From a virus: 64,000 nucleotides of DNA. Of this stretch, positions 1-64,000 are shown one piece after another. The notes below the pieces were generated by a model. It ran no database searches and had not been told where the DNA came from. It saw only the letters and a list, made by a program, of their open reading frames with translations. The position numbers and the translations under genes were made by a program. The stretch spans positions 41,815 to 105,814 of IMG/VR virus record IMGVR_UViG_3300021964_000024; one strand, given 5' to 3'. Position 1 is the stretch's first letter; every line of letters starts with the position of its first letter.

Positions 1-142
1 TCATATCTTTAACCCAAGATGACGGGGTGCCGGGTATCCTGGCCTCGACCTCTTTGATGATGGCTTCCTCAGAGAAACCCTCATATACCATAGGATCGAC
101 AATATCCTGCAGATCCATAACATAACTTCCAATTTTACTCAT
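1..142 (-). CDS. hypothetical early protein, partial (runs off window start)
   Basis: ATG at 142, MSKIGSYVMDLQDIVDP..., RBS GAGGAG, sigma70 promoter upstream. Confidence 0.7.
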   Translation of the reverse strand, partial: MSKIGSYVMDLQDIVDPMVYEGFSEEAIIKEVEARIPGTPSSWVKDM

Positions 143-168
143 AATAGTCTCCTCACTGATCTTAGATC

Positions 169-197
169 AGTATATCAGAATTTTGGGAGGTTGTCAA
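169..197 (-). promoter_or_regulatory. sigma70-type early promoter
   Basis: TTGACA-17bp-TATACT. Confidence 0.8.
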
Positions 198-199
198 CA

Positions 200-237
200 T
201 ATAAATAAAAGAAAATTGAACAAAAAGGGTATAAATA
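200..237 (+). promoter_or_regulatory. T4-type late promoter(s)
   Basis: TATAAATA at 200-207 and 230-237. Confidence 0.7.
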
Positions 238-500
238 TGAGTGACGATCTATTTGATTTTGGTTTCTCCTTTGCGGATGAATCAGAAATAGAAGCAGTCC
301 AACAGGCAACCCAAAAGGTTGAAACTGTATCGACAGATGCCCAGTCTACTCAAGAGAGACTGGACAGACTATTCAATGCGATACAACCCCTGTTGAACAA
401 CTTAAAACAGAATCCTGAAAAGGAATATATTTTGTGGCCAAACCGACTAGATAAGATAGAACAGTTTGAAGACCACATACAAAACATCTATCAAGGGTAA
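237..500 (+). CDS. conserved T4-like hypothetical protein
   Basis: MSDDLFDFGFSF...LKQNPEKEYILWPNR; follows late promoter. Confidence 0.7.
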   Translation: MSDDLFDFGFSFADESEIEAVQQATQKVETVSTDAQSTQERLDRLFNAIQPLLNNLKQNPEKEYILWPNRLDKIEQFEDHIQNIYQG

Positions 501-503
501 TCC

Positions 504-1376
504 ATGAATTACAGACAGCGCAACGAGTTGATCGTAACCACACCCAGATCTCCTACGGATACTTCGATTGGGAAGTACATCCATAAAGAAAAGAAGCAAA
601 CTGAGTGGGGAAGACTTAACTACACTATTGGTGGTGAAGTCAGACAGAATGATCTAGTCTTGAGATGGAAAGATTTTTGGTCACATACAGTCAATGATGT
701 GTTCAACTACTGTCCTATGTTCCTCAACTATTTGGCGATCAAAGGATACAAGAAGATACTCTTCGTTGGTCACTATAACGCTGCTCAGACTACATGGACT
801 ATCAACCGCAAGATGGACAGGGTAGTACACAAAACTCCAAGTTATCATTCTTTGGATGAGACTATGGTTGACCCTAACATCTGGTTACAGTTTCTACCTA
901 TTGTCCGTATGGCATATGGGTACATCGATTTCGAAATGCATACAGTGTCTCCTCCGGAATCACGTCACCGTAAAGTCATGAATGCACTGTACAAGAGATA
1001 TGACGTTGATCTAGTGAATTCGGACAAGCAGTACAAGAAAGGTAGAGATGTTCAAATCACAACGCCACCTGATACCCAATATGATTGTGTAGTACTAGCA
1101 GGTGTTCCTAAAGATAGAGATGACTTAGATATCTCTCATCATCACATTCGTTCTGCATTTGCAGGAGTCTGTACTTCAGATTTTGATATCGTGGATTTCT
1201 ACTATAGTGCTCTTCCGTTACAGACTGGTGTATCAGAAGACAACGCCTATTACTTGAATGAAGTGTTTGCGTTGCGTAATGTATGGGATCAGAGATTCAG
1301 AGATGAAAACCCTGAAGACAAGGCAATCCAGTACGCAATTCTAAACGATTCGATTCACTGTTATAAGGGAAGTTAA
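504..1376 (+). CDS. hypothetical protein
   Basis: 290-aa ORF directly following previous gene. Confidence 0.7.
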   Translation: MNYRQRNELIVTTPRSPTDTSIGKYIHKEKKQTEWGRLNYTIGGEVRQNDLVLRWKDFWSHTVNDVFNYCPMFLNYLAIKGYKKILFVGHYNAAQTTWTINRKMDRVVHKTPSYHSLDETMVDPNIWLQFLPIVRMAYGYIDFEMHTVSPPESRHRKVMNALYKRYDVDLVNSDKQYKKGRDVQITTPPDTQYDCVVLAGVPKDRDDLDISHHHIRSAFAGVCTSDFDIVDFYYSALPLQTGVSEDNAYYLNEVFALRNVWDQRFRDENPEDKAIQYAILNDSIHCYKGS

Positions 1377-2245
1377 TTCCACTCTACGTTCTTAGGTACG
1401 TAGTCTTTAATTTTGCGTCTTATCTCTTTATCGAGCGACAGAATCGGAGTAGGTTGTTTTCCTGCTCGTTTGACGTAGAAGTAGTTTGCGTCCTTAACAT
1501 AGGAACCACCCTTACCAGACTTAACTAGAGTTGCGTCAACACCAACCTTATTGAATGCAAACACGATGTCTCCGTCGATGTACTTCTTGAGTTTCTTACC
1601 CATGTTGATGATGTCACCCATCGTATTAGCGGCACCACGGTGAGTGTTGATTAGAATCTCTGACGGTACAGTACGTGCACGTTTTGCATTTTGTTGTTTC
1701 GCAACTTCGATGTCGTTAACTACCCATACGATGTGAACGTTCTTTTTATCGTAACCCAACTTAGCGGCATCCTTTGCGATCTTGTCAAGTTTGTCCAGTG
1801 ACTTCAGAGTCATGTCAAATATGATGTTCGGTTTACGATCTGGATCTGCGGCAAGGACACCACGATAGAACGCACGTTCTTTTCTCTTATCGACCCCCAA
1901 GTAGTTACCCATGATGTCATGGAGTTTCTCTACGTTCTTGGGATCTTTAAGGTTCTGTGCAAGGTCTTCGATATCAACACCAAGTTCATCTGCTACACGC
2001 TTCTTGATAGCAGGAGTCTTTGATGCCAACGTTTTGAGTTCGTCAACATCAAAGACTTTACCTTCTAGTCCTACTAGATTGGACAATACAAATCCTTTCC
2101 CAGATCCCGCACCCCCTGCCATGAGTACGATGTTTCCAAACTTAGGATACGCCTCGCCACCAAAGGTGATGAGTTTCTCCATAAGGATATTGAATTCCTC
2201 TTGTAGAAAGAGGTCTTCTTTTAAAAATGAGTTAAAGGACTGCAT
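1373..2245 (-). CDS. P-loop kinase (Pnk/zeta-toxin-like) with capsid-targeting-like N-terminus
   Basis: Walker A GGAGSGKG, DVD, lid-like NAKRARTVP; N-term MQSFNSFLKE. Confidence 0.7.
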   Translation of the reverse strand: MQSFNSFLKEDLFLQEEFNILMEKLITFGGEAYPKFGNIVLMAGGAGSGKGFVLSNLVGLEGKVFDVDELKTLASKTPAIKKRVADELGVDIEDLAQNLKDPKNVEKLHDIMGNYLGVDKRKERAFYRGVLAADPDRKPNIIFDMTLKSLDKLDKIAKDAAKLGYDKKNVHIVWVVNDIEVAKQQNAKRARTVPSEILINTHRGAANTMGDIINMGKKLKKYIDGDIVFAFNKVGVDATLVKSGKGGSYVKDANYFYVKRAGKQPTPILSLDKEIRRKIKDYVPKNVEWN

Positions 2246-2278
2246 GTGTCAGTATAGATCCTGTTAGGTTAATAACAG

Positions 2279-2286
2279 TATTTATA
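2279..2286 (-). promoter_or_regulatory. T4-type late promoter
   Basis: TATAAATA upstream of the kinase gene. Confidence 0.75.
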
Positions 2287-2437
2287 CAAATAAGGCTACT
2301 AAGATAATGCATCCCATGATAATCATTACATTTGGATAGACTGACCAACAGTGTTTGAAGTCTTTCCATGTCTCTTGACCAAACCTTTTTAAGTCAGTAC
2401 CTAATCCGGCAAAAGATTCTTTTATTTGTTTTTTCAT
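2282..2437 (-). CDS. small membrane protein
   Basis: 51-aa ORF MKKQIKESF...IIMGCIILVALFV filling the gap. Confidence 0.55.
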   Translation of the reverse strand: MKKQIKESFAGLGTDLKRFGQETWKDFKHCWSVYPNVMIIMGCIILVALFV

Positions 2438-3066
2438 TTTTTATCCTTTACTATTATTGTTACGTTATCTCCGATAGGAAACTTGATCCTATCATGACTA
2501 TGATATAAGAAGAATTTAGTGTCACTGAACTCATCAAACATCTTAGGCCAGATCGGTCTCCAATTATTTGCTAATCGGTGAGTGTTCTGTGGACTCCTGT
2601 CTGATGCTAGTAGTAGATCTGTGTAACTACGTAGCGTAGTATCAAACATTGAGTCAAATCCATAGATGTGCACTTCACTCGCTTTTTGCACTCTACATGC
2701 ATAGTCAACCGCCATGTGACCGCAACTGTAGTTTGTTGCAGCTTGTCTTGCCGACTGTCCCGGCAACTGTGCATACGCAGGTATATGTGTATGCATAGCT
2801 TTAATTTTCTGGGCGTACTTCAGATAAAACATTGGTTGCATATCCATCCAGTGTCTAGGACGGGTTCCAAGTATCCAATCGTACATGTCCAATTTGATCA
2901 TACCTTCAGCAAGTGCCATCATCATTTTGAAATCAACCATACAGGTTGCAAACACTTCTGTGTTAGGTATATCAAAAGGTGGCATGTTGCATATCAACAA
3001 CCTGCCTGGCGATCCCCTCTCAAATTGGTGGGCATGATCACCGTTTCCAAGAACATTCCATCTCAT
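2434..3066 (-). CDS. hypothetical, glycosyltransferase-like protein
   Basis: VLGNG N-terminus, SCGHMA, IYGFD motifs. Confidence 0.45.
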   Translation of the reverse strand: MRWNVLGNGDHAHQFERGSPGRLLICNMPPFDIPNTEVFATCMVDFKMMMALAEGMIKLDMYDWILGTRPRHWMDMQPMFYLKYAQKIKAMHTHIPAYAQLPGQSARQAATNYSCGHMAVDYACRVQKASEVHIYGFDSMFDTTLRSYTDLLLASDRSPQNTHRLANNWRPIWPKMFDEFSDTKFFLYHSHDRIKFPIGDNVTIIVKDKK

Positions 3067-3081
3067 TGTAAAAGCACCCTA

Positions 3082-3564
3082 CTATCGGTTCCGCATCATA
3101 TGTAACGCTTTCTCGTAATCTTCCTGCGTCACGACACCCTCTTGAAGTAACTTCTGACGATTCCTCATATGCTTACCAACAAGTTCGTCTTTAGATCCAC
3201 CAAAGTAAGGTACTGCATGTCCCTCTTCAATAAGGACTTCAGTGACTTTCTTTCCGTCCGGTAGACGGAAGTCACCAAGGATACGACCAAACTTACCTTT
3301 CATATCTTCACCATGTTTGTCTTCGGTGGTGATAAGTTTAGCACCTGATTCCATTAGTTCCTTGAGACGTTTCTTTGCCGCCTCACCAAATAAGTCTTCT
3401 ACTCTGTCACTGGTGCGTGACTCCGGAGTATCAATACCAACAATTCTGACTCGCTCATCAGTGAGTACAACATTGAATCCTAAGTCAATGTCTACGTCCA
3501 CTGTGTCACCGTCTACTACTTTAATGACCGTAACGTCATACTCGTTTGAGACAATACGTCTCAT
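3082..3564 (-). CDS. thermonuclease (SNase family)
   Basis: VVDGDT, RVRIVGIDTPE, KFGRILG. Confidence 0.9.
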   Translation of the reverse strand: MRRIVSNEYDVTVIKVVDGDTVDVDIDLGFNVVLTDERVRIVGIDTPESRTSDRVEDLFGEAAKKRLKELMESGAKLITTEDKHGEDMKGKFGRILGDFRLPDGKKVTEVLIEEGHAVPYFGGSKDELVGKHMRNRQKLLQEGVVTQEDYEKALHMMRNR

Positions 3565-3704
3565 AATCTTACCCTCTTTTCTAGTGTTTCGATCATACGA
3601 TCTTTATTCTTCTGCCACGCCTCTTGTGTGCGGGTTCCTTTCTCAAAGAACTGTGATTCCTTGAGTCTCTCTAACGCAGACTCACGTCTACGCTTCTTCG
3701 CCAT
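3561..3704 (-). CDS. small basic hypothetical protein
   Basis: MAKKRRRESAL, RBS GAGGAG. Confidence 0.55.
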   Translation of the reverse strand: MAKKRRRESALERLKESQFFEKGTRTQEAWQKNKDRMIETLEKRVRL

Positions 3705-3712
3705 TGCTCCTC

Positions 3713-3913
3713 TCATTCGAAGTGCTTCTCCAATACAAACAGTTGATCTTCCCACTCTGCAATTGAGTGAAGTTCTTTTTGAACCGCTTCCATTACATCG
3801 GGATGTTCTCCGATACCTGCAGGGTTCTTTAGATACACTTCCACGTTTACCTTGTGTAGTGCAATCTGTCCTTCTGCATACTGACGTAGTGCAGCTAACA
3901 TTTTAGTCCTCAT
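3713..3913 (-). CDS. conserved hypothetical protein
   Basis: NPAGIGEHPD motif typical of T4-like phage small proteins. Confidence 0.7.
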   Translation of the reverse strand: MRTKMLAALRQYAEGQIALHKVNVEVYLKNPAGIGEHPDVMEAVQKELHSIAEWEDQLFVLEKHFE

Positions 3914-4334
3914 TACCTTCTTCCTTGACTGGTTCTTCTTCCTCGTTGGTGTTGATAGTGCGGTAGTACACCACCACTTCTTTCAACTGAGTTATATATC
4001 TACGAATTTCTTGCATGTTATATGCCATGAGTTCGTAGTCACCTACTGACATCGCCATAAAAACCAACTGTCCCTCATGACGTTTCTGGATATCTTCCAT
4101 GAAAGTATCCACGTTCTTGTCCGATACAACATACCACTGAGGATCACGTAGTTTGATACCACGAGGCATTGCGGGATGTGTAATCGGTATCTGTACTTCT
4201 ACAGTACGGATCTCTACTGGAATTGGTGCAGGTGGTTCCTTCTTACCAAAGAAGGGAATACCCATAGTGGAACAACCACTAATCGTCAATAGCATCAATG
4301 TCAGCAGTATCTTGTTCGATAGTTCTGAAAACAT
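3903..4334 (-). CDS. o-spanin (Rz1-like lipoprotein)
   Basis: lipobox ISG-C, Pro-rich linker, overlaps upstream i-spanin. Confidence 0.7.
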   Translation of the reverse strand: MFSELSNKILLTLMLLTISGCSTMGIPFFGKKEPPAPIPVEIRTVEVQIPITHPAMPRGIKLRDPQWYVVSDKNVDTFMEDIQKRHEGQLVFMAMSVGDYELMAYNMQEIRRYITQLKEVVVYYRTINTNEEEEPVKEEGNED

Positions 4335-4683
4335 CCTTAGTCCCCTTGTTTACTCGTGTTTCAATTAACCCCGGCTTTGCAGCAGCAAGTTTAGATAAGT
4401 TGTGTCTCGCAAAGATAGAGAGGTATCGATTCATCTCACCTTCGATCTCAGCGTTACGTGCAGACTGTGTTTGCAGTGCTTCGGTAGTCTTTTTCAGGTT
4501 ACCCTGAAGTGCTTCGATAGTCCTTACCTGCTCTTCCTGTCTGGTTTCAAATGCAGTAATAACCCCTGCTTGGGTTTGTAATTGTGCTTGCATATCTGCC
4601 ATCTTGGATTCGGTTGTCTGGAAATAAATGTATCCAACACCCGCACCCGCAACGATAAATGCAAACAGTAGTTTACTCAACAT
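4279..4683 (-). CDS. i-spanin (Rz-like)
   Basis: N-terminal TM plus coiled coil, KPGLIE motif. Confidence 0.7.
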   Translation of the reverse strand: MLSKLLFAFIVAGAGVGYIYFQTTESKMADMQAQLQTQAGVITAFETRQEEQVRTIEALQGNLKKTTEALQTQSARNAEIEGEMNRYLSIFARHNLSKLAAAKPGLIETRVNKGTKDVFRTIEQDTADIDAIDD

Positions 4684-5374
4684 CGTGCCAATTCTCCTTT
4701 ATATATTTTAAGTTACCCAGATCGTGTGGTTTTGGTCTTCCACCACAATCGACAATTTTACATTTAGGAGTAACGTAAGAGGGAAACTTCCATTGTCCTA
4801 GTACCTTACTACTTAGGTGAAACTTTAAGTTCAGTTTCACACTGGGAAACGTCTCATCTATGTAAAACACTTTCTTACCCAAACGTTCAATCAAGTGTCC
4901 GGTGTACACCTGATCCCCACCATCATATCCAAACTGAGGGTTGTTAACAAACATGTCCCACACGTCTTGCATCTTACCCTTCTCTAAAATCATCATTGAC
5001 GAAGAGTATTTATTATTTTTCCACATTATGGCATCGGAAACACACGCAACATCGTATCCACTTTTTAGTTGTTGGATCGAATAGTCTATCTCCTCATCAA
5101 AGTTACGTTGTAAAACGTTGTCGATGTCTAAGTATACCACATACTGTTGCGGAATGTCAAGGTCATATGCCTTCATCTTATTCCACCATCCATATCCTTT
5201 ACCAAAAGGTGGTTGGATAGGAGCACTGAGGTTACTCAGTTCGCCAGGCCGATCAGTAATACAATATGAAAAGACGTTGTATTCTGTCAGATCCACAAAC
5301 CTTTTTACGATCTTGTTCGCATACTCCATGGGGTAATTGTCTGTGCAGACTGTAAGTAATGCAATCTCTTTCAT
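4673..5374 (-). CDS. glycosyltransferase (GT-A, GT8-like)
   Basis: WWNK, YLDID, SSSMM, GGDQ, KPH. Confidence 0.8.
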   Translation of the reverse strand: MKEIALLTVCTDNYPMEYANKIVKRFVDLTEYNVFSYCITDRPGELSNLSAPIQPPFGKGYGWWNKMKAYDLDIPQQYVVYLDIDNVLQRNFDEEIDYSIQQLKSGYDVACVSDAIMWKNNKYSSSMMILEKGKMQDVWDMFVNNPQFGYDGGDQVYTGHLIERLGKKVFYIDETFPSVKLNLKFHLSSKVLGQWKFPSYVTPKCKIVDCGGRPKPHDLGNLKYIKENWHDVE

Positions 5375-6021
5375 ACCACCACCAACTCAATACCTTTCTC
5401 GTAGTTATGTTTTGCAACACATCCTCTCTCGTATTGAATCGTAGTGAACGAGTCATCTGCCTTTGCAACCCATGGATAACACTCTTGCAACCAAGGGAAG
5501 TTTAAAACGTTCAGGTAGATATCAGTAGGACGTGAATAATGTTCGATCTTGTTCAGTAACTCTTGTGCACCTTTTGGTTTTACGATGTACGCATGTGCAC
5601 CCTTGAAATAGTCTGCCTGCGTCAAAGGATTGACACCAAGAGTCATAGGGGTGTTGTACTTACCGTAACTGGGTTGTCCGATTGTAAGACACCTATCAAA
5701 TGACAGGGGTGGAAGACGATCAAAGAAAACAGTATCATGTTCAAGGATCATCACATTCTCGTTGTTCTGAACACTATAGTTCCAAAGGGATTTGTGCGAT
5801 AGGAAACACGCTAGCGCATTGTCTGCTCTAGAGTATTGACTCTCAAACATGTGACGTTGTAGTTTGGCGTTATCACACTGCAGTGCGAAATCCGAATCTC
5901 TGGGTGTAGTCGCTTTCCATTTATCTACGTGAATTCCGTACCTCTTCGCAGAAGTGATACACCTGTCTGCCGCACGTTGAGAAAGATCGTTGTCAAAAAT
6001 AGTAATTACAAAACTTTTCAT
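5371..6021 (-). CDS. glycosyltransferase family 25
   Basis: ACFLSH, ILEHD, GAHAYIV. Confidence 0.85.
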   Translation of the reverse strand: MKSFVITIFDNDLSQRAADRCITSAKRYGIHVDKWKATTPRDSDFALQCDNAKLQRHMFESQYSRADNALACFLSHKSLWNYSVQNNENVMILEHDTVFFDRLPPLSFDRCLTIGQPSYGKYNTPMTLGVNPLTQADYFKGAHAYIVKPKGAQELLNKIEHYSRPTDIYLNVLNFPWLQECYPWVAKADDSFTTIQYERGCVAKHNYEKGIELVVV

Positions 6022-6728
6022 TATGTCGTTGTTGTGGATTCGTCTCCACTAACCCTCGTGTAGTATGGGTGTATTACCCTAAGCCATGGGAACAGTTCCC
6101 GACACATGTATGCGTCATTAGGAAACATTCCATAATCTCTAACTCTATCTAGTAGTTCTTTAGCACCCGCAGGTTCGATGTAGTACGCAGAGTTACCCGC
6201 AAGTCCTTGTGGTACAGGATCCTCTCCTGCTTCAACTACTCTTGGTACTGGTTGAATACCACCCAACATTTGACTATGATATTGGTATGATCTTCGAGTC
6301 GCACCACGTGGATCATTCAGTCCTATGACTTTATGTCCCTTGAACGTCTCTAGGTCATCATCGGGTCTACGAATAAACCTTGCATCTGCTTCACATACGA
6401 TTCTAGGTTCGTCCTTAGTAACACAGTCATCCCACTGCAACATGTGACTGAGTGAACATGCAACCTTTTTCTTTTGGTCTGCAGCCCTGTATGCGAACTT
6501 GTATAGTCCTGTTTGTAAATCAAGACCGTTCTGATCTTCGGACACCGGCCAGTTCCATCTGAAATTTGACCGATTGAAGTATTTGAATTCCATCATCGAT
6601 GAGTCAATGGTATCTGGTACAACCGCATCAACTACAACAGGTGTCAGTCCACTCTTAACGGCGAACAGACTATTGATTAGAAATTTTTCAGTTTGGATCT
6701 TAGGGATCCTTATGATGTAGACATTCAT
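6021..6728 (-). CDS. glycosyltransferase family 25
   Basis: ACSLSH, CEADA, GNSAYYI. Confidence 0.8.
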   Translation of the reverse strand: MNVYIIRIPKIQTEKFLINSLFAVKSGLTPVVVDAVVPDTIDSSMMEFKYFNRSNFRWNWPVSEDQNGLDLQTGLYKFAYRAADQKKKVACSLSHMLQWDDCVTKDEPRIVCEADARFIRRPDDDLETFKGHKVIGLNDPRGATRRSYQYHSQMLGGIQPVPRVVEAGEDPVPQGLAGNSAYYIEPAGAKELLDRVRDYGMFPNDAYMCRELFPWLRVIHPYYTRVSGDESTTTT

Positions 6729-7516
6729 ATAGACTTGAATAGTTCCTCTACGTTCTCGCCTTGTTCTGGTAACAAGTCTTTCAAAAAGAAGTGCACGAAG
6801 TGACACTCTTCAATTTTAGTATTCGCACCGTACAGACCATTCCATTTCCAGTCCATATGTTGTACAGGTACGTCATACTTCTTGAGGAAGTAGTTCAATA
6901 AAGTCTGATCAGTAGACCACTTCCATGCACCAATACCATCCACAAAGTCCTTGAACTCCATGCGGTTAATAAATTCTTTTGCAGTATCGTCTTTCAGATA
7001 CGGTTTGAAGTTTTGACAGTTGATCACCATCATTCCCATGTTCGCAAACTCAAACCCAAGGTTAGTGGGACTGAAGTCTGTCTGGTTCGAGTGAAGTTGT
7101 CCATACTGCATACGAGAGTAGGTGACTATCTTCTGTTGGTACGCAGGAGTAATGGGCATCTCCCTTTCGTACACACACCCAAACGCAACGTCTGGATCGA
7201 TTGCATCAAAGATGTTAGGTGCATCCGGACGAATGTAGATATCCGCATCGATGATTGCGATCTGATCAAACTCATCTAGTAAATTGAACGCATTCTCTTT
7301 CTCGTAGATAGGGAGAAACCCACCATGCTTCATCCAACTATCCGTTGAACGATTGCTAGTGAAAGGATCGGGTTTGATCTTGAGAATCCCGTTGCGTTGT
7401 ACATGTTGCTTCAAGTTGTGCTTCTTAGAATAGTCGCACACACTATCGATGCACTTCTTGTACAATTTACTGTCGCCCTGTCTACCCAGAGCGACCTGAT
7501 ATATTAATCGTCGCAT
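6725..7516 (-). CDS. glycosyltransferase (GT-A)
   Basis: IIDADI, NMGMM, TDQTLLN, WKWN, FVHF. Confidence 0.8.
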   Translation of the reverse strand: MRRLIYQVALGRQGDSKLYKKCIDSVCDYSKKHNLKQHVQRNGILKIKPDPFTSNRSTDSWMKHGGFLPIYEKENAFNLLDEFDQIAIIDADIYIRPDAPNIFDAIDPDVAFGCVYEREMPITPAYQQKIVTYSRMQYGQLHSNQTDFSPTNLGFEFANMGMMVINCQNFKPYLKDDTAKEFINRMEFKDFVDGIGAWKWSTDQTLLNYFLKKYDVPVQHMDWKWNGLYGANTKIEECHFVHFFLKDLLPEQGENVEELFKSI

Positions 7517-7746
7517 TAGTGGATCTTTTCTATCTGATAGTCAAATGGGGCAACAGTCTTGATTTCAAAACTATTACCGTCCGTCTTCACTCCAACTAAG
7601 TGAGTGGGTTTCTTCGTGGTGATCTTCTTCAGATGATAGACACGCTTGGTTGTCTTAGGATCAAACTGCGTTCCACCCTTGTACCAAACGGTTACCACAA
7701 ACTCTTCAGTGAACCAGTCCAACCATAACTTGCGTAACCAACCCAT
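7516..7746 (-). CDS. hypothetical protein
   Basis: 76-aa ORF with RBS, in operon. Confidence 0.6.
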   Translation of the reverse strand: MGWLRKLWLDWFTEEFVVTVWYKGGTQFDPKTTKRVYHLKKITTKKPTHLVGVKTDGNSFEIKTVAPFDYQIEKIH

Positions 7747-7837
7747 GATTCAGTCCTCTGAAGTTAATGCAACATACATCATTGTAATTGCTGCACATAC
7801 AGATACCACTAAAATACCAGCTAAAACAGTTTCCATG

Positions 7838-8083
7838 TTATCTCCTACTATATTTACTTCTACCCTCGTTCAGTAGTTTGAACTTGGATAGTTTCTTCTT
7901 TCTCTTTAATTTAGCGTTTGCAGTATTCTTGATTTCGTTCGGTTTGACATGGAACTGTCTCTTCCTACACTCTGTCACGACTCCCGCTCTATTTACTGCA
8001 CGAGACCATCTTCTTAACATCTTGTCAAACGATTCCTCGTACTTCCCTTTATATCCAACTCTTTTTGGTTCTACTCTTGGCAT
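7838..8083 (-). CDS. rpsU: ribosomal protein bS21
   Basis: ESFDKMLRRWSRAV..GVVTECRKRQFHVKP. Confidence 0.85.
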   Translation of the reverse strand: MPRVEPKRVGYKGKYEESFDKMLRRWSRAVNRAGVVTECRKRQFHVKPNEIKNTANAKLKRKKKLSKFKLLNEGRSKYSRR

Positions 8084-8094
8084 GTTCCTCCTAG

Positions 8095-9096
8095 TTAAAG
8101 TGCATTAATATCTCTATAATCATTGAGATCGAACGCAGTGCCGATCATCTTATGGAGATCTCTATTATGATTAGTATACACTAAAACTTCGGGATCGTCA
8201 AGCAAAAAGTCACAACTTTTACAATAATCTGGATAATTCTTAGTTCTGTGTCCCTCTCTTAGTGCAGAGTATTCAGGGCCACGAATGATTTCTTCTATGG
8301 TATTGACTGACGTATGACCAAGTACAGCTTCTTCATCACGCCCCAAGACTTGACAACAAGGATGAACAGCACCACGGTGACCGTCCATTCCGCCAGCACG
8401 TATAACAACGTCTGGACTAAAAGGTCTTCCACAAGTTTTTACCTCTCCCTTTCTGGCGTTCTTGCCGATATCCCATGCACCAGACCAGTTATGCATTTTC
8501 CATATCTCAGTCTTAACACCTAGTTCCTCGACCAACGCTTTGTATTGTTCTAGTTCTTGTTCTATGTTATCGTTATCAGTTATGAGATGATACGTCTCTA
8601 CAACACAATCAGATCCAGACTCCTTGACATACGCAACCATCTCTTCGATGTTCTTCTTGATCAAATGATAGTTACTACCTCTTGTGTTGTGCATCCATTT
8701 GTCATAGAGTTCTGGGGTGGGGCCAATGAAAGAGAATCTAAAAAAGTCTAGTCCTGCATCAACACAATCTCTCATGAACTGACCCTGCATCTTGAATCCG
8801 TTCGAGAAGATGACCGCCTGTGCATTGTACTTCTTTACGATCTTGATGTATTCGGGTAGGTTACGATTGATCGTTGCCTCACCAGAACCATCTAGGTTAA
8901 CTACTCGCAGTCCGTGTTGTGCACAGTCTGCAACGTTATCCTCGAAGTCCAATAGGTTCATCTTACCTATAAAGTTCTTGTGTCTTCCTCCAGTTCGTTT
9001 GTCCTGTGGACACATTGTACAATCGAAATTACATCCCCCTTGTATTTCGATAACTGCTCTATCTATCTTGATAGAATTGTCTACACCTTTGCTCAT
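8095..9096 (-). CDS. radical SAM protein with SPASM/twitch domain
   Basis: CNFDCTMC, GSGEA, CGRPF, HPCC, CKSC. Confidence 0.9.
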   Translation of the reverse strand: MSKGVDNSIKIDRAVIEIQGGCNFDCTMCPQDKRTGGRHKNFIGKMNLLDFEDNVADCAQHGLRVVNLDGSGEATINRNLPEYIKIVKKYNAQAVIFSNGFKMQGQFMRDCVDAGLDFFRFSFIGPTPELYDKWMHNTRGSNYHLIKKNIEEMVAYVKESGSDCVVETYHLITDNDNIEQELEQYKALVEELGVKTEIWKMHNWSGAWDIGKNARKGEVKTCGRPFSPDVVIRAGGMDGHRGAVHPCCQVLGRDEEAVLGHTSVNTIEEIIRGPEYSALREGHRTKNYPDYCKSCDFLLDDPEVLVYTNHNRDLHKMIGTAFDLNDYRDINAL

Positions 9097-9922
9097 ATTC
9101 TATTGCTCGTTTTTTACTTGAACCTAACATCTCAGATAGGTTGTTCATCCAGTAATATATATTACGTGGGTTATCCTCTTCTGCGTCAGTCTTAACGCAG
9201 TGTGGTGTATGGTAATTAGTAATACCCTCAGTACTCAAAATCACCATCGGTGTTTGAAAGTTACGGGCAATGTAATGCCACATACCATCATAACACACTA
9301 CTTGTCTACACGTTGATATGTGATAGAACGCTTCTGATATAGGTGTTCTATATGTCAGTTCAACGGTATATAATCCTGCCTGACGCATTAAGCTTATTAT
9401 ATCATCCCATTGCTCATGTGTCAAGACCCTTTTCCAAGTTCTTGGTTGTTCTGCATTGAAGGTAGGTCTCCAGACTACTACCTTTCTTTTGTCTATTACT
9501 CTAGGGACATCTCGAAAGATCCAGTCGGGGAATGGTGCGTTACCACCCTCTCTATCGTCGTATACCCCTGACTGAAAAAAGAATCTATTTTTATGACCAC
9601 GATTGATTGCTGCTATACGTAAGGTTCCATCATCTTCTCTTACGAAGTCATCTGCAAATTTCCAATCACTGTATCGTGTAGTTTGTCCATATACATGCCT
9701 CACCTGAACATCATCTTTTCTATAATAGAAATTGTGCATGTACTCCAATCGTTCTATGATTGTTTCCGGATCTTCGAAGTGGTGTAGGTGATGCTCGTCG
9801 TGTTCCCAGTGAAACTCCAGTACTACTTTCTTCTTGTATTCATAACAATAGTTATGGACACAGTTAAGTGCCCACATGAAGTCACCTACACCAGGCGTAC
9901 CTCTCCAAGTTACATATTCCAT
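9059..9922 (-). CDS. glycosyltransferase-like (GT-B/GT9-like)
   Basis: GVGD N-terminus, YDGMWHYIA. Confidence 0.55.
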   Translation of the reverse strand: MEYVTWRGTPGVGDFMWALNCVHNYCYEYKKKVVLEFHWEHDEHHLHHFEDPETIIERLEYMHNFYYRKDDVQVRHVYGQTTRYSDWKFADDFVREDDGTLRIAAINRGHKNRFFFQSGVYDDREGGNAPFPDWIFRDVPRVIDKRKVVVWRPTFNAEQPRTWKRVLTHEQWDDIISLMRQAGLYTVELTYRTPISEAFYHISTCRQVVCYDGMWHYIARNFQTPMVILSTEGITNYHTPHCVKTDAEEDNPRNIYYWMNNLSEMLGSSKKRAIEYEQRCRQFYQDR

Positions 9923-9930
9923 TCATCACC

Positions 9931-10401
9931 TTATACACTGGTTATCAACACTACGGTTCCTCCGATAATAAACGCAGAAATTACCACCGCCGCCAGTATT
10001 GCAATACCATCTTCAAATGCCGCTTTACGATCCGCAGCTTCTTTTGCCGCTTGGATCCTCCGTTGACGTATCACACGTCTCTCTTTCATCATCTCATCGT
10101 AGAAGTCTGATTGTCCGGTATAGATTAAGAAATCCTTGAGTTCCTGTTCCATTTGTGCAATTTTACGTCGAGCAGCAGTCACTTGTAGTGCTTCTGCTTC
10201 GACACTGTTACCGGCAAACAACTTCTTTACTCTTGAGTGTGTTGCACCTTTTATCGCTTCCTCAGATATCTGCTCTTTTGCGTCAAAGAATCGGGCGAAA
10301 TAGTTATATAGGTCTTCTGCTTCTCGACCTGACTCTACCGCCCTTTTAATCATGTTAAATGCAGATCCGGCAAGCGACAATGCCGCTCCGATCTCTACCA
10401 T
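9931..10401 (-). CDS. membrane-anchored coiled-coil protein
   Basis: C-terminal TM helix. Confidence 0.65.
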   Translation of the reverse strand: MVEIGAALSLAGSAFNMIKRAVESGREAEDLYNYFARFFDAKEQISEEAIKGATHSRVKKLFAGNSVEAEALQVTAARRKIAQMEQELKDFLIYTGQSDFYDEMMKERRVIRQRRIQAAKEAADRKAAFEDGIAILAAVVISAFIIGGTVVLITSV

Positions 10402-10411
10402 GATTATTTAC

Positions 10412-10741
10412 CTACTTTTTACCTGACCATGCTTGAGCACCAAAGAACGCTGCTACGATACCTGCAACTGCAATGAAGTAAACTCCTGCCATGTCACCCA
10501 GTATGTCTGCCGCTTTCTCTAGACCTGTTAAATTTGCACTCACCACGAGTACGGGATACAATAACATACCCCACAGCGAGAACCATGCCATGGAACGCTG
10601 TGCGTCACGCATTGCATCTGCGTCTTCGAGTTCTTTACGTTTAAACTCCAAGTACATCGCCTCTTCTTCTTTAGAGACTTTACCGTCTCCGTTTGTGTCA
10701 GCAGGGTGGTGTCCCGCTGCCTTGATCTCTTCTTCTGACAT
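10412..10741 (-). CDS. 2-TM membrane protein with EF-hand-like motif (holin-like)
   Basis: DTNGDGKVSKEE, two hydrophobic helices, basic C-terminus. Confidence 0.55.
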   Translation of the reverse strand: MSEEEIKAAGHHPADTNGDGKVSKEEEAMYLEFKRKELEDADAMRDAQRSMAWFSLWGMLLYPVLVVSANLTGLEKAADILGDMAGVYFIAVAGIVAAFFGAQAWSGKK

Positions 10742-10770
10742 ATTGAATATCCTTTGTAATTTTGATTATA

Positions 10771-11292
10771 CTATTCATTATGTAAAAGACTGCCTGACAT
10801 ATTCAAATTGAATCCTATAACAATTTTGTGTCCTTGGCAGTTTGGCCCTCTGTGTGGTAACATTGATGGAAAAACCACCAAGTCACCTATGTGCAAAACC
10901 ATGTCTACAAACCCCATCAACTGTGTTGAGTTCTCTGGTAACCCATGAACTTGTAACACTGCAGACAAATTCGTTCCCTCATGTGTATGCCACTCAAAGT
11001 TGTTCCCCTCGTTGTACTCGGCAAACCACATACTTTCAACCTTAATCCTAGAACATTGCCATTGGTTAGCATAGTTCGTAAGGGCAGGTTGTATTAATTT
11101 AATAGCCTCATCCCAATACGGTGGTCTATAATTAATACCTTCCTTCCATGGAAGTTTGTAATCAGAGAATTGCATGTTCGCAAATGAACAATCATGCTCT
11201 GACTTCACCTTCGTCATTTCCTTCGTCAGATGTTCCTTGAATGCAAAGAACTCTCTTGGTGGAAATGTATAACGTTTAATAAACTGATTCAA
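10771..11292 (-). CDS. 2OG-Fe(II) oxygenase
   Basis: WHTH...VVFPSMLPH...IGFN. Confidence 0.8.
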   Translation of the reverse strand: MNQFIKRYTFPPREFFAFKEHLTKEMTKVKSEHDCSFANMQFSDYKLPWKEGINYRPPYWDEAIKLIQPALTNYANQWQCSRIKVESMWFAEYNEGNNFEWHTHEGTNLSAVLQVHGLPENSTQLMGFVDMVLHIGDLVVFPSMLPHRGPNCQGHKIVIGFNLNMSGSLLHNE

Positions 11293-12776
11293 AATACTTT
11301 AACACCGTATTTATTTTCAAACAATTCAGCATCATGTTCGTCGTTGACCATAGGTCTTCCACGAATGTTCAAACTGGTATTTAGTAACATCGGAACCCCT
11401 GTACGTTCGTAGTATTCCTCAATTACCTTCCTAAAGACCGATTCACAGTCCTGACGGACTATTTGTACTCGTGCAGTTCCATCTACGTGAGTAACCGAAT
11501 CATAGTCATGAAGTGCCTTTGACGTGTACTGCATGTACTCGTTCATTGGCCCCTCGAAGTATTTATACGCATATTCTTCTAGAACTGCAGGTGCAAAGGG
11601 ACGATATTTTTGTCTGCGTTTGATCTCATTCACAGTGTCCTGTACATCATAACGTACATCTGCGATCAGAGATCTATTACCCAGTGCACGTGGCCCAAAC
11701 TCTGCCTTACCGTTCGCTATACCACATACCCTATGTTCTAAGAGGTGATCAACTACTTCTCTTGGATTGATCTCTCGTTCAATGTTGTAACCCATGTAAG
11801 GTGTCCAAATCAACTGATCTTGATCGGTCAACCTTGACCAAGACAGTGCGGCAGCACCCAGAGAAGATCCTGCGTCTGTAGGTGAGATTGCAATGTGAAC
11901 GTCTTCGAACAATTCGAAGAGTCTTGAATTGATAACAACATTTTGTGCACATCCACCAGAGTAGACCAGTTTCTTACCATAAAGTGATGCGGTTCTCATG
12001 ATCTGCATGATGGCATATTCTGCGAACTTTTGTACCCCTGCCGCAAAGTCTTCTTTACTGTATTTCGTAACGAAGACTTTTAACATGGAACGAAGGTTCT
12101 CATACTCCGGATTACCTTTATCGGGAAAGTCGATTTTCTGCTTCTTTTCAATACGAGGATTAATGTCACCTGTATGTTCCCACCAGTTGACTAGTTTTGA
12201 CCAGATCTCTTCGGGTGCTTGACCATAGGAAGCAAGTCCCATAGTCACGTATTCGTCTTCTAGTGGACGTAAACCTAACAGACGTGTTGCGGTAGTGTAC
12301 ACCAACCCTACTGACTTAGGGTAGTGATATTCTTTGATGAGGTTGAAATTGTTGTCGTAGATAGTTGCGGTTTGGAATTCACCTACACCATCGATAGACA
12401 CCATGACAGTCGTATCACGGTCTTTCCATGGACGGGTAAAGAATGCGGATGCACAATGACTCTTATGATGTTCATAATTGGCATCATAATAGATACTATC
12501 ATAGACAGGGATCTGTTCGTGTGCGGTAATAGAATTCCCTGTGTGTAGGGGATTCTTAGTTTGATCCTTTCTATAGGTCTTCTTCCACTCTACGTTTTCG
12601 TAGAATGAGAAGTGATCATCATTAGTAGTATAATCCCAGAGATTTTCTGGAATCACCGGATCATTTTTCTTCTTAGTAAATCTCTCTGCATGAGAGGCAA
12701 ACTCTATCGTACCGTCCGAATTGACAATAGATAAAGCTGCATCGTGATAGTATTCACTAAACCCAACGTACCTCAT
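11289..12776 (-). CDS. carbamoyltransferase (NodU/CmcH family)
   Basis: HDAA, HHKSH, IDGVGE, EFGPRALGNRS, THVDGTARVQ, LLNTSLN. Confidence 0.92.
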   Translation of the reverse strand: MRYVGFSEYYHDAALSIVNSDGTIEFASHAERFTKKKNDPVIPENLWDYTTNDDHFSFYENVEWKKTYRKDQTKNPLHTGNSITAHEQIPVYDSIYYDANYEHHKSHCASAFFTRPWKDRDTTVMVSIDGVGEFQTATIYDNNFNLIKEYHYPKSVGLVYTTATRLLGLRPLEDEYVTMGLASYGQAPEEIWSKLVNWWEHTGDINPRIEKKQKIDFPDKGNPEYENLRSMLKVFVTKYSKEDFAAGVQKFAEYAIMQIMRTASLYGKKLVYSGGCAQNVVINSRLFELFEDVHIAISPTDAGSSLGAAALSWSRLTDQDQLIWTPYMGYNIEREINPREVVDHLLEHRVCGIANGKAEFGPRALGNRSLIADVRYDVQDTVNEIKRRQKYRPFAPAVLEEYAYKYFEGPMNEYMQYTSKALHDYDSVTHVDGTARVQIVRQDCESVFRKVIEEYYERTGVPMLLNTSLNIRGRPMVNDEHDAELFENKYGVKVF

Positions 12777-12805
12777 AAAAAACTCCACTTAGTTAGCGAA
12801 GTTAT

Positions 12806-13381
12806 TTATCCAGTAATTATCTCGTAGAGTTCTTTCCAGTTCTTGACTCTAGGGATACCGTGATCTCCTGTATTGAAGTCGTGTGCAATCAAGTGTGAAT
12901 TGAGACCCAAGTTCTTACCAACTGTTGCGTTCTCAACTTTATCTTCGATCCAGTAACAACCCGTACCTTCGTACTCTTTGAGGATCTCATCCTTGTCTGC
13001 ACCAGTATCTAGGTACACATATCTCTCGAACGCAGTCTTACCGAATAACTCAGTAAGGTTCTTGCATCTTAGATACTGTGCGTACTGGTCATTACTAAGA
13101 CTGGTGATTGCGTGAAACACGTAACCATGTTCCTCATGAAGTTTTTTAATATACTTCATTGCGTCTCTGAGAGGTGGTATCTTTCTGATCCACGCACTCT
13201 CGTTGAACAATCTTACTAGTCTTTTTGCATAGGGTCTCTCTAACCCGTACTGGTCTGCGACATCATAGACAGTATCATCTACAATCTCGAAACCTTGTCT
13301 GTGCATCCACCCTCTCCAAGAGTGTTGCCAGTCTAGGACTACACCATCGCAGTCCGTAAGTATTACTTTTTCTTTCATCAT
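12806..13381 (-). CDS. HAD-family 5'-nucleotidase (T4 gp30.2-like)
   Basis: DCDGV, WIEDK. Confidence 0.85.
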   Translation of the reverse strand: MMKEKVILTDCDGVVLDWQHSWRGWMHRQGFEIVDDTVYDVADQYGLERPYAKRLVRLFNESAWIRKIPPLRDAMKYIKKLHEEHGYVFHAITSLSNDQYAQYLRCKNLTELFGKTAFERYVYLDTGADKDEILKEYEGTGCYWIEDKVENATVGKNLGLNSHLIAHDFNTGDHGIPRVKNWKELYEIITG

Positions 13382-13590
13382 ATAGGTAATTCCATTTGTT
13401 TAGTATAACCTGCAATGGTGTCAGAGATGTTCTTCAGAACAATCTCTTTCTGTGCATCCCCTGCAAGTGCCCAATCTAGTTGGGTCTTCAAAACTCCATA
13501 ACAGTACGCATAGTTCTTCGTACCGTTACCTTCCAACGAATGAGTCTTTGACTCTTCTTCAATTATTTCAAAATACTGATCTAAGCACAT
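13378..13590 (-). CDS. hypothetical protein
   Basis: 70-aa ORF in early operon. Confidence 0.6.
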   Translation of the reverse strand: MCLDQYFEIIEEESKTHSLEGNGTKNYAYCYGVLKTQLDWALAGDAQKEIVLKNISDTIAGYTKQMELPI

Positions 13591-13967
13591 AACGTCAATC
13601 CTGCATCAAGTTTCTCTGCAATCTCTATGATTGCTTTGGTGTGTTCCTCTCTGTAAGCAACCCATTCATGGTACTGACCAATCGGGTATTTTGCAGGAGG
13701 GGTTATTCCAGTAACATCGTTACTAGTCTCAAACTCTTCATAGTTTGAATACGGGTAGATGGCAAAGGTATCTGCCTTATCCTTGTGAACAAAGTCTTTA
13801 GGTCTGTCGTAACCAACCTTACTGTTTCCTCTGTACCTGACAGTGAACAATCTAGTCCTCATTAGTTCTTGGACTTTAGGGTGGTTTCTGTATTCCATTG
13901 GAATACCCTTGTAGAGACCTGACTCATAGTCGGGACATCTATAATCTTCTAATATCAAATTTTTCAT
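13581..13967 (-). CDS. hypothetical early protein
   Basis: ATG after GAGG RBS of promoter cassette. Confidence 0.65.
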   Translation of the reverse strand: MKNLILEDYRCPDYESGLYKGIPMEYRNHPKVQELMRTRLFTVRYRGNSKVGYDRPKDFVHKDKADTFAIYPYSNYEEFETSNDVTGITPPAKYPIGQYHEWVAYREEHTKAIIEIAEKLDAGLTLCA

Positions 13968-13969
13968 AA

Positions 13970-14060
13970 TTAACCTCACTTTTCTCAATTACATGTTAAG
14001 TATACATGTTTTTGAAACAAGTGTCAAGGGTTTTTTGAAAAAAAGTATATATTTTTTATA
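13970..14060 (-). promoter_or_regulatory. early promoter/RBS cassette (repeat family)
   Basis: TTGACA-17-TATACT, CTTGTTT spacer motif, AATTGAGAAAAGTGAGG leader. Confidence 0.85.
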
Positions 14061-14070
14061 TATAATTTGA

Positions 14071-14895
14071 CTAAGCAAGTATCTTAAATTTACCTTCTTT
14101 GGCATGGCGTAACATATCGATTTTCCAACCACCACCAGTGTAGTGACACATCTTTGCCTTCTCAAAGAACTCATCTTCAGTGGCATAATGGGGGGAGTCG
14201 TTCCATGTCTGATCCAGTGCTTCGGTGTTTAGATCGAAGTCGTGTTTGATCAACTGTCCAGATATGTACGGTTGATCATTCATCACCGACATATGGAACT
14301 CTGGTTTTGCGTAGAACCATTCTGTCCAGTCCATGAATACCTCACGTGCACGTAGACGTGCCTCACGTGTCCATACGACAATACCTGTATTCAGGACAGT
14401 TAACTTAGATGGTCTACTAGGTGGTAGTGATGGGACAATAGGAATGTCGTGCATAGAGAACTTTGCAACAAAGTCTTGATATGTCTTTTCCTTGTAGTCC
14501 CAAGAGTTATACCCACCACCATTCGATGTGACGATATCACTCTCAAGTACACCAAAGACATCTCCGTCTTCACACAGATCAAAGATGTTCTCTTCGGTGT
14601 TTACTACAATGTCGGTATCGGCAAATAACACCTTGTCATACTGGTCAAACATAGGATCATAGATAACCCTCAAACACTCAAACAAAAGAGCGTTTGCATG
14701 GTCATGTCCTGCAGTGTACACTTGCTCATCTGAGTAGAAGTACTCTGCATCAATAATATCAGCATACTCTAGAAAGGAACGTCGAGATAAATCTGCTACC
14801 TCACGATAGACTTGACTTCTCTGTCTTCCCTCAATCTCTCCCCTTTCGTCTACATTAGGGTTGAGTACCATGTATTGAAATATCGCATTTCTCAT
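14071..14895 (-). CDS. glycosyltransferase (GT-A)
   Basis: FADTDI, NTGIV, NDQPY, HYTG. Confidence 0.8.
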   Translation of the reverse strand: MRNAIFQYMVLNPNVDERGEIEGRQRSQVYREVADLSRRSFLEYADIIDAEYFYSDEQVYTAGHDHANALLFECLRVIYDPMFDQYDKVLFADTDIVVNTEENIFDLCEDGDVFGVLESDIVTSNGGGYNSWDYKEKTYQDFVAKFSMHDIPIVPSLPPSRPSKLTVLNTGIVVWTREARLRAREVFMDWTEWFYAKPEFHMSVMNDQPYISGQLIKHDFDLNTEALDQTWNDSPHYATEDEFFEKAKMCHYTGGGWKIDMLRHAKEGKFKILA

Positions 14896-15036
14896 TGACA
14901 ATCCTTTTATCACGGGATCTATTGTAATCAGATCCTCTCATTTTATACCCAGAATCAAACTTGGTTCGATTCTTATGACTGTTACGTTTCTTGTTTCTTG
15001 AATCGTGACGGGTGTATTTCGCCATATATTTAGACG

Positions 15037-15486
15037 TTAACTAACGTTCTCCAATCTAACCATTAACCGTTCTGCACGGTTAGTTACCTGCCTGTGCCAG
15101 CGTGAATCACGTCCTTCCACGGCAGCCCTTTTCCAGTCACCCTCTTCGAGAGCGGCACGGAAATTCTTGAAACCACCCAGACGGGTGCGTCCCATGTTAA
15201 ACATCATGTTGACCAATACCTGCTGGACTTCATCGGGCCATCCTTCAAACATTGAATCTCCGAATAAAGCATTGCACTCTGATATTGCAAGGTCAAGGTC
15301 GAGTTCGAAACACTCTCTGACTCTATCTTCTGATACGGGCGTTCCAACTGGTTCTCCGTGTTCAGGATCCGATTCAAGCACCAAGTGCCCGACTCCGAAA
15401 GTTTCATATCCAAGATGATCTTTGTATACTTCATATACAACCCCCTCATCTATCTTGAGTTGTTCAAATACTGCTTCTCTGTTCAT
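15037..15486 (-). CDS. T4-type lysozyme (GH24)
   Basis: DEG..YKDHLGYETFGVGH, NMMFNMG, DSRW.RQV.NRA. Confidence 0.9.
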   Translation of the reverse strand: MNREAVFEQLKIDEGVVYEVYKDHLGYETFGVGHLVLESDPEHGEPVGTPVSEDRVRECFELDLDLAISECNALFGDSMFEGWPDEVQQVLVNMMFNMGRTRLGGFKNFRAALEEGDWKRAAVEGRDSRWHRQVTNRAERLMVRLENVS

Positions 15487-15488
15487 TT

Positions 15489-17198
15489 TTATATTTTCCT
15501 ATAATTGAGTTTTTGTTTCTTGTATTTAGCAATTATGCTACCGTAAGTAGATACGTCCGAATGATTTAGTACAGGTGGGTCGCCTGAGTATACACGATTC
15601 AAATCGTATCCTAGTTGACTGTACCAACCCATATGCCAACCACTCTGACTCTCTGGTTTCTTTCTTAGTTTGATCCTGTCAGAAGTAAACTCTGCACACC
15701 AAGTAATCATGTCAACTTCGTCATAGTCTTTACTAGGATGAACCCATACTTGTTGGAAAGTCTTGTCTTGACGATCTTTTGAGTCCTCTTCGAATAGTTT
15801 TTTCTTAGCTTTATCACTTATGTTGTCTACCAGTGATTGTATGTCAACATTGTCTGGTAAGACTCCATGTTTTCTCCACACGAAATCATAGAATCCTATG
15901 GTTGCCCGATCAATTATATTTTTTGATCTGAAACTATATCCCCACTTTTTAGGATTCGATTCTATCTCTGATACAGCGTCAATCCCATCGTGACCTACAT
16001 GCTGTGATATGTATAACGAATGTATAGTTACCTGATTCTTCCAATATCTATTCAACCAATCTGCAGTGTTATCCAAAGTCTCAAACGTCTCGTGAGGTAA
16101 TCCTGCTATCATTGACAGGGTTCCGTTATAGTGGTTGCCTGGCAACTTGTTCTTACGGAAGTATTCCTCTCCTTGTAGAAGACCTTCTTGTATGATCAGA
16201 GGCGACATACCTTTCCGTATTGATTTAGCAGAAGCGTGATTGAAAGACTCAAGACCCATTGAATGACTTGTGAATCCCATGGTGATCATGTTGTCCCAGT
16301 CTTCTCTGGATCGTTTTACAAACAAGTCTCCTCGAATGAATCCATGAAACTGTGGTTGAAAGTCTAGTCGTTTAGTTGCGTTTGCAAACTTCTCAATTTT
16401 TTCTGATCTATCGTTGCATGTCTCATCTGCCAATAGGTAACGAGTTACTCCCCACTTGTCATAGTTCTCCCTGAGTTCTTCTTCGAAGTCTTCCGCATCT
16501 CTTGTGTGATCACCCTTGACTCCCAGTGGAGCGTAGTCGCAGAACGAACATTTAAACATACACCCTCTTGACAGTTCTGTGGTCAACACTTCATTCGATC
16601 TTATAAAGTCCCTCTCTTCGTATGAAGTCTTTGCCTTCCTATGCGGATAGGCAGGATAGTCTCTAAAACAGTCAATGATTGTATACTCACGATGCAGTGA
16701 TCCATCTATTGATTGAAAAGGATTGAACACCCTTTTTACTTTAGGTTCAGGTGCATCACCTGCAAGATAATCGCACAGTGCAACAATCCCATGTTCACCA
16801 TTACCGATACAATAGTAGTCAACGTTTCTGTGTCGTATCACATTGACCAGTTTGTTAGCACCCACCACGGTCTTGATGTGGGGATACTTGTTCTTAATAT
16901 AAGACAGGATCTCGTTTTGTTTCTGAACGATTTCACCTTCACCATGTATTGAGTACGTAAAGAAAGTGCTAAACCCGATCCATTTGGTGTGACTACTCAC
17001 TCGACTGTCTACAAAGTCTTTGAGTTCTTGCACACCCCATGCACTGAAGAAGTCTAAGACTTCTACGTCCCAGTCTCTTGTCTTCCTTATATGAGATGCA
17101 ATTCTGTGAGCACCATGACCACGAACCGCAACTTCTATTCCAGTGTATCCAACTGGATACATCACATCTGCTCCAGTTAGGATAAGAGCATGATTCAT
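15489..17198 (-). CDS. B12-binding-like radical SAM protein
   Basis: SRGCMFKCSFC, ADET, GLES, IAGLPHET. Confidence 0.85.
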   Translation of the reverse strand: MNHALILTGADVMYPVGYTGIEVAVRGHGAHRIASHIRKTRDWDVEVLDFFSAWGVQELKDFVDSRVSSHTKWIGFSTFFTYSIHGEGEIVQKQNEILSYIKNKYPHIKTVVGANKLVNVIRHRNVDYYCIGNGEHGIVALCDYLAGDAPEPKVKRVFNPFQSIDGSLHREYTIIDCFRDYPAYPHRKAKTSYEERDFIRSNEVLTTELSRGCMFKCSFCDYAPLGVKGDHTRDAEDFEEELRENYDKWGVTRYLLADETCNDRSEKIEKFANATKRLDFQPQFHGFIRGDLFVKRSREDWDNMITMGFTSHSMGLESFNHASAKSIRKGMSPLIIQEGLLQGEEYFRKNKLPGNHYNGTLSMIAGLPHETFETLDNTADWLNRYWKNQVTIHSLYISQHVGHDGIDAVSEIESNPKKWGYSFRSKNIIDRATIGFYDFVWRKHGVLPDNVDIQSLVDNISDKAKKKLFEEDSKDRQDKTFQQVWVHPSKDYDEVDMITWCAEFTSDRIKLRKKPESQSGWHMGWYSQLGYDLNRVYSGDPPVLNHSDVSTYGSIIAKYKKQKLNYRKI

Positions 17199-18310
17199 TT
17201 TAGTTGAAACATCTTTATTTCGTTGTACTTGGTTCTACCCACAGTCTTCCAAGAAGGGTAGGGTTCTATGCACTCTACTTCTTTAAAACAATCTACTTTG
17301 TCCCATCCAGTTTTTGCCCAGAAATTTTCCATAGCAGGAAACGATGCAATAAGATATCCATTAGGTTTCAGACTCTTTACAATTGCAGGTACACATTCAG
17401 CGGTCAACAAACCAAATGCAAATACACCACACATGAAAATTACATCATAGGTCTTAGGTAGTTCACTATAACATATGTCGTGTTGAGTCACACTCTTATA
17501 GAACGGACGTGATTGATTACACATGGTTTCGGAGATGTCATACGCATCCCAAGGTGCAACACCATCCGGATAAAGTTCTTTTGCAAGTAGACCACTACCC
17601 TGTCCTATCTCAGCAACATCAAGTTCGTCAAGGTTGAGATCCAACCTGTTAACCAACTCTGCCATCTTTACATGACTGGCACTGTAGAATTGTTTGACGT
17701 TCTGTTCGTAGGATCCCCAGTTATCATAGAGAGATTGAATCTTCTCCATCTGAGGATGGATGTTCGCCTTCGCCTTTTTCTCCATGTAGGTTTCTTTTGG
17801 TAAGGATTGAATTGGAATGTGATTAGAATTTTCTCCGTGCATATTCCAATTGAATCCTATGATAATTTTTCTACCCGTAACAACAGGTGATCTGTGGGGT
17901 AACATAGAAGGGAACAGTACCACACTACCTACTGGCAACTGAAGACCACTACCAAATATCTGAGTCGCTTCTTCGGGTCTATTCAGATCAACCGTAATCA
18001 CTCCAGTTAAATTTGCACCTGTGTGAGTATGTGATGGATAGTCACCACCCTCATTATATGCATGGAACCACATAGATTCGATATTGTAATTCTCGCATCC
18101 CCAAGTCCTACAGTAGTCTTTCAGTATAGGGTGGATCCTTTTCTTAACAAGCTTATAGTAAGGTTTTCTTTCTGGACGAAACTGAGACGGAGAGTCGCTG
18201 ATATCGTAATCAGATTGTGCAGGCCAGTTACTACTAATAGTAACCGTATCTAAAAACTCTTCTCTAAACTCATCGAAGTTCTTTAAGTGGAATACCTGTA
18301 TATAATTCAT
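17195..18310 (-). CDS. 2OG-Fe(II) oxygenase / SAM methyltransferase fusion
   Basis: HTH..LFPSMLPH N-domain; EIGQGSG, DISETM C-domain. Confidence 0.8.
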   Translation of the reverse strand: MNYIQVFHLKNFDEFREEFLDTVTISSNWPAQSDYDISDSPSQFRPERKPYYKLVKKRIHPILKDYCRTWGCENYNIESMWFHAYNEGGDYPSHTHTGANLTGVITVDLNRPEEATQIFGSGLQLPVGSVVLFPSMLPHRSPVVTGRKIIIGFNWNMHGENSNHIPIQSLPKETYMEKKAKANIHPQMEKIQSLYDNWGSYEQNVKQFYSASHVKMAELVNRLDLNLDELDVAEIGQGSGLLAKELYPDGVAPWDAYDISETMCNQSRPFYKSVTQHDICYSELPKTYDVIFMCGVFAFGLLTAECVPAIVKSLKPNGYLIASFPAMENFWAKTGWDKVDCFKEVECIEPYPSWKTVGRTKYNEIKMFQLK

Positions 18311-18981
18311 CTCATCATTTCTTTGGTCATGATATAGTCACGTACAAAGTCAGACCTCACAATGTCTGCCCAAGTGAATTCTACCATCGTAAATTTTTTC
18401 ATCAATTCTAATATCGCAGTAAACTGATTTACTCCTGCTTTATCCTGCGTCTTAGTAAAGTCAGACTGGTAGTAATCACCACAGAAGATGATTCTACAAT
18501 TATGTCCAACACGAGTAATTATACTATCTAGTTCGTGGAATGTCAAGTTCTGCATCTCATCTACGATGATGATTGAGTCACTGATCGTCGTTCCTCGAAT
18601 GTGTGATGTGGATATGAAATCAATCACTCCGCACTTCGATAGTTTCTCGTATGCACCACGGTCTTCAAACAACTCAGTACATATCTGTCGATATGGCCCC
18701 GTGTATGCATCTATCTTTTCTTCGAGTGTGCCTGGCAGAAAACCGATCTCTCGTGTAGGTACGATGGATCTGACAATGGTAACGTTCTCGAAAGTATTGC
18801 CCTTGTCAAGGGTATCTTCTAGTGCAAGGTACATTGCAAGAAAGGTCTTACCTGATCCTGCAGTACCAGACATAACTATATGGTTACCTTCGTCCCATGC
18901 TTTGAAAACAACTTCCTGAGACATAGTAAGAGGTTCAATCGTCCGGAGATGATCGATCTTTAAAATCTGTGGTTTGGTCAT
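18307..18981 (-). CDS. phoH: PhoH family protein
   Basis: GTAGSGKT, GFLPG, DEMQN, GDYYQSD, DIVRS. Confidence 0.95.
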   Translation of the reverse strand: MTKPQILKIDHLRTIEPLTMSQEVVFKAWDEGNHIVMSGTAGSGKTFLAMYLALEDTLDKGNTFENVTIVRSIVPTREIGFLPGTLEEKIDAYTGPYRQICTELFEDRGAYEKLSKCGVIDFISTSHIRGTTISDSIIIVDEMQNLTFHELDSIITRVGHNCRIIFCGDYYQSDFTKTQDKAGVNQFTAILELMKKFTMVEFTWADIVRSDFVRDYIMTKEMMR

Positions 18982-18985
18982 TTGA

Positions 18986-19222
18986 TTAGGTCTTAATCGT
19001 ATTCCCTCTACCGGATCCTTTTTTGATTCGGTTAAGGTGGTCTTTCCATCCGTCACCTGCCGTACTCAATGCGGATTTACCGGCAGACACAAGAGCAGGG
19101 GTGCTCATAAAGTGTCGGGTTAAATGTGGGTTATCCTTTAAGAAGTTATCGTAGTCTGCGATCTTTACATTCACTTCTATAACTTCATCGGTCTCTTTGT
19201 TTTTAAAATCATAAATCGGCAT
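18986..19222 (-). CDS. FmdB-like regulatory protein
   Basis: MPIYDFKN..., typical neighbour of phoH in T4-like phages. Confidence 0.7.
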   Translation of the reverse strand: MPIYDFKNKETDEVIEVNVKIADYDNFLKDNPHLTRHFMSTPALVSAGKSALSTAGDGWKDHLNRIKKGSGRGNTIKT

Positions 19223-19242
19223 AATATGTCCTTTCCATACGA

Positions 19243-19262
19243 CACCCCGCTTAAGCGGGGTG
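19243..19262. other. perfect GC-rich hairpin
   Basis: CACCCCGC-TTAA-GCGGGGTG, no U tract. Confidence 0.6.
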
Positions 19263-19278
19263 AAGAGATATGGATCAC

Positions 19279-19446
19279 CTACCTTAGTTGAGTCACTGTT
19301 TGGTCAACAATTGTTTGATTGAGAAACGCTTGTTTTTTCGTTAATTTGTAAACAAGATCGTCCCGGCCTTTTTTCTTCAACCGTTGGATATAGTGATCCA
19401 ACTCATGACTATCCCTTTTAAGTCTTTCTAATTGTTTTTCTGACAT
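19279..19446 (-). CDS. small hypothetical protein
   Basis: MSEKQLERLKRD..., RBS GAGG. Confidence 0.6.
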   Translation of the reverse strand: MSEKQLERLKRDSHELDHYIQRLKKKGRDDLVYKLTKKQAFLNQTIVDQTVTQLR

Positions 19447-19477
19447 CAACACCTCATATGTTTGTTAATCGGAATGG

Positions 19478-19912
19478 TTAGGTTTTTATTAGGTTTGGAA
19501 AGGTCTCCTCCGTTAGTTTTTTAGTTAAGTATTTCACTGGTGGTTGCTTATTCACCATTGACAAAACGAGTTCCGCATCTGCGGGATGGATTGCTTCCAA
19601 CAATCGGATGAACATGTTCTCCCTTTTGTACGCTGGCATGTTATCGCCGGGCCCGCCTTTCACAAAGTATCCAAACTCTTTGTGTTTTTTCAGTAGGGTA
19701 GAGGGAACAGATTCCTCCCGATTAGGAGTGAATGGGGGTTTTCCTTCGGGGAGAAGGAATTGTAGAGAGTCATCAAATGTGCCTCTCAGTATGTCTTTAA
19801 ATGCAGGAACGTCTGCGTACTTCAATAGTACTTCCTTCCTTTTCGCTTTACTTGTTTGTTGTTCAAATTCTTCAAAGATCTCGAAGACCTGTTTCACAGT
19901 ATAGTGTACCAT
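19478..19912 (-). CDS. conserved T4-like hypothetical protein
   Basis: LLPEGKPPF, KRENMFIRLLE motifs. Confidence 0.75.
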   Translation of the reverse strand: MVHYTVKQVFEIFEEFEQQTSKAKRKEVLLKYADVPAFKDILRGTFDDSLQFLLPEGKPPFTPNREESVPSTLLKKHKEFGYFVKGGPGDNMPAYKRENMFIRLLEAIHPADAELVLSMVNKQPPVKYLTKKLTEETFPNLIKT

Positions 19913-19978
19913 ATTATTTCACCTTTAATGTATATAGGGTTTTGAGGTTGTCTAATGTATATATTCCTCAAATAAAAT

Positions 19979-20012
19979 TAAAAAAAACCCACCACCCCGA
20001 AGGATGATGGGA
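19979..20012 (-). terminator. intrinsic terminator
   Basis: CCCATCATCC-TTCG-GGGTGGTGGG followed by T8. Confidence 0.85.
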
Positions 20013-20057
20013 AAGGGGGTTCATCAACTATCCATAGGAATCATTACCAATTTTCGT

Positions 20058-20198
20058 CTAGTCAACTTCCCATTCTATCACTTGATAGTTATTCATTCCG
20101 TTCGCTTCTGCATACTCTATCGCAGCTTCCTCACTCTCGAAACACAACTCAGGTAGGAACTCTCCGTTCTCCTCTAAGTAATAAACACAATCATCCAC
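20058..20198 (-). CDS. small acidic hypothetical protein
   Basis: GTG start after GAGG; DDCVYYLEENGE...FESEEAAIEYA. Confidence 0.55.
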   Translation of the reverse strand: MDDCVYYLEENGEFLPELCFESEEAAIEYAEANGMNNYQVIEWEVD

Positions 20199-20215
20199 AA
20201 CACACCTCTAAAAAC

Positions 20216-20773
20216 TCACGCATACCAACTTCGGTAAAAATCCTTTCCTTCTTCCGCAGGACTCGCATATCGAACATCATCGATGTTGATCCCACGACCA
20301 GTGATTCGCTTCTTGAACTCTTGTCCAATGAACGCATCTTTGACAGGGACAACACGGTCACACATGAATCCCTCACTACCATCAATACTTTGAAGAGCAA
20401 TCTCACGAAGGACAACACTCGCACCCTTCTTCTCAACTACTTGGTAGGCATCGACATTAGTCTGTTCCCAACCCCAAGAAGCAACAAAGATATCACCCTC
20501 TTTCACACTCTCCTGTGCCTTGACACGGGCAGCAGCACGAGCAATTTTGCGTTCCTCTTTGACTTTCTTCGCACGTTCAATACCCGCAAGAAACTCTTCA
20601 AGATACTGGTTCATTCGTTCGAAACTACCGAACACATAGTTGAACTCAATCTTGTAACCCAGACGGGCACGAGGTGAAGGACGCACACACATCGCAACAG
20701 GACGTTCCGCATCAACAGTCAACTCAAAACCTTCCGCAGCAAACTTCTCAATAAATTTCATAATCATCTCCAA
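20216..20773 (-). CDS. hypothetical early protein
   Basis: GDIFVASWGWEQTNVDAYQVV motif. Confidence 0.7.
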   Translation of the reverse strand: MEMIMKFIEKFAAEGFELTVDAERPVAMCVRPSPRARLGYKIEFNYVFGSFERMNQYLEEFLAGIERAKKVKEERKIARAAARVKAQESVKEGDIFVASWGWEQTNVDAYQVVEKKGASVVLREIALQSIDGSEGFMCDRVVPVKDAFIGQEFKKRITGRGINIDDVRYASPAEEGKDFYRSWYA

Positions 20774-20774
20774 A

Positions 20775-20845
20775 ACAAAAAGGGGGGGAGAAGCAGTGAA
20801 CCCCGAAGGTTCCTAGTCAATTGTGACACCAGATCTCCCCAATCA
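20775..20845 (-). ncRNA. putative structured leader / small RNA
   Basis: GGGGAGA/TCTCCCC stem enclosing two hairpins (one UUCG), followed by T tract, immediately after an early promoter. Confidence 0.4.
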
Positions 20846-20849
20846 ACAA

Positions 20850-20900
20850 AGACATTATCTCATAGTTATTTCATGGTGTCAACACTTTTTTTAGACTTTT
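20850..20900 (-). promoter_or_regulatory. early promoter (repeat family)
   Basis: TTGACA-17-GATAAT with ATGA before -10. Confidence 0.8.
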
Positions 20901-20915
20901 TTGCTATATTAATCA

Positions 20916-21167
20916 CTATTTGACCCACACATGGTTATATCTCTCAGGTAGGTTGTCACAGGTATATGCGTCATCTGGATGATAATTGATCACCTCGACA
21001 CATTCCCCTGTAGAATTAGACATATGAACATCAGGCATATCGATCACACTCAATAACCCCTGTCCCACCGCAGTGAGGTAAATAGTCCCCACTACAACGA
21101 CGAAGATCAACGAGAACCACATCTCGTTAACCTCCATTTGGTGTTTATCTTTTCTTATAGGATTCAT
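20916..21167 (-). CDS. small membrane protein
   Basis: TM helix plus Cys pair. Confidence 0.6.
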   Translation of the reverse strand: MNPIRKDKHQMEVNEMWFSLIFVVVVGTIYLTAVGQGLLSVIDMPDVHMSNSTGECVEVINYHPDDAYTCDNLPERYNHVWVK

Positions 21168-21517
21168 TATGCCTCCACTCTGTCGTGAATTGCAACCGCA
21201 CCGTAGAAAGAACCACCAAGTAGTTTATCACAAAGTCTTGAGAACCTTGAGTCACTCGTACCCGCATAGTTCCCACCGAACATAGTCCACTTGTCTTTCT
21301 TAGACACTGGAATCAATCTGAGGATCTTTCTTCCACCGATTGGTTCTGCCATCACAAGTTCTGCGGCAGGATAGTCCTCGCACGGTTCAAAAGGCCCTTC
21401 TGCGTTCACCACAGTGAAACCCTTTGCGTAAGATGACTCACCACCTGCAGTACAGTCCACGTCACCAAAGAACGAATCAGTCCTGTCCTGCTTGTATATG
21501 TTTACATGAATTCCCAT
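21167..21517 (-). CDS. hypothetical early protein
   Basis: MFGGNYAGTSDSRF, AIHDRVE. Confidence 0.7.
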   Translation of the reverse strand: MGIHVNIYKQDRTDSFFGDVDCTAGGESSYAKGFTVVNAEGPFEPCEDYPAAELVMAEPIGGRKILRLIPVSKKDKWTMFGGNYAGTSDSRFSRLCDKLLGGSFYGAVAIHDRVEA

Positions 21518-21519
21518 AA

Positions 21520-21600
21520 TTTACCTCACTTTTCTCAATTACAAGGTAATTATCTCATAATCAAAACAAGATGTCAAGGGTTTTTTGAAAAAAAATTAAA
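21520..21600 (-). promoter_or_regulatory. early promoter/RBS cassette (repeat family)
   Basis: TTGACATCTTGTTTTGATTATGAGATAATTACCTTGTAATTGAGA; 46 bp identical to 43870-43915. Confidence 0.9.
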
Positions 21601-21611
21601 CTTTTTTTAGA

Positions 21612-22022
21612 TCATTTTGCTATATGTTTCGAGTGGATTTTGCACCCAATGAACTCGTTATAGTAATCATCTTTTAATAGGACATCCCGTTCAAACTGTT
21701 CCTTTGCCTCATAGTAAGAACACTCTCCCTTGGTCTTGCATAGTCTCAGGATCTCACGGTAGTAGTTGTCAACACCTCTTTCCTCTACAAGGGTCTTCAG
21801 ATCCTCTGAGGATCCGTAGTAGGTCTTCCAATCACTTTCTGATATTTTAATACGCTTACGGGTCTTTCCTTTCAATGGCGGGAGTCTCCTGCGACTCCAG
21901 AAGAATTTTTTACCGATATACTTCTTGTTAGATGACCTTTCGGTAATCATGTAGACGAACCCCTGCCACTGAGATAGTTCTTCTTCTGTAGGTTCGAATG
22001 GTACGTTCTGATAATGCCACAT
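21612..22022 (-). CDS. GIY-YIG nuclease
   Basis: GFVY...KKYIGKK, YYGSS, YYEAKEQ. Confidence 0.8.
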   Translation of the reverse strand: MWHYQNVPFEPTEEELSQWQGFVYMITERSSNKKYIGKKFFWSRRRLPPLKGKTRKRIKISESDWKTYYGSSEDLKTLVEERGVDNYYREILRLCKTKGECSYYEAKEQFERDVLLKDDYYNEFIGCKIHSKHIAK

Positions 22023-22036
22023 ATTACTATGTAGCT

Positions 22037-22378
22037 TTAGATTACCTCGTTGTTTTCGTCAACCTTAATTTGAGTAGGTTTGGGACACCTGAATCGTGTC
22101 GTAAGATACGTGCACATGTGAACTATGTCGCCTGGCATACACAGTCGAGCGCCTGGCCCCCTTACGGAGATTTCACGGGAACCTCTACCACCTTCGATAA
22201 CGTAGGTAGTCCACCTCTGTCCGTTAGTCTCATTGTAGATATCGATCTGTTCCCATAGTTTGATATTTGCTTCTGACATGAGATCAGGATCTATCGCAAC
22301 AGATCCTTCGTAGTCTAACTGTGTATCGGTGACAGTGGCACGGTGTATTTTGGATTTTAAATATGTAGATAAGTGCAT
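22037..22378 (-). CDS. panD: aspartate 1-decarboxylase (pyruvoyl enzyme), divergent
   Basis: KSKIHRATVT, YEG-S cleavage site, NGQRWTTY. Confidence 0.88.
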   Translation of the reverse strand: MHLSTYLKSKIHRATVTDTQLDYEGSVAIDPDLMSEANIKLWEQIDIYNETNGQRWTTYVIEGGRGSREISVRGPGARLCMPGDIVHMCTYLTTRFRCPKPTQIKVDENNEVI

Positions 22379-22380
22379 AA

Positions 22381-22515
22381 TTATGTTAGGTAGTCAATTA
22401 TTTGGATACAGGTGTACTGTAACAACAGAACACTTGCGATTGCAATTACAGGGTAAACACAGTTTGCCAACATAGGGTTCTCGTTTACCCACTCTTCTAT
22501 TTCTTTGTCATTCAT
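22381..22515 (-). CDS. small membrane protein
   Basis: 44-aa ORF with TM. Confidence 0.5.
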   Translation of the reverse strand: MNDKEIEEWVNENPMLANCVYPVIAIASVLLLQYTCIQIIDYLT

Positions 22516-22657
22516 CGGAATCTTTCAACTGAACAAGGTCTGAATCAGATCCGCACATCGGACAATGCGCTGGCGGATCGTCATCTTCATGAACAATAAT
22601 AGTAGTCTCTATGTCACAGATCGGACAGTCGTTAACATACTTGAAAGCATCTGTCAT
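22508..22657 (-). CDS. small zinc-ribbon protein
   Basis: CPIC...CPMCG, ATG overlaps nrdB stop. Confidence 0.65.
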   Translation of the reverse strand: MTDAFKYVNDCPICDIETTIIVHEDDDPPAHCPMCGSDSDLVQLKDSDE

Positions 22658-23661
22658 GCTGCACAACCCGTTCCGTCTAACTCACACATGACTGGTGCGG
22701 GAGCACCTTCTTCTTCCCATCCCCAGTCACCTTCCATTCCGTTTACAGAATACTCAGTGACTCGTTTTTCAAAGAAGTTGTCATGAGACGCACCATTCAA
22801 TACCCAGTCTAACCAAGGTAGTGGATTGTCCTTTTGTCGAAACTTCGGTTTCAATCCTAGTTGAAGTAAACGTCTATCCGCAATGTGACGGATGTATTGT
22901 TTCACTTCTTCCTTCGTTAGACCCTCGACATCATTACCTCTAAATGCAAGTTGAATGAACTTGTCTTCTAGTGCAACAGCAGTCTTTGCCATCTCATAGA
23001 TCTTAGACTTGAGTTCATCGTTTACGATACGTGGATGTTCATCACAGAACTCACGGAACAGCTTTGCGTTACCCTGCACGTGTAGAGACTCATCACGTAT
23101 CGACCACTCAACGATTGTACCCATACCCTTCATCTTACCAAAACGTTGGAAGTTGAGTAACATCACAAAAGAACTGAACAGACTCATACCCTCGTTGAAT
23201 ACTGATTGTGCGAGTGCAAGTGCAAGTCCGGTGTGAGTGTTTGAGTCACCTTCTTTCATGAAGTCAACCTTGTCTGCCATCTCTTTAAACTCAAGAAACT
23301 TGTGGTACTCTTCGTCGGGTAGACCCAGAGTATCATTCAACAGTGCATACGCACGTTGGTGTACTGCTTCTCGACCCGCAAACGATGACAACATGTTACG
23401 GACTTCATTGTTCTTGAATTTTGGAATCAAGAGTTCGTGATAGTTCTCACCCACCTGTACGTCTGACTGAGTAAACAGTCTCAAGATGTGAGTAATGAAC
23501 TCTTTCTCTGATTCAGTTAGTTTGGTTTTCCAGTCCTGTACGTCTTCGGACAGTTCTGCTTCGTCTTCAATCCAGTGCACCTCTTCGTGCTTCTTGGATA
23601 GTTCTACCGCCCATGGATACTTGAACGGTTTGTAAGTTGTACTAAATTCTAATAATGCCAT
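22654..23661 (-). CDS. nrdB: ribonucleotide reductase class I beta subunit
   Basis: EAVHQRAY, EGMSLFSSF, DESLH, NFFEKRVTEY. Confidence 0.95.
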   Translation of the reverse strand: MALLEFSTTYKPFKYPWAVELSKKHEEVHWIEDEAELSEDVQDWKTKLTESEKEFITHILRLFTQSDVQVGENYHELLIPKFKNNEVRNMLSSFAGREAVHQRAYALLNDTLGLPDEEYHKFLEFKEMADKVDFMKEGDSNTHTGLALALAQSVFNEGMSLFSSFVMLLNFQRFGKMKGMGTIVEWSIRDESLHVQGNAKLFREFCDEHPRIVNDELKSKIYEMAKTAVALEDKFIQLAFRGNDVEGLTKEEVKQYIRHIADRRLLQLGLKPKFRQKDNPLPWLDWVLNGASHDNFFEKRVTEYSVNGMEGDWGWEEEGAPAPVMCELDGTGCAA

Positions 23662-25641
23662 TTATCCCTCGCAAGCTTTGCATTCGTCTTCTTCGTTATT
23701 TTCTGCCGGTGTATCTAACCATTCCATTAGTTCTTGGTATCCACCTATGTAGTTCCCCTGAATATAGATTTGGGGTACAGTTTTGACCTTACGTCCCGTT
23801 ACTTCTGCAGCGGTCTTACCGATCTCTTCGAGATCTATCTTGTCAAATAGAATACCTCGTAACTTGAGTTCTTCCATTGCAAGAGCACACCAAGGGCAGT
23901 TCTTTTTACTATAGACAATGCTACGAGTATCATCCTGCAGTGCAACACGTTCTACTTTCTCAGATACGTTTTCTGCACGTGACTTTGCTTCGGTACGGAG
24001 ATAGTATAGACCTTTCAGTCCTTCTTTCCATGCCTTCAAATGCACCTTGTTAACATAAGATTTCTCTGCACCAGATGGGAAAAAGATATTAACTGACTGT
24101 CCTTGACAGATGTACTTCTGACGATCTGCTGCATGTTGGATAACCCAGTTCTGATCTAATTCCTGTGCAGTCTTATATATACTTTTTTCACCCTCTGTTA
24201 GGAAAGGTAAGTGCTGAACACTACCTTTATTTGTGATAATACTAGTCCAGTTGGACTCGTTGTTCTCACCCTTACTCTCCAGTAACTCTTCCAAGTATTT
24301 GTTCTTTACAAGGAACGAACCTGATCGGGTACGGTGCGTATATGCACATGCCTTTAACGGTTCGATGCTTGGACTTGTAGACAGAATGACTCCGCTTGAG
24401 GCGTTTGGTGCAATTGCAAGGAGATGTGCGTTTCTCCTTCCGGATCCTGCACCGTCAGGATATTCCCCCCTCTCTTCTGCAAGTCGTTGAGTTTCTGCGA
24501 CAGCTTCTCCGTTAATATGGGCAAACACAACATCGTTGATTTCTCTTGCCTTTCTTGATTCCCATGCGACTCCATTTTTTTGGAGGAGACTGTGGAATCC
24601 CATTGCTCCGAGTCCAATTGATCGTTCACGTTCTGCAGAGTACTTTGCACGGCTGATAGTGTCTGGTGCGTTTTCGATAAAGTATTCGAGAACATTATCA
24701 AGCATACGCACAATATCCCGCACAATAGTAGTGTTTTTCCATTCATCATAATACTCCAGATTCAAACTAGATAAACAACATACCGCAGTCCGGTCTTCAC
24801 TTGTCGGTAAGTGTATCTCATTACATAAATTGGATCCATGAATTTGTAGACCAAGATCCTTTAGTGGTTGGGGTAGCATTTCATTTGCAGTGTCGATGAA
24901 GTTCAGATAGGGTTCACCTGTACGGAACCTCACTTCCAAAATACGTTCCCATAGTTTACGTGCCTTGATCGTCTCCTTCACAGTTCCATCTTTTGGATCA
25001 CGCAGATCAAAGTCAGAGTTAGTCATGACTGCTTCCATGAACTCATTACTGACATTGATTGCGTTGTGTAGGTTTAACGCTTTACGTTGCACGTCACCCG
25101 TAGGAATACGGATGTTTAAAAATTCGATAATGTCTGGATGCGACACGTCCATGTAAGCGGCATAAGAACCCTTACGAGTCTTACCTTGACGGTAAGCAAT
25201 CATGTCTGCATCTACAGTGTGTAGGAACGGGATAGGGCCTGGTGCAATGTCTGACACGGTTCGCACGTCACTCCAGTGACCCCCAACACCGCCACCATAA
25301 ACACTAAGCCAACGTAACTCAGAACTGTGACCAATGAGACCCTCCAGAGTATCTGGCACATAAGTGAGGAAACACGAGATAGGCATTCCTTTCCCTTTAC
25401 CGTGTCCATTAGGTGCGTTAGAAAGTACAGGAGAAGCGTACATAAACCACTTATTACTAACATAATCATATAACCGTTGAGCAAGATCTTCATCCATCTC
25501 TCCCTTATATGTTGACCATGCCTTTGCGGCACGTGCGTATCCCTCTTGAGGGGAGTCTTCATAATCATTCAGGTAGAAGTCTTTCAGCATCCCTACTGCA
25601 TAGTCCTCTAACAACTTATCCTTTTTCTTATCAATTTTCAT
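23662..25641 (-). CDS. nrdA: ribonucleotide reductase class I alpha subunit with fused glutaredoxin
   Basis: SNLCNEI, IAPNASS, LYYLR, then CPWC/TVPQI Grx domain and C-terminal CKAC. Confidence 0.95.
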   Translation of the reverse strand: MKIDKKKDKLLEDYAVGMLKDFYLNDYEDSPQEGYARAAKAWSTYKGEMDEDLAQRLYDYVSNKWFMYASPVLSNAPNGHGKGKGMPISCFLTYVPDTLEGLIGHSSELRWLSVYGGGVGGHWSDVRTVSDIAPGPIPFLHTVDADMIAYRQGKTRKGSYAAYMDVSHPDIIEFLNIRIPTGDVQRKALNLHNAINVSNEFMEAVMTNSDFDLRDPKDGTVKETIKARKLWERILEVRFRTGEPYLNFIDTANEMLPQPLKDLGLQIHGSNLCNEIHLPTSEDRTAVCCLSSLNLEYYDEWKNTTIVRDIVRMLDNVLEYFIENAPDTISRAKYSAERERSIGLGAMGFHSLLQKNGVAWESRKAREINDVVFAHINGEAVAETQRLAEERGEYPDGAGSGRRNAHLLAIAPNASSGVILSTSPSIEPLKACAYTHRTRSGSFLVKNKYLEELLESKGENNESNWTSIITNKGSVQHLPFLTEGEKSIYKTAQELDQNWVIQHAADRQKYICQGQSVNIFFPSGAEKSYVNKVHLKAWKEGLKGLYYLRTEAKSRAENVSEKVERVALQDDTRSIVYSKKNCPWCALAMEELKLRGILFDKIDLEEIGKTAAEVTGRKVKTVPQIYIQGNYIGGYQELMEWLDTPAENNEEDECKACEG

Positions 25642-26010
25642 TTATCTTCCACCACTGTAATCGTAAAATGGTTCATCGGGAACATATTCATAGTTCTCAA
25701 TTACCGCTTGTTTCTTTGTATCTATGAACTTGTCAACCATGGTTAACACTTTCTGGTCTTGTTCCGTCTGAGACCAAATCTCTTCCCACATAAAGTGATT
25801 TACAAGAGACGACTCAGGATTGGAAATTAGAAATCTGTCTTGTCGGAGTTCTTCACTGTCGCATCCTTCCATAGGTACAAAGATCAATTTTTCTACATGT
25901 CCGCCTGCCATACCCAGATTATTCTGCAGGGCTACTACCTCTTCTACTTCATCTTGATCCTTACCATGAAAAACGCAGACAGTAAATCCCCTATGATCTA
26001 TAGTCTTCAT
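25642..26010 (-). CDS. hypothetical protein
   Basis: 122-aa ORF upstream of nrdA. Confidence 0.65.
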   Translation of the reverse strand: MKTIDHRGFTVCVFHGKDQDEVEEVVALQNNLGMAGGHVEKLIFVPMEGCDSEELRQDRFLISNPESSLVNHFMWEEIWSQTEQDQKVLTMVDKFIDTKKQAVIENYEYVPDEPFYDYSGGR

Positions 26011-26037
26011 AGCGTTAGTTCCTAGTTTGGTTTGAAC

Positions 26038-26066
26038 ATCATAACAGACTCAACGAGAAATGTCAA
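26038..26066 (-). promoter_or_regulatory. sigma70-type promoter for nrd operon
   Basis: TTGACA-17-TATGAT with extended TG. Confidence 0.75.
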
Positions 26067-26068
26067 GC

Positions 26069-26221
26069 CTATAAGGGAGATTTTCGTTTAAGAACCTTCG
26101 CAAGCAGTTCATCACGCTTACGTTTCTTTTTCTTTTTCACTACCACTGTAGAGGCATCATCACCCGTACCAACTACGGATGCTGTCGTTGTGTCCTCAGC
26201 ATGTGTTTTAAATTTCTTCAT
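26069..26221 (-). CDS. small basic protein with capsid-targeting-like N-terminus
   Basis: MKKFKTHAE...Lys-rich tail, RBS GAGG. Confidence 0.6.
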   Translation of the reverse strand: MKKFKTHAEDTTTASVVGTGDDASTVVVKKKKKRKRDELLAKVLKRKSPL

Positions 26222-26825
26222 TGGTGTCCTCTCTTTTAAGTAAAACCACAACCGACACTTCTACTCCATCACCCCCGTTCCAACGTCTCTTAGAGTTTTC
26301 GATTTCATACACTTCATGTATCTTATAGGGATGATTGTCACTCTGGTCTATATGGTTTACAAATCTTTTTATGTCCGAAAACAGGTTTATGTCATCTATT
26401 AGGATATATGGAATTTTTGCTAGACTACAGTTGATGTAATCTCTTCGCATTGCTTCATGTCTATGATCCCCGTCGATATACGCCAAATCGTATCCTTCTG
26501 ATAATTCTTCGGGTGTGATCTCACGAGAATCTTTGATACCAAATTTGAACCTGTCTCCAAAGATCTTTTCCATCTTATTGGCGGCTGGTCTAGTATAACG
26601 ATGTCTTCCAATGTCGATAGAGTGAACTTCGATGTCACGGTCTGTTGAGAGGAAACAGTACGTAGAATGTCCTGCGTTGAATCCGATTTCTAAAATCTTC
26701 TTTGCACCAGTTGTTGCCAACATGGATTTAAAATTGCGAACGGTCTTATCTGATAGATATGCATGACCTTCGTTGATATATCTTTCCATACCAGAAAAAT
26801 GATGGTCATACCTATCTTGCATCAT
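26208..26825 (-). CDS. class I SAM methyltransferase (Methyltransf_24-like)
   Basis: ILEIGFNAGHS, YIDGDH, LIDD. Confidence 0.85.
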   Translation of the reverse strand: MMQDRYDHHFSGMERYINEGHAYLSDKTVRNFKSMLATTGAKKILEIGFNAGHSTYCFLSTDRDIEVHSIDIGRHRYTRPAANKMEKIFGDRFKFGIKDSREITPEELSEGYDLAYIDGDHRHEAMRRDYINCSLAKIPYILIDDINLFSDIKRFVNHIDQSDNHPYKIHEVYEIENSKRRWNGGDGVEVSVVVLLKREDTNEEI

Positions 26826-27403
26826 TTCGATAACTCCGCCGTGGTTATGTAAACTTTTTGATTGGATTTCAGATGAGTCGCTTCGTAAATGGATAGACCA
26901 AGTATCTCATCTATAGGCATAGTCACTTCTACTCTAAGTTGGTCACCTTTCTTGACAACCTCTTCGCACTTAGTAGTGATGCTGTCATTCTTGATTCGGT
27001 AGATGCCTGGCGATAACTCATTACCTTCTAACATAAACCACTGAGTCTCTTCTGCGAGACAGTCAAGAATGTCTATACCTGTTTCTTTGTGGATCTTATC
27101 TATGTCTCCACCGTGTTCTTTGATCAGTGCAAGAGCGGCACCGTATCGTGCGACCACAGATGAACCGCCTGGCGCTTTTGCCATGATTCGTTTTAAATTG
27201 AAAACAAGACGATGGAATGTCGTGTAGTGTGCTCTATATGCTTCACGATCATCCATAGAATTCTGTGAGAAGTCTTTGTTCTTATTTCCGTCTTTGTCTA
27301 TGATTCCCGCTTTGAACGCTTCGGTATCCTCGAACTTCGTTACCAGAAGTTTCAAGAACCGGATAGTATAGACAAGATCTGCTGCTGATTTTAATAGTCC
27401 CAT
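26822..27403 (-). CDS. conserved T4-like late protein
   Basis: AFKAGIIDKDG, FHRLVFNLKR; late promoter upstream. Confidence 0.7.
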   Translation of the reverse strand: MGLLKSAADLVYTIRFLKLLVTKFEDTEAFKAGIIDKDGNKNKDFSQNSMDDREAYRAHYTTFHRLVFNLKRIMAKAPGGSSVVARYGAALALIKEHGGDIDKIHKETGIDILDCLAEETQWFMLEGNELSPGIYRIKNDSITTKCEEVVKKGDQLRVEVTMPIDEILGLSIYEATHLKSNQKVYITTAELSK

Positions 27404-27409
27404 AGTGCT

Positions 27410-27417
27410 TATTTATA
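27410..27417 (-). promoter_or_regulatory. T4-type late promoter
   Basis: TATAAATA. Confidence 0.7.
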
Positions 27418-28819
27418 CCGTTTCTACCAGTGCTTTTGGTACTGTTGAATTAAAAATGTTATCAAAGATTCCTTGGTACATAGCGTACAGGGCATCCTTG
27501 TGAGGAGTAATAAGTTCGTAATCAAACTTGTCCTTGAGGATCTTTCTCTGTATCGGTGAGTCCATACCGAATTCCTGTAACCATCCCTTTGGACACTTCA
27601 ACACCTCATGGAAAATTCTCCTGTCATTATATAGTGATCCACACATCACGTCATTATTCTGTGATATGGCACGAGTATAGAACTTAGGTGTTGTCCACTT
27701 TACCATAGCATTCAAGGAGTCCTCACGTGATCTATCTTTATTAAACCACCCCCCTACAAACTGTTCTAAGATCTCCTCGAACGTTTCATCATCACCCAAG
27801 GTATATGTTGCACCGTACTGACCACCCTTGGACGCAATATCCTTTCTTAGTTTGGAAACAACAGACTCTTGATCCTCGTTCCAAAACTCATACGCCAACA
27901 TCTGCATGTGGGGAATGAGATCTCGAAAGAACATCTCATCACCGTTGACTCCGTACATCACTATATCTGGTTTGACTTCACAGTCTGCAATTTGTTTCAT
28001 CGTAGGTAAGATAGTTGCCCATCTTGTACTGGAATCATTCAAATACTTTTCAGTATACTCCTTTGCACGGTTCATGTCAAATTCTTCGAACAGTACGTTT
28101 GGATAGTGTGTCGCAATCTCACGTTTATACTTGTGACCATTTTCGCCAGCTAAACATGGTACAACTGTGTACATGTATTGTGGATCTTCATAAAAGTAGT
28201 GAGACTGCAGTGCAGAGTCTATACCCTCTGATAGAGCAATGAATCTATTAGGATACCTGTCCTTGATAACTTGTGCATGACCACTCATACACTCGTGAAT
28301 GAAATCGACCAGTTCTTCGGGATCATTCCTTACTTCAGATTCGTATGCATCACGAGAATCTTGTGTGTATCGATATGAGGGTAGTAAAGAATTGATGTGA
28401 CCAAAGAAGGTCTGACGTTCTTTACCAGAAAACTCTCTACGAAGAAATGGTTCATATTGCAAAGACTTCTGTACAATGTCTGATTCTTGTATCGTCATCC
28501 ATGGAAGGTGATTGGATAACTCGAACCCATATATCTGAGAAGTAAAGATCTTGTGGTTGTTGAAGTAGTCTAGTGCATAGTCAATTTTATGAGGTAGAAT
28601 ACGTACCGCAAAGAAATTACCGTTGGCATTTTGTAGTGACCACCAGTCATCCAATAGGGTTTCGATGGGTTGCTCGATAGTGTATCCCTGCCAGAGTAGA
28701 ACATATCCCGTACCACTATGTACGTTGACTTCATCATCATGACAGTAGTAGTACTTACCGAAATTTTTTACTTCATGATTTTTTATTTTTTTGGGATTCG
28801 TACAGACGAAAAACTTCAC
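27413..28819 (-). CDS. asparagine synthetase-like ATP pyrophosphatase
   Basis: NGNFFA, ALSEGIDS, GVNGDEMF. Confidence 0.65.
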   Translation of the reverse strand: MKFFVCTNPKKIKNHEVKNFGKYYYCHDDEVNVHSGTGYVLLWQGYTIEQPIETLLDDWWSLQNANGNFFAVRILPHKIDYALDYFNNHKIFTSQIYGFELSNHLPWMTIQESDIVQKSLQYEPFLRREFSGKERQTFFGHINSLLPSYRYTQDSRDAYESEVRNDPEELVDFIHECMSGHAQVIKDRYPNRFIALSEGIDSALQSHYFYEDPQYMYTVVPCLAGENGHKYKREIATHYPNVLFEEFDMNRAKEYTEKYLNDSSTRWATILPTMKQIADCEVKPDIVMYGVNGDEMFFRDLIPHMQMLAYEFWNEDQESVVSKLRKDIASKGGQYGATYTLGDDETFEEILEQFVGGWFNKDRSREDSLNAMVKWTTPKFYTRAISQNNDVMCGSLYNDRRIFHEVLKCPKGWLQEFGMDSPIQRKILKDKFDYELITPHKDALYAMYQGIFDNIFNSTVPKALVETV

Positions 28820-28829
28820 CTAAATTTCC

Positions 28830-29303
28830 TCATATTTTTACCCAATAGGATTTTTCGTAACTCTGTAACATATACTCTTTATACATGACACCTGTCTCTT
28901 GCGATATGTCACCCAGTACGTCTTTTACTGATTCGTGATTCTCTACTCTCCACTTATCTATATCTATTCCTCTCTGACCGTGCAACCACGGAGTGACCAT
29001 TATCCACCCATCATTGACTTCGGTAATGAATCCACATTGATCCGGTCTTGTTTCTAAATCAAGACCATACTTCAGGTATCCACAATCAAAGGATCGGCAG
29101 ACGTGCGGTCTCTTTTCGTAGATTTTACAGTCACCGGATTTCGAGCACAGTTTATTACAACCGGATCCCCAGTCGTATTTGATACCCTCTTTCAGGGCGA
29201 CTTTCTGCGATAGGATGATATCAGGATCTTGTCTGGTGTACCAGTTGTCGTGAGTGAATCCTAGTGAGTCGCAACAAGCCGTGCAATCTCCACATGGGTT
29301 CAT
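28830..29303 (-). CDS. YkgJ-like Cys-cluster (Zn/Fe) protein
   Basis: CGDCTACC, CKIYEKRPHVCRSFDC. Confidence 0.8.
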   Translation of the reverse strand: MNPCGDCTACCDSLGFTHDNWYTRQDPDIILSQKVALKEGIKYDWGSGCNKLCSKSGDCKIYEKRPHVCRSFDCGYLKYGLDLETRPDQCGFITEVNDGWIMVTPWLHGQRGIDIDKWRVENHESVKDVLGDISQETGVMYKEYMLQSYEKSYWVKI

Positions 29304-29662
29304 AGATTTCGTAACCTATCCACCACGAACATATCTTGATCGATACCGACCAGATCATTACCTTCAAGTGCTTTCAAAAAGATAAGAAACGGTTTGAGAG
29401 CAGACCAGTGTTCTGGTTCTATCTTGAGTGCTAACATCTCAACACCAGATTCGAATCCCCAACAATTGAAGATCACGATCAGGTGATTAAGGATGAGTCT
29501 TTCGGAGAGTTCTTGTGTGTCTCTATAACGATTGAGTAATCGCTTGACATACTTGAATCGTTTGATGTCATCGAAGAATTCTTCACTGTCTATGCAGGTA
29601 GGATTATAATAATTCTGCGCTGCATAGAGCGTGAAGGTTTTGGGGGTCAGTTCTAATTTCAT
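29300..29662 (-). CDS. conserved T4-like hypothetical protein
   Basis: YYNP.C, ERLILNH motifs. Confidence 0.75.
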   Translation of the reverse strand: MKLELTPKTFTLYAAQNYYNPTCIDSEEFFDDIKRFKYVKRLLNRYRDTQELSERLILNHLIVIFNCWGFESGVEMLALKIEPEHWSALKPFLIFLKALEGNDLVGIDQDMFVVDRLRNL

Positions 29663-29680
29663 AATATATCTAGTTGTAAA

Positions 29681-29995
29681 TTAAGAGAGTGCTTCGATCA
29701 ATACTGCCTTCGTTGCGTACTTGGAAACTTCAACACCAGTTGACTCTGCGAGTGCAACTAGTTCTGCTTTGGTCATATTTTCGAGAGACTTGTTACCTAC
29801 AGGTGCTTCATGCAACATTGCAGGTGCTTCGTGTACTACTTCTTCGACTACAACTTGACCAGAATCAGGATTGATATATGCAGCAATGTCATCTGCACTC
29901 AATCTAGTGGAGATCAAAAGTTCTCCTGTGTTTGGATCTGCCCATCCACGTGGAGTGGGCACTGCGTCTGTACACCATCTTGGGGGTTGTAACAT
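29681..29995 (-). CDS. hypothetical with C-terminal Rho-N/HeH-like motif
   Basis: MTKAELVALA..GV......TKAVLI. Confidence 0.6.
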   Translation of the reverse strand: MLQPPRWCTDAVPTPRGWADPNTGELLISTRLSADDIAAYINPDSGQVVVEEVVHEAPAMLHEAPVGNKSLENMTKAELVALAESTGVEVSKYATKAVLIEALS

Positions 29996-30011
29996 AATTT
30001 ACTCCTTATCA

Positions 30012-30770
30012 TTACTCAGGGGTTTTACCAGAGAGAATCGCACGAATCACTTCGAACTCTGTCATCTCTTTTTTCACTTTAACATCTTTAGGTGGTAAAA
30101 CCTTTTCCATGTCTTCGTGATCTTTTTTGTCAACTTTATGTTTAGCAATGAAGTCCTTACCAGACTTGGATTCTTTGTCATCCATCTTCTCTGCTTCTGT
30201 TGCACCCTTTGCCTGAGCAGCTTTTGCTTCAAACATTGCATCAATAGCATGGAGTAACTCTGCAGTTGCGTCAGATAGGTCTACACCCATGTAACTCTCT
30301 TTCTTGGTTTTACCGTGCTTCTTCTCACCAATTTTAGAGATCTCGGCAGTCTTGTCGGCAGTGCGAGGGTTCTTATCCTTCTTCTTAGGATCTTCAGGTT
30401 TTTCGTCTTCACCATCAGCGTCTACAGGATCTTCTTCTTTCTCATCCTTTTCTGCTTCTGACTCTTCCTCATCACCATTTTTCTTTGGAGGGAAAGGCTT
30501 CTTCTTCTTCTCTTCGCCTTCCTCTTCGTCTTCTGATTCTTTCTTCACTGCATTCTTGGCAGGTTTCTTACCACCGTCGATTGCATCGTCCGTTGCGGCA
30601 CGTCTCTTATGAAGATACTCATCTGAAGAATCTACGTCTCCATCGTTATCGATATCCTTGTCCTTACGATCTTTGAACTTCTTGTCGTTCGCTTTATCGT
30701 CTACAGGATCAAGTTTGTTTTTTTCGGAGACCATTTCCAAATATGCCTCCATAGTTTTTTGAATTGACAT
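30012..30770 (-). CDS. highly charged putative internal head/core protein
   Basis: K/E/D-rich, DIDNDGDVDSSDEYLHKRR motif. Confidence 0.6.
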   Translation of the reverse strand: MSIQKTMEAYLEMVSEKNKLDPVDDKANDKKFKDRKDKDIDNDGDVDSSDEYLHKRRAATDDAIDGGKKPAKNAVKKESEDEEEGEEKKKKPFPPKKNGDEEESEAEKDEKEEDPVDADGEDEKPEDPKKKDKNPRTADKTAEISKIGEKKHGKTKKESYMGVDLSDATAELLHAIDAMFEAKAAQAKGATEAEKMDDKESKSGKDFIAKHKVDKKDHEDMEKVLPPKDVKVKKEMTEFEVIRAILSGKTPE

Positions 30771-30780
30771 TGTTAGTCTC

Positions 30781-31062
30781 CTAGAACCAAAACATTTTAA
30801 TTAGACCACCCAACAGTATTGTCGTAGTGACCCATGCAACTTTATTTATAATCCCCACTGTGTGAGCATTCTCGTTTACCTTCACCTCTATCTGATCTAA
30901 CTTTTGAGAGAAGCGGTTCATCCTATCGAAGTTAGCGTGATTGTTTTTTTCAATCGCTATCAACTTCTCTTCCGCTCTCGCCAGACTGATCATTGCGTCT
31001 GAAAGTTTATCTATTTTACCCTCGATCCTATCGAGACGTTTAGCTTGTGTTTCTGCTGCCAT
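30781..31062 (-). CDS. coiled-coil plus C-terminal TM protein (XhlA/holin-like)
   Basis: RLDRIEGKID heptads, terminal TM. Confidence 0.55.
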   Translation of the reverse strand: MAAETQAKRLDRIEGKIDKLSDAMISLARAEEKLIAIEKNNHANFDRMNRFSQKLDQIEVKVNENAHTVGIINKVAWVTTTILLGGLIKMFWF

Positions 31063-31101
31063 GTGAGGACTTTCCCATTTAATAAAGTACAAATATACTT
31101 C

Positions 31102-31109
31102 TATTTATA
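31102..31109 (-). promoter_or_regulatory. T4-type late promoter
   Basis: TATAAATA. Confidence 0.7.
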
Positions 31110-31395
31110 CAGTTTTAATTCTTATGACTAGTTGATCTTCACCTTTTATGACTCTATGAAAGGTCATTTTTGGTATAAACAACTTGTCACCCTTGTTTAA
31201 TAATCTAGGAAGTTCGTTGTCAAACTGGAATTTCCAACCTTGTCCAGTCTGTTCAATATAGACATACCTGTCCTCACTATCCATATGCCAAATGTAATCC
31301 ATTGGATTACTGTGTATATCAAATGATCTTAGAACATCTCCGTTCATCAACTCATATTGAGTATATGGTCTACCAGAAGAAGTTTCCACCACCAC
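31105..31395 (-). CDS. cupin-like protein
   Basis: WHMD.EDR, FHRVIKG. Confidence 0.65.
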   Translation of the reverse strand: MVVETSSGRPYTQYELMNGDVLRSFDIHSNPMDYIWHMDSEDRYVYIEQTGQGWKFQFDNELPRLLNKGDKLFIPKMTFHRVIKGEDQLVIRIKTV

Positions 31396-31882
31396 TTAAT
31401 CCTAGTTGCTTTGCGTATCTAGGCAATCTACATGCCCAGTATGCCGCAGAAGTTTTGTCATTCTGTTGTGCACACTTGTGACGTGCAGCGAATGACTTAC
31501 GTGCTTCAGGATCATTCAACTTGACCTTGAGTCCAGTCGTATCACCCCATGACACTTTCTTAATGTTACCAGTAGATGGATCCTTGACGTACACGTAGTA
31601 CTTCTTCGGGCCACCTGCCTTTGGTTTGTTCAGTTCTGGTTGCTTCTCTTCTTCGAAGATACAGTCCAGTGCAACGTGTTCACCATTGAACTCTGCGAAC
31701 TCACCAAGGTTTGATTCCATGATGTCTACTTCGTTTGGTTGAACCTCAATATCACCGTTCTGATACTGTTCACGCTTTTCACGCCAGTACTCGAAGTATC
31801 TCTCAGATCCTACACGGTATGGATTGTCCTCAACTAGTTTGGACTCAGATCCGCATTCGCAATGTTCGTTAAATGTCTTCAT
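31370..31882 (-). CDS. putative internal virion protein
   Basis: MKTFNEHCE; RKSFAARHKC...YWAC motif. Confidence 0.65.
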   Translation of the reverse strand: MKTFNEHCECGSESKLVEDNPYRVGSERYFEYWREKREQYQNGDIEVQPNEVDIMESNLGEFAEFNGEHVALDCIFEEEKQPELNKPKAGGPKKYYVYVKDPSTGNIKKVSWGDTTGLKVKLNDPEARKSFAARHKCAQQNDKTSAAYWACRLPRYAKQLGLSGGGNFFW

Positions 31883-33003
31883 GTGATATACGTATTCAGT
31901 TCGTACTTACCACCACCCATGCCATAGACTTGGACTGCAAGTTTCTTTTTAGGATTGTCCTTGAGTTTCAGTGTGAAACTGTTGGTCTTACCGTCAGAGG
32001 GTTTCTTCGGCCCCATAGCGACTTGACGGTCTACATCATCCATATCAACTTCATGTCCCTTCTTCTTCGCCCATGCATATGCGTGTTGCATTGCCGCAGA
32101 GTAAGTCTTGTGATATAGGTCATACCCAGACGAAGACTTAGAACCCATCTTAGGTGGTTCTTGCTTCTTTGGTGTTGCCCTACGTTGACCACGGTAGTAT
32201 GCTTCACGAATCTGTGAGAGAGGTTTACCGACTTCCTCTTTTACAATTTTGGTCATGACCGCAGCCATGTCACCCAGTGCAAGTGTTGCGTCCTTACCAC
32301 CACGACTGTACAGGAAGTACTTCATGCCGCCTGGCTTACCCTTGGGATACATCTGGATCTTATCCACGTTGTACTTAGCACTACGTGACTTACCTTTTAC
32401 AACAAAGGTAGTAGTAGTCCCTTTACGAATAGATGAGTCATAAGTGATAGTGACTTCATCACCCTTCTTCAACTTATCGAAATCTTTACGAGGCATCGCC
32501 ATTTCACTCAACGTTGATTCTTTCAATTTATAACCCATCTTGTCAAACTTGTCGTGATCTGCAGGAGTATTTACTTTAACGCTTTTACCTGTCTTAGGAT
32601 TATACATCATATGAGGTTCGAAGTCAACACTTTCACCTTTCTCTTTCTTAGAGATTGCGATTGCCGCTTGTTGTGCAGGGGATACTGCTTCGTTCTTACT
32701 TCTAAGTACTGCAGCTACCTGTTTGTGCTTAGACAAACCTTTCTTGATCTTTTCGATTGCCTTGACCGCACCAGTGTAGTTACCACCCGCATATCGTTTA
32801 TCAGATGCAACACCGATTGCCATCTTGATTTCTTTGGGGGTGAAACCCTCCGCAACCTTCTTAGCCTGTGCAGTAGCGATTGCCATTTTCTTATCCATTG
32901 GCATGTCTGGATCGTCTTTCTCAATCGCTTTTGCAATTTCCTCACGCTTCTTTTTCTCAGCGGGAGTAAGGGTCTTTTCTCTTAGGGAATCAAAACTTCT
33001 CAT
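31879..33003 (-). CDS. putative internal virion protein, modular
   Basis: MRSFDSLRE; repeated L/V/I-x-E junctions. Confidence 0.65.
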   Translation of the reverse strand: MRSFDSLREKTLTPAEKKKREEIAKAIEKDDPDMPMDKKMAIATAQAKKVAEGFTPKEIKMAIGVASDKRYAGGNYTGAVKAIEKIKKGLSKHKQVAAVLRSKNEAVSPAQQAAIAISKKEKGESVDFEPHMMYNPKTGKSVKVNTPADHDKFDKMGYKLKESTLSEMAMPRKDFDKLKKGDEVTITYDSSIRKGTTTTFVVKGKSRSAKYNVDKIQMYPKGKPGGMKYFLYSRGGKDATLALGDMAAVMTKIVKEEVGKPLSQIREAYYRGQRRATPKKQEPPKMGSKSSSGYDLYHKTYSAAMQHAYAWAKKKGHEVDMDDVDRQVAMGPKKPSDGKTNSFTLKLKDNPKKKLAVQVYGMGGGKYELNTYIT

Positions 33004-33278
33004 CTTGGCCTCGGTGGTTGGTATCCTGCTTTCTTCAGAAGGTCTTTTGCTTTTACACGATCATGGTACATGAACTGATACTGCTTACCATTCTTTAAAT
33101 CCTTAACGATGTAACTCTTCGGCCCCATCTTAATGATCTTACCTTCTCTCTTATCACCGTTCTCACTCTTGTAGAAATCAACCTCTCTACCTACACTGAT
33201 AGAGTTCTTGGTTTCAGCACCCATACCTTTAGTTGCGAGAACACGGTAATTCTCTCTTAATTCTTTAAACGTCTTCAT
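33000..33278 (-). CDS. putative internal virion protein (SH3-like)
   Basis: MKTFKELRE. Confidence 0.65.
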   Translation of the reverse strand: MKTFKELRENYRVLATKGMGAETKNSISVGREVDFYKSENGDKREGKIIKMGPKSYIVKDLKNGKQYQFMYHDRVKAKDLLKKAGYQPPRPR

Positions 33279-33547
33279 GCCAGATCCTTGTCGTGATTAA
33301 GGTTACCCTTCTTTTTCTTAACTATAAATGCATTGACTCGTGCCATTCCCCACTGCTGTGGTGTAGTGCCGGGTCTATGCCCTGTTTTCCATGCAGCGAC
33401 TCCACGATTGTATACCTTCTTCAATGTCTCCGGAGAGATACCAGACTTCTTTGCTTTTGCCGCAATGCCATCTGGGCCTTCTTTGACATCAAGAGTATCG
33501 TATAGAGAATAACGCCCCTCTTCCAAATACTTACTAAAACCTATCAT
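33275..33547 (-). CDS. putative internal virion protein
   Basis: MIGFSKYLEE; VYNRGVAAW..GHRPG...QQWGMARVN. Confidence 0.65.
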   Translation of the reverse strand: MIGFSKYLEEGRYSLYDTLDVKEGPDGIAAKAKKSGISPETLKKVYNRGVAAWKTGHRPGTTPQQWGMARVNAFIVKKKKGNLNHDKDLA

Positions 33548-35169
33548 TTGGTTGCCCTATTTTTTTGTTTAGCACGAGCGAGTCGTGCACGATCTAATAA
33601 CTTGTCGTGTTTGATCTTATCTGATTCTTTCTCACGTTCGATGTCTGCACGTGCATTCTTAACTGGATCGGTTTCTTCGTTTTTAACCATCTTACCCAGT
33701 GCTCTGACATCTAACTTGAGTCCGTGTTTACGAACCAACTCTGAAGCATAGTACTCAGGGGAGTGTCTGTTGTTGTCCTTCTCCATCTGTTTCTTGATGT
33801 AGTCTGCAACTTGACTATACTGTTTTTTCTGTATAGTTTTAGACATCCATCTCCTTAACATCTGAGGGGTAGTCTCTGCATTGAGACACATCTCAAACGA
33901 GATCTCTAAACCCTCACTGAGTTGTGCGTCAGTGTAGAACCTCTTCAGTTCACGGTTGAGACCAGAGAGCATTGCAGGTTTTAGGAGTTTGAAAATGACA
34001 CCCTTGTCGGTGTTTCCGTCGAACTTCAACACGCCCTTCTTCTCGTATTTCTGGAGAATGTCTACGACCTTATCTTCATCCTTACCCAAGTTGTCCATAC
34101 GGACGTGTACTTCTTTCTCTTTCGCTTCGTTGTACATATCCTTGAACGCCTTCGTGTACTTCGAAGGTTTGGTCTCTGCACTCTTATCGCCAGGCGCAGG
34201 TTTGTACGCAGACGAATCGTCATCGTCTTTCTTACCGTGCTTCTTGAAGTGTGCGTCTCTCTTTGCCTTGGTGGACTTCTTCAGTCCTGCATGATATCGG
34301 GCAGGTTGAGTTCCCTCTCTATCTTTGATATCTGGGTCTTGTTTTTCAACGAGTTCGACTGCATCCAACCATTTGCGTAGTCGAGTGCCATCTGTGCGTT
34401 CGACGATAACGTAATTTGCTCCGAGCACTGAGACTGTAACCAGTTCGTCATTTTCTTTGACAACCACTGTGTCACCGACCTCATACAGTTCCCCCTGTAC
34501 GTATTGTTCTCTTGTTTCTGAAACAGGTTTTAGTGAGATGTGGTTCTTGAATTCGGTAGTCTCTTTGAGACCCATACCAGTACGCACATCATTGAATAGT
34601 TTACGTGCGTCCTTGTTGGACATTGTTTTTGGTACACCCTGAGAGAATGTAACGAAGTCATTCTTAGAGGCGTTCTCACGTTGCTTAGATGCAGACATAC
34701 CTTCTACACCCGCCGCATCTGGATCACGTGCACCCGCAGAGATCACATTGATACTCTTGAAGTTGTAGAATCCGTGACGTGCCTTCTTACCGTTGTACTT
34801 GTTCAGGAGAACTTCAAACTCACGGATGCGATCTTCACCCACAACCATGTTGACCTTGGTGTAACCTGCATTGTAAAGTTTGTTTGCAACGTCGAATACA
34901 TTGCGACAGTCCTTATCCATAATCACTTGACGTGCATGTTTTGGAAACATTTTACGCACGTGCTTGATCTTATCTGAGTAGGACAGAGGATCTTTCTTAG
35001 GATTAGATACCTGAGATAAGTATACCTTGTAGTCTGACTTACCTGACTTAGATGCAAGAGTGTCCATAACCTTACCATGTCCTATGGTAGGTGGGTTCAT
35101 ACGTCCGAAGGTAAAGTAGACTTCTCTCTCTTCTTCTAGTAGGTACTGCGAGAAATTCTTAATCGGCAC
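33544..35169 (-). CDS. HIGH-class nucleotidyltransferase (cytidyltransferase/NMNAT-like) with C-terminal modules
   Basis: TFGRMNPPTIGH, VGEDR, MSASKQR; N-term IKNFSQYLLEE; GTG start inferred. Confidence 0.8.
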   Translation of the reverse strand: MPIKNFSQYLLEEEREVYFTFGRMNPPTIGHGKVMDTLASKSGKSDYKVYLSQVSNPKKDPLSYSDKIKHVRKMFPKHARQVIMDKDCRNVFDVANKLYNAGYTKVNMVVGEDRIREFEVLLNKYNGKKARHGFYNFKSINVISAGARDPDAAGVEGMSASKQRENASKNDFVTFSQGVPKTMSNKDARKLFNDVRTGMGLKETTEFKNHISLKPVSETREQYVQGELYEVGDTVVVKENDELVTVSVLGANYVIVERTDGTRLRKWLDAVELVEKQDPDIKDREGTQPARYHAGLKKSTKAKRDAHFKKHGKKDDDDSSAYKPAPGDKSAETKPSKYTKAFKDMYNEAKEKEVHVRMDNLGKDEDKVVDILQKYEKKGVLKFDGNTDKGVIFKLLKPAMLSGLNRELKRFYTDAQLSEGLEISFEMCLNAETTPQMLRRWMSKTIQKKQYSQVADYIKKQMEKDNNRHSPEYYASELVRKHGLKLDVRALGKMVKNEETDPVKNARADIEREKESDKIKHDKLLDRARLARAKQKNRATK

Positions 35170-35539
35170 TCTGACTTCCCTTCTTCTTTCTTGCAAGTTC
35201 TGCTTTGCGAACTTGTGGAATCATCTTACGTGCTAACTTGTCGATAACCGCTTTCTTCTTATCCAGTTGTTTCTCTATGTTCTGTCTACGAGACATAGAG
35301 AGTTCTGCCTTAGGAATGTCTTTGGTTATCTTCTTGAGTAATACTTCACGTGCAGCTTTACGTGCACGTTTCTTGAGAACGTCTAGACTAGCAATTTTCT
35401 TTGCCGCTCTCTTTCTACCGATAGCGATCTTTGCTTTGTTCTTTTTGAATGCACGTGAGCGAGCCATGCGTTGTTGCATGGACAATGCCTCGTCGGGAGA
35501 CTCGCTAAATTGTTTGAATCGTAACGGACTATCCGCCAT
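35159..35539 (-). CDS. basic putative internal virion protein
   Basis: LRFKQFSE, R/K-rich. Confidence 0.65.
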   Translation of the reverse strand: MADSPLRFKQFSESPDEALSMQQRMARSRAFKKNKAKIAIGRKRAAKKIASLDVLKKRARKAAREVLLKKITKDIPKAELSMSRRQNIEKQLDKKKAVIDKLARKMIPQVRKAELARKKKGSQSAD

Positions 35540-35541
35540 TT

Positions 35542-36762
35542 TTAATTCCTCGTAGGTTTATCCCATCCTTTAAGTATATCTGGTGAAAAGTTGTTGTATG
35601 AAAATTCCATACGATCAACAAGTTTCACTGCATCACCACCAAGTATATCGATTGCAACGTAACCCTCTTCTCCGGTTACCTTATACCCTTGATTTGTTTT
35701 GACAAAAGTATCAATCTTCTTCAAACTGTTAAGTTTATTTATAAGTTTTAGTTTCGCAAGTATGATGACTTTTTGCAATTCAATCATTTTTATTAGACTC
35801 GCCTTGTTCGTAGGTGAGAAGAATACCATGATTGCATCTAATTTGTCCTGTTGTGTTTTCTTTCCTCTTGCGGTGCTTCGTGCATTGATTTGCTTCTGAT
35901 ACTTCTGCTTAATCCAACGGATAAGTCCCGCAACATGTCTTCTTGAATCGGGGATAACTGTTCCCGCACGTACATACGTGTTGTAGTATTGTTCGATAAG
36001 TTTTGCGAGATCTTCGTTCGCTTCGAGCGTCCTAAGAGTCGTTCCCGAAATTTGGTTAAACAACTTACCGGCTTGCGATAGATACCCATTGACCTCTTCT
36101 GTCTCCTCTTGCGTCATGGTTGCTTTAGTCGCATCCGTCAACATGGCATCCTGAGACCAAACATTACTTGATTTTTTGAATCCTTTTACGTTTACACCAT
36201 ACGATGCTTTCATGTTTTCGAATGTAGTACCGTTATATGTAGTATGCCACACTATACCGATTTTTGCAGATCGTATCTCTGCAGCGGCATCATAGGGTAC
36301 TGCATATGCGATTGTGTTGGGGTGAAATACTGTGTACTTCTCTTTGTCTATTGTTTTGGTTTCAAGGTCATCTGAACTGAACAGGAAGTCTCCCTGTATC
36401 ACACCCTTGATACCTAGATCTGGTAGATACTGCAAAGCAGCTTTCATCTTAGATGCAAGATCACCAGACATATCTGCATCGATCTCTGCATTAGTCTTAT
36501 AGACCTTTGGGTTCTTTGCAAAGATACCTTTCTTCGCCACAAAGAACTCACCGTCTCGTGGATCTTCACCACAGAAAATTGCAGGTGCACCATCCCACTT
36601 AACAGAAACTCTTCCGTCCTTTTTACCAGATAACATATCACGCAGTTCACGTAGTGCATTGATTGCTTGACGTGTACCGTTCACACCACCATAGAGAACC
36701 TTGTCCTCAATATGGGTCATGTGGGTGTTCTTCTGTTCTGTGATAAACTCTGCGAAATTCAT
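35542..36762 (-). CDS. ATP-dependent ligase-like covalent nucleotidyltransferase (putative)
   Basis: KWDG, QGD, EGYV, VKLVDR; N-term MNFAEFITE. Confidence 0.65.
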   Translation of the reverse strand: MNFAEFITEQKNTHMTHIEDKVLYGGVNGTRQAINALRELRDMLSGKKDGRVSVKWDGAPAIFCGEDPRDGEFFVAKKGIFAKNPKVYKTNAEIDADMSGDLASKMKAALQYLPDLGIKGVIQGDFLFSSDDLETKTIDKEKYTVFHPNTIAYAVPYDAAAEIRSAKIGIVWHTTYNGTTFENMKASYGVNVKGFKKSSNVWSQDAMLTDATKATMTQEETEEVNGYLSQAGKLFNQISGTTLRTLEANEDLAKLIEQYYNTYVRAGTVIPDSRRHVAGLIRWIKQKYQKQINARSTARGKKTQQDKLDAIMVFFSPTNKASLIKMIELQKVIILAKLKLINKLNSLKKIDTFVKTNQGYKVTGEEGYVAIDILGGDAVKLVDRMEFSYNNFSPDILKGWDKPTRN

Positions 36763-37472
36763 AGTTTGACCAGTATACCTTCTGCAAAGACGGAACCAAA
36801 CGTTGAACCGGACAAAGAACGCAACTGCATCTCAATGTCCGTCTTCTCATCATACTTGAACGGTGCTTGTCTCACGATATTCATGTTCTCAAAGAAAGTT
36901 GTATCTGCGACTCTCAACTGTCTTCCATTTGAAGCCGTCAAAAAGTTTCTGAATCGAGCCGCTTTACCACCGTTCGCATCTGTACAGAATGCATCGATAC
37001 GAGTCAAAAAGAAACAGTGTCCTGCTGGCACCGTGTATACCGATTTTTGATCTCTACCAGTCCCCGCAAGAATCTTTGCGTATGTGGTTCCGCCATTAGA
37101 GACGGTGATATCACCAACTGCATTTCCGACTGTGATCACCGCATCATTGATTCGATAGAAAGAGTTTGTCGTTGTGACGGTAGTTGTACCGTTTACGGCA
37201 ACCACTTCACTGATAGGATTGCAATCCCCGTCTAGTCCTAGAAGTAGGAGAGATATCCCAGTATCCCCCGCATCAGAACTAACCACAGACATGGTTACTG
37301 CCGAAGATGGGAACGCATAGTTTGATGCCTCTTCCCAAGGGGTTCGAAACTCTGAGGTAACGATATTATCCGTACCGCCTGTGGTTCCGAAGATGTTACG
37401 CACCGAAGTGTTGACTACCAACTCCCGTGCGATATTTAATTGGACATCATCTATATAGTGTGATATGGCCAT
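36759..37472 (-). CDS. beta-rich hypothetical (possible virion) protein
   Basis: Thr/Gly/Val-rich, VYTVPAG motif. Confidence 0.55.
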   Translation of the reverse strand: MAISHYIDDVQLNIARELVVNTSVRNIFGTTGGTDNIVTSEFRTPWEEASNYAFPSSAVTMSVVSSDAGDTGISLLLLGLDGDCNPISEVVAVNGTTTVTTTNSFYRINDAVITVGNAVGDITVSNGGTTYAKILAGTGRDQKSVYTVPAGHCFFLTRIDAFCTDANGGKAARFRNFLTASNGRQLRVADTTFFENMNIVRQAPFKYDEKTDIEMQLRSLSGSTFGSVFAEGILVKL

Positions 37473-37473
37473 G

Positions 37474-38781
37474 TTACATTACCTTTAAGTGGACGGCAGA
37501 ATCTGCTGATTCTGATTTGGCAACCCTGTACAACAGGGTCATTAGTTGTTGCTCTCTACCTTTTACCATAGTGAACATAGTTGTCACGTAGTACTTAGAG
37601 ACTAACCAGTTAGAATCTTTGTTCTTTAGTTTAGTGCCAAATGTTTGACGGTCAACAGGGTTGTCAATCGCACCAGTATAGAATCCATAGAACTTATCAA
37701 GGAACGCTTCCCTGTCACTACGGATCTCTGCTTCAATTGTTTTACGAACCTCAAGACGATTACGAGTAGTCGCATACAATGCGGCATCAATACCACCCTG
37801 AGATACCTTACCATGCTTTGCCTTCTTACCAATGATCTCACACTGGAACGTAGGGAAGGTACGGAATTGAATCTCAAGACCGCCCTGACCAAACAAGTAT
37901 CCGTCCTTTGACTTAAAGAAGTCATTACGCTTGTTGTAGGACACAGCACGGAAGACAGGTGGTTTAAATGGTTTCTTGTAGTTGACCTGAGATATTCTAG
38001 GTTTACCACTAGCAGCTTTCTTCAGTGAGATACCAAGAATGTCACGTGCTGCATATGCCTTGAGTAATTCTTGATTGAGTGCTTTGATGGATCCTGCACC
38101 CTCAATATCATACGCACCCTCTTTACCAGATTTGACCATCCAGATGTCTGCAGGTGTCCACTTATTAACGTCTTGGAATAATTTCTCTGCACGGTTCAAC
38201 TCTTTGAACTTGTTTTCCAAAGCAGTGACCCAAGGTGATCCACGATGGAAACTATATGTTCCCTGTTTCTTTAGAACCTTATATAAGGTACGTGCGACAT
38301 CAATAGATGATGCAATCCATTTTTCATCTCTTAACATCACTTCATCTGCAGTTGCATCGACGTGAACTTTAGCGTATGCGTTCTGGATTGCTTCGGGTGT
38401 GAACTGAGTTGTGGGATCGTCCCACACTGCTTGAAGGTAAACACACTGTGCAGACTCAGTTGCTTTAGTGTTGTCAGATCCACCACCGGATCCACGACCA
38501 CCACCAAACTCTTTGGTCTTTGCTAGTTTACCAAATGAAATTTTGTTCCCTGCATTGTCTTCTAGACCAATGCTGTTTGCAGTTTTACTGTCTTTTGCCT
38601 TGAGTGCTTTTTCAATCTCTGCGTTATACTTCAGGACAACCGTACCACCGGCTGATAACTCAAACGGTTCATTACCCTTGTACTTTCTCAAGAACAATTC
38701 TAGTCGGAACGCCCTGTCATCACGAGTGATCTCACCAAATGTGAGATTACCTTCTGACAGAAAGCTAGAAAATTTTAACAT
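37474..38781 (-). CDS. PD-(D/E)xK-like nuclease with capsid-targeting-like N-terminus
   Basis: ESAQ, KWTPADIW, GISLKK; N-term MLKFSSFLSE. Confidence 0.6.
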   Translation of the reverse strand: MLKFSSFLSEGNLTFGEITRDDRAFRLELFLRKYKGNEPFELSAGGTVVLKYNAEIEKALKAKDSKTANSIGLEDNAGNKISFGKLAKTKEFGGGRGSGGGSDNTKATESAQCVYLQAVWDDPTTQFTPEAIQNAYAKVHVDATADEVMLRDEKWIASSIDVARTLYKVLKKQGTYSFHRGSPWVTALENKFKELNRAEKLFQDVNKWTPADIWMVKSGKEGAYDIEGAGSIKALNQELLKAYAARDILGISLKKAASGKPRISQVNYKKPFKPPVFRAVSYNKRNDFFKSKDGYLFGQGGLEIQFRTFPTFQCEIIGKKAKHGKVSQGGIDAALYATTRNRLEVRKTIEAEIRSDREAFLDKFYGFYTGAIDNPVDRQTFGTKLKNKDSNWLVSKYYVTTMFTMVKGREQQLMTLLYRVAKSESADSAVHLKVM

Positions 38782-38823
38782 TAATCGGTCTCCGTTTCTT
38801 TACTGTTGCCCACAGTATACCAC

Positions 38824-38831
38824 TATTTATA
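38824..38831 (-). promoter_or_regulatory. T4-type late promoter
   Basis: TATAAATA heading the 31.1-38.8 kb block. Confidence 0.75.
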
Positions 38832-39501
38832 AGAAAAGAGAACCCGAATTTTCCTCATTATACTGTGCAATTGTTTCTTTTAATGGACGTACCCAGTTAT
38901 CACGATGTTCGATAAAGATCTGTGGTTCATGATTATCCACTGAGATTATCGTTACAAGTTGTGTGATGGGCTGCCCGGTTCTCTCTTCCCACATAATTGC
39001 ATATGCGGATTCTTGCATGAAATAATTTTTGATCCAGTCGAGTCGTTTAGGTTTGAGGGATGTTTTAAAATCAATGATAGAAAGTTTCCCGTCAAACTCA
39101 GCAACACAATCAACCCTACCTGCAACCCCCAAGTGGTTACTATAGAGTGGTGCTTCCTGTGCGAATACTCTGCCAATACGATCATCCAAAATGGGACGGA
39201 TAGCAATAAAACTGTCAATAATATCTGGAGTATATCCATTACGATAATCCTCATCGTTGTTGATGTACTTTTCAATGATCTCGTGTACCCTTGTACCACG
39301 GGATGATGCACGATGAGAAATTTTATTTGCTTCTGCCTCACCCACACGTTTACGCCATGCAGCAATGGAGTCACGAGACAGTATTGAAAGTACTGTGGTT
39401 ATAGAAGGAAGGTTTACGCCTTCCGGTGTTTTGTATTTACGACCAGAGTCGGTAGTGACCGACTCCATCTCATTTAGTTCTGTTAAAACATGTTCAAACA
39501 T
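38827..39501 (-). CDS. PD-(D/E)xK exonuclease
   Basis: PSITTVL, RGTRVH, AGRVD, IDFKTS, QESAY. Confidence 0.88.
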   Translation of the reverse strand: MFEHVLTELNEMESVTTDSGRKYKTPEGVNLPSITTVLSILSRDSIAAWRKRVGEAEANKISHRASSRGTRVHEIIEKYINNDEDYRNGYTPDIIDSFIAIRPILDDRIGRVFAQEAPLYSNHLGVAGRVDCVAEFDGKLSIIDFKTSLKPKRLDWIKNYFMQESAYAIMWEERTGQPITQLVTIISVDNHEPQIFIEHRDNWVRPLKETIAQYNEENSGSLFL

Positions 39502-39760
39502 TAGATAATTTTTCCATTTGTTTACGTGCGTAGTCCCCAAGTTCTTCTAGTGTTCGCACGAACTCTTCGACCTCATCAAGGTGTCTCTCAGGGATCTTTC
39601 CATTAATAGTATACGACGATAGTTCTAGATCCACAAGTTCTTTGTATGGAGTGTGACCCTCATAGACAGGTTCACATGCGTCTCCAATATAGAGACTAGT
39701 AAAAACACCCTCTTCATCAAACCAAGGTGTCACTTCAACCATCAATTTAGTTGTTGTCAT
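39494..39760 (-). CDS. hypothetical protein
   Basis: 88-aa ORF. Confidence 0.6.
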   Translation of the reverse strand: MTTTKLMVEVTPWFDEEGVFTSLYIGDACEPVYEGHTPYKELVDLELSSYTINGKIPERHLDEVEEFVRTLEELGDYARKQMEKLSNV

Positions 39761-39766
39761 TTTTAA

Positions 39767-40126
39767 TTATCCAAAAAAATATCGTATCAGTCCCGAAAAC
39801 AACAGGACTCCCATTACACCGTTCAAAAGAATAAGTGCTCTATCCTTCCATATATAGGAAACTATAAACCAACCAATTGCACCTAACCAAGAGAACATCA
39901 AATCATAAACTTGCAGTTCCGGAATCCCACTGGATCGGATTGTCACTGCAGACAAAACGCAGACAGTAGATGCCCACTTTATGTACCAGTCAAGTCCACC
40001 CTTTGGAGTTGCAGATTTATAAATTCTCTTTGAGTTCGCAAGTTCTTCTTCGCTGAACTGTTGTTCTTCTTGAACTCTTTTTTGTTCCATAAGTTTCCTC
40101 AGTTTTACATTCTTCATTGTTGTCAT
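39767..40126 (-). CDS. 3-TM membrane protein
   Basis: WYIKW, WKDRALILLN. Confidence 0.7.
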   Translation of the reverse strand: MTTMKNVKLRKLMEQKRVQEEQQFSEEELANSKRIYKSATPKGGLDWYIKWASTVCVLSAVTIRSSGIPELQVYDLMFSWLGAIGWFIVSYIWKDRALILLNGVMGVLLFSGLIRYFFG

Positions 40127-40764
40127 AATTTCTCCCGCATCGCTGCCATGCGAACACGTGCCGCATTCCATTGGTCAAACGTTTGCGGTTTACGTGCCTC
40201 ACCACAGGCAAGCTTTCGTTTCTTAAATTCTTCCTTGAGTGCTTTCGCACAATCACGTCCAAGGAATCGTGACACCAGTGATAACAGATCCTTACGGAAG
40301 GATCGACCATGGTGCATATTACCCAGACAGTGAGTCAGTTCATGGATTAGAGTATACGCATCCAAACCAACCTTAGTATCTAGGGTCACACTACGACCAT
40401 TCGACCAACCCGCAGTACCACGACCACTCGACTTCAACTTTGCGTTGACTTCAGGAGACGCATTGAAGATACGAGTCACATCACCGTTGATAGACTCAGA
40501 CCAGATCTTCTGCCAAGTCTTTGACTTGTAGATCTTCTTGGCGTACTTCTGTGCCTCTTTGATATCCTTGAACTTAGGGATCTGACCAGAACACTTGGAC
40601 TGGAATGCCCACTCTGCACTGTAACACTTACTACGTTCAGAGTCTTGACCACGTGCACCCTTGTTCTGTTTCTTGGCATGTTTCCGGAGATACTCATTGT
40701 AGTAGTGTTCCGGAGTGCCATGGTAGGGACGGTCAATACGATATGATTCATAGATATTGGTCAT
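40123..40764 (-). CDS. HExxH metallopeptidase-like protein
   Basis: LIHELTH, HGRSF. Confidence 0.7.
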   Translation of the reverse strand: MTNIYESYRIDRPYHGTPEHYYNEYLRKHAKKQNKGARGQDSERSKCYSAEWAFQSKCSGQIPKFKDIKEAQKYAKKIYKSKTWQKIWSESINGDVTRIFNASPEVNAKLKSSGRGTAGWSNGRSVTLDTKVGLDAYTLIHELTHCLGNMHHGRSFRKDLLSLVSRFLGRDCAKALKEEFKKRKLACGEARKPQTFDQWNAARVRMAAMREKL

Positions 40765-40769
40765 AACAA

Positions 40770-40830
40770 ATCCTTATTTCTCTCACTTACATGCACATTA
40801 TCTCATATTCGAAACAAGAAGTCAAGCTTT
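40770..40830 (-). promoter_or_regulatory. early promoter cassette (repeat family)
   Basis: TTGACT-17-GATAAT, CTTGTTTCGA spacer. Confidence 0.8.
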
Positions 40831-42025
40831 ATTTTGTCATTTTTGCACTAATTTCGAAATTTCCATTATTCATCTCGTGAATGAACCCCTCTGGAATGAC
40901 CTTATCACAGATCACCAGTCCGATTCTCCCATCCGGAGTTCTCTTTCGCATATGCCTAGATACTCTGTACTCACCATCAATTATATCAAGTCCACAAGGA
41001 ATTGCAACCCCATAGGACTCATGCAGATGGTAGGGGTAGATCGAATCCGGTTCCTTTGGCATCACAATCAACTTGTCAACGTCATTTGGGAATGCATCTC
41101 CAAGGATCTCTGGTTTCCCTCTCAATGATTCAAGGTACTCATCTCCAGTTACAAAGTAAGGTAGACTGCAGGTTTGTTCTGGTCTCACGTTGATCTCACA
41201 GAAATACCAGTCACCATTTGGTGTACATAGTCCAGTAATCTGACCAACGAAAGATGACTTGTCACATACATCTTTAGTAATCCAGTCCAAGATAACCACC
41301 GCATTTTCTACAGTGATCTCTTCTACCCATTCTGGTAATGGTTTAAAACTAGAGGTCTTAGTCCAGTGTTGAAACTTACCTGCAAGTTTTGCGGTATCTT
41401 CACCAATGATTTCTTGAGTGTGTCGAATAGACCACTTACCCTTCGCAACAACAAAATCTACATTAGTTTCTATTGTGGGTTTGGGTATGTACTCTTCATA
41501 GAACATACCTTCTGCATATTCATCTCTACTAAAACGATCTGCTTCACTTTGAGTCATGCAGATACTTACGTGGTCAGTTGGTTTAGGAATTCGTATTGGT
41601 TTTGCCACACAAGGTGCAATAGGTTTTCTGACTTTAGGACACAATATGTTTCGACGCAACATGGACTCTCGCACTGCCCACTTACCAGTCTCTAACATTG
41701 CAGTAGGTCTGTAAAGTCCAAGGTACTCAAAACGATCCTGATCAATAATGTTGGAATCACTTAGATGTCCTAGTATAGGATGAGTGTTGATCACTATTTC
41801 TCTGTCAGAATTATTCAACCACTTCATCAATACCGAATCTCTATTCTCGGCATTGACGATCTCAACACCATATTGATCCCAGAACTTGTGAGGAACATCT
41901 TCAAAGTGTTCATATGAAGAAGTCACGACTTTTACATCGTGACCTGATTTTACTAGTTCAAGGATATTATGGAAGTTGCACCAACCATAATCGATGATAA
42001 GAATTTTACTCACCGAGGTCTTCAT
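40829..42025 (-). CDS. ATP-grasp domain protein
   Basis: LETGKW, PCVAKP, YEEYI, FCEINVRP. Confidence 0.7.
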   Translation of the reverse strand: MKTSVSKILIIDYGWCNFHNILELVKSGHDVKVVTSSYEHFEDVPHKFWDQYGVEIVNAENRDSVLMKWLNNSDREIVINTHPILGHLSDSNIIDQDRFEYLGLYRPTAMLETGKWAVRESMLRRNILCPKVRKPIAPCVAKPIRIPKPTDHVSICMTQSEADRFSRDEYAEGMFYEEYIPKPTIETNVDFVVAKGKWSIRHTQEIIGEDTAKLAGKFQHWTKTSSFKPLPEWVEEITVENAVVILDWITKDVCDKSSFVGQITGLCTPNGDWYFCEINVRPEQTCSLPYFVTGDEYLESLRGKPEILGDAFPNDVDKLIVMPKEPDSIYPYHLHESYGVAIPCGLDIIDGEYRVSRHMRKRTPDGRIGLVICDKVIPEGFIHEMNNGNFEISAKMTK

Positions 42026-42302
42026 CCATGGTCTTTCGCATTGCCCAGTAATTTTCGGCATCTCTATCTAGATCGAAACATTCTGTAAAGGTATCCCACA
42101 ACTTTTGGAAACGAATGTCATAGAGTTCCTTGATACCAAGATACTTGTTACAGAGAGCATCCGCAACATCAGGCGGTATATGTTTCCACTTAGGACTGTC
42201 CATAAAATGTTCAGTCACCACATTAATATCGTCGGTTACATTCCAACATTCCATGATAGATTGTTCTAAGTCAAATCGATCTTTACTCATATAAAAACCC
42301 AC
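42006..42302 (-). CDS. hypothetical protein
   Basis: DRFDLEQSIMECW motif. Confidence 0.65.
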   Translation of the reverse strand: MGFYMSKDRFDLEQSIMECWNVTDDINVVTEHFMDSPKWKHIPPDVADALCNKYLGIKELYDIRFQKLWDTFTECFDLDRDAENYWAMRKTMDEDLGE

Positions 42303-42322
42303 CCTGCGAACAGGGTGGTCTC
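42293..42322 (-). terminator. intrinsic terminator
   Basis: CCACCCTG-TTCG-CAGGGTGG followed by T5. Confidence 0.8.
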
Positions 42323-42332
42323 CTTTAGTTGG

Positions 42333-43298
42333 TTAGGCAGCTTCTGCGAATTCGATTGCTTTCGAAACTGCGGTTTGTTTTCTGTTCTGGTTTGCACCGA
42401 ACCATGCAGATGTCATTCTGGAATCTGCTTCCCTACCCATTACGTGGTCAGTCAAGTAGGTCACACTGTTAAGTGCTTGCCACCATGAACCTTTCCCAAA
42501 CTGAGCGCCTGGTTGTGAATCCAGAACTTCAAACGCTTTCTGACCGTTTGCAGTAAGATCCTTAAACTCTTTTACTACTGGAGGGTTCTTACCTTGATAA
42601 GTTCTTGGGAAGACCTCATTGTAGTATTCGATCAGTGACTCTGCAGAGAACTTCTTAGACGCAAGGAACTGTGATAGTTCTTTGTACTGTTCGAACTTCT
42701 CGTGTGCAAGACCCAGAGTAGTCTTTACGTGGTTCGCATCAAACACTTTTCTGTGGTTCAATTTTGCACCAGTAATTGCAGTACCCTTCAATGCCATTGC
42801 AAGAGTGTTCATGCATGAAACCCTGATCGGAGTAAACCTAATGTCAATAGACTTACCGTACTCATGCGGGTTAGAGAACAGAAGGTAAGAATCAATCTGG
42901 TCACCCCTTAGAACATCAAAAGACTCTTTGACCTTCGCAAGTGCCCATACCATCTTACCACCTTTCAGTGAACCTGCGGTACTCATTTCCATATCACCCT
43001 CAAGGCAATACTCATTGAAGAACTCAAACGCAGTTTCGTTCTGACAGGGTTCCCAGTTCTTACCGACTTGGGTTAGGATCTTGTTATCAGAATCCCTAAC
43101 AAGTGCTTCCATCCCTGTAGGGATTTTCTCACCGTTGAAGTCTGCGTAGGTAGGAACCTTCTCGACTTTCCAGTCAACACCTGCCTTTTCCATCATCTGT
43201 TGTGGAGATAGATCATTGGATACGATCTCTCCGATACCCCAAGGGGACGATCCTACAGATGCAGTAGTCTCGATTTGTAAAATGTCATTCATACTCAT
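42333..43298 (-). CDS. DUF932-family protein
   Basis: TAGSLKGG, TPIRVSCMNTL, GSWWQALNSVTY..DH. Confidence 0.85.
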   Translation of the reverse strand: MSMNDILQIETTASVGSSPWGIGEIVSNDLSPQQMMEKAGVDWKVEKVPTYADFNGEKIPTGMEALVRDSDNKILTQVGKNWEPCQNETAFEFFNEYCLEGDMEMSTAGSLKGGKMVWALAKVKESFDVLRGDQIDSYLLFSNPHEYGKSIDIRFTPIRVSCMNTLAMALKGTAITGAKLNHRKVFDANHVKTTLGLAHEKFEQYKELSQFLASKKFSAESLIEYYNEVFPRTYQGKNPPVVKEFKDLTANGQKAFEVLDSQPGAQFGKGSWWQALNSVTYLTDHVMGREADSRMTSAWFGANQNRKQTAVSKAIEFAEAA

Positions 43299-43299
43299 A

Positions 43300-43365
43300 A
43301 TAATTTCCTCACTAAAAATTTAACTTACACTAACATGTTATCAAAACAAGAGAACAATGTCAAGC
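43300..43365 (-). promoter_or_regulatory. early promoter cassette (repeat family)
   Basis: TTGACA-17-TAACAT containing CTTGTTTTGA. Confidence 0.7.
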
Positions 43366-43860
43366 TTTTTCTTTCCAAATTTTCTCAGTCCCCATTACCT
43401 TCAAAAGACTCTTGGTTTCCTTCTTGAACAATTTGAAAAATTTTGGATCGTGTTCTTCGATACTGTACCCGTTATGCATCATATCAAAAGTCTTAATGAT
43501 CTTGATGATCTCAGGTGCAGTCGCAAGACGTGCTTCACACATCTTCTTTCGAGTCGCACGGTTACCAACGAACTCAGGAACTTTAGTCAAAAACCAAACT
43601 CCCTTCGCAACGTCCTTTCCAAAATTCTCTTCAATGTCTTCATGAGTCGCAATAGTGTCCTCGACAGTATCGTGCAACAATGCAACCTTGATTGCATACA
43701 CGATATCATCTTGGTCAAATTTTTTCTCGACCATGTATTCTTCGACCATTTCCGCAACTGCGATAGGGTGGAAGAAGTAATTCTCACCAGTGTATTTACG
43801 TTTCTGATCCTTATGGCACTCAGACGCAAAATGGGTCACTTTCAAAATTTCTTGGTTCAT
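43360..43860 (-). CDS. HD-domain hydrolase (RelA/SpoT hydrolase, Mesh1-like)
   Basis: HKDQKRKYTG..Y..HP, LLHDTVEDT, K..D..HN. Confidence 0.85.
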   Translation of the reverse strand: MNQEILKVTHFASECHKDQKRKYTGENYFFHPIAVAEMVEEYMVEKKFDQDDIVYAIKVALLHDTVEDTIATHEDIEENFGKDVAKGVWFLTKVPEFVGNRATRKKMCEARLATAPEIIKIIKTFDMMHNGYSIEEHDPKFFKLFKKETKSLLKVMGTEKIWKEKA

Positions 43861-43864
43861 AACA

Positions 43865-43925
43865 ATATCTCTCAATTACAAGGTAATTATCTCATAATCA
43901 AAACAAGATGTCAAGCTTTTTTTTA
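43865..43925 (-). promoter_or_regulatory. early promoter cassette (repeat family)
   Basis: 46 bp identical to 21533-21578. Confidence 0.9.
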
Positions 43926-44120
43926 AATTATTTTCAATAAAAGATCCAATGCCTTGATGCAGTTTGCCTTCATTTCCATTGCATTGGTCTCATCCATCAT
44001 CTCGACTTCACGTTTCAGATCTTCGATCAGATCCGTGTATTCTTGTTGACTAAGGTAACCACCATCCAGTAGTTCCTTGTATTCTCTTCCTTGTTGTTCT
44101 TGCGGTAATGTATCTGCCAT
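43923..44120 (-). CDS. small hypothetical protein
   Basis: 65-aa ORF coupled to lipoprotein gene. Confidence 0.55.
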   Translation of the reverse strand: MADTLPQEQQGREYKELLDGGYLSQQEYTDLIEDLKREVEMMDETNAMEMKANCIKALDLLLKII

Positions 44121-44494
44121 TAGTATCTCCCCATGATTGCTTCTGCCGCCATCTTAGATTGCGTTTGTAGGTTCTTCTTTTTGATTCGACAGTATGTCGG
44201 AGTCAATGGATCTGCGTCCACCAAACCCTGTAAAGTCTTATCCATGATTCCGGTAATTTTCGTGACATCCTGAGATCCCTTTGCAAGGGAGTACTGATTC
44301 AACCACTCGACATAAAAGTCGATTGACCGAATCTGTTTCTTCAGAGATGCGGGTTTTAGATCACAGTCCATCATCTCGACACGTGTACTAATGTCGATAA
44401 TAGCTTTGGACTCGTTTGGATCATAGAAGGAAGGAATAGAAGAACACCCTGCAACAATCAGGGTGGTCATTAAAATAGTTGATAGTTTGTTCAT
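44120..44494 (-). CDS. lipoprotein
   Basis: MNKLSTILMTTLIVAG-C lipobox, Cys pair. Confidence 0.7.
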   Translation of the reverse strand: MNKLSTILMTTLIVAGCSSIPSFYDPNESKAIIDISTRVEMMDCDLKPASLKKQIRSIDFYVEWLNQYSLAKGSQDVTKITGIMDKTLQGLVDADPLTPTYCRIKKKNLQTQSKMAAEAIMGRY

Positions 44495-44525
44495 ATGATA
44501 TCTCCGTTGGATACCATGGTATTTA

Positions 44526-44960
44526 TCAATTTGTGAACGGTTGATCCCAAGGGAAACAACTCTGAAACAACACCTTCTCTTGTTTGTATGCTTCCTTTTC
44601 CCAAGGTTGGTTATCGTATTCATAACCATCCGCATTACGACCTTTCCACTTCCACGCACCTTCTGCACTCAACTGACCTCGAAGGAACTGACGTGCGTGA
44701 ACCATCTCGTGTGCGAGAGTTCCCATCTGTTCCATGAACGTCATCTTCTCACCAGTGATAGGACACTTACGTGCAATGGTGATCTCTGCATATTCACGAT
44801 CACCTTCGCACAGACCGTAGGCATCACACTTGTTAGTGAACCGCACATTGATGTACGGTTTACGCAACCGACCAAGACCCAGAGTCTTGATCATGTTTGC
44901 GATGTAGGTTCGAACGACCTCTTGATTTTTTACTTGACCTTCTATATAGAAGTCAATCAT
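44526..44960 (-). CDS. HExxH metallopeptidase
   Basis: TLAHEMVHARQ, PWEKEA. Confidence 0.8.
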   Translation of the reverse strand: MIDFYIEGQVKNQEVVRTYIANMIKTLGLGRLRKPYINVRFTNKCDAYGLCEGDREYAEITIARKCPITGEKMTFMEQMGTLAHEMVHARQFLRGQLSAEGAWKWKGRNADGYEYDNQPWEKEAYKQEKVLFQSCFPWDQPFTN

Positions 44961-45212
44961 TCACTTTTTCTCCGCAAGTTCTTCCATAATTTGATAGACT
45001 CTTTCTCTGTCGATAGAGTCACCGTCACCCCACTCTTCGTGGTTCTCAGGATTAGAACACACTGCAAGGTATCTCATGATACCTCTCTCTACCATGGCAA
45101 CGTCCACCCAAGGGGTTGGATAGATACCATCGTAAGCGTAGAAAGACAGGATGTAGTTCCTGAAGTCAGTCAAAGACGGGTTAGATCTCAATGCAATAAA
45201 ATTTGTTTTCAT
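44961..45212 (-). CDS. hypothetical early protein
   Basis: SFYAYDGIY, GDSIDRE. Confidence 0.7.
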   Translation of the reverse strand: MKTNFIALRSNPSLTDFRNYILSFYAYDGIYPTPWVDVAMVERGIMRYLAVCSNPENHEEWGDGDSIDRERVYQIMEELAEKK

Positions 45213-45214
45213 AA

Positions 45215-45305
45215 TGTATTCCTCACTCTCAATTACAAGGTAATTATCTCATATTCAAAACAAGATGTCAACCCCTAAATCGAAAAAAAGTATATATTTT
45301 TTATA
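45215..45305 (-). promoter_or_regulatory. early promoter/RBS cassette (repeat family)
   Basis: TTGACA-17-GATAAT, one mismatch to the 46-bp core; AT-rich upstream element shared with the 14 kb copy. Confidence 0.9.
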
Positions 45306-45321
45306 CTTATTTTTCATAAGG

Positions 45322-45543
45322 TTATAGCATTTTGGAATAAGAACGGATCTCCTTCAGACCCAATTTACGGAACTTTCGACGGGATGGTGACCACCGTTTC
45401 ATAGGATTCTTGAAGATCTTCAGTACCCCACCCTTGGGGACAAATCCGACCAACTCAGTACCCTTGGTCACATAGATGTGATTTGGGGTGTTATCTCCCC
45501 AGTCAGTAGTTTCCTCACGCCATAGGCACTTCTCAAGATTCAT
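45322..45543 (-). CDS. hypothetical protein
   Basis: E.TDW...PNHIY, RRKF. Confidence 0.65.
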   Translation of the reverse strand: MNLEKCLWREETTDWGDNTPNHIYVTKGTELVGFVPKGGVLKIFKNPMKRWSPSRRKFRKLGLKEIRSYSKML

Positions 45544-45830
45544 CGTCGCATCCTCGCATGTTCAATAGCTTCTTTCTGGTCAATGATCGGTACTGCATTC
45601 GACTTGTGCATGGTACTGATACCCTTGATCAGGGTTCCGGTGTAGTTTATCTTTTCTTTGATTTGTGTATTGTGAGTACCCGAATCGTGAGATTTGTAAA
45701 CCGGAGTCTCTCTCCGGTATGTCTCAGGTGGGGTGTACTCCTTGAACTCTACCTTGCGTTTCTTGGTAGTCCAGTAGTTGGTCTTCTTTTTCTTACCACT
45801 AGGGTAGTGTCTCATACTACCGTGGATCAT
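45540..45830 (-). CDS. conserved T4-like hypothetical protein
   Basis: YTGTLIKGISTMHKSNAVP. Confidence 0.75.
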   Translation of the reverse strand: MIHGSMRHYPSGKKKKTNYWTTKKRKVEFKEYTPPETYRRETPVYKSHDSGTHNTQIKEKINYTGTLIKGISTMHKSNAVPIIDQKEAIEHARMRR

Positions 45831-46021
45831 TTCAACTCGTCCAGTATTTTCTGCAGTTCACCGAACACCATTGTATTCAAATACAGATCATTTGGTTCTT
45901 TAGACTCAACCGCCTTTTTCCGAAACTCTTCGACCTTCGCTTTCAACAACTTGGTGTGTTGAGTGTGTCTATATGCCTGATCCCATTCTTCGGGAGTCGC
46001 ATCATTCAAACGTTTCGCCAC
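45827..46021 (-). CDS. hypothetical protein
   Basis: LNDATPEEWD. Confidence 0.6.
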   Translation of the reverse strand: MAKRLNDATPEEWDQAYRHTQHTKLLKAKVEEFRKKAVESKEPNDLYLNTMVFGELQKILDELK

Positions 46022-46449
46022 TACGCCACCTCCTCAAATGTAGTTAGTTGCATCTCAGAACGACCATCAGCATCCTGAACCCACGTGCGCTCTCCGAACG
46101 GAGTTGCAGACATATCGTACTTACGTGCGACAGACGTGCACATAAGTTTGTCACCTTCGAGGAAACAGCAGATGGGAGACTCCCACTCCGCAACGTGGTC
46201 TGACTCCACGAAGTCGATATCATCGATTAGTTCAGAACCAAGGATGTACTCCTCAGAGTAATCATTTTTATATTCGATGCACTTTTCCACAGACGCATAG
46301 AACGACTTGTCCTGCGCTTCCTGCAGGGTTACATCAACGATGTAGGTGTCACCACCCTTGTACTTCCAGTACTGAGGGCATACACCCTTACCGTCCCAAT
46401 CATGGGCACCATAGTTTTCCATAAACTGCGTGTGAATTACATATTTCAT
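46021..46449 (-). CDS. hypothetical protein
   Basis: TQFMENYGAHDW, YWKYKGG. Confidence 0.7.
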   Translation of the reverse strand: MKYVIHTQFMENYGAHDWDGKGVCPQYWKYKGGDTYIVDVTLQEAQDKSFYASVEKCIEYKNDYSEEYILGSELIDDIDFVESDHVAEWESPICCFLEGDKLMCTSVARKYDMSATPFGERTWVQDADGRSEMQLTTFEEVA

Positions 46450-46625
46450 TATACTACTCCTGAAATTAAAACTTTACCTTGATCGATCTTGTCAAACAAC
46501 TTATCGATCTCTTGTTGATGGTTAAGAAGTTCGTTGATCTTCTTCTCGTTAGATGTCCAAATCCGTTGCAGAACAGCAAGTTCCTTCTCAGAAATAGAAT
46601 CGACCATATGGATTGGTTTACTCAT
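46449..46625 (-). CDS. small hypothetical protein
   Basis: 58-aa ORF MSKPIHMVDS filling the gap, RBS GGAGG. Confidence 0.55.
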   Translation of the reverse strand: MSKPIHMVDSISEKELAVLQRIWTSNEKKINELLNHQQEIDKLFDKIDQGKVLISGVV

Positions 46626-46750
46626 GACAACTCCTCCAGTTGATTTTTGATTTCAGCAATGCGTTGCTCCAGACGAGCATTGCCTTCGGCATCTAACTCA
46701 CCACGTACCTCACAGAGGCAGACCAACTCATTCATCAAATCATCATACAT
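46622..46750 (-). CDS. small hypothetical protein
   Basis: MYDDLMNELV... Confidence 0.5.
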   Translation of the reverse strand: MYDDLMNELVCLCEVRGELDAEGNARLEQRIAEIKNQLEELS

Positions 46751-46925
46751 AGTTTTGCTCCAAGAAAGCGTAAACAGGTTTTTTGAACATGTTGTCAAAC
46801 ATACCAATCTCATCAAAACCCATCAGGACAAGAGCAGAGTCGAGATCACCTTTTTCCATCACAACCAGATCATGACCAACAGGAACCCGACCCAAAAACT
46901 CATTAATGTTCTCAATAACTTTCAT
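46743..46925 (-). CDS. small early hypothetical protein
   Basis: first gene after promoter cassette. Confidence 0.55.
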   Translation of the reverse strand: MKVIENINEFLGRVPVGHDLVVMEKGDLDSALVLMGFDEIGMFDNMFKKPVYAFLEQNYV

Positions 46926-46929
46926 AACA

Positions 46930-47000
46930 ATACCTCTATCAACTCAACATACATATTGTCTCATAATTAAAACAAGGAGTCAACACTTTTTTGCACTTTT
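46930..47000 (-). promoter_or_regulatory. early promoter cassette (repeat family)
   Basis: TTGACT-17-GACAAT with CTTGTTTT and ATGA. Confidence 0.75.
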
Positions 47001-47038
47001 TTTAGACTTTTTTCACACTTTTTTGCGCTTTCTTATAG

Positions 47039-47428
47039 CTAAAAAGCTACTCTCCAAGATATCCCCAATTCACTGTTCTGGTGGACTACGTAGGATCTGA
47101 TCACAATCGCACCCCACATTGCGTCATTATTATAGTTCGGAGAACCACTTCCAACCCAATAATATAGTATACCTGAAAATGCGACCTGTGTCAAGGCCAG
47201 TCTTTGAGATGAGGGATAATCCCCAAACAGGGGATTCGCCTCACGGTAGCACTGACACGGATGTTTCAGTGCGAGAGATGTTTGTTTGTAGTCTGTGTAC
47301 GCCAGTATGTTGTATGTCGTAAACAGACCCTTTTCTTTGTTAGTCCAGTCACCGAAGTGTCTGAACTCTGCATGTACTGGACTACTGATCAGCCAGAGGA
47401 TTATCCAAAAATGCTTGAATTTTGTCAT
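47039..47428 (-). CDS. exported/membrane protein
   Basis: signal peptide (VHA-), EANPL motif. Confidence 0.6.
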   Translation of the reverse strand: MTKFKHFWIILWLISSPVHAEFRHFGDWTNKEKGLFTTYNILAYTDYKQTSLALKHPCQCYREANPLFGDYPSSQRLALTQVAFSGILYYWVGSGSPNYNNDAMWGAIVIRSYVVHQNSELGISWRVAF

Positions 47429-47843
47429 TGAGTCTCTTCTCAAGGGCTTCCATTTTTTTGTCTGTATCAGTAGACAAAGCGTCCCTCTTGTTGTCAAAAC
47501 GTTCATCTGCCCTGTCGATCATATCCTCGACTTTGGTCTCTAGATCACGTCCTGCATCCTCAATTCTGTCAACGTTTCGTTCCATACGATTAAAGTCATC
47601 ACGTAGATCGTTCTTGATACTACGTGAGTAATCGATGGCTTCGTTAAGTTTTATTTCTATTTGTTTGTTACGGGATTCAATTTCGTTCACGTCAATGTTC
47701 TGGACAATCTCTTTCATGTCCATGTAGTCTTTGTAGAACTCGAAACCTGCCCATGACGCACCACCTAGTGATGACAATGCAGTCAAGATGATTGCGATTC
47801 TTCCCCCTGCGAATTTGACCCCAGCAAATTCAATCTCTGCCAT
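47382..47843 (-). CDS. membrane-anchored coiled-coil protein
   Basis: N-terminal TM, long heptads. Confidence 0.7.
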   Translation of the reverse strand: MAEIEFAGVKFAGGRIAIILTALSSLGGASWAGFEFYKDYMDMKEIVQNIDVNEIESRNKQIEIKLNEAIDYSRSIKNDLRDDFNRMERNVDRIEDAGRDLETKVEDMIDRADERFDNKRDALSTDTDKKMEALEKRLNDKIQAFLDNPLADQ

Positions 47844-47845
47844 TT

Positions 47846-48301
47846 TTACTCCTCTTCGAATTTAAGTGCACGAAGATTTGCGATTTCTTGTTTTAACTTC
47901 ATGACTTCTAGTCTTTTCTTTTCTAGTTCTAATTTGTATAGTGCGTTACAGTTGAGTCTCTCTTTAGGTGCACCCAGTGGTATGGTTATCTTCGCATACA
48001 CACCAACATCCCGCATGAAGTTGTCGTTGTAACTGGGCATCAATCCTTGATCCATACCCATACCCATTCTGTACTGATCCCATGGATCATTCTGATTCAA
48101 TATCCCCACCACACCAAACTCCACGTTTGTGGATGATCCAATTGCGGCAGAACATTCTACGTCTCCTGCTCTGACTCTATCAGACTGAAACTGTGGTGAT
48201 GACTGAGGTATCGCTAGATTAAGAGACGAAGATTGACCATAAGCTGCACCAGTCCACATCCCTACTATAAAAAACGTCAGTAATAATAAAATTTTTCTCA
48301 T
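47846..48301 (-). CDS. exported protein with Cys-flanked beta-hairpin and coiled coil
   Basis: signal peptide, NVEFGVVG...VGVYAKITIPLG. Confidence 0.7.
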   Translation of the reverse strand: MRKILLLLTFFIVGMWTGAAYGQSSSLNLAIPQSSPQFQSDRVRAGDVECSAAIGSSTNVEFGVVGILNQNDPWDQYRMGMGMDQGLMPSYNDNFMRDVGVYAKITIPLGAPKERLNCNALYKLELEKKRLEVMKLKQEIANLRALKFEEE

Positions 48302-48675
48302 TTGAATTTAGAACATATTTTTGAGGTAATCAGTGCTTTCGTTCCGGTATCCCTCAATAGTTTTGATTTCGTACAGACATAGACCGCTCTATCTCTATCC
48401 ACTCCTCTAACAAATACGGTGATCTTTTTACGTCTTTGAAATTCGACGTTAACGATCTTCTCAGCCGTAGCAAATGAGACAGGATTCATTTCTTCATCGA
48501 ACACCCCGATCTCATAGTACTCAACATCCTGTCGAGCGTTATACAAAGTCATCTCAGTTTGTAAAATACCTTCCACATAAGATTGAACCAATGTTGGATA
48601 GGTTGGTAACCACTCGTGGGCACTTGCGTACCCACTCGTGAGGAACATAAACAATGTCATGACAAACCGTTTCAT
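48298..48675 (-). CDS. exported Ig-like protein (pilus chaperone-like)
   Basis: signal ASA-, TLYN...YYEIGV, two C-terminal Cys. Confidence 0.55.
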   Translation of the reverse strand: MKRFVMTLFMFLTSGYASAHEWLPTYPTLVQSYVEGILQTEMTLYNARQDVEYYEIGVFDEEMNPVSFATAEKIVNVEFQRRKKITVFVRGVDRDRAVYVCTKSKLLRDTGTKALITSKICSKFK

Positions 48676-48678
48676 GAG

Positions 48679-49179
48679 TTAGATCGCTATACACTCTGCT
48701 TGAACAGTTGCACGGTATTGACCGGCAGGGAATGCCTTGTCATAACCATACTCTGCAGTCGAGGCAACTTTGAACCACGTTGAACCTGCGATTGTTAGAT
48801 CGATCTCAGTCACGTTATTATATAGTCTTTTCTCATTGTCATATGCAGACATGTTGACATCTGATACTTCAGCGACAGTTACTTCACCAACCCAGTTAAC
48901 AACGTCTGAAAGTGCAGGACTCTCAGTGAATGTAGTAGGGTGTGAGATTAACGCCTTGTAGTAGTCTGCTTGAATGACATCGTAACGAACGATAGGTGGT
49001 ACACCACCATTTGACATGTCAGTAGTCAACTTACTTGGAGTAGGGTTACCATAGACACCTTGAGTGTCAGTAGTGATGACACACTTGGATTCTACAGAAC
49101 CTACGATTGGAATCTCTGCTGCAACTGCCGCAGACATCATAGTACCCATTAAAAGAATGGGAAGGGTTTTTCTGAACAT
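48679..49179 (-). CDS. exported pilin/fimbrial-like protein
   Basis: signal AVA-, GSVESKCVI N-term, PAGQYRATV C-terminal strand. Confidence 0.6.
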   Translation of the reverse strand: MFRKTLPILLMGTMMSAAVAAEIPIVGSVESKCVITTDTQGVYGNPTPSKLTTDMSNGGVPPIVRYDVIQADYYKALISHPTTFTESPALSDVVNWVGEVTVAEVSDVNMSAYDNEKRLYNNVTEIDLTIAGSTWFKVASTAEYGYDKAFPAGQYRATVQAECIAI

Positions 49180-49202
49180 TGAATTGCTCCTAATTTTTAT
49201 AG

Positions 49203-50069
49203 TTAATTTTCATACTGTAGATTTACCAACTCTTGATGTAACAGTTGTTGTGAAACACTCTGTCTCCTTGCCTTTCGATTCTCAGGGAGATTAGAATCCT
49301 TCAGAACAACAGTGTCCTCGATCTTTTGAGGATCTGGTAAAGCGTCGAAGTAGTTGACTGGAATAAAGTTGAGTGCCAGCATCTCTGTATGTTTCTTTAG
49401 TGACTCTACTGCCAATAAAGAACTGTTCACTGCACCCAGTATAGACTCTAGTCTTCTATCCTCTGGTTCTTCCTCAGACATCTTCTGTCTTCTTTTACGG
49501 TCTTCTTCTTCTTCTTCATCAAGAACTGCTCTACGTTCAAGCTGTTCTTTTACGTAATCCTCATCTAAAGGATCACTGGTAGCAACGTCAATAGGATCTA
49601 CTGGTGGAATATAATCCGGACATGCCGGATCAGTCGTAACTTGATAACAACTATCATATCGATAATTGTAAACCACCAAAGGATCTTCTACGGATCCTTC
49701 TCCATCAACTTGGATCGATCCGTCACCCCAATACTCTATAGGAATTCCACCTACAGAAACTTGTTTATTGATCGTGTTGCCAGGCAACCCAGACCAATCA
49801 TCTGCTTCCCTAAAGATATAACCACCGTCAATTGCGTTCTCGTTCTGAACGTAGACAATCATGTCACTGTTCGGATCTTTGACTGCAGTATATCTGTATA
49901 CAACTCCATTCACGGTAAGTCCTGCCTGTTGGGGCAGAATGTTAGTCATAACCCAATTTAAACCAAACGCTGCCGCATTCGGTGAAGTCCCATAGACTTC
50001 CTCAGAGTAAGAGTAAGACGAGCAGACTAGCAACGCCAGCACCGCCCAACAATGTCTTAGTAGAATCAT
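49203..50069 (-). CDS. exported protein
   Basis: signal peptide, beta domain, Cys pair, charged coiled coil. Confidence 0.65.
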   Translation of the reverse strand: MILLRHCWAVLALLVCSSYSYSEEVYGTSPNAAAFGLNWVMTNILPQQAGLTVNGVVYRYTAVKDPNSDMIVYVQNENAIDGGYIFREADDWSGLPGNTINKQVSVGGIPIEYWGDGSIQVDGEGSVEDPLVVYNYRYDSCYQVTTDPACPDYIPPVDPIDVATSDPLDEDYVKEQLERRAVLDEEEEEDRKRRQKMSEEEPEDRRLESILGAVNSSLLAVESLKKHTEMLALNFIPVNYFDALPDPQKIEDTVVLKDSNLPENRKARRQSVSQQLLHQELVNLQYEN

Positions 50070-50565
50070 CCATTCCTTCCTTCTCTTTTTGTGCATCCGG
50101 AGCAAGTTCAGAGTTAACTTCCCAAGCTGCCTTTGCTTCCTGTCCGATTAGACCGTCAAACGGACAGGGGGTTCCTGCGTTCATCATAGCGTCAAAAACT
50201 CGTTTGTCTTGACACATAACTGATACTGCTGCAACTTTCATGCCCATATCGAACAAAGTCTTAGCATTCTTCAATCTTTCACAATTTTCATCCACTACTT
50301 GAGTACCCGTAGAGATACCAAGTATTTGGGTTTGAATCGCACCCGCAACTCCGAAAGTACAGAGATCAGAATTGGAAGTGTTGATTGTAGGTGAAATGGC
50401 AGAAGCAGGGGGCGACTTCAGAGTCGTCTCTGTGCTACCATTAGTGGTTACTGTTGATTCAGTAACAATAGGTACTACACTATTTTCTCCTTCGGCAGGA
50501 GCGTCCTGTGCATATGAGTGAGATGCCAATAATATAAGCATCCAAAAGGAAATGATGTAACGCAT
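50002..50565 (-). CDS. exported Cys-rich protein with C-terminal anchor
   Basis: signal SYA-, C..GVAGAIQTQILGISTG..C, C-terminal TM. Confidence 0.7.
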   Translation of the reverse strand: MRYIISFWMLILLASHSYAQDAPAEGENSVVPIVTESTVTTNGSTETTLKSPPASAISPTINTSNSDLCTFGVAGAIQTQILGISTGTQVVDENCERLKNAKTLFDMGMKVAAVSVMCQDKRVFDAMMNAGTPCPFDGLIGQEAKAAWEVNSELAPDAQKEKEGMDDSTKTLLGGAGVASLLVLLLL

Positions 50566-50598
50566 AAAATAAGTCCCATGTATGTTAATATACAAGGG

Positions 50599-50606
50599 TA
50601 TTTATA
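50599..50606 (-). promoter_or_regulatory. T4-type late promoter
   Basis: TATAAATA heading the exported-protein operon. Confidence 0.75.
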
Positions 50607-50651
50607 CTTTGGTTTTCTCTAAAAGACGAAAAGTGTCAATTAAATGACACC

Positions 50652-51335
50652 CTAGATAAGATTTCTCTGTACCAATTCACGGTAATTTTTAATCTTCTCT
50701 CTCTTTGGGCCTTGGGGTGTGACCTTGGTGCGAATGTGAATGAAGTTTGCACGTTCTACATCGGGTTCAAACGAAGAGTAGTTCCACATCTGACCATTTA
50801 GGTATATGTCTTTGTCGGTGTGTTTCATACCTAACTTGTTCGCTAAGCAGTGCATCACACCTTCATCATGGTAGCGTCGAGCAAATGCCATAACAATATC
50901 TTCGGTCAATGCCTCACGAAACTTCTGTCGGATCTCACGTGATAATCGAAACACTGACCCACCCCAGTAAGGTGCGTCCAAGGATCCAAGGTCTGGATAA
51001 ATCTCGACAAGTCTCTGTCGCAACGATGTCTGGACTCCGGTATGTCTACCAATACCCACATCGTCTGTGAAGATGTTTTGATTACAAGACTTTGCGACAA
51101 ACATGTCTGCGTCAACCATGACAACAGTGTCATATTTGTCATACTTCTCATCAAGGTAGATAAGTTTCTGGCACGGGTAGTCTAGTTTGTGAGCAATTTT
51201 TTTCATGAATACAACACCACGAATAAACTCGTAGTCTGCACCAATCCTTTCTGCATATCCTTTGATTGACTCAGTAGACTTCTCTACCAGTTCATTCATC
51301 GGCCCTGCCCAATGTTGTAAAATTATGTTCTTCAT
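50652..51335 (-). CDS. glycosyltransferase (GT-A)
   Basis: MVDADM, HDEG, FIHI. Confidence 0.75.
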   Translation of the reverse strand: MKNIILQHWAGPMNELVEKSTESIKGYAERIGADYEFIRGVVFMKKIAHKLDYPCQKLIYLDEKYDKYDTVVMVDADMFVAKSCNQNIFTDDVGIGRHTGVQTSLRQRLVEIYPDLGSLDAPYWGGSVFRLSREIRQKFREALTEDIVMAFARRYHDEGVMHCLANKLGMKHTDKDIYLNGQMWNYSSFEPDVERANFIHIRTKVTPQGPKREKIKNYRELVQRNLI

Positions 51336-52096
51336 ACTTTCTGGAATGCTTCGTATAGTGTGTCTGCAAATACTAGCTGTGACTTTTCACCCGCATGAGA
51401 AGAAGGTTTCATATCATCGTTCTCCTCAGCGATAGTGGCGAGATCTGTATAACGATTTAATCCAACTCTGGATTCGTCTCTCAGATAATTTAATTCGTCT
51501 TGGATGTGCTCCATCCACTCACCCCACCATTTGTCGGGGGCATCACCACTGTAGTTCTCTGGTTTCATAACGTCCACAAGTTCTTCCCAACATCTATAGT
51601 GGAACATACCTTGTACCAGTTTGATACCCATCATATCACACAACCATTGCATATTGGTCATATATGTCATGGTCTCCATTATGTTGGTTCGTTTGACATC
51701 ATAATGATCGTACAGATATTCTAGTGCTTGAGCGAACTGCATGTTACGAATCATGTTGATTCTAGCAGGAGAGAACTGAGTCATACACTGATTCCGTTTG
51801 ATCTTCATCAATGCTTCTTCACTGGGGCCATAACTCTCTGCAACCTCTTCTCTTTCCCATGCAGACCAAATCACTACACAGTGTGTGATCTCATCGGAAT
51901 AGTTACGTAAGTACTGCATGGTATCTCGAAAAATTTTACGATTACCATTACCGCACTGAGCAATGTTTACATACTCAAGACCCAGTTTCTTTGCAAGGTG
52001 ATGAGTGAATGTTTTGTCCCAGTGAGTAGGTGGACTTTGATCAAACCCCTCTAACTCATCTCCCCAGACAAATGAACAACCACTAGTTAAGAGCAT
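51332..52096 (-). CDS. SGNH hydrolase-like protein
   Basis: GCSFVWG, N.A.CG.GN, H near C-terminus. Confidence 0.7.
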   Translation of the reverse strand: MLLTSGCSFVWGDELEGFDQSPPTHWDKTFTHHLAKKLGLEYVNIAQCGNGNRKIFRDTMQYLRNYSDEITHCVVIWSAWEREEVAESYGPSEEALMKIKRNQCMTQFSPARINMIRNMQFAQALEYLYDHYDVKRTNIMETMTYMTNMQWLCDMMGIKLVQGMFHYRCWEELVDVMKPENYSGDAPDKWWGEWMEHIQDELNYLRDESRVGLNRYTDLATIAEENDDMKPSSHAGEKSQLVFADTLYEAFQKV

Positions 52097-52512
52097 TACT
52101 TTCCATGCAACCTGTCATGTTCGAACAATGCAAGAAATCCGTAGTGGATAATTTTTACAATGTCTTTACGTTGATCTTCGGGTGTACCCTTCTTACCATA
52201 ACGTGCATTGTATTTGTCCACGTTACCTAGAAAGAAACCCATACCATGACCACGGTCAATGATTACTTCAGAAGACTGAAGTCCACCTTGACCATAATGA
52301 CCACCGTAAGTAGAATCGATATAATCCTTGAACTCAGCAATCAGTTCATCTTCTCTGAATTTGTATTCAGGGGTGTCTGTGAGGGTTAGGGTAACAGTAT
52401 CCAAGGGGATCGTGTCTACGGTGATAGTGCCAGTATTACTGACGCTGCCCGTGTATTGACCACCATCTACTGTATCAAATGGTGGCAAGTGTGCTTTAAT
52501 TTCTTTACTCAT
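52096..52512 (-). CDS. DUF3310-like protein
   Basis: HY, GFFLGNVDKY..RYGKK, KIIHY. Confidence 0.75.
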   Translation of the reverse strand: MSKEIKAHLPPFDTVDGGQYTGSVSNTGTITVDTIPLDTVTLTLTDTPEYKFREDELIAEFKDYIDSTYGGHYGQGGLQSSEVIIDRGHGMGFFLGNVDKYNARYGKKGTPEDQRKDIVKIIHYGFLALFEHDRLHGK

Positions 52513-53179
52513 TTTCAATTTCCTCAATCAATAAATCACGTAGTAGTCTTGCTTGTTGGTCTTCCGGAGAGTTCTCTCCATAACCACAAAACTTGTACGC
52601 AAGTGTTATTCTCTCATCTCCTGCATATGCAGAATGCCAACAATGATTGTGGGGTTCATCCTCTGGCCCGAAATAGTAGTGTCTACACTGCCATCCCTCT
52701 ACATCTTGGATAGTCACAATCTCACCTGTATTTTTATCTAGGTAACGGAAATACCCGTCTCCCTTAGACCAAGTAAACAGTACTTGATATGCACTTGCAT
52801 CATAGTTAGTATGCCATCCTACAAATCCGCCAGGCGGATAGTAGGACAATAGTGCAGACGTGTGTGCACCGATCTCTGCGGCAAAGTCATACTTCACCTT
52901 CTTCATATAGTCACCCCACTTCTCAGGTTCCGCACGTACCATCTTTGCAATGGGATTTGCGTAATGCCGATCAGGTACTCCGACTAATTGATCACGGGAC
53001 ATACACTCTTTAAGATACTCATCGGAACACCAGTATTCACCACGTCCGTTCTTCGTATCTTCTTCATGACTGTACATGCTGTACTTAGAGTCATTATAAC
53101 CCTCGACAGCAAACAGTTCATCCTTAAACCCGTTAAGAGTCTCTAGGAGATCCTTATTACGGATTACGACTTCTGTCAT
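52505..53179 (-). CDS. 2OG-Fe(II) oxygenase-like protein
   Basis: GWHTN, CWHSA, RITLA. Confidence 0.65.
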   Translation of the reverse strand: MTEVVIRNKDLLETLNGFKDELFAVEGYNDSKYSMYSHEEDTKNGRGEYWCSDEYLKECMSRDQLVGVPDRHYANPIAKMVRAEPEKWGDYMKKVKYDFAAEIGAHTSALLSYYPPGGFVGWHTNYDASAYQVLFTWSKGDGYFRYLDKNTGEIVTIQDVEGWQCRHYYFGPEDEPHNHCWHSAYAGDERITLAYKFCGYGENSPEDQQARLLRDLLIEEIENE

Positions 53180-53445
53180 AGAATCAGACCGGAAGTCGCC
53201 TCACGCCACGCTTTCTCAAACGTTTCGTTAGTAGGTGCAATGAAAAGATAGTTACAGAAAGTAACCTCTTCAATGTTCTCTACTGCTGACATGCAAACAC
53301 CACGTCCAAATCCAACCTTGTTGTCTGGACTGTTCACAATCAATTTAGGGTCTGTCACATACAACTCGCCCTTGTTTAGGTTTTCAAATCTACCAACGTA
53401 TTCACCAATAGGTGTCATGATAGTAATAACGTCACCCTTCTCCAT
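53176..53445 (-). CDS. hypothetical protein (Sm/SH3-like)
   Basis: GEYVGR, TSGLIL C-terminus. Confidence 0.6.
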   Translation of the reverse strand: MEKGDVITIMTPIGEYVGRFENLNKGELYVTDPKLIVNSPDNKVGFGRGVCMSAVENIEEVTFCNYLFIAPTNETFEKAWREATSGLIL

Positions 53446-53620
53446 TTTCTTTCTCCTCAACAAATTTTTTAAGTACCCACGTTCCCATAGGTTGTGGTTC
53501 CCATGATAACACATCACCTACTGATAAGTCAAGTGCATCCATTAAATTATCTGGAAATTCCAGACAAAGTTCTCCGTCCACTTCTATAACTGGACAAATA
53601 AATCGATTAACTGATTTCAT
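53432..53620 (-). CDS. AbrB/MazE-like protein
   Basis: LEFPDNLMDALDLSVGDVLSW. Confidence 0.7.
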   Translation of the reverse strand: MKSVNRFICPVIEVDGELCLEFPDNLMDALDLSVGDVLSWEPQPMGTWVLKKFVEEKENGEG

Positions 53621-54311
53621 TTACTGCCTCCGCAACATCTGGGAAGTGCATCACGATATGTTCCCAACATTGATCTGCGACGATACGGTGTTCTTTCTGT
53701 GTACCATTACCTCGACGCAATTGACAATAGTGAATCCATGAACGCAACGATCCTGCCATATACAGTGTGGTTTGAGTATTACCTTCGGGTAACACTGCAC
53801 GTGCCTGTTCCTTTGCAATACCTTGATTTAGTGCCCAGTTATATGCCTTTTTAGACGCATTGATAACTTCGGACTGTTTCATGTTCCAGTCTTCATAGAG
53901 TCTCTCGTGTTGGGTCTTGTTACCACCCTTACCAAAGTCTTCGACATCTTCTAACTCAATAGAGTTCTGTCGATTCTTAGGATCCTGCAGACGTGCTTCA
54001 CGAAGCAGAAAATCTTCTGACTCTGCGTATCGTTGACTAAACTCTTGAAATGAGAACGAGCGATGTCGGACAATCTGACGTGAGATATCACGGGTTGTCT
54101 TAATCTCTAGTGTCATATGCACCATCTCAAACGGAGACCAGTGATCATTCTTGATCAGATACCGTAAGAGTTTTGGTGCAGTCGAACTATTACTCTGATT
54201 GCTCGGATTACTCACCCGTGCAACATATGCAATCAACTCGTTTGCATCCACACCATCAGTCACACCAACGTTCGGTTTACTAATCGCAACCAAATTCACT
54301 TCACTCATCAT
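53607..54311 (-). CDS. thyX: flavin-dependent thymidylate synthase
   Basis: HWSPFE, RHRSFSFQEFSQRY. Confidence 0.95.
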   Translation of the reverse strand: MMSEVNLVAISKPNVGVTDGVDANELIAYVARVSNPSNQSNSSTAPKLLRYLIKNDHWSPFEMVHMTLEIKTTRDISRQIVRHRSFSFQEFSQRYAESEDFLLREARLQDPKNRQNSIELEDVEDFGKGGNKTQHERLYEDWNMKQSEVINASKKAYNWALNQGIAKEQARAVLPEGNTQTTLYMAGSLRSWIHYCQLRRGNGTQKEHRIVADQCWEHIVMHFPDVAEAVNEIS

Positions 54312-54322
54312 TCTTCCTTACA

Positions 54323-54550
54323 TTAAATTAACAAATTTATATAGTGGGATCTTACCACTGTACTTTCCAAGTGTCCGTTTCTATTGTAGGTGTAAACTGT
54401 CTCTTGTTGTTGAGACGTTGCAGCTAGAATTTTAACGGTTGACTTCACCAATGGTCTCTCCACTGGTTCTGTCTGTTGAGTTGTTGGATATGTTCCTGAA
54501 ACGGGTAGAGCAGTTACCGACGATACGGGCGGTATACTATGTTCGCTCAC
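54323..54550 (-). CDS. hypothetical protein
   Basis: 75-aa ORF. Confidence 0.55.
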   Translation of the reverse strand: MSEHSIPPVSSVTALPVSGTYPTTQQTEPVERPLVKSTVKILAATSQQQETVYTYNRNGHLESTVVRSHYINLLI

Positions 54551-54725
54551 CTAAATTTTCCATCTCTTTGTGACCTTCTTCGGTCATCCAACCTTTCCTT
54601 ATCATGAACTCCAGACAGTATTCAATACCATCTAGTGTTCCTGATTCCTTTCCTTGTCGGTGACCGTGCCAAAATGACAAGGTGACCAACGTCATAATTA
54701 TTGCTACTGTTTCGTATGGTGTCAT
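54537..54725 (-). CDS. small membrane protein
   Basis: N-terminal TM. Confidence 0.55.
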   Translation of the reverse strand: MTPYETVAIIMTLVTLSFWHGHRQGKESGTLDGIEYCLEFMIRKGWMTEEGHKEMENLGERT

Positions 54726-56119
54726 ACCCTAAAGTCCTCGAATCTTTCTGACCTGAGTCGCTGACCACTTGAACTATTATCGAATGCGGGGCCAGTATCC
54801 TCTTCCTGATTCAACGGTGATGTGTTTTGATCAACGTCGAACAACCTCATTTTACTACGGTCAATACCCACAACGAATCTCTGATACGTGGTAGGATCGT
54901 TATACCTGTTCTTCAACTGCTTGACAAGTATTTGACCGTTATTCGATAACTCTTCATTTGAAATCAAGGCAAACATAAAGTCTGCGGTAGCGGGTAGACC
55001 GAATGATTCAGATGTATCCTCAAGACCCACGTCATCATTTGAATAACCAGATCGAGTCGTTTGTGTTGCGGATACAATAGGAACATCGAATTCCACTGCG
55101 AGTCCACGTAACTCTTCTGCTATCGACTTAATATATGTATAAGAATTAATCGCACCACCCATAGATTTCATACGGGATGATGCACATATATTTAGGTAAT
55201 CGATATAGATGATATCGGGTACAAAATTCTTCTTTAGTTTTAGTTCGTTCAACAACGCACGGAAGTGTGATGAATTCGCCTGTCCTGTCGGGTATTCCTT
55301 AACAACCAGTTTACCCTGCGTCTTCTTCGCAATCGCATGTACCTTGTCGGTGAACATATCCTTAGATAGGTTCTCTAGTTGATCTATCGGGACGTTAAGT
55401 AGATTTGCATCGATCCGTTCCGCAATACGTTCTTCAGCCATCTCCATAGTGATGTACAGGACATTCTTCCCTTGTGACAAGGCACTGCCAGCACAATGAC
55501 ACATGAAAAGACTCTTACCAACACCCGTACCTGCAAGTGCGATGTTGAGAGTTTTGTTAGGTAGTCCACCTTTAGTGATACGGTTGAAGTAGTCCAAGTC
55601 AAAAGGCAGTTTCTCCTCTTGAGTATGGTAGAAGTCAAAACGCTCTTCTACGTTCTCTAAGTAGTCGTGTCCGATATTTGTATCGAAGGTCACACCCAGT
55701 GCCTTACTCAATACATCCGGTATTGCATTCTTAGATAGCGTCTGGTGCTTCCCATCAATAATACTTATAGATTCCATTACCGCATTGAATACCGCACGGT
55801 CTTGACACCACTTCTCAGTACGATCAATCAACCATTCAAGGTTCTCTGGTTCTGGTGTAAAGATATTGGGGAGCAGTTCGATAGCATGTCGGTACTGCTC
55901 ATCGTTGAGTCGATTATTCTCATCGATCTCAATTTTGAATGCTTCCATAGTAGGAAGTTTATTGTACTTCGCAATAAATTGTGTGAACTCTTTGAAGAGT
56001 CCTTTGTAGACACCCTCGAAGTAGTCAGGTGTCAGAAACGCTGCTACCTTCCTCGCATACTGGTCATTCGTCAATAGATTCCGTAGAATCGTTTGTTCCA
56101 ATTGTATTTCCATCATCAT
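54722..56119 (-). CDS. 41: replicative DNA helicase (T4 gp41)
   Basis: AGTGVGKS, IDYLNIC, ESFGLPATAD, KNRY. Confidence 0.95.
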   Translation of the reverse strand: MMMEIQLEQTILRNLLTNDQYARKVAAFLTPDYFEGVYKGLFKEFTQFIAKYNKLPTMEAFKIEIDENNRLNDEQYRHAIELLPNIFTPEPENLEWLIDRTEKWCQDRAVFNAVMESISIIDGKHQTLSKNAIPDVLSKALGVTFDTNIGHDYLENVEERFDFYHTQEEKLPFDLDYFNRITKGGLPNKTLNIALAGTGVGKSLFMCHCAGSALSQGKNVLYITMEMAEERIAERIDANLLNVPIDQLENLSKDMFTDKVHAIAKKTQGKLVVKEYPTGQANSSHFRALLNELKLKKNFVPDIIYIDYLNICASSRMKSMGGAINSYTYIKSIAEELRGLAVEFDVPIVSATQTTRSGYSNDDVGLEDTSESFGLPATADFMFALISNEELSNNGQILVKQLKNRYNDPTTYQRFVVGIDRSKMRLFDVDQNTSPLNQEEDTGPAFDNSSSGQRLRSERFEDFRV

Positions 56120-56444
56120 CCTTATTTAACCGTTCTTTAGTATAGATCCAACCATCATGACATCCACGTTCGATAATATCCTCTAAGATATCTGCGGCAC
56201 ATTCCTGAAGTTCTACGTTACTAGGTTCAAGGAATGGAACAGGTGACTGTACAACCCGAAAGTTGAAAGTGAGGCAGTCACGAGTTCCATCAAACTTGAT
56301 TGTCCCATACCGTATAACGGTTTCCACAAAATCGCCACGTAAGATACGTACATCCCATGCGGCATCATTATCAACATAATCAACAGGGATCATTTCATAA
56401 TCGACCCCTTCAGAAGCTTTATTTACATTAATCGTTTTCGACAT
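56064..56444 (-). CDS. gp40-like protein
   Basis: position between uvsX and 41. Confidence 0.5.
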   Translation of the reverse strand: MSKTINVNKASEGVDYEMIPVDYVDNDAAWDVRILRGDFVETVIRYGTIKFDGTRDCLTFNFRVVQSPVPFLEPSNVELQECAADILEDIIERGCHDGWIYTKERLNKDDDGNTIGTNDSTESIDE

Positions 56445-57489
56445 CTGAATCTACTATTGTATCAGGATCTACTTGAGTTGGCAAGCCAATTTTGAATTGT
56501 TTTTCTACAAACTCTTTGAAGTCAGTGAATTCTAGGATAGGAGTCCAGAATTCTTCATCCAATGTTTGAGCGAGTCGAACCTTTGGATCAACCAACTCAC
56601 CAGTAGAAGTATCAACCCTACAGTACCAACCGTTACTAGGCTTAGCAACATAACCGCCAGCGAGAGCAACATCCAGAAGACCGCTGAAACGTTGGACACC
56701 ACCATCCCAAGAAACTGAGATAGGGATCTTAGACTTTTCTTTAACATACCTACTTTTCTCCACGTTGATTACAAAGTGATACCCTTTGATTTCTGTACCA
56801 ACTTTGTCCTGTTGTCTCCCTAGAATCCAGATGTTGTCTGCAGAGTAGTAGATACCAGTACCACCACCTACAATGTCTTTGGGGAAAAGACCGATTTCTT
56901 TGTAGGTGTGGTTAACTGCGAGTAAAGGGATACTCTTCATTGCAAGGTATGGTGTAGTCATACGGAACAGACCCTTCAGTGCTTTCGCACGAGACATATC
57001 CGCAACTGACTTTTCACTCATTGCATCCTCAAGTTCTTTCTTGGACGCAAGGTTACCGATAGAGTCGATCACGATAATCACGTCATCATCCCTATCCAGA
57101 TTCTCTAACTGAGCAATCAGGTCAAATTTTAATTCTTCTACATTTGTGATAGGAGTATGCAGAACCCTAGTAGTGTCAATTCCAAACTGCTCGAAATAAG
57201 ACTGGGGGGAACCGAACTCACTATCATAGAATAGTAATACCGCATCTTTCTTTGCCTCCAGATACGCACCCGCCATCAATAGGGCGAACGATGTTTTAAA
57301 GTGTTTAGATGGCCCTGCTAGGACTGTAAGTCCCGGCGTAACACCACCATCAAAGGATCCCGATAACGCAACGTTCACCATAGGAACATTGGTGGGAACC
57401 ATATCTTTTTCAGTGAAGAACTTACTCTCCGACAGTACTTCCGTTGCCTTGAGTTTTGAGTTCTTCTTCAGTTTGTCCATTATTGACAT
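56428..57489 (-). CDS. uvsX: RecA-like recombinase
   Basis: AGPSKHFKT, YDSEFG, DSIGNL. Confidence 0.95.
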   Translation of the reverse strand: MSIMDKLKKNSKLKATEVLSESKFFTEKDMVPTNVPMVNVALSGSFDGGVTPGLTVLAGPSKHFKTSFALLMAGAYLEAKKDAVLLFYDSEFGSPQSYFEQFGIDTTRVLHTPITNVEELKFDLIAQLENLDRDDDVIIVIDSIGNLASKKELEDAMSEKSVADMSRAKALKGLFRMTTPYLAMKSIPLLAVNHTYKEIGLFPKDIVGGGTGIYYSADNIWILGRQQDKVGTEIKGYHFVINVEKSRYVKEKSKIPISVSWDGGVQRFSGLLDVALAGGYVAKPSNGWYCRVDTSTGELVDPKVRLAQTLDEEFWTPILEFTDFKEFVEKQFKIGLPTQVDPDTIVDSDVEND

Positions 57490-58423
57490 CATCATCTCCA
57501 AATGTAATGTTGTTTACTTTTTCACGTTCATCTAGATCATATTGTACACGATAAGCACTATTAATGTCAAGCACTTTTTGCAACAAATCGAAATTATTTT
57601 CCTTACCACGAGTTTCGGAAAACTTTAAAAACGCCATTGTGTCCTTTGGTAGACACGCACCACCGAACCCACGTTTCTTATCGGGGCCGGGCACTCGTGT
57701 ATGTTTTACTCCAATACGATCATCTGCACCCATTGCACGAGTAATCATATTGTAACTGCAGTCAAATGAATCCACCACATCCTTCAGTTGATTGAAGAAG
57801 GTCAGTTTGGTTGCAAGATATGCATTGGTTGCATACTTGACAAATGACGCTTCACAACCAGACATGCGGTAATACTTATCTGATTTACAGTTAGAAAAAA
57901 TATCATAGATCTGTGAAATTTCATCACATGCTTTCTGTGTACCACCAAACACATGATGTTCCGCATTTACAAAATCCTCACATGCGGATTTCTCTGTCAG
58001 GAACTCAGGGTTATAACAGAACCGATCATAGTCTTGTGGTTCGATAGAGTTGTACAGTCGGTCTACAATGTCTGGTGTGATTGTTGATTTCACAACAACA
58101 AATGCGTTAGTGTGGTAGATCAACTTCAGTACTGCATCTTCTACAATAGACGCATCTACGAATCCGCTGTCAGGGTTCTGAGGTGTCGGTGCACATACAA
58201 ATACAATCTGAGGTTTCCAATCGATGAGATCGTCTACACTTGTATTGTAAATAGGATCTACCAAGAAGTGTTCAATCATAGGATGATAGAATGCATACTC
58301 TACTGCTTTACCTACGAAACCATGACCCACGATACCCATTTTCAACGGGTTGTTGGGGTTGATAGGTTCTGGTGTTCCTTCGGTAGGTTTCTCAGGAACG
58401 AACTCATCAAAATTATCTGCCAT
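57422..58423 (-). CDS. UDP-glucose/GDP-mannose dehydrogenase-like
   Basis: GHGFVG, KSTI.P, NPEFL, GFGGACLPKD. Confidence 0.9.
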   Translation of the reverse strand: MADNFDEFVPEKPTEGTPEPINPNNPLKMGIVGHGFVGKAVEYAFYHPMIEHFLVDPIYNTSVDDLIDWKPQIVFVCAPTPQNPDSGFVDASIVEDAVLKLIYHTNAFVVVKSTITPDIVDRLYNSIEPQDYDRFCYNPEFLTEKSACEDFVNAEHHVFGGTQKACDEISQIYDIFSNCKSDKYYRMSGCEASFVKYATNAYLATKLTFFNQLKDVVDSFDCSYNMITRAMGADDRIGVKHTRVPGPDKKRGFGGACLPKDTMAFLKFSETRGKENNFDLLQKVLDINSAYRVQYDLDEREKVNNITFGDDDVNNGQTEEELKTQGNGSTVGE

Positions 58424-59354
58424 TATGATACTCCACATACCAATCGTAAAAATTCTTAATACCCACACTCACGTCAGTGTGAGGGTGATAACCCAGTGCT
58501 TCTAGTTTAGAAGTGTTTGAATATGTTTCTAGTGTGTCTGCAGGATGTTTAGGTTGCATGTCATATATTGCAGACTTACCAACATTCTTCTCAATCTCTT
58601 TAATGAAGTCCATCAACTGAACTGGACTACCTCTACCGATATTGTAGATCTCTCCAGAAGGTGCGTCCTCAAACAATACACACAGAATACCATCTATGAT
58701 GTCATCAACGTAGGTAAAGTCACGTTTCATGTCTCCGTAGTTGAACACAGTAATCGGTTCATCTGCAATAATGTTCTTGGTGAAACTAAACAGTGCCATG
58801 TCAGGTCTTCCCCAAGGGCCATATACAGTAAAGAAACGTAGACCCACATTATTCAAACCGGATGCTTGGAACTGACATTCATTAGTCCACTTAGACCAAC
58901 CGTATGGGTTCAACTGCTTACCTGTTTCTTTACCCTCAGTCCACGGTAACTCAGATCCCGCAAAGACACAAGAGGTTGATGCATACACGATGCGTACATT
59001 AGGTAAATGCTTCTTACATAGATCAATCAGGTTTTGAGTTCCGTCGATATTGTTCTCATGGTATTGTTTCTCTTTACCAAACGAGTCACGTACACCCGCA
59101 TGTGCGGCAAGGTGAATGATATCTGTGGGTTGATGTTTAACCAGAAACTCTTCTAGGTGATACGAGTTACGAATATCAACATATCTGACATCGATGTCAA
59201 AGTGATTTACCCTATCCTTTTTTAGTGTGGGTGAATACAGGTGATCATTAAAGTTGTCTAACCCAATCACCTTCTCTCCTGCATTGTACAGTGTGTTCAT
59301 CAACTGAGATCCGATAAATCCCGCTGCTCCTGTAATTAAAAACTTTCTATCCAT
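58413..59354 (-). CDS. NAD-dependent epimerase (UDP-glucuronate 4-epimerase-like)
   Basis: GAAGFIG, Y..SK, RFFTVYGPWGRPDMA. Confidence 0.92.
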   Translation of the reverse strand: MDRKFLITGAAGFIGSQLMNTLYNAGEKVIGLDNFNDHLYSPTLKKDRVNHFDIDVRYVDIRNSYHLEEFLVKHQPTDIIHLAAHAGVRDSFGKEKQYHENNIDGTQNLIDLCKKHLPNVRIVYASTSCVFAGSELPWTEGKETGKQLNPYGWSKWTNECQFQASGLNNVGLRFFTVYGPWGRPDMALFSFTKNIIADEPITVFNYGDMKRDFTYVDDIIDGILCVLFEDAPSGEIYNIGRGSPVQLMDFIKEIEKNVGKSAIYDMQPKHPADTLETYSNTSKLEALGYHPHTDVSVGIKNFYDWYVEYHNGR

Positions 59355-60288
59355 TTCTGTATATGTACTCCAGTGCTCTGTCTGCCTCTACGATCAGTGG
59401 ACGATTCTCATACCAGTTACCTGTCTCACGATCAAACTCCTTACACATATCTGCAATTTGATTTGCGGTGATAGGGTAACCCTTCTCGAATGCACGTCCG
59501 GCAATCGCAATCATTATTTGATACATCTTGTGATACCAACCTGTACCAGTAATCGACTGATACTCTGCACCCAGTTTACGTGGCCAGAACGGACAGTCTC
59601 TATAGGATATCCAATTGATGTCAGTGTTATTTAGTTGATTCTTACGATACTCAATTATCTCTTTCTGCATCTCTGGTGGTAGTCGATCTAGGAATGAGTT
59701 GCCTGTCTTCTCTACATACGGATACTTAGCAATTAACTCAGAGACGTTTAGTGCGTCACCTGAGTTAGTAAAAAAGAAACTGAATGCGTCAGGATATATT
59801 GCAGGTACATAATACATACGTGCAAGATCCTTAGTTTGCGGATCTCCTATCTCACCCAGTTCTGTGTTCAGTGCATACCAGAATGGTTTGATGCGTTCGT
59901 TCTCAATGTGTTCGTCCAGTCTAAAGACGATGCGGAACTTTGGTATGTCCTCACGGGAACTCGCAGTGTTGTATACCACATAGTCCAAGTGACCAAACTT
60001 CTCCCGCAACGATTCTTCTAGAGATAGAACATCATGAGGAAAAACATGATCGTCCACATCAACAGCACACCAACCAGCCCAACATACAGTAGATTTATTA
60101 CTACGTGTGCTATCGGTTTGAAAAATAGCAGGAGTAATAAGAGGACTAGAATTATTTCCACCCTTCTCTCCTTTTTGTTGTGACAACCCACGCAACAACG
60201 CAACGAGTTCATCCCAGTCTGAGAGTGACACTCGCCGGTGCGTTTTGTTGTCAAATTGATTTTTGAATATCGTTAATTCGTATCGCAT
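59347..60288 (-). CDS. primase-polymerase (AEP-like) protein
   Basis: VDVDD, TASS, KFRIV, D...KD..RMYYVP. Confidence 0.7.
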   Translation of the reverse strand: MRYELTIFKNQFDNKTHRRVSLSDWDELVALLRGLSQQKGEKGGNNSSPLITPAIFQTDSTRSNKSTVCWAGWCAVDVDDHVFPHDVLSLEESLREKFGHLDYVVYNTASSREDIPKFRIVFRLDEHIENERIKPFWYALNTELGEIGDPQTKDLARMYYVPAIYPDAFSFFFTNSGDALNVSELIAKYPYVEKTGNSFLDRLPPEMQKEIIEYRKNQLNNTDINWISYRDCPFWPRKLGAEYQSITGTGWYHKMYQIMIAIAGRAFEKGYPITANQIADMCKEFDRETGNWYENRPLIVEADRALEYIYRNG

Positions 60289-60295
60289 GTATTCA

Positions 60296-61093
60296 TTATA
60301 ACAGATCACATAGTACTTTGTCAAGCTGATCAGGATTTGATATCAGGGCACGTGCAAACAACTGGACTAGAGTGTTATTGATTCTGTACTTGATCCACCC
60401 ATCTGTCGCACTCTTAAAGTACTGGTTAGCGTTCTTGGTGTGAGTCCAGAGTCCACGTTGCAATGCGTTCGCAGTTCTACCTCCGTATCTGACCTCCATG
60501 ATATAGTCACCGTACCTATCATAGAACCTATAGACCGGATGCTTTCTTCCAGACCCAGACTCAAGTAGTCGTATGTATCTGGTATTCAACTCTGCCTTTC
60601 TTGCATTGAAAACAAGAATGTTGCACTCTAGTTTATTCTCCTTGTAGATCAAGGGTAGGACATTCATCTTACCGAAGTGACTGAACGCTTCGTGATCAAA
60701 GACATCCTTAATTTCTTCTGGATCAGTAATCTCTGATCCGTAGGATTCTAGTAATGGAAACATGAGACATTCTTTGTCAGTAGACAATTGCAGTGGCCCG
60801 TCTCCGTATGCCTTCAGACTGATAGGGAACTCATCGTAGTTATCAGTATTCGTTACTATCACGTCCTCTTCGTGTCCCTTAGAACGGAACAACTCTTTAC
60901 CCACATGGATACAGTTGTATCCTTTCATGTGTTCGTTGATGAACTCAGTGATCGCAACTTCTGCAAGGTCACCATGGGTCTTGTTACCAATGACCCGCAT
61001 GGTAAAGATATTACTCAGGGTATCGGTTAGTTCTTTTTTCTTATATTTGGATAAGGATAACAGGTCTTCATTAAATTTAGTAAATGCACTCAT
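60296..61093 (-). CDS. type II restriction endonuclease-like protein
   Basis: GDLAE...EEDVIV...ISLK (PD-(D/E)xK variant). Confidence 0.55.
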   Translation of the reverse strand: MSAFTKFNEDLLSLSKYKKKELTDTLSNIFTMRVIGNKTHGDLAEVAITEFINEHMKGYNCIHVGKELFRSKGHEEDVIVTNTDNYDEFPISLKAYGDGPLQLSTDKECLMFPLLESYGSEITDPEEIKDVFDHEAFSHFGKMNVLPLIYKENKLECNILVFNARKAELNTRYIRLLESGSGRKHPVYRFYDRYGDYIMEVRYGGRTANALQRGLWTHTKNANQYFKSATDGWIKYRINNTLVQLFARALISNPDQLDKVLCDLL

Positions 61094-61634
61094 ATAGTCT
61101 CATCTCCCCAACTCCACCGCCTTTGAAGTCTGTGCGGTATGGGTAGTTTTTTATAAATCTCAAACGTTCTTCATCTTCAAAAATTCTGACCACCATATCA
61201 ACTTGTGGTAACTCCGTATTGTCATACAAGACATACTTCGCACCTAGTCGAAACGCAACGATAGTATCATCGATCACATTTTGTTTATCATGATTACCAT
61301 CGACAAACACTAGGTCAAACTCTTCACCTTTCACCCTATCTAAAATTTTAGGTGACGGTACAAGATGCACTGTCACGTTAGGGTACTTCTCCATCACTAC
61401 CTCACCATACTCACGTCCTCGTGGATGGTCAGGACAACAGGATATAATTTTGCAGTCCGGATGGAAATGCTCTGCCATGTAACTGGTAGAGTGTCCTGCA
61501 TAAAATCCAATCTCTAATACACTCATGGGGTTTACCACTTCACGTATATGCTTCAGTGCATCGAAGATGTGTTTGTTTGCGGGTAGATAACCCCACCCAT
61601 CTTCTTTCCACATCAAGTGTTCAAAATTATCCAA
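61077..61634 (-). CDS. class I SAM methyltransferase (Methyltransf_24-like)
   Basis: LEIGFYAGHS, FVDGNH; TTG start. Confidence 0.8.
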   Translation of the reverse strand: MDNFEHLMWKEDGWGYLPANKHIFDALKHIREVVNPMSVLEIGFYAGHSTSYMAEHFHPDCKIISCCPDHPRGREYGEVVMEKYPNVTVHLVPSPKILDRVKGEEFDLVFVDGNHDKQNVIDDTIVAFRLGAKYVLYDNTELPQVDMVVRIFEDEERLRFIKNYPYRTDFKGGGVGEMRLYECIY

Positions 61635-62022
61635 AGAAATCCTCCAAGGACGGTTGTTTTTGACCAGTTACGAATTCAAGAAATCCACTTTCCGAAACGT
61701 CTTTAATAAAAAGTGACTCCCAATTAGTAGAACCATCTTTGTTCAATCGATACCAGTGTTTAATATCTCGATCTTCTCGATATTTTTTCATAGAGTGATT
61801 GTCGGTGTTCCACGCATTTTTCACAGACCAGTAGACACCATCTACAATGTAGTCAACACCTTCCGGTCTGTTTTTATCCCTACCAACAAAGATAACATTA
61901 TCTGGCAATTTAGAATTTATATAATCTTCCAACAAACGTCCAACGTTCTGTTGCAGTAAACGAATTCTTTTGTACACTTCGATATCCGATTTAGTAAAAA
62001 ATTTTTCTATAATACTATCCAA
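61627..62022 (-). CDS. SinI-like restriction endonuclease with C-terminal clamp-binding motif
   Basis: [25 protein letters not shown]; ends SLEDFFG; TTG start after GGAGG inferred. Confidence 0.6.
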
Positions 62023-62034
62023 AGAAATCCTCCA
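61628..62034. repeat. 19-bp direct repeat flanking the nuclease gene
   Basis: TATCCAAAGAAATCCTCCA at 61628-61646 and 62016-62034. Confidence 0.9.
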
Positions 62035-64000
62035 GTGTCGCCTTGGGTTCTGCAACCCAACCCACCGCATCCAGAATGGGTGTAATAGGATCAATGAATG
62101 TCTTATCGAACATCATATCATAATTTATGTGATCATGCAACCCCAGTTCTTTCGGAAGGTTCAGGGGAAACGATACCACGTTCTCACCCAGACGGTTGGG
62201 CATTTTCAGATAGACGAACTTGATCTTCTCTCCGTTCTTGACCATCTCGTACCTACGTTCTAGGGCATTCTCCTTGATCGCACTGTTGTACATTAACGCA
62301 CCACGCACGTGAATGGGGGTGCCTTTCTTGTACACAGCGGTACGGTCTTCCCATTTGTCAACGTCCGATACTCCACGAGGAAACGAGATGTCTTCGGGTG
62401 GAAGGTTCTTGAATTGGGACTTAAAGTCTGAAATGAACCGTTGTGTTTCTAATTCTGTACCTTGGACTAGTATATGAAACAGTTCTTTCATTTTATCCCG
62501 CACCACCGAAGGTGTGGACGATTTGATTGCTTCAATACCCATCATCTTGAGTTTGGGTTCTGCGTACTGGACACCCTCATTGTTGTGGACGTTGAGGATG
62601 TATCGTTTCTTTGCCATCCAGATACCACGATCTGCAATAACCTCACGACCCATCTCCATGCGATTTTCATACGCACCCGTCACAGTCGCCATGCTCTGAT
62701 ATGATTTCTCTAGAACTTTCTCGAAGTGTTCACTGCAGATCTTGTCTAGAAACCCAACAGGATTCTTGGGAGAAAAATGATCAACGAGATCCCCCATACG
62801 AATATAAAGAGAATCGGTGTCAATTGCAACAACGTAGTCCTCATCTGTCTTGAGAAGATTTTGCATCTCATTATTCACTGCCCTCTCTGCCCATTTGATT
62901 GCGAGTTGTCCCGCAAGAGTAATCGACTCCGCAACACGTTGATCGAAGTAACGAAACCATCGGTTACCCAACGCACCATAGAGTGAGTTCATCAAGATCT
63001 TGATCGCCATCTGATTGTTGTTGAGTGACGTGATCTTGTATTCTAATTCCTTGGAAGGATTCTTCTGGTACTCTGTCTGTAGCTTCAGCATCTGATCCTT
63101 GATCACTCGACGTTCAGAGTAGTACTCCTTAATCACGGAAGGTACGACACCCTCACGTTCATGAGTAAACTTAGAACCAGTCGGTGCAACAGAGTAACCT
63201 ACATCTCCGACATTGACAGACCCGTCAAGGAACTTCTCTACTGACACATCATGTATGAATCCATCCATGACAGTCTCAGGCGACATATTGTACTGGACAA
63301 TGATATTCGGGTACAGGGAGTTCAGGTCGAATGAGGTAACCCAATCGTGTGATCCAACCTGCGGATCCTTGACATACCCGCCGGGGTATGCAGTCTTGGG
63401 TTTCTCGACCTTGGGTGGTACAACGATCTTCCTCTTGTTTAGAATACGATAGATGATCGAATCCCAGATTGCAGTCGTACCCAGAGTATCACCATAGTTC
63501 ACACCACCACGATATGCCATGGTCAGAACCAGAGAGATCAGGTCAAGCTTCTCATCGATCTTGTGTACCAACTCCACGTCCTTGACGTTGTAGTCAATGA
63601 ACTTCTGGTAGTCTTCCTTGTGCAAGGTGTATAGGTTACCGTGTTCCTCATACGAGAGTTTACGTTCACCCAGTACCACGTTCGCAATGTTGTCCAGTCG
63701 ATAGGACTCTTGTTGACCCAGAGTATTCAGGGTGAACTTCTTGAAGACCTCAAGGTAGTCGAGGTGCTCGACACCCTCAATCACAAAGTACTGATTGGGT
63801 TTACCGTTGATAGTGATGTTACGATCCTGCACCAGACCCCAAGGACTGAGGCGGCTGGACATCTTGGTATCACCAGTGATCTTGTACATACGGTTGATCA
63901 GATATGGAATATCGAAGAACCGTGTGTTCCACCCAGTAATAATATCAGGAGTATGCATCTCCCAGAACCGGACGAACTTCTGCAACAGATCGAACTCGTT
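62015..64000 (-). CDS. 43: family B DNA polymerase (T4 gp43), 5'-partial
   Basis: [24 protein letters not shown]; C-terminal TLEDFFG; frame open to the window end. Confidence 0.97.

Follow-up and report, generated by a model that had tools for sequence, protein, structure and literature searches.

Gene organization at the polymerase 3' end

The locus described here lies within a window of 64 kb, which is the whole stretch of DNA that was analysed and forms part of a 105.8-kb contig of a marine T4-like phage. All genes of the locus are encoded on the minus strand. A polymerase gene is followed by a small open reading frame, termed ORF-X here, and by a methyltransferase gene, and the following features were assigned to their junctions:

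62015..64000, minus strand: T4 gp43-type family B DNA polymerase, 3' two-thirds, truncated where the contig ends (Pfam DNA_pol_B, E 1e-34, plus an exonuclease domain)
62016..62034, minus strand: repeat copy 1, comprising the last polymerase codons (L-E-D-F-F-G), GGAGG at 62033-62029 and TTG at 62022-62020
61627..62022, minus strand: ORF-X, predicted 131-aa half-size AvaII/SinI-type PD-(D/E)xK nuclease with a C-terminal tail (Pfam, profile, AF2/Foldseek and homologues)
61628..62015, minus strand: presence/absence cassette of 388 bp, its exact borders being ambiguous within the 19-bp repeat (comparison with locus L027)
61628..61646, minus strand: repeat copy 2, comprising the last ORF-X codons (L-E-D-F-F-G), GGAGG at 61645-61641 and TTG at 61634-61632
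61077..61634, minus strand: 185-aa class I SAM methyltransferase (Pfam Methyltransf_24, E 7e-11; Methyltransf_3, E 5e-8)

The polymerase ends in ..ATLEDFFG before a TAG stop codon (62017-62015), and ORF-X ends in ..PSLEDFFG before a TAA stop codon (61629-61627). Both ends are encoded by the 19-mer TGGAGGATTTCTTTGGATA, present in two exact minus-strand copies (62016-62034 and 61628-61646) that are spaced 388 bp apart and can be extended to 24 nt with 22/24 positions identical. Further copies with up to three mismatches were not found in the 64 kb, where 0.01 would be expected by chance, and the rest of the 105.8-kb contig contains no other match to the 19-mer. The original prediction held that an exact repeat ends both the polymerase and the next reading frame, and that the same bases supply the tail peptide, a ribosome-binding site and a start codon; both statements are confirmed, with GGAGG and TTG located within each copy. 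In copy 1, a 6-nt spacer separates GGAGG from the TTG that opens ORF-X (M-D-S-I-I-E..), and the TTG of copy 2 opens the downstream gene (M-D-N-F-E-H..). The TTG start of ORF-X is backed by its homologues, which begin at the same position with an ATG or TTG overlapping the polymerase stop codon.

The 185-aa methyltransferase is translationally coupled to ORF-X in the window and to the polymerase in the relative lacking ORF-X (L027). Its gene comes directly after the polymerase in L027, L039, L070 and L076; in L024 and L026 it comes after ORF-X. The possibility that it represents the cognate DNA methylase of ORF-X was rejected on the basis of its Pfam assignments and of its PDB matches, which are exclusively to O-methyltransferases. 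A search for C5, N4/N6 or D12 methylases across the 105.8-kb contig returned none, leaving ORF-X without a linked cognate DNA methylase and agreeing with the earlier statement that no DNA methylase adjoins it. Another neighbouring gene, encoding 265 aa, yielded no PDB or Pfam match except a weak one to RE_AccI.

ORF-X is predicted to be a half-size AvaII-type nuclease

ORF-X had been proposed to encode a SinI-like nuclease, and profile searches and structure prediction both point to this identity. The Pfam family RE_SinI (PF09570) matches ORF-X at 29.5 bits (cutoff 22, E 5e-7), the match spanning only profile positions 102-213 of 218, and an ORF-X profile matches AvaII (6g3b) with an E-value of 2e-9. 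In a Foldseek search with the AF2 model of ORF-X (pLDDT 91), the top 8 matches were all AvaII (E 2e-5). VIA-align superposed 128 residues of the model, with its predicted PD-(D/E)xK fold, on AvaII 81-231 with a Z-score of 11.2, versus 5.4 for the next fold, and the best structural match was the DNA-bound conformation of AvaII. By sequence and predicted fold, the assignment of ORF-X as a putative half-size phage PD-(D/E)xK nuclease of the AvaII/SinI type is therefore one that the searches support. The 47 homologues of ORF-X all measure 130-150 aa, and the interpretation of ORF-X as a pseudogene or truncated relic was rejected, since these homologues are equally short and the catalytic residues are invariant. 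At the sensitivity of the searches, neither tblastn against 50,697 phage records nor a scan of 185,579 species genomes detected ORF-X, and nothing was found in PHROGs; viral contigs were the only source.

Published AvaII residues (PMC7337904) were mapped onto ORF-X via the profile alignment. The catalytic residues E123/D147/K163 of AvaII correspond to E33/D58/K69 of ORF-X, and the base-reading loop N167-T168-x-N170-S171, which in AvaII reads both G:C pairs (PMC7337904), corresponds to N73-T74-x-N76-(S/H)77; catalytic residues and loop alike are invariant or nearly so over 44 ORF-X-family sequences. The minor-groove reader N116 is matched by Q26. The metal ligand Q161, canonically D/E, is matched by Ser67, which is invariant in the ORF-X family, as is E112. 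With Ser67 in place of Q161, the activity of ORF-X could be reduced, turned to nicking or reliant on another acidic residue, such as E112. The N-terminal ~80 residues of AvaII, which form a three-helix bundle, are missing from ORF-X, and the residues anchoring the W-reading metal of AvaII (H108, M112) are missing or changed; therefore, neither dimerisation of ORF-X nor a preference for a central W is assured. AvaII and SinI (G^GWCC; PDB 6s48, 6s58, 6g3b) and ORF-X have in common a PD-(D/E)xK core, in which the core helix bears the catalytic Glu and the 'PD' Asp and the Lys are also present, together with the N-T-x-N-S loop and conserved W/R/NW motifs downstream. Unlike these enzymes of 230-238 aa, ORF-X has 131 aa without the helical bundle, carries Ser for Q161, does not keep the W-reading anchors and has no partner methylase, and it possesses a clamp-type C-terminal tail that the SinI/AvaII-like homologues of 200-270 aa lack.

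ORF-X occurs in genomes devoid of GGWCC

The recognition site of AvaII and SinI had been described as absent from this DNA, and it was indeed found neither in the 64-kb window (0 sites versus 80 expected from shuffles, both strands counted) nor in the whole 105.8-kb contig (0 versus 80-115 expected), while 37 GGSCC sites are still there. Across the 23 other loci with ORF-X no GGWCC was found either, versus ~121 expected in total, so that all 24 ORF-X contigs are free of the site. Polymerase loci without ORF-X contain GGWCC in 40/76 cases and lack it in 36/76. On the polymerase tree, ORF-X occupies at least 8 separate positions, each in site-free genomes. GGWCC is also absent from L027 and from the 151-kb genome G001 (91% complete; 0 sites versus 174 expected), which does not encode ORF-X, as is also true of genome G002.

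ORF-X as the cause of GGWCC avoidance was rejected: because related phages without the gene, namely G001 and 36/76 of the loci, are equally site-free, the nuclease did not impose the avoidance. It is more likely that only GGWCC-free genomes are able to carry ORF-X. The association is one-sided, and common descent or a restriction-modification system of the host could account for part of it. The genome under study also lacks CGCG, AATATT and several 6-mers, and strong multi-site avoidance independent of ORF-X follows from these further absences.

T4 EndoII and EndoIV spare the phage's own DNA by virtue of its hmC. Solitary restriction endonucleases (Ershova et al. 2012, PMC3488263) resemble ORF-X in being restriction-type nucleases without a linked methylase, whose own genome must escape the enzyme. 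A distant methylase or base modification affords that escape to solitary enzymes and to T4 EndoII/EndoIV, whereas the ORF-X phage would escape through total absence of the site.

ORF-X is a cassette shared by divergent polymerase loci

Comparison with L027 identified an empty site. This contig has a single copy of the repeat, through which the polymerase gene passes directly into the methyltransferase-like gene, and shows 98.4-99.0% identity with the window on both sides of the cassette (window 64000..62016 aligns with L027 1218-3202, and window 61646..51636 with L027 3184-13200). Immediately beside the cassette, the two contigs match without a difference over 290 bp on the left and over 67 bp on the right. 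Since a contig with 98-99% identity has an empty site, ORF-X constitutes a clean 388-bp cassette. The search for such an empty site in related phages, suggested along with the original prediction, was hence successful, but the accompanying idea, insertion with duplication of the target, does not explain the result best. The cassette has room for ORF-X alone, with no transposase and no terminal inverted repeats, which led us to reject a transposon, and the tail is an apparently old feature of the family (see below). Recombination between the tail-coding ends of the nuclease and polymerase genes accounts better for the exact repeat than target duplication does. An assembly artefact was rejected as well, given that the same gene order recurs in many independent contigs; a 19-bp repeat is, as a rule, too short to mislead an assembler.

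The phylogeny of the cassette disagrees with that of the polymerase. ORF-X of L004 is 83% identical to that of the window, with just 49% identity between the polymerases, and in L024-26 the corresponding values are 46% for ORF-X and 64-67% for the polymerase. In four lineages, the ORF-X tail matches the last residue of the local polymerase (G or V) and forms exact repeats of 19-21 bp with it; such repeats are present in the window, L004, L025 and L026.

The ORF-X tail is conserved and resembles clamp-binding peptides

In related loci, the polymerases end in [ST/N]L[ED][DE/S]FF[GVSA] without exception (79/79). Within the ORF-X family, the tail positions L127 and F130 reach at least 90% conservation and follow a variable linker; in the consensus [ST]-L-[ED]-x-F-F, x varies freely, but L, D/E, F and F do not. 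The tail persists in L019-L023, whose ORF-X lies behind gp47 or a methyltransferase and not behind the polymerase, and in distant short homologues of ~25-50% identity (P0050, P0055, P0057, P0061 and P0069). Among its coding sequences, five of the Leu codons and both codons for Phe occur, and polymerase and ORF-X tails are separated by 3-5 synonymous changes with almost no replacements, a type of divergence also observed in loci whose second copy no longer contains GGAGG and the overlapping start. Constraints from the ribosome-binding site or promoter were rejected as the sole source of the tail, because LEDFF is kept without GGAGG and an overlapping start, and because a TTGACA box, as found in relatives, would constrain only the last codon and the stop. 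Homologues lacking the LEDFF tail and showing no clamp binding had been named as evidence that would speak against the original prediction; what was found instead is a tail kept across the short ORF-X family, even away from the polymerase. Judged by these sequence comparisons, the tail has long belonged to the nuclease family and is maintained by selection, rather than being a simple insertion scar.

The clamp-binding motif is documented in T4, where the gp43 C-terminus EKASLDFLFG is the gp45-binding peptide (PMC6212786) and where gp55 combines a divergent linker with a conserved epitope (PMC2988020). The T4 gp45 ligands (gp43, gp55, gp33 and the ligase loop EGLDFLFD) and ORF-X all present a short hydrophobic and acidic peptide, which in ORF-X has the form [ST]-L-[DE]-x-F-F and lies at the very C-terminus, behind a variable linker, as in gp45 ligands. 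The ORF-X tail is that of its own polymerase and is predicted to form a short helix. T4 peptides bind their clamp with a Kd of ~10 uM, and those of T4 and RB69 occupy a hydrophobic pocket. The difference lies in the bearer: a restriction-type nuclease here and other enzymes in relatives, none of them known as T4 clamp clients. A gp45-type clamp (PF09116) is matched in the related genomes G001 (at 65.1 kb, locus L115) and G002; the contig studied here ends within the polymerase, before the expected clamp position. The predicted tethering of ORF-X to the clamp is well supported indirectly.

Tails of this kind are not restricted to ORF-X. A census found them in 79/79 polymerases, 26/61 ORFs in the slot directly after the polymerase, 3/724 upstream ORFs and 0/747 downstream ORFs. 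The three upstream cases comprise two Dam genes and one TET-associated glycosyltransferase, and the L027 Dam, encoded upstream of the polymerase, is of the D12 class. Other tailed families include Endonuclease VII/HNH, PDDEXK_5, BglII-like, N6_N4 methylase and Mom proteins; among 120 Mom-like homologues, 55 have a strict and 24 a loose version of the tail, in many different sequences. The slot after the polymerase is a general cassette site in this phage group, and the tail recurs there on methylases, Mom, several nuclease types and a glycosyltransferase. Some cargo tails may be by-products, that is, plain DNA copies: the HNH genes of L036 (..KESEDFFG, with a 17-bp exact repeat) and L028 (..NPVEDFFG) end in tails without the Leu. 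The slot also harbours a GIY-YIG-like ORF, its motif recognized by eye only, with no Pfam or PHROG match. A literature search found no clamp-tailed phage nucleases or methylases and no phage restriction enzymes protected by site avoidance.

Discussion

The joint explanation that we favour, with a probability of roughly 0.6, is that of a reduced AvaII with a gp45-docking tail, which cuts GGWCC and is encoded by a cassette bordered by a recombination joint. ORF-X would consist of the catalytic and DNA-reading core (AvaII ~81-231), followed by a variable linker and by a polymerase-type peptide, and this tail would dock the nuclease on the phage's gp45-type sliding clamp, as in T4 gp43, gp55, gp33 and ligase. 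Cleavage at GGWCC would be harmless to its own site-free genome, and the probable targets would be GGWCC-bearing DNA, either of phages competing in the same cell or of the host if unmethylated; host DNA would be protected if hosts methylate GGWCC. Recombination between tail-coding sequences would let the cassette enter and leave. Clamp-tailed genes share nearly the same terminal nucleotides, so that a crossover at these ends would swap cassettes in frame and leave both the polymerase tail and the downstream start intact.

The repeat could also be a junction scar, if any insertion at this point must duplicate the polymerase end that overlaps the ribosome-binding site and start of the next gene (or, in relatives, its -35 box), the ORF-X tail itself being functionless. 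The exact repeats of 19-21 bp in four lineages are compatible with this, as are the concentration of tails in the slot directly after the polymerase, the HNH genes of L036 and L028 with an appended ..EDFFG minus Leu, for which tail-less homologues of the same family exist, and the many relatives in which FFG-TGA-CA supplies a TTGACA -35 box, followed by TATAAT. A functionless scar, however, should not persist where ORF-X is not beside the polymerase or in homologues at ~25-50% identity, nor diverge by 3-5 synonymous changes with almost no replacements even without GGAGG and the overlapping start, nor hold L, D/E, F and F fixed with x free to vary; moreover, tails also end a glycosyltransferase and a Dam encoded upstream of the polymerase. 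We consider this reading unlikely, and slightly less likely still is one in which ORF-X is a truncated relic reused as a nickase, a site-specific DNA binder or a nuclease of other specificity, with the lack of GGWCC a host-driven coincidence. Its half size relative to AvaII/SinI, the Ser in place of the metal ligand Q161, the non-conserved W-reading residues, the frequency of GGWCC-free relatives without ORF-X and the avoidance of CGCG, AATATT and several 6-mers would all fit reuse. Against it, E33, D58, K69 and the N-T-x-N-S loop vary little or not at all among 44 sequences, 24/24 ORF-X contigs lack GGWCC versus sites in 40/76 loci without ORF-X, and the DNA-bound AvaII conformation provides the best structural match.

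Mobility of the cassette raises the question of homing. Like the free-standing homing genes of T4-type phages and like PeSL cassettes, ORF-X is a small optional gene between conserved replication genes that moves between lineages. The promoter-early stem-loop (PeSL) cassettes, which Arbiol and colleagues are said to have described in 2010, reportedly have short repeated regulatory sequences at their borders, as here; the border repeat of ORF-X is coding sequence for a protein motif, whereas that of PeSL cassettes is a stem-loop. If it were a free-standing homing endonuclease of the T4 Seg/Mob kind, ORF-X would cut relatives lacking it near the polymerase 3' end and be copied in by repair. Its optional, intergenic presence between near-identical phages, the occupation of the same slot by the GIY-YIG-like ORF (recognized by eye) and by HNH/Endonuclease VII genes, and the discordance between cassette and polymerase phylogenies are in line with homing, and a restriction enzyme gene can act as a homing element, according to Eddy & Gold 1992 as listed in PMC2993671. 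Yet ORF-X belongs to a type II restriction lineage that is not a known homing family, the empty-site L027 is entirely GGWCC-free, and no co-conversion tract lies beside the cassette, its flanks showing no difference over 290 and 67 bp. Provided that the specificity is GGWCC, homing to the polymerase junction was rejected, since site-bearing relatives have no conserved GGWCC there, the nearest lying at variable distances from 43 to >7000 bp. Homing is thus very improbable, the least likely of the alternatives considered.

If the docked, GGWCC-cutting nuclease is the correct reading, the clients of T4-type clamps would extend from replication and late transcription to restriction-type nucleases and DNA-modification enzymes. 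More tentatively, and at somewhat less than even odds, the clamp peptide may be a portable module of marine T4-like phages that recruits modifying and cutting enzymes (Dam, N4/N6 methylase, Mom, TET-associated glycosyltransferase, the reduced AvaII, BglII-like, PD-(D/E)xK, HNH and possibly GIY-YIG-like proteins), with its coding sequence doubling as an in-frame recombination joint. Because the peptide would bring such enzymes to the sliding clamp, modification and restriction would take place at the replication fork and would thus be fork-coupled in these phages; DNMT1 on PCNA is a parallel for fork-coupled modification. A genome without sites would be a possible answer to the question of how a restriction enzyme can be maintained in a phage without an accompanying methylase, and the enzyme may be used to attack host DNA or co-infecting phages. 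The 131-aa AvaII-type core would be the smallest member of its family and, as the prototype also cuts RNA/DNA hybrids, may be a useful enzyme. For modular evolution, a single 19-bp stretch would act as docking motif, ribosome-binding site, start codon and recombination joint.

A repeated polymerase end on either side of a nuclease gene

The T4 gp43-type DNA polymerase gene and ORF-X, the half-size AvaII/SinI-type nuclease ORF that follows it, were originally noted to share an identical 3′-end sequence that also provides GGAGG and a TTG start for the downstream gene. This description was borne out by an exact 19-mer present in two copies, TGGAGGATTTCTTTGGATA, laid out as follows:

62015-62017, minus strand: stop codon of the polymerase gene (family B, T4 gp43-type; truncated by the contig end), product ending ..ATLEDFFG
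62016-62034, minus-strand genes: repeat copy 1, with GGAGG at 62033-62029, a 6-nt spacer and TTG at 62022-62020, the ORF-X start
61627-62022, minus strand: ORF-X, 131 aa, TAA at 61629-61627, product ending ..PSLEDFFG
61628-61646, minus-strand genes: repeat copy 2, with GGAGG at 61645-61641 and TTG at 61634-61632, the start of a 185-aa methyltransferase-like gene

The 19-bp repeat therefore has triple coding content (tail, ribosome-binding site and start codon). Its copies lie 388 bp apart, and the similarity reaches 24 nt at 22/24 identity. No further copy with up to three mismatches occurs in the window (0.01 expected by chance), and the rest of the 105.8-kb viral contig contains no other occurrence of the 19-mer. 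The proposed TTG start is supported by the ORF-X homologues, since their ATG or TTG starts fall at the corresponding place, overlapping the polymerase stop. In many relatives the junction reads FFG-TGA-CA, which creates a TTGACA -35 box, and TATAAT follows after 17 bp; in phage C48C1 (L001, 5640-5700) and many other loci the last polymerase codon and stop (GGT TGA CA) make up this box, and what overlaps the end of the tail-coding sequence is an early-type promoter instead of a ribosome-binding site and start.

The anticipated empty site, with the polymerase directly before the methyltransferase-like gene, was found in the IMG/VR contig L027, which is 99.0% identical to the window across the polymerase and 98.4% across 10 kb downstream. 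L027 has a single 19-mer copy, and the two genes therefore abut. The window and L027 differ here by a clean 388-bp segment, gained in the window or lost in L027, with space for ORF-X alone; its flanks match perfectly for 290 bp towards the polymerase and for 67 bp in the opposite direction, and no terminal inverted repeats were found in it. The two polymerase genes show 20 differences, of which 12 fall within 100 bp (window 63278-63377) and 6 within 33 bp (62306-62338), a clustering such as short patches of recombination between related phages typically leave.

The methyltransferase-like gene is followed by a 265-aa ORF (60296-61093, minus strand), present in the window and L027 only, whose sole similarity is a weak RE_AccI match (E 0.065). 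PDB and PHROGs yielded nothing for it, and it does not end in a clamp-type tail; possibly this is another solitary nuclease. Between the primase-like gene and UvsX lie genes for a nucleotide-sugar epimerase and a UDP-glucose dehydrogenase (57422-59354, minus strand), an order shared with C48C1 and most relatives; a connection with the O-methyltransferase-like gene is possible.

ORF-X belongs to a short, phage-only family of AvaII-type nucleases

ORF-X exceeds the Pfam RE_SinI threshold, the match being limited to the C-terminal half of the profile, and the solved structure of AvaII is recovered at E 2e-9 with a profile built from 44 members of the family. Structure prediction agreed with the proposed PD-(D/E)xK fold: the AlphaFold model is confident (pLDDT 91), every Foldseek match at E <0.01 is an AvaII chain, and VIA-align places the model on AvaII 81-231 with Z 11.2 over 128 residues (next fold, Z 5.4). 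ORF-X lacks the three-helix bundle formed by the ~80 N-terminal residues of AvaII. Residues were paired by reading the profile alignment against the AvaII paper (PMC7337904), with ORF-X numbers taken from alignment A1 and so counting one additional residue at the N terminus. By model and alignment, ORF-X shows the AvaII-type fold and residues.

Table. AvaII residues (PMC7337904), their roles, and the ORF-X counterparts
E123; catalytic; E33
D147; catalytic; D58
K163; catalytic; K69
N167, T168, N170, S171; loop reading both G:C pairs; N73, T74, N76, S/H77
N116; minor-groove reader; Q26 (Q or N across the family)
Q161; metal ligand; Ser67, invariant
E115; anchors W-reading metal; Gln25, invariant
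H108, M112; anchor W-reading metal; lost

A decayed copy is ruled out by 47 close homologues of the same size (130-150 aa) with identical invariant residues. In an exhaustive representative search, SinI/AvaII-like proteins of 200-270 aa align to ORF-X profile positions ~14-125 only and never reach the last eight, which constitute the tail. The short family is phage-only: it was seen solely in viral and metagenomic contigs, with no member in 50,697 phage records, in PHROGs or in a scan of 185,579 species genomes.

The tail as a selected, clamp-type peptide

The tail could be a junction scar or a peptide under selection. Aligning the family gives at least 90% conservation at L127 and F130, with variable residues at the six preceding positions. 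Five different codons encode the ORF-X Leu, and the Phe residues are encoded by either of the two Phe codons. In L006, L008 and L013, polymerase and ORF-X differ in their tails by 3-5 synonymous changes and no replacements in LEDFFG, and the second copy in these lineages has neither GGAGG nor an overlapping start. The tail is thus conserved with synonymous drift. ORF-X also occurs after gp47 (order UvsW, gp55, gp47, ORF-X; L019-L021), ending ..ASLEAFL, and after a methyltransferase (L022-L023), ending ..STLDNFF. The motif is also kept in distant short homologues (..SSLDEFFV, ..STLDAFFTD, ..SPLDKFFKL, ..ATLEGVFK, ..TPLELCF). Judged from these sequences, the tail is a selected peptide and not just a scar.

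The motif aligns with the T4 peptides that bind the gp45 sliding clamp, namely the gp43 end ..ASLDFLFG and the ligase loop ..GLDFLFD, the latter with a Kd of about 10 uM (PMC6212786). A gp45-type clamp gene is found in relatives; the 105.8-kb contig stops short of its expected place. We assign predicted clamp binding through the ORF-X tail a probability of about 0.65-0.7. The gp55 late sigma factors of the relative G001 (68949-69536, minus strand; ..DSDLSDYLE) and of L019 (1769-2308; ..NGLEEFMEDHD) end in looser forms of the hydrophobic and acidic epitope.

Other tailed enzymes

The stretch from the polymerase to the conserved primase-like gene is highly variable among 80 related loci. Tails were present in all 79 polymerases (79/79), in 26 of the 61 ORFs in the slot right after the polymerase, in 3/724 ORFs upstream of it and in 0/747 downstream of the slot. 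Dam accounts for two of the upstream cases, including one directly before the polymerase in L027, the near-twin of the window; the third is a TET-associated glycosyltransferase. The same tail is carried by many DNA-modifying and DNA-cutting enzymes.

Table. Tailed proteins in the slot
Dam; ..STLDAFFG, ..QTLEEFFV
N4/N6 methylase; ..CILDSFFE; adjoins BglII-like nuclease, ..NNIENFFE
Mom-family proteins; ..NSLEEFFG
PDDEXK_5 protein; tailed
Endonuclease VII/HNH proteins; tailed
GIY-YIG-like protein; tailed; motif by eye, no match in Pfam or PHROGs

Among 120 Mom-like homologues, 55 have a strict and 24 a loose tail, in dozens of distinct sequences that all match [ST]-L-[ED]-x-F-[FLM], as would be expected of a functional short linear motif. 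Plain copying probably explains some tails, such as that of the L036 HNH gene (..KESEDFFG), which has a 17-bp exact repeat and tail-less homologues in the same family, and a baseplate hub structural protein in G001 ending ..GLDDFF shows the background rate of chance matches. In literature mainly outside subscription journals, we found no description of phage restriction or modification enzymes with clamp-type tails, nor of a phage shielded from its own restriction enzyme by lacking the site.

Further cases were observed. One slot (L031 3930-6922; also L030, L033-L035) holds four consecutive genes: Dam (..STLDAFFG) and the BglII-like nuclease, both with clamp-type tails, a SAM-lyase-like gene (weak match, E 0.003, below the Pfam cut-off) whose product has ..ESFF seven residues before the C terminus, and the tailed N4/N6 methylase, which may form a restriction-modification pair with the nuclease. 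The glycosyltransferase at L086 8024-8875 (Pfam TAGT, E 5e-35; ..NNLDEFFA) and an Asn-synthase/QueC-like PP-loop enzyme at L022 594-1418 (..NTLEEFLI) are further tailed candidates for DNA hypermodification. An 81-84-aa alternative-frame ORF within the primase-like gene (L038 11545-11790; also L007, L011, L012, L040-42, L048, L054-56, L065, L090-92, L094) has the clamp-tail-like end ..SSLESYFD; in L087, where the primase-like gene is split, its first 122 residues continue into the alternative frame and end with this tail. Coincidence is one possible explanation; another is a short isoform made by frameshifting.

Proposed movement of the cassette

ORF-X of L004 is 83% identical to that of the window, with a polymerase only 49% identical, and in L024-L026 the values are 46% and 64-67%; the cassette and polymerase phylogenies are discordant. 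Exact repeats of 19-21 bp occur in the window, L004, L025 and L026, and in these four the ORF-X tail follows the adjacent polymerase in its final residue and stop arrangement (FFG-TAA plus TTG start, or FFV-TGA plus ATG start), which fits crossovers within the tail-coding sequence. As the genes of clamp-tailed proteins are nearly identical at their very 3′ ends, this stretch could serve as a recombination joint, where cassettes would be inserted or deleted in frame without loss of the polymerase tail or of the signals that start translation of the following gene. We give recombination through this joint roughly even odds.

GGWCC avoidance and the putative role of ORF-X

The lack of GGWCC noted earlier extends to the entire 105.8-kb contig, of which the window is 41815-105814, with 0 sites against 80 (Markov model) or 115 (composition) expected, and 37 GGSCC sites retained. 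The 23 other ORF-X contigs (GC 31-45%, ORF-X identity 46-83%) are likewise free of the site, where about 121 would be expected altogether, and ORF-X occurs at at least eight separate places on the polymerase tree, each time in a site-free genome. Among 76 related polymerase loci without ORF-X, GGWCC is present in 40 and absent in 36. Other sites absent from the contig are CGCG (94-197 expected), AATATT (24-64 expected), GGTACC, GACGTC, CGTACG, CGATCG, GTCGAC, ACCGGT and GCATGC; CCWGG (28 of 116) and GCGC (18 of 75) are depleted. In relatives, CGCG is absent or close to expectation.

Avoidance does not require ORF-X, since both G001 (151 kb, 91% complete; 0 against 174 expected) and the empty-site L027 are site-free without it. 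The site-free state was probably shaped by host restriction, and in our reading only site-free genomes can tolerate the ORF-X gene. Its confinement to such genomes indicates GGWCC as the predicted target, and cleavage of this site by ORF-X appears reasonably likely. A putative role against GGWCC-bearing competitor or host DNA is a more tentative suggestion.
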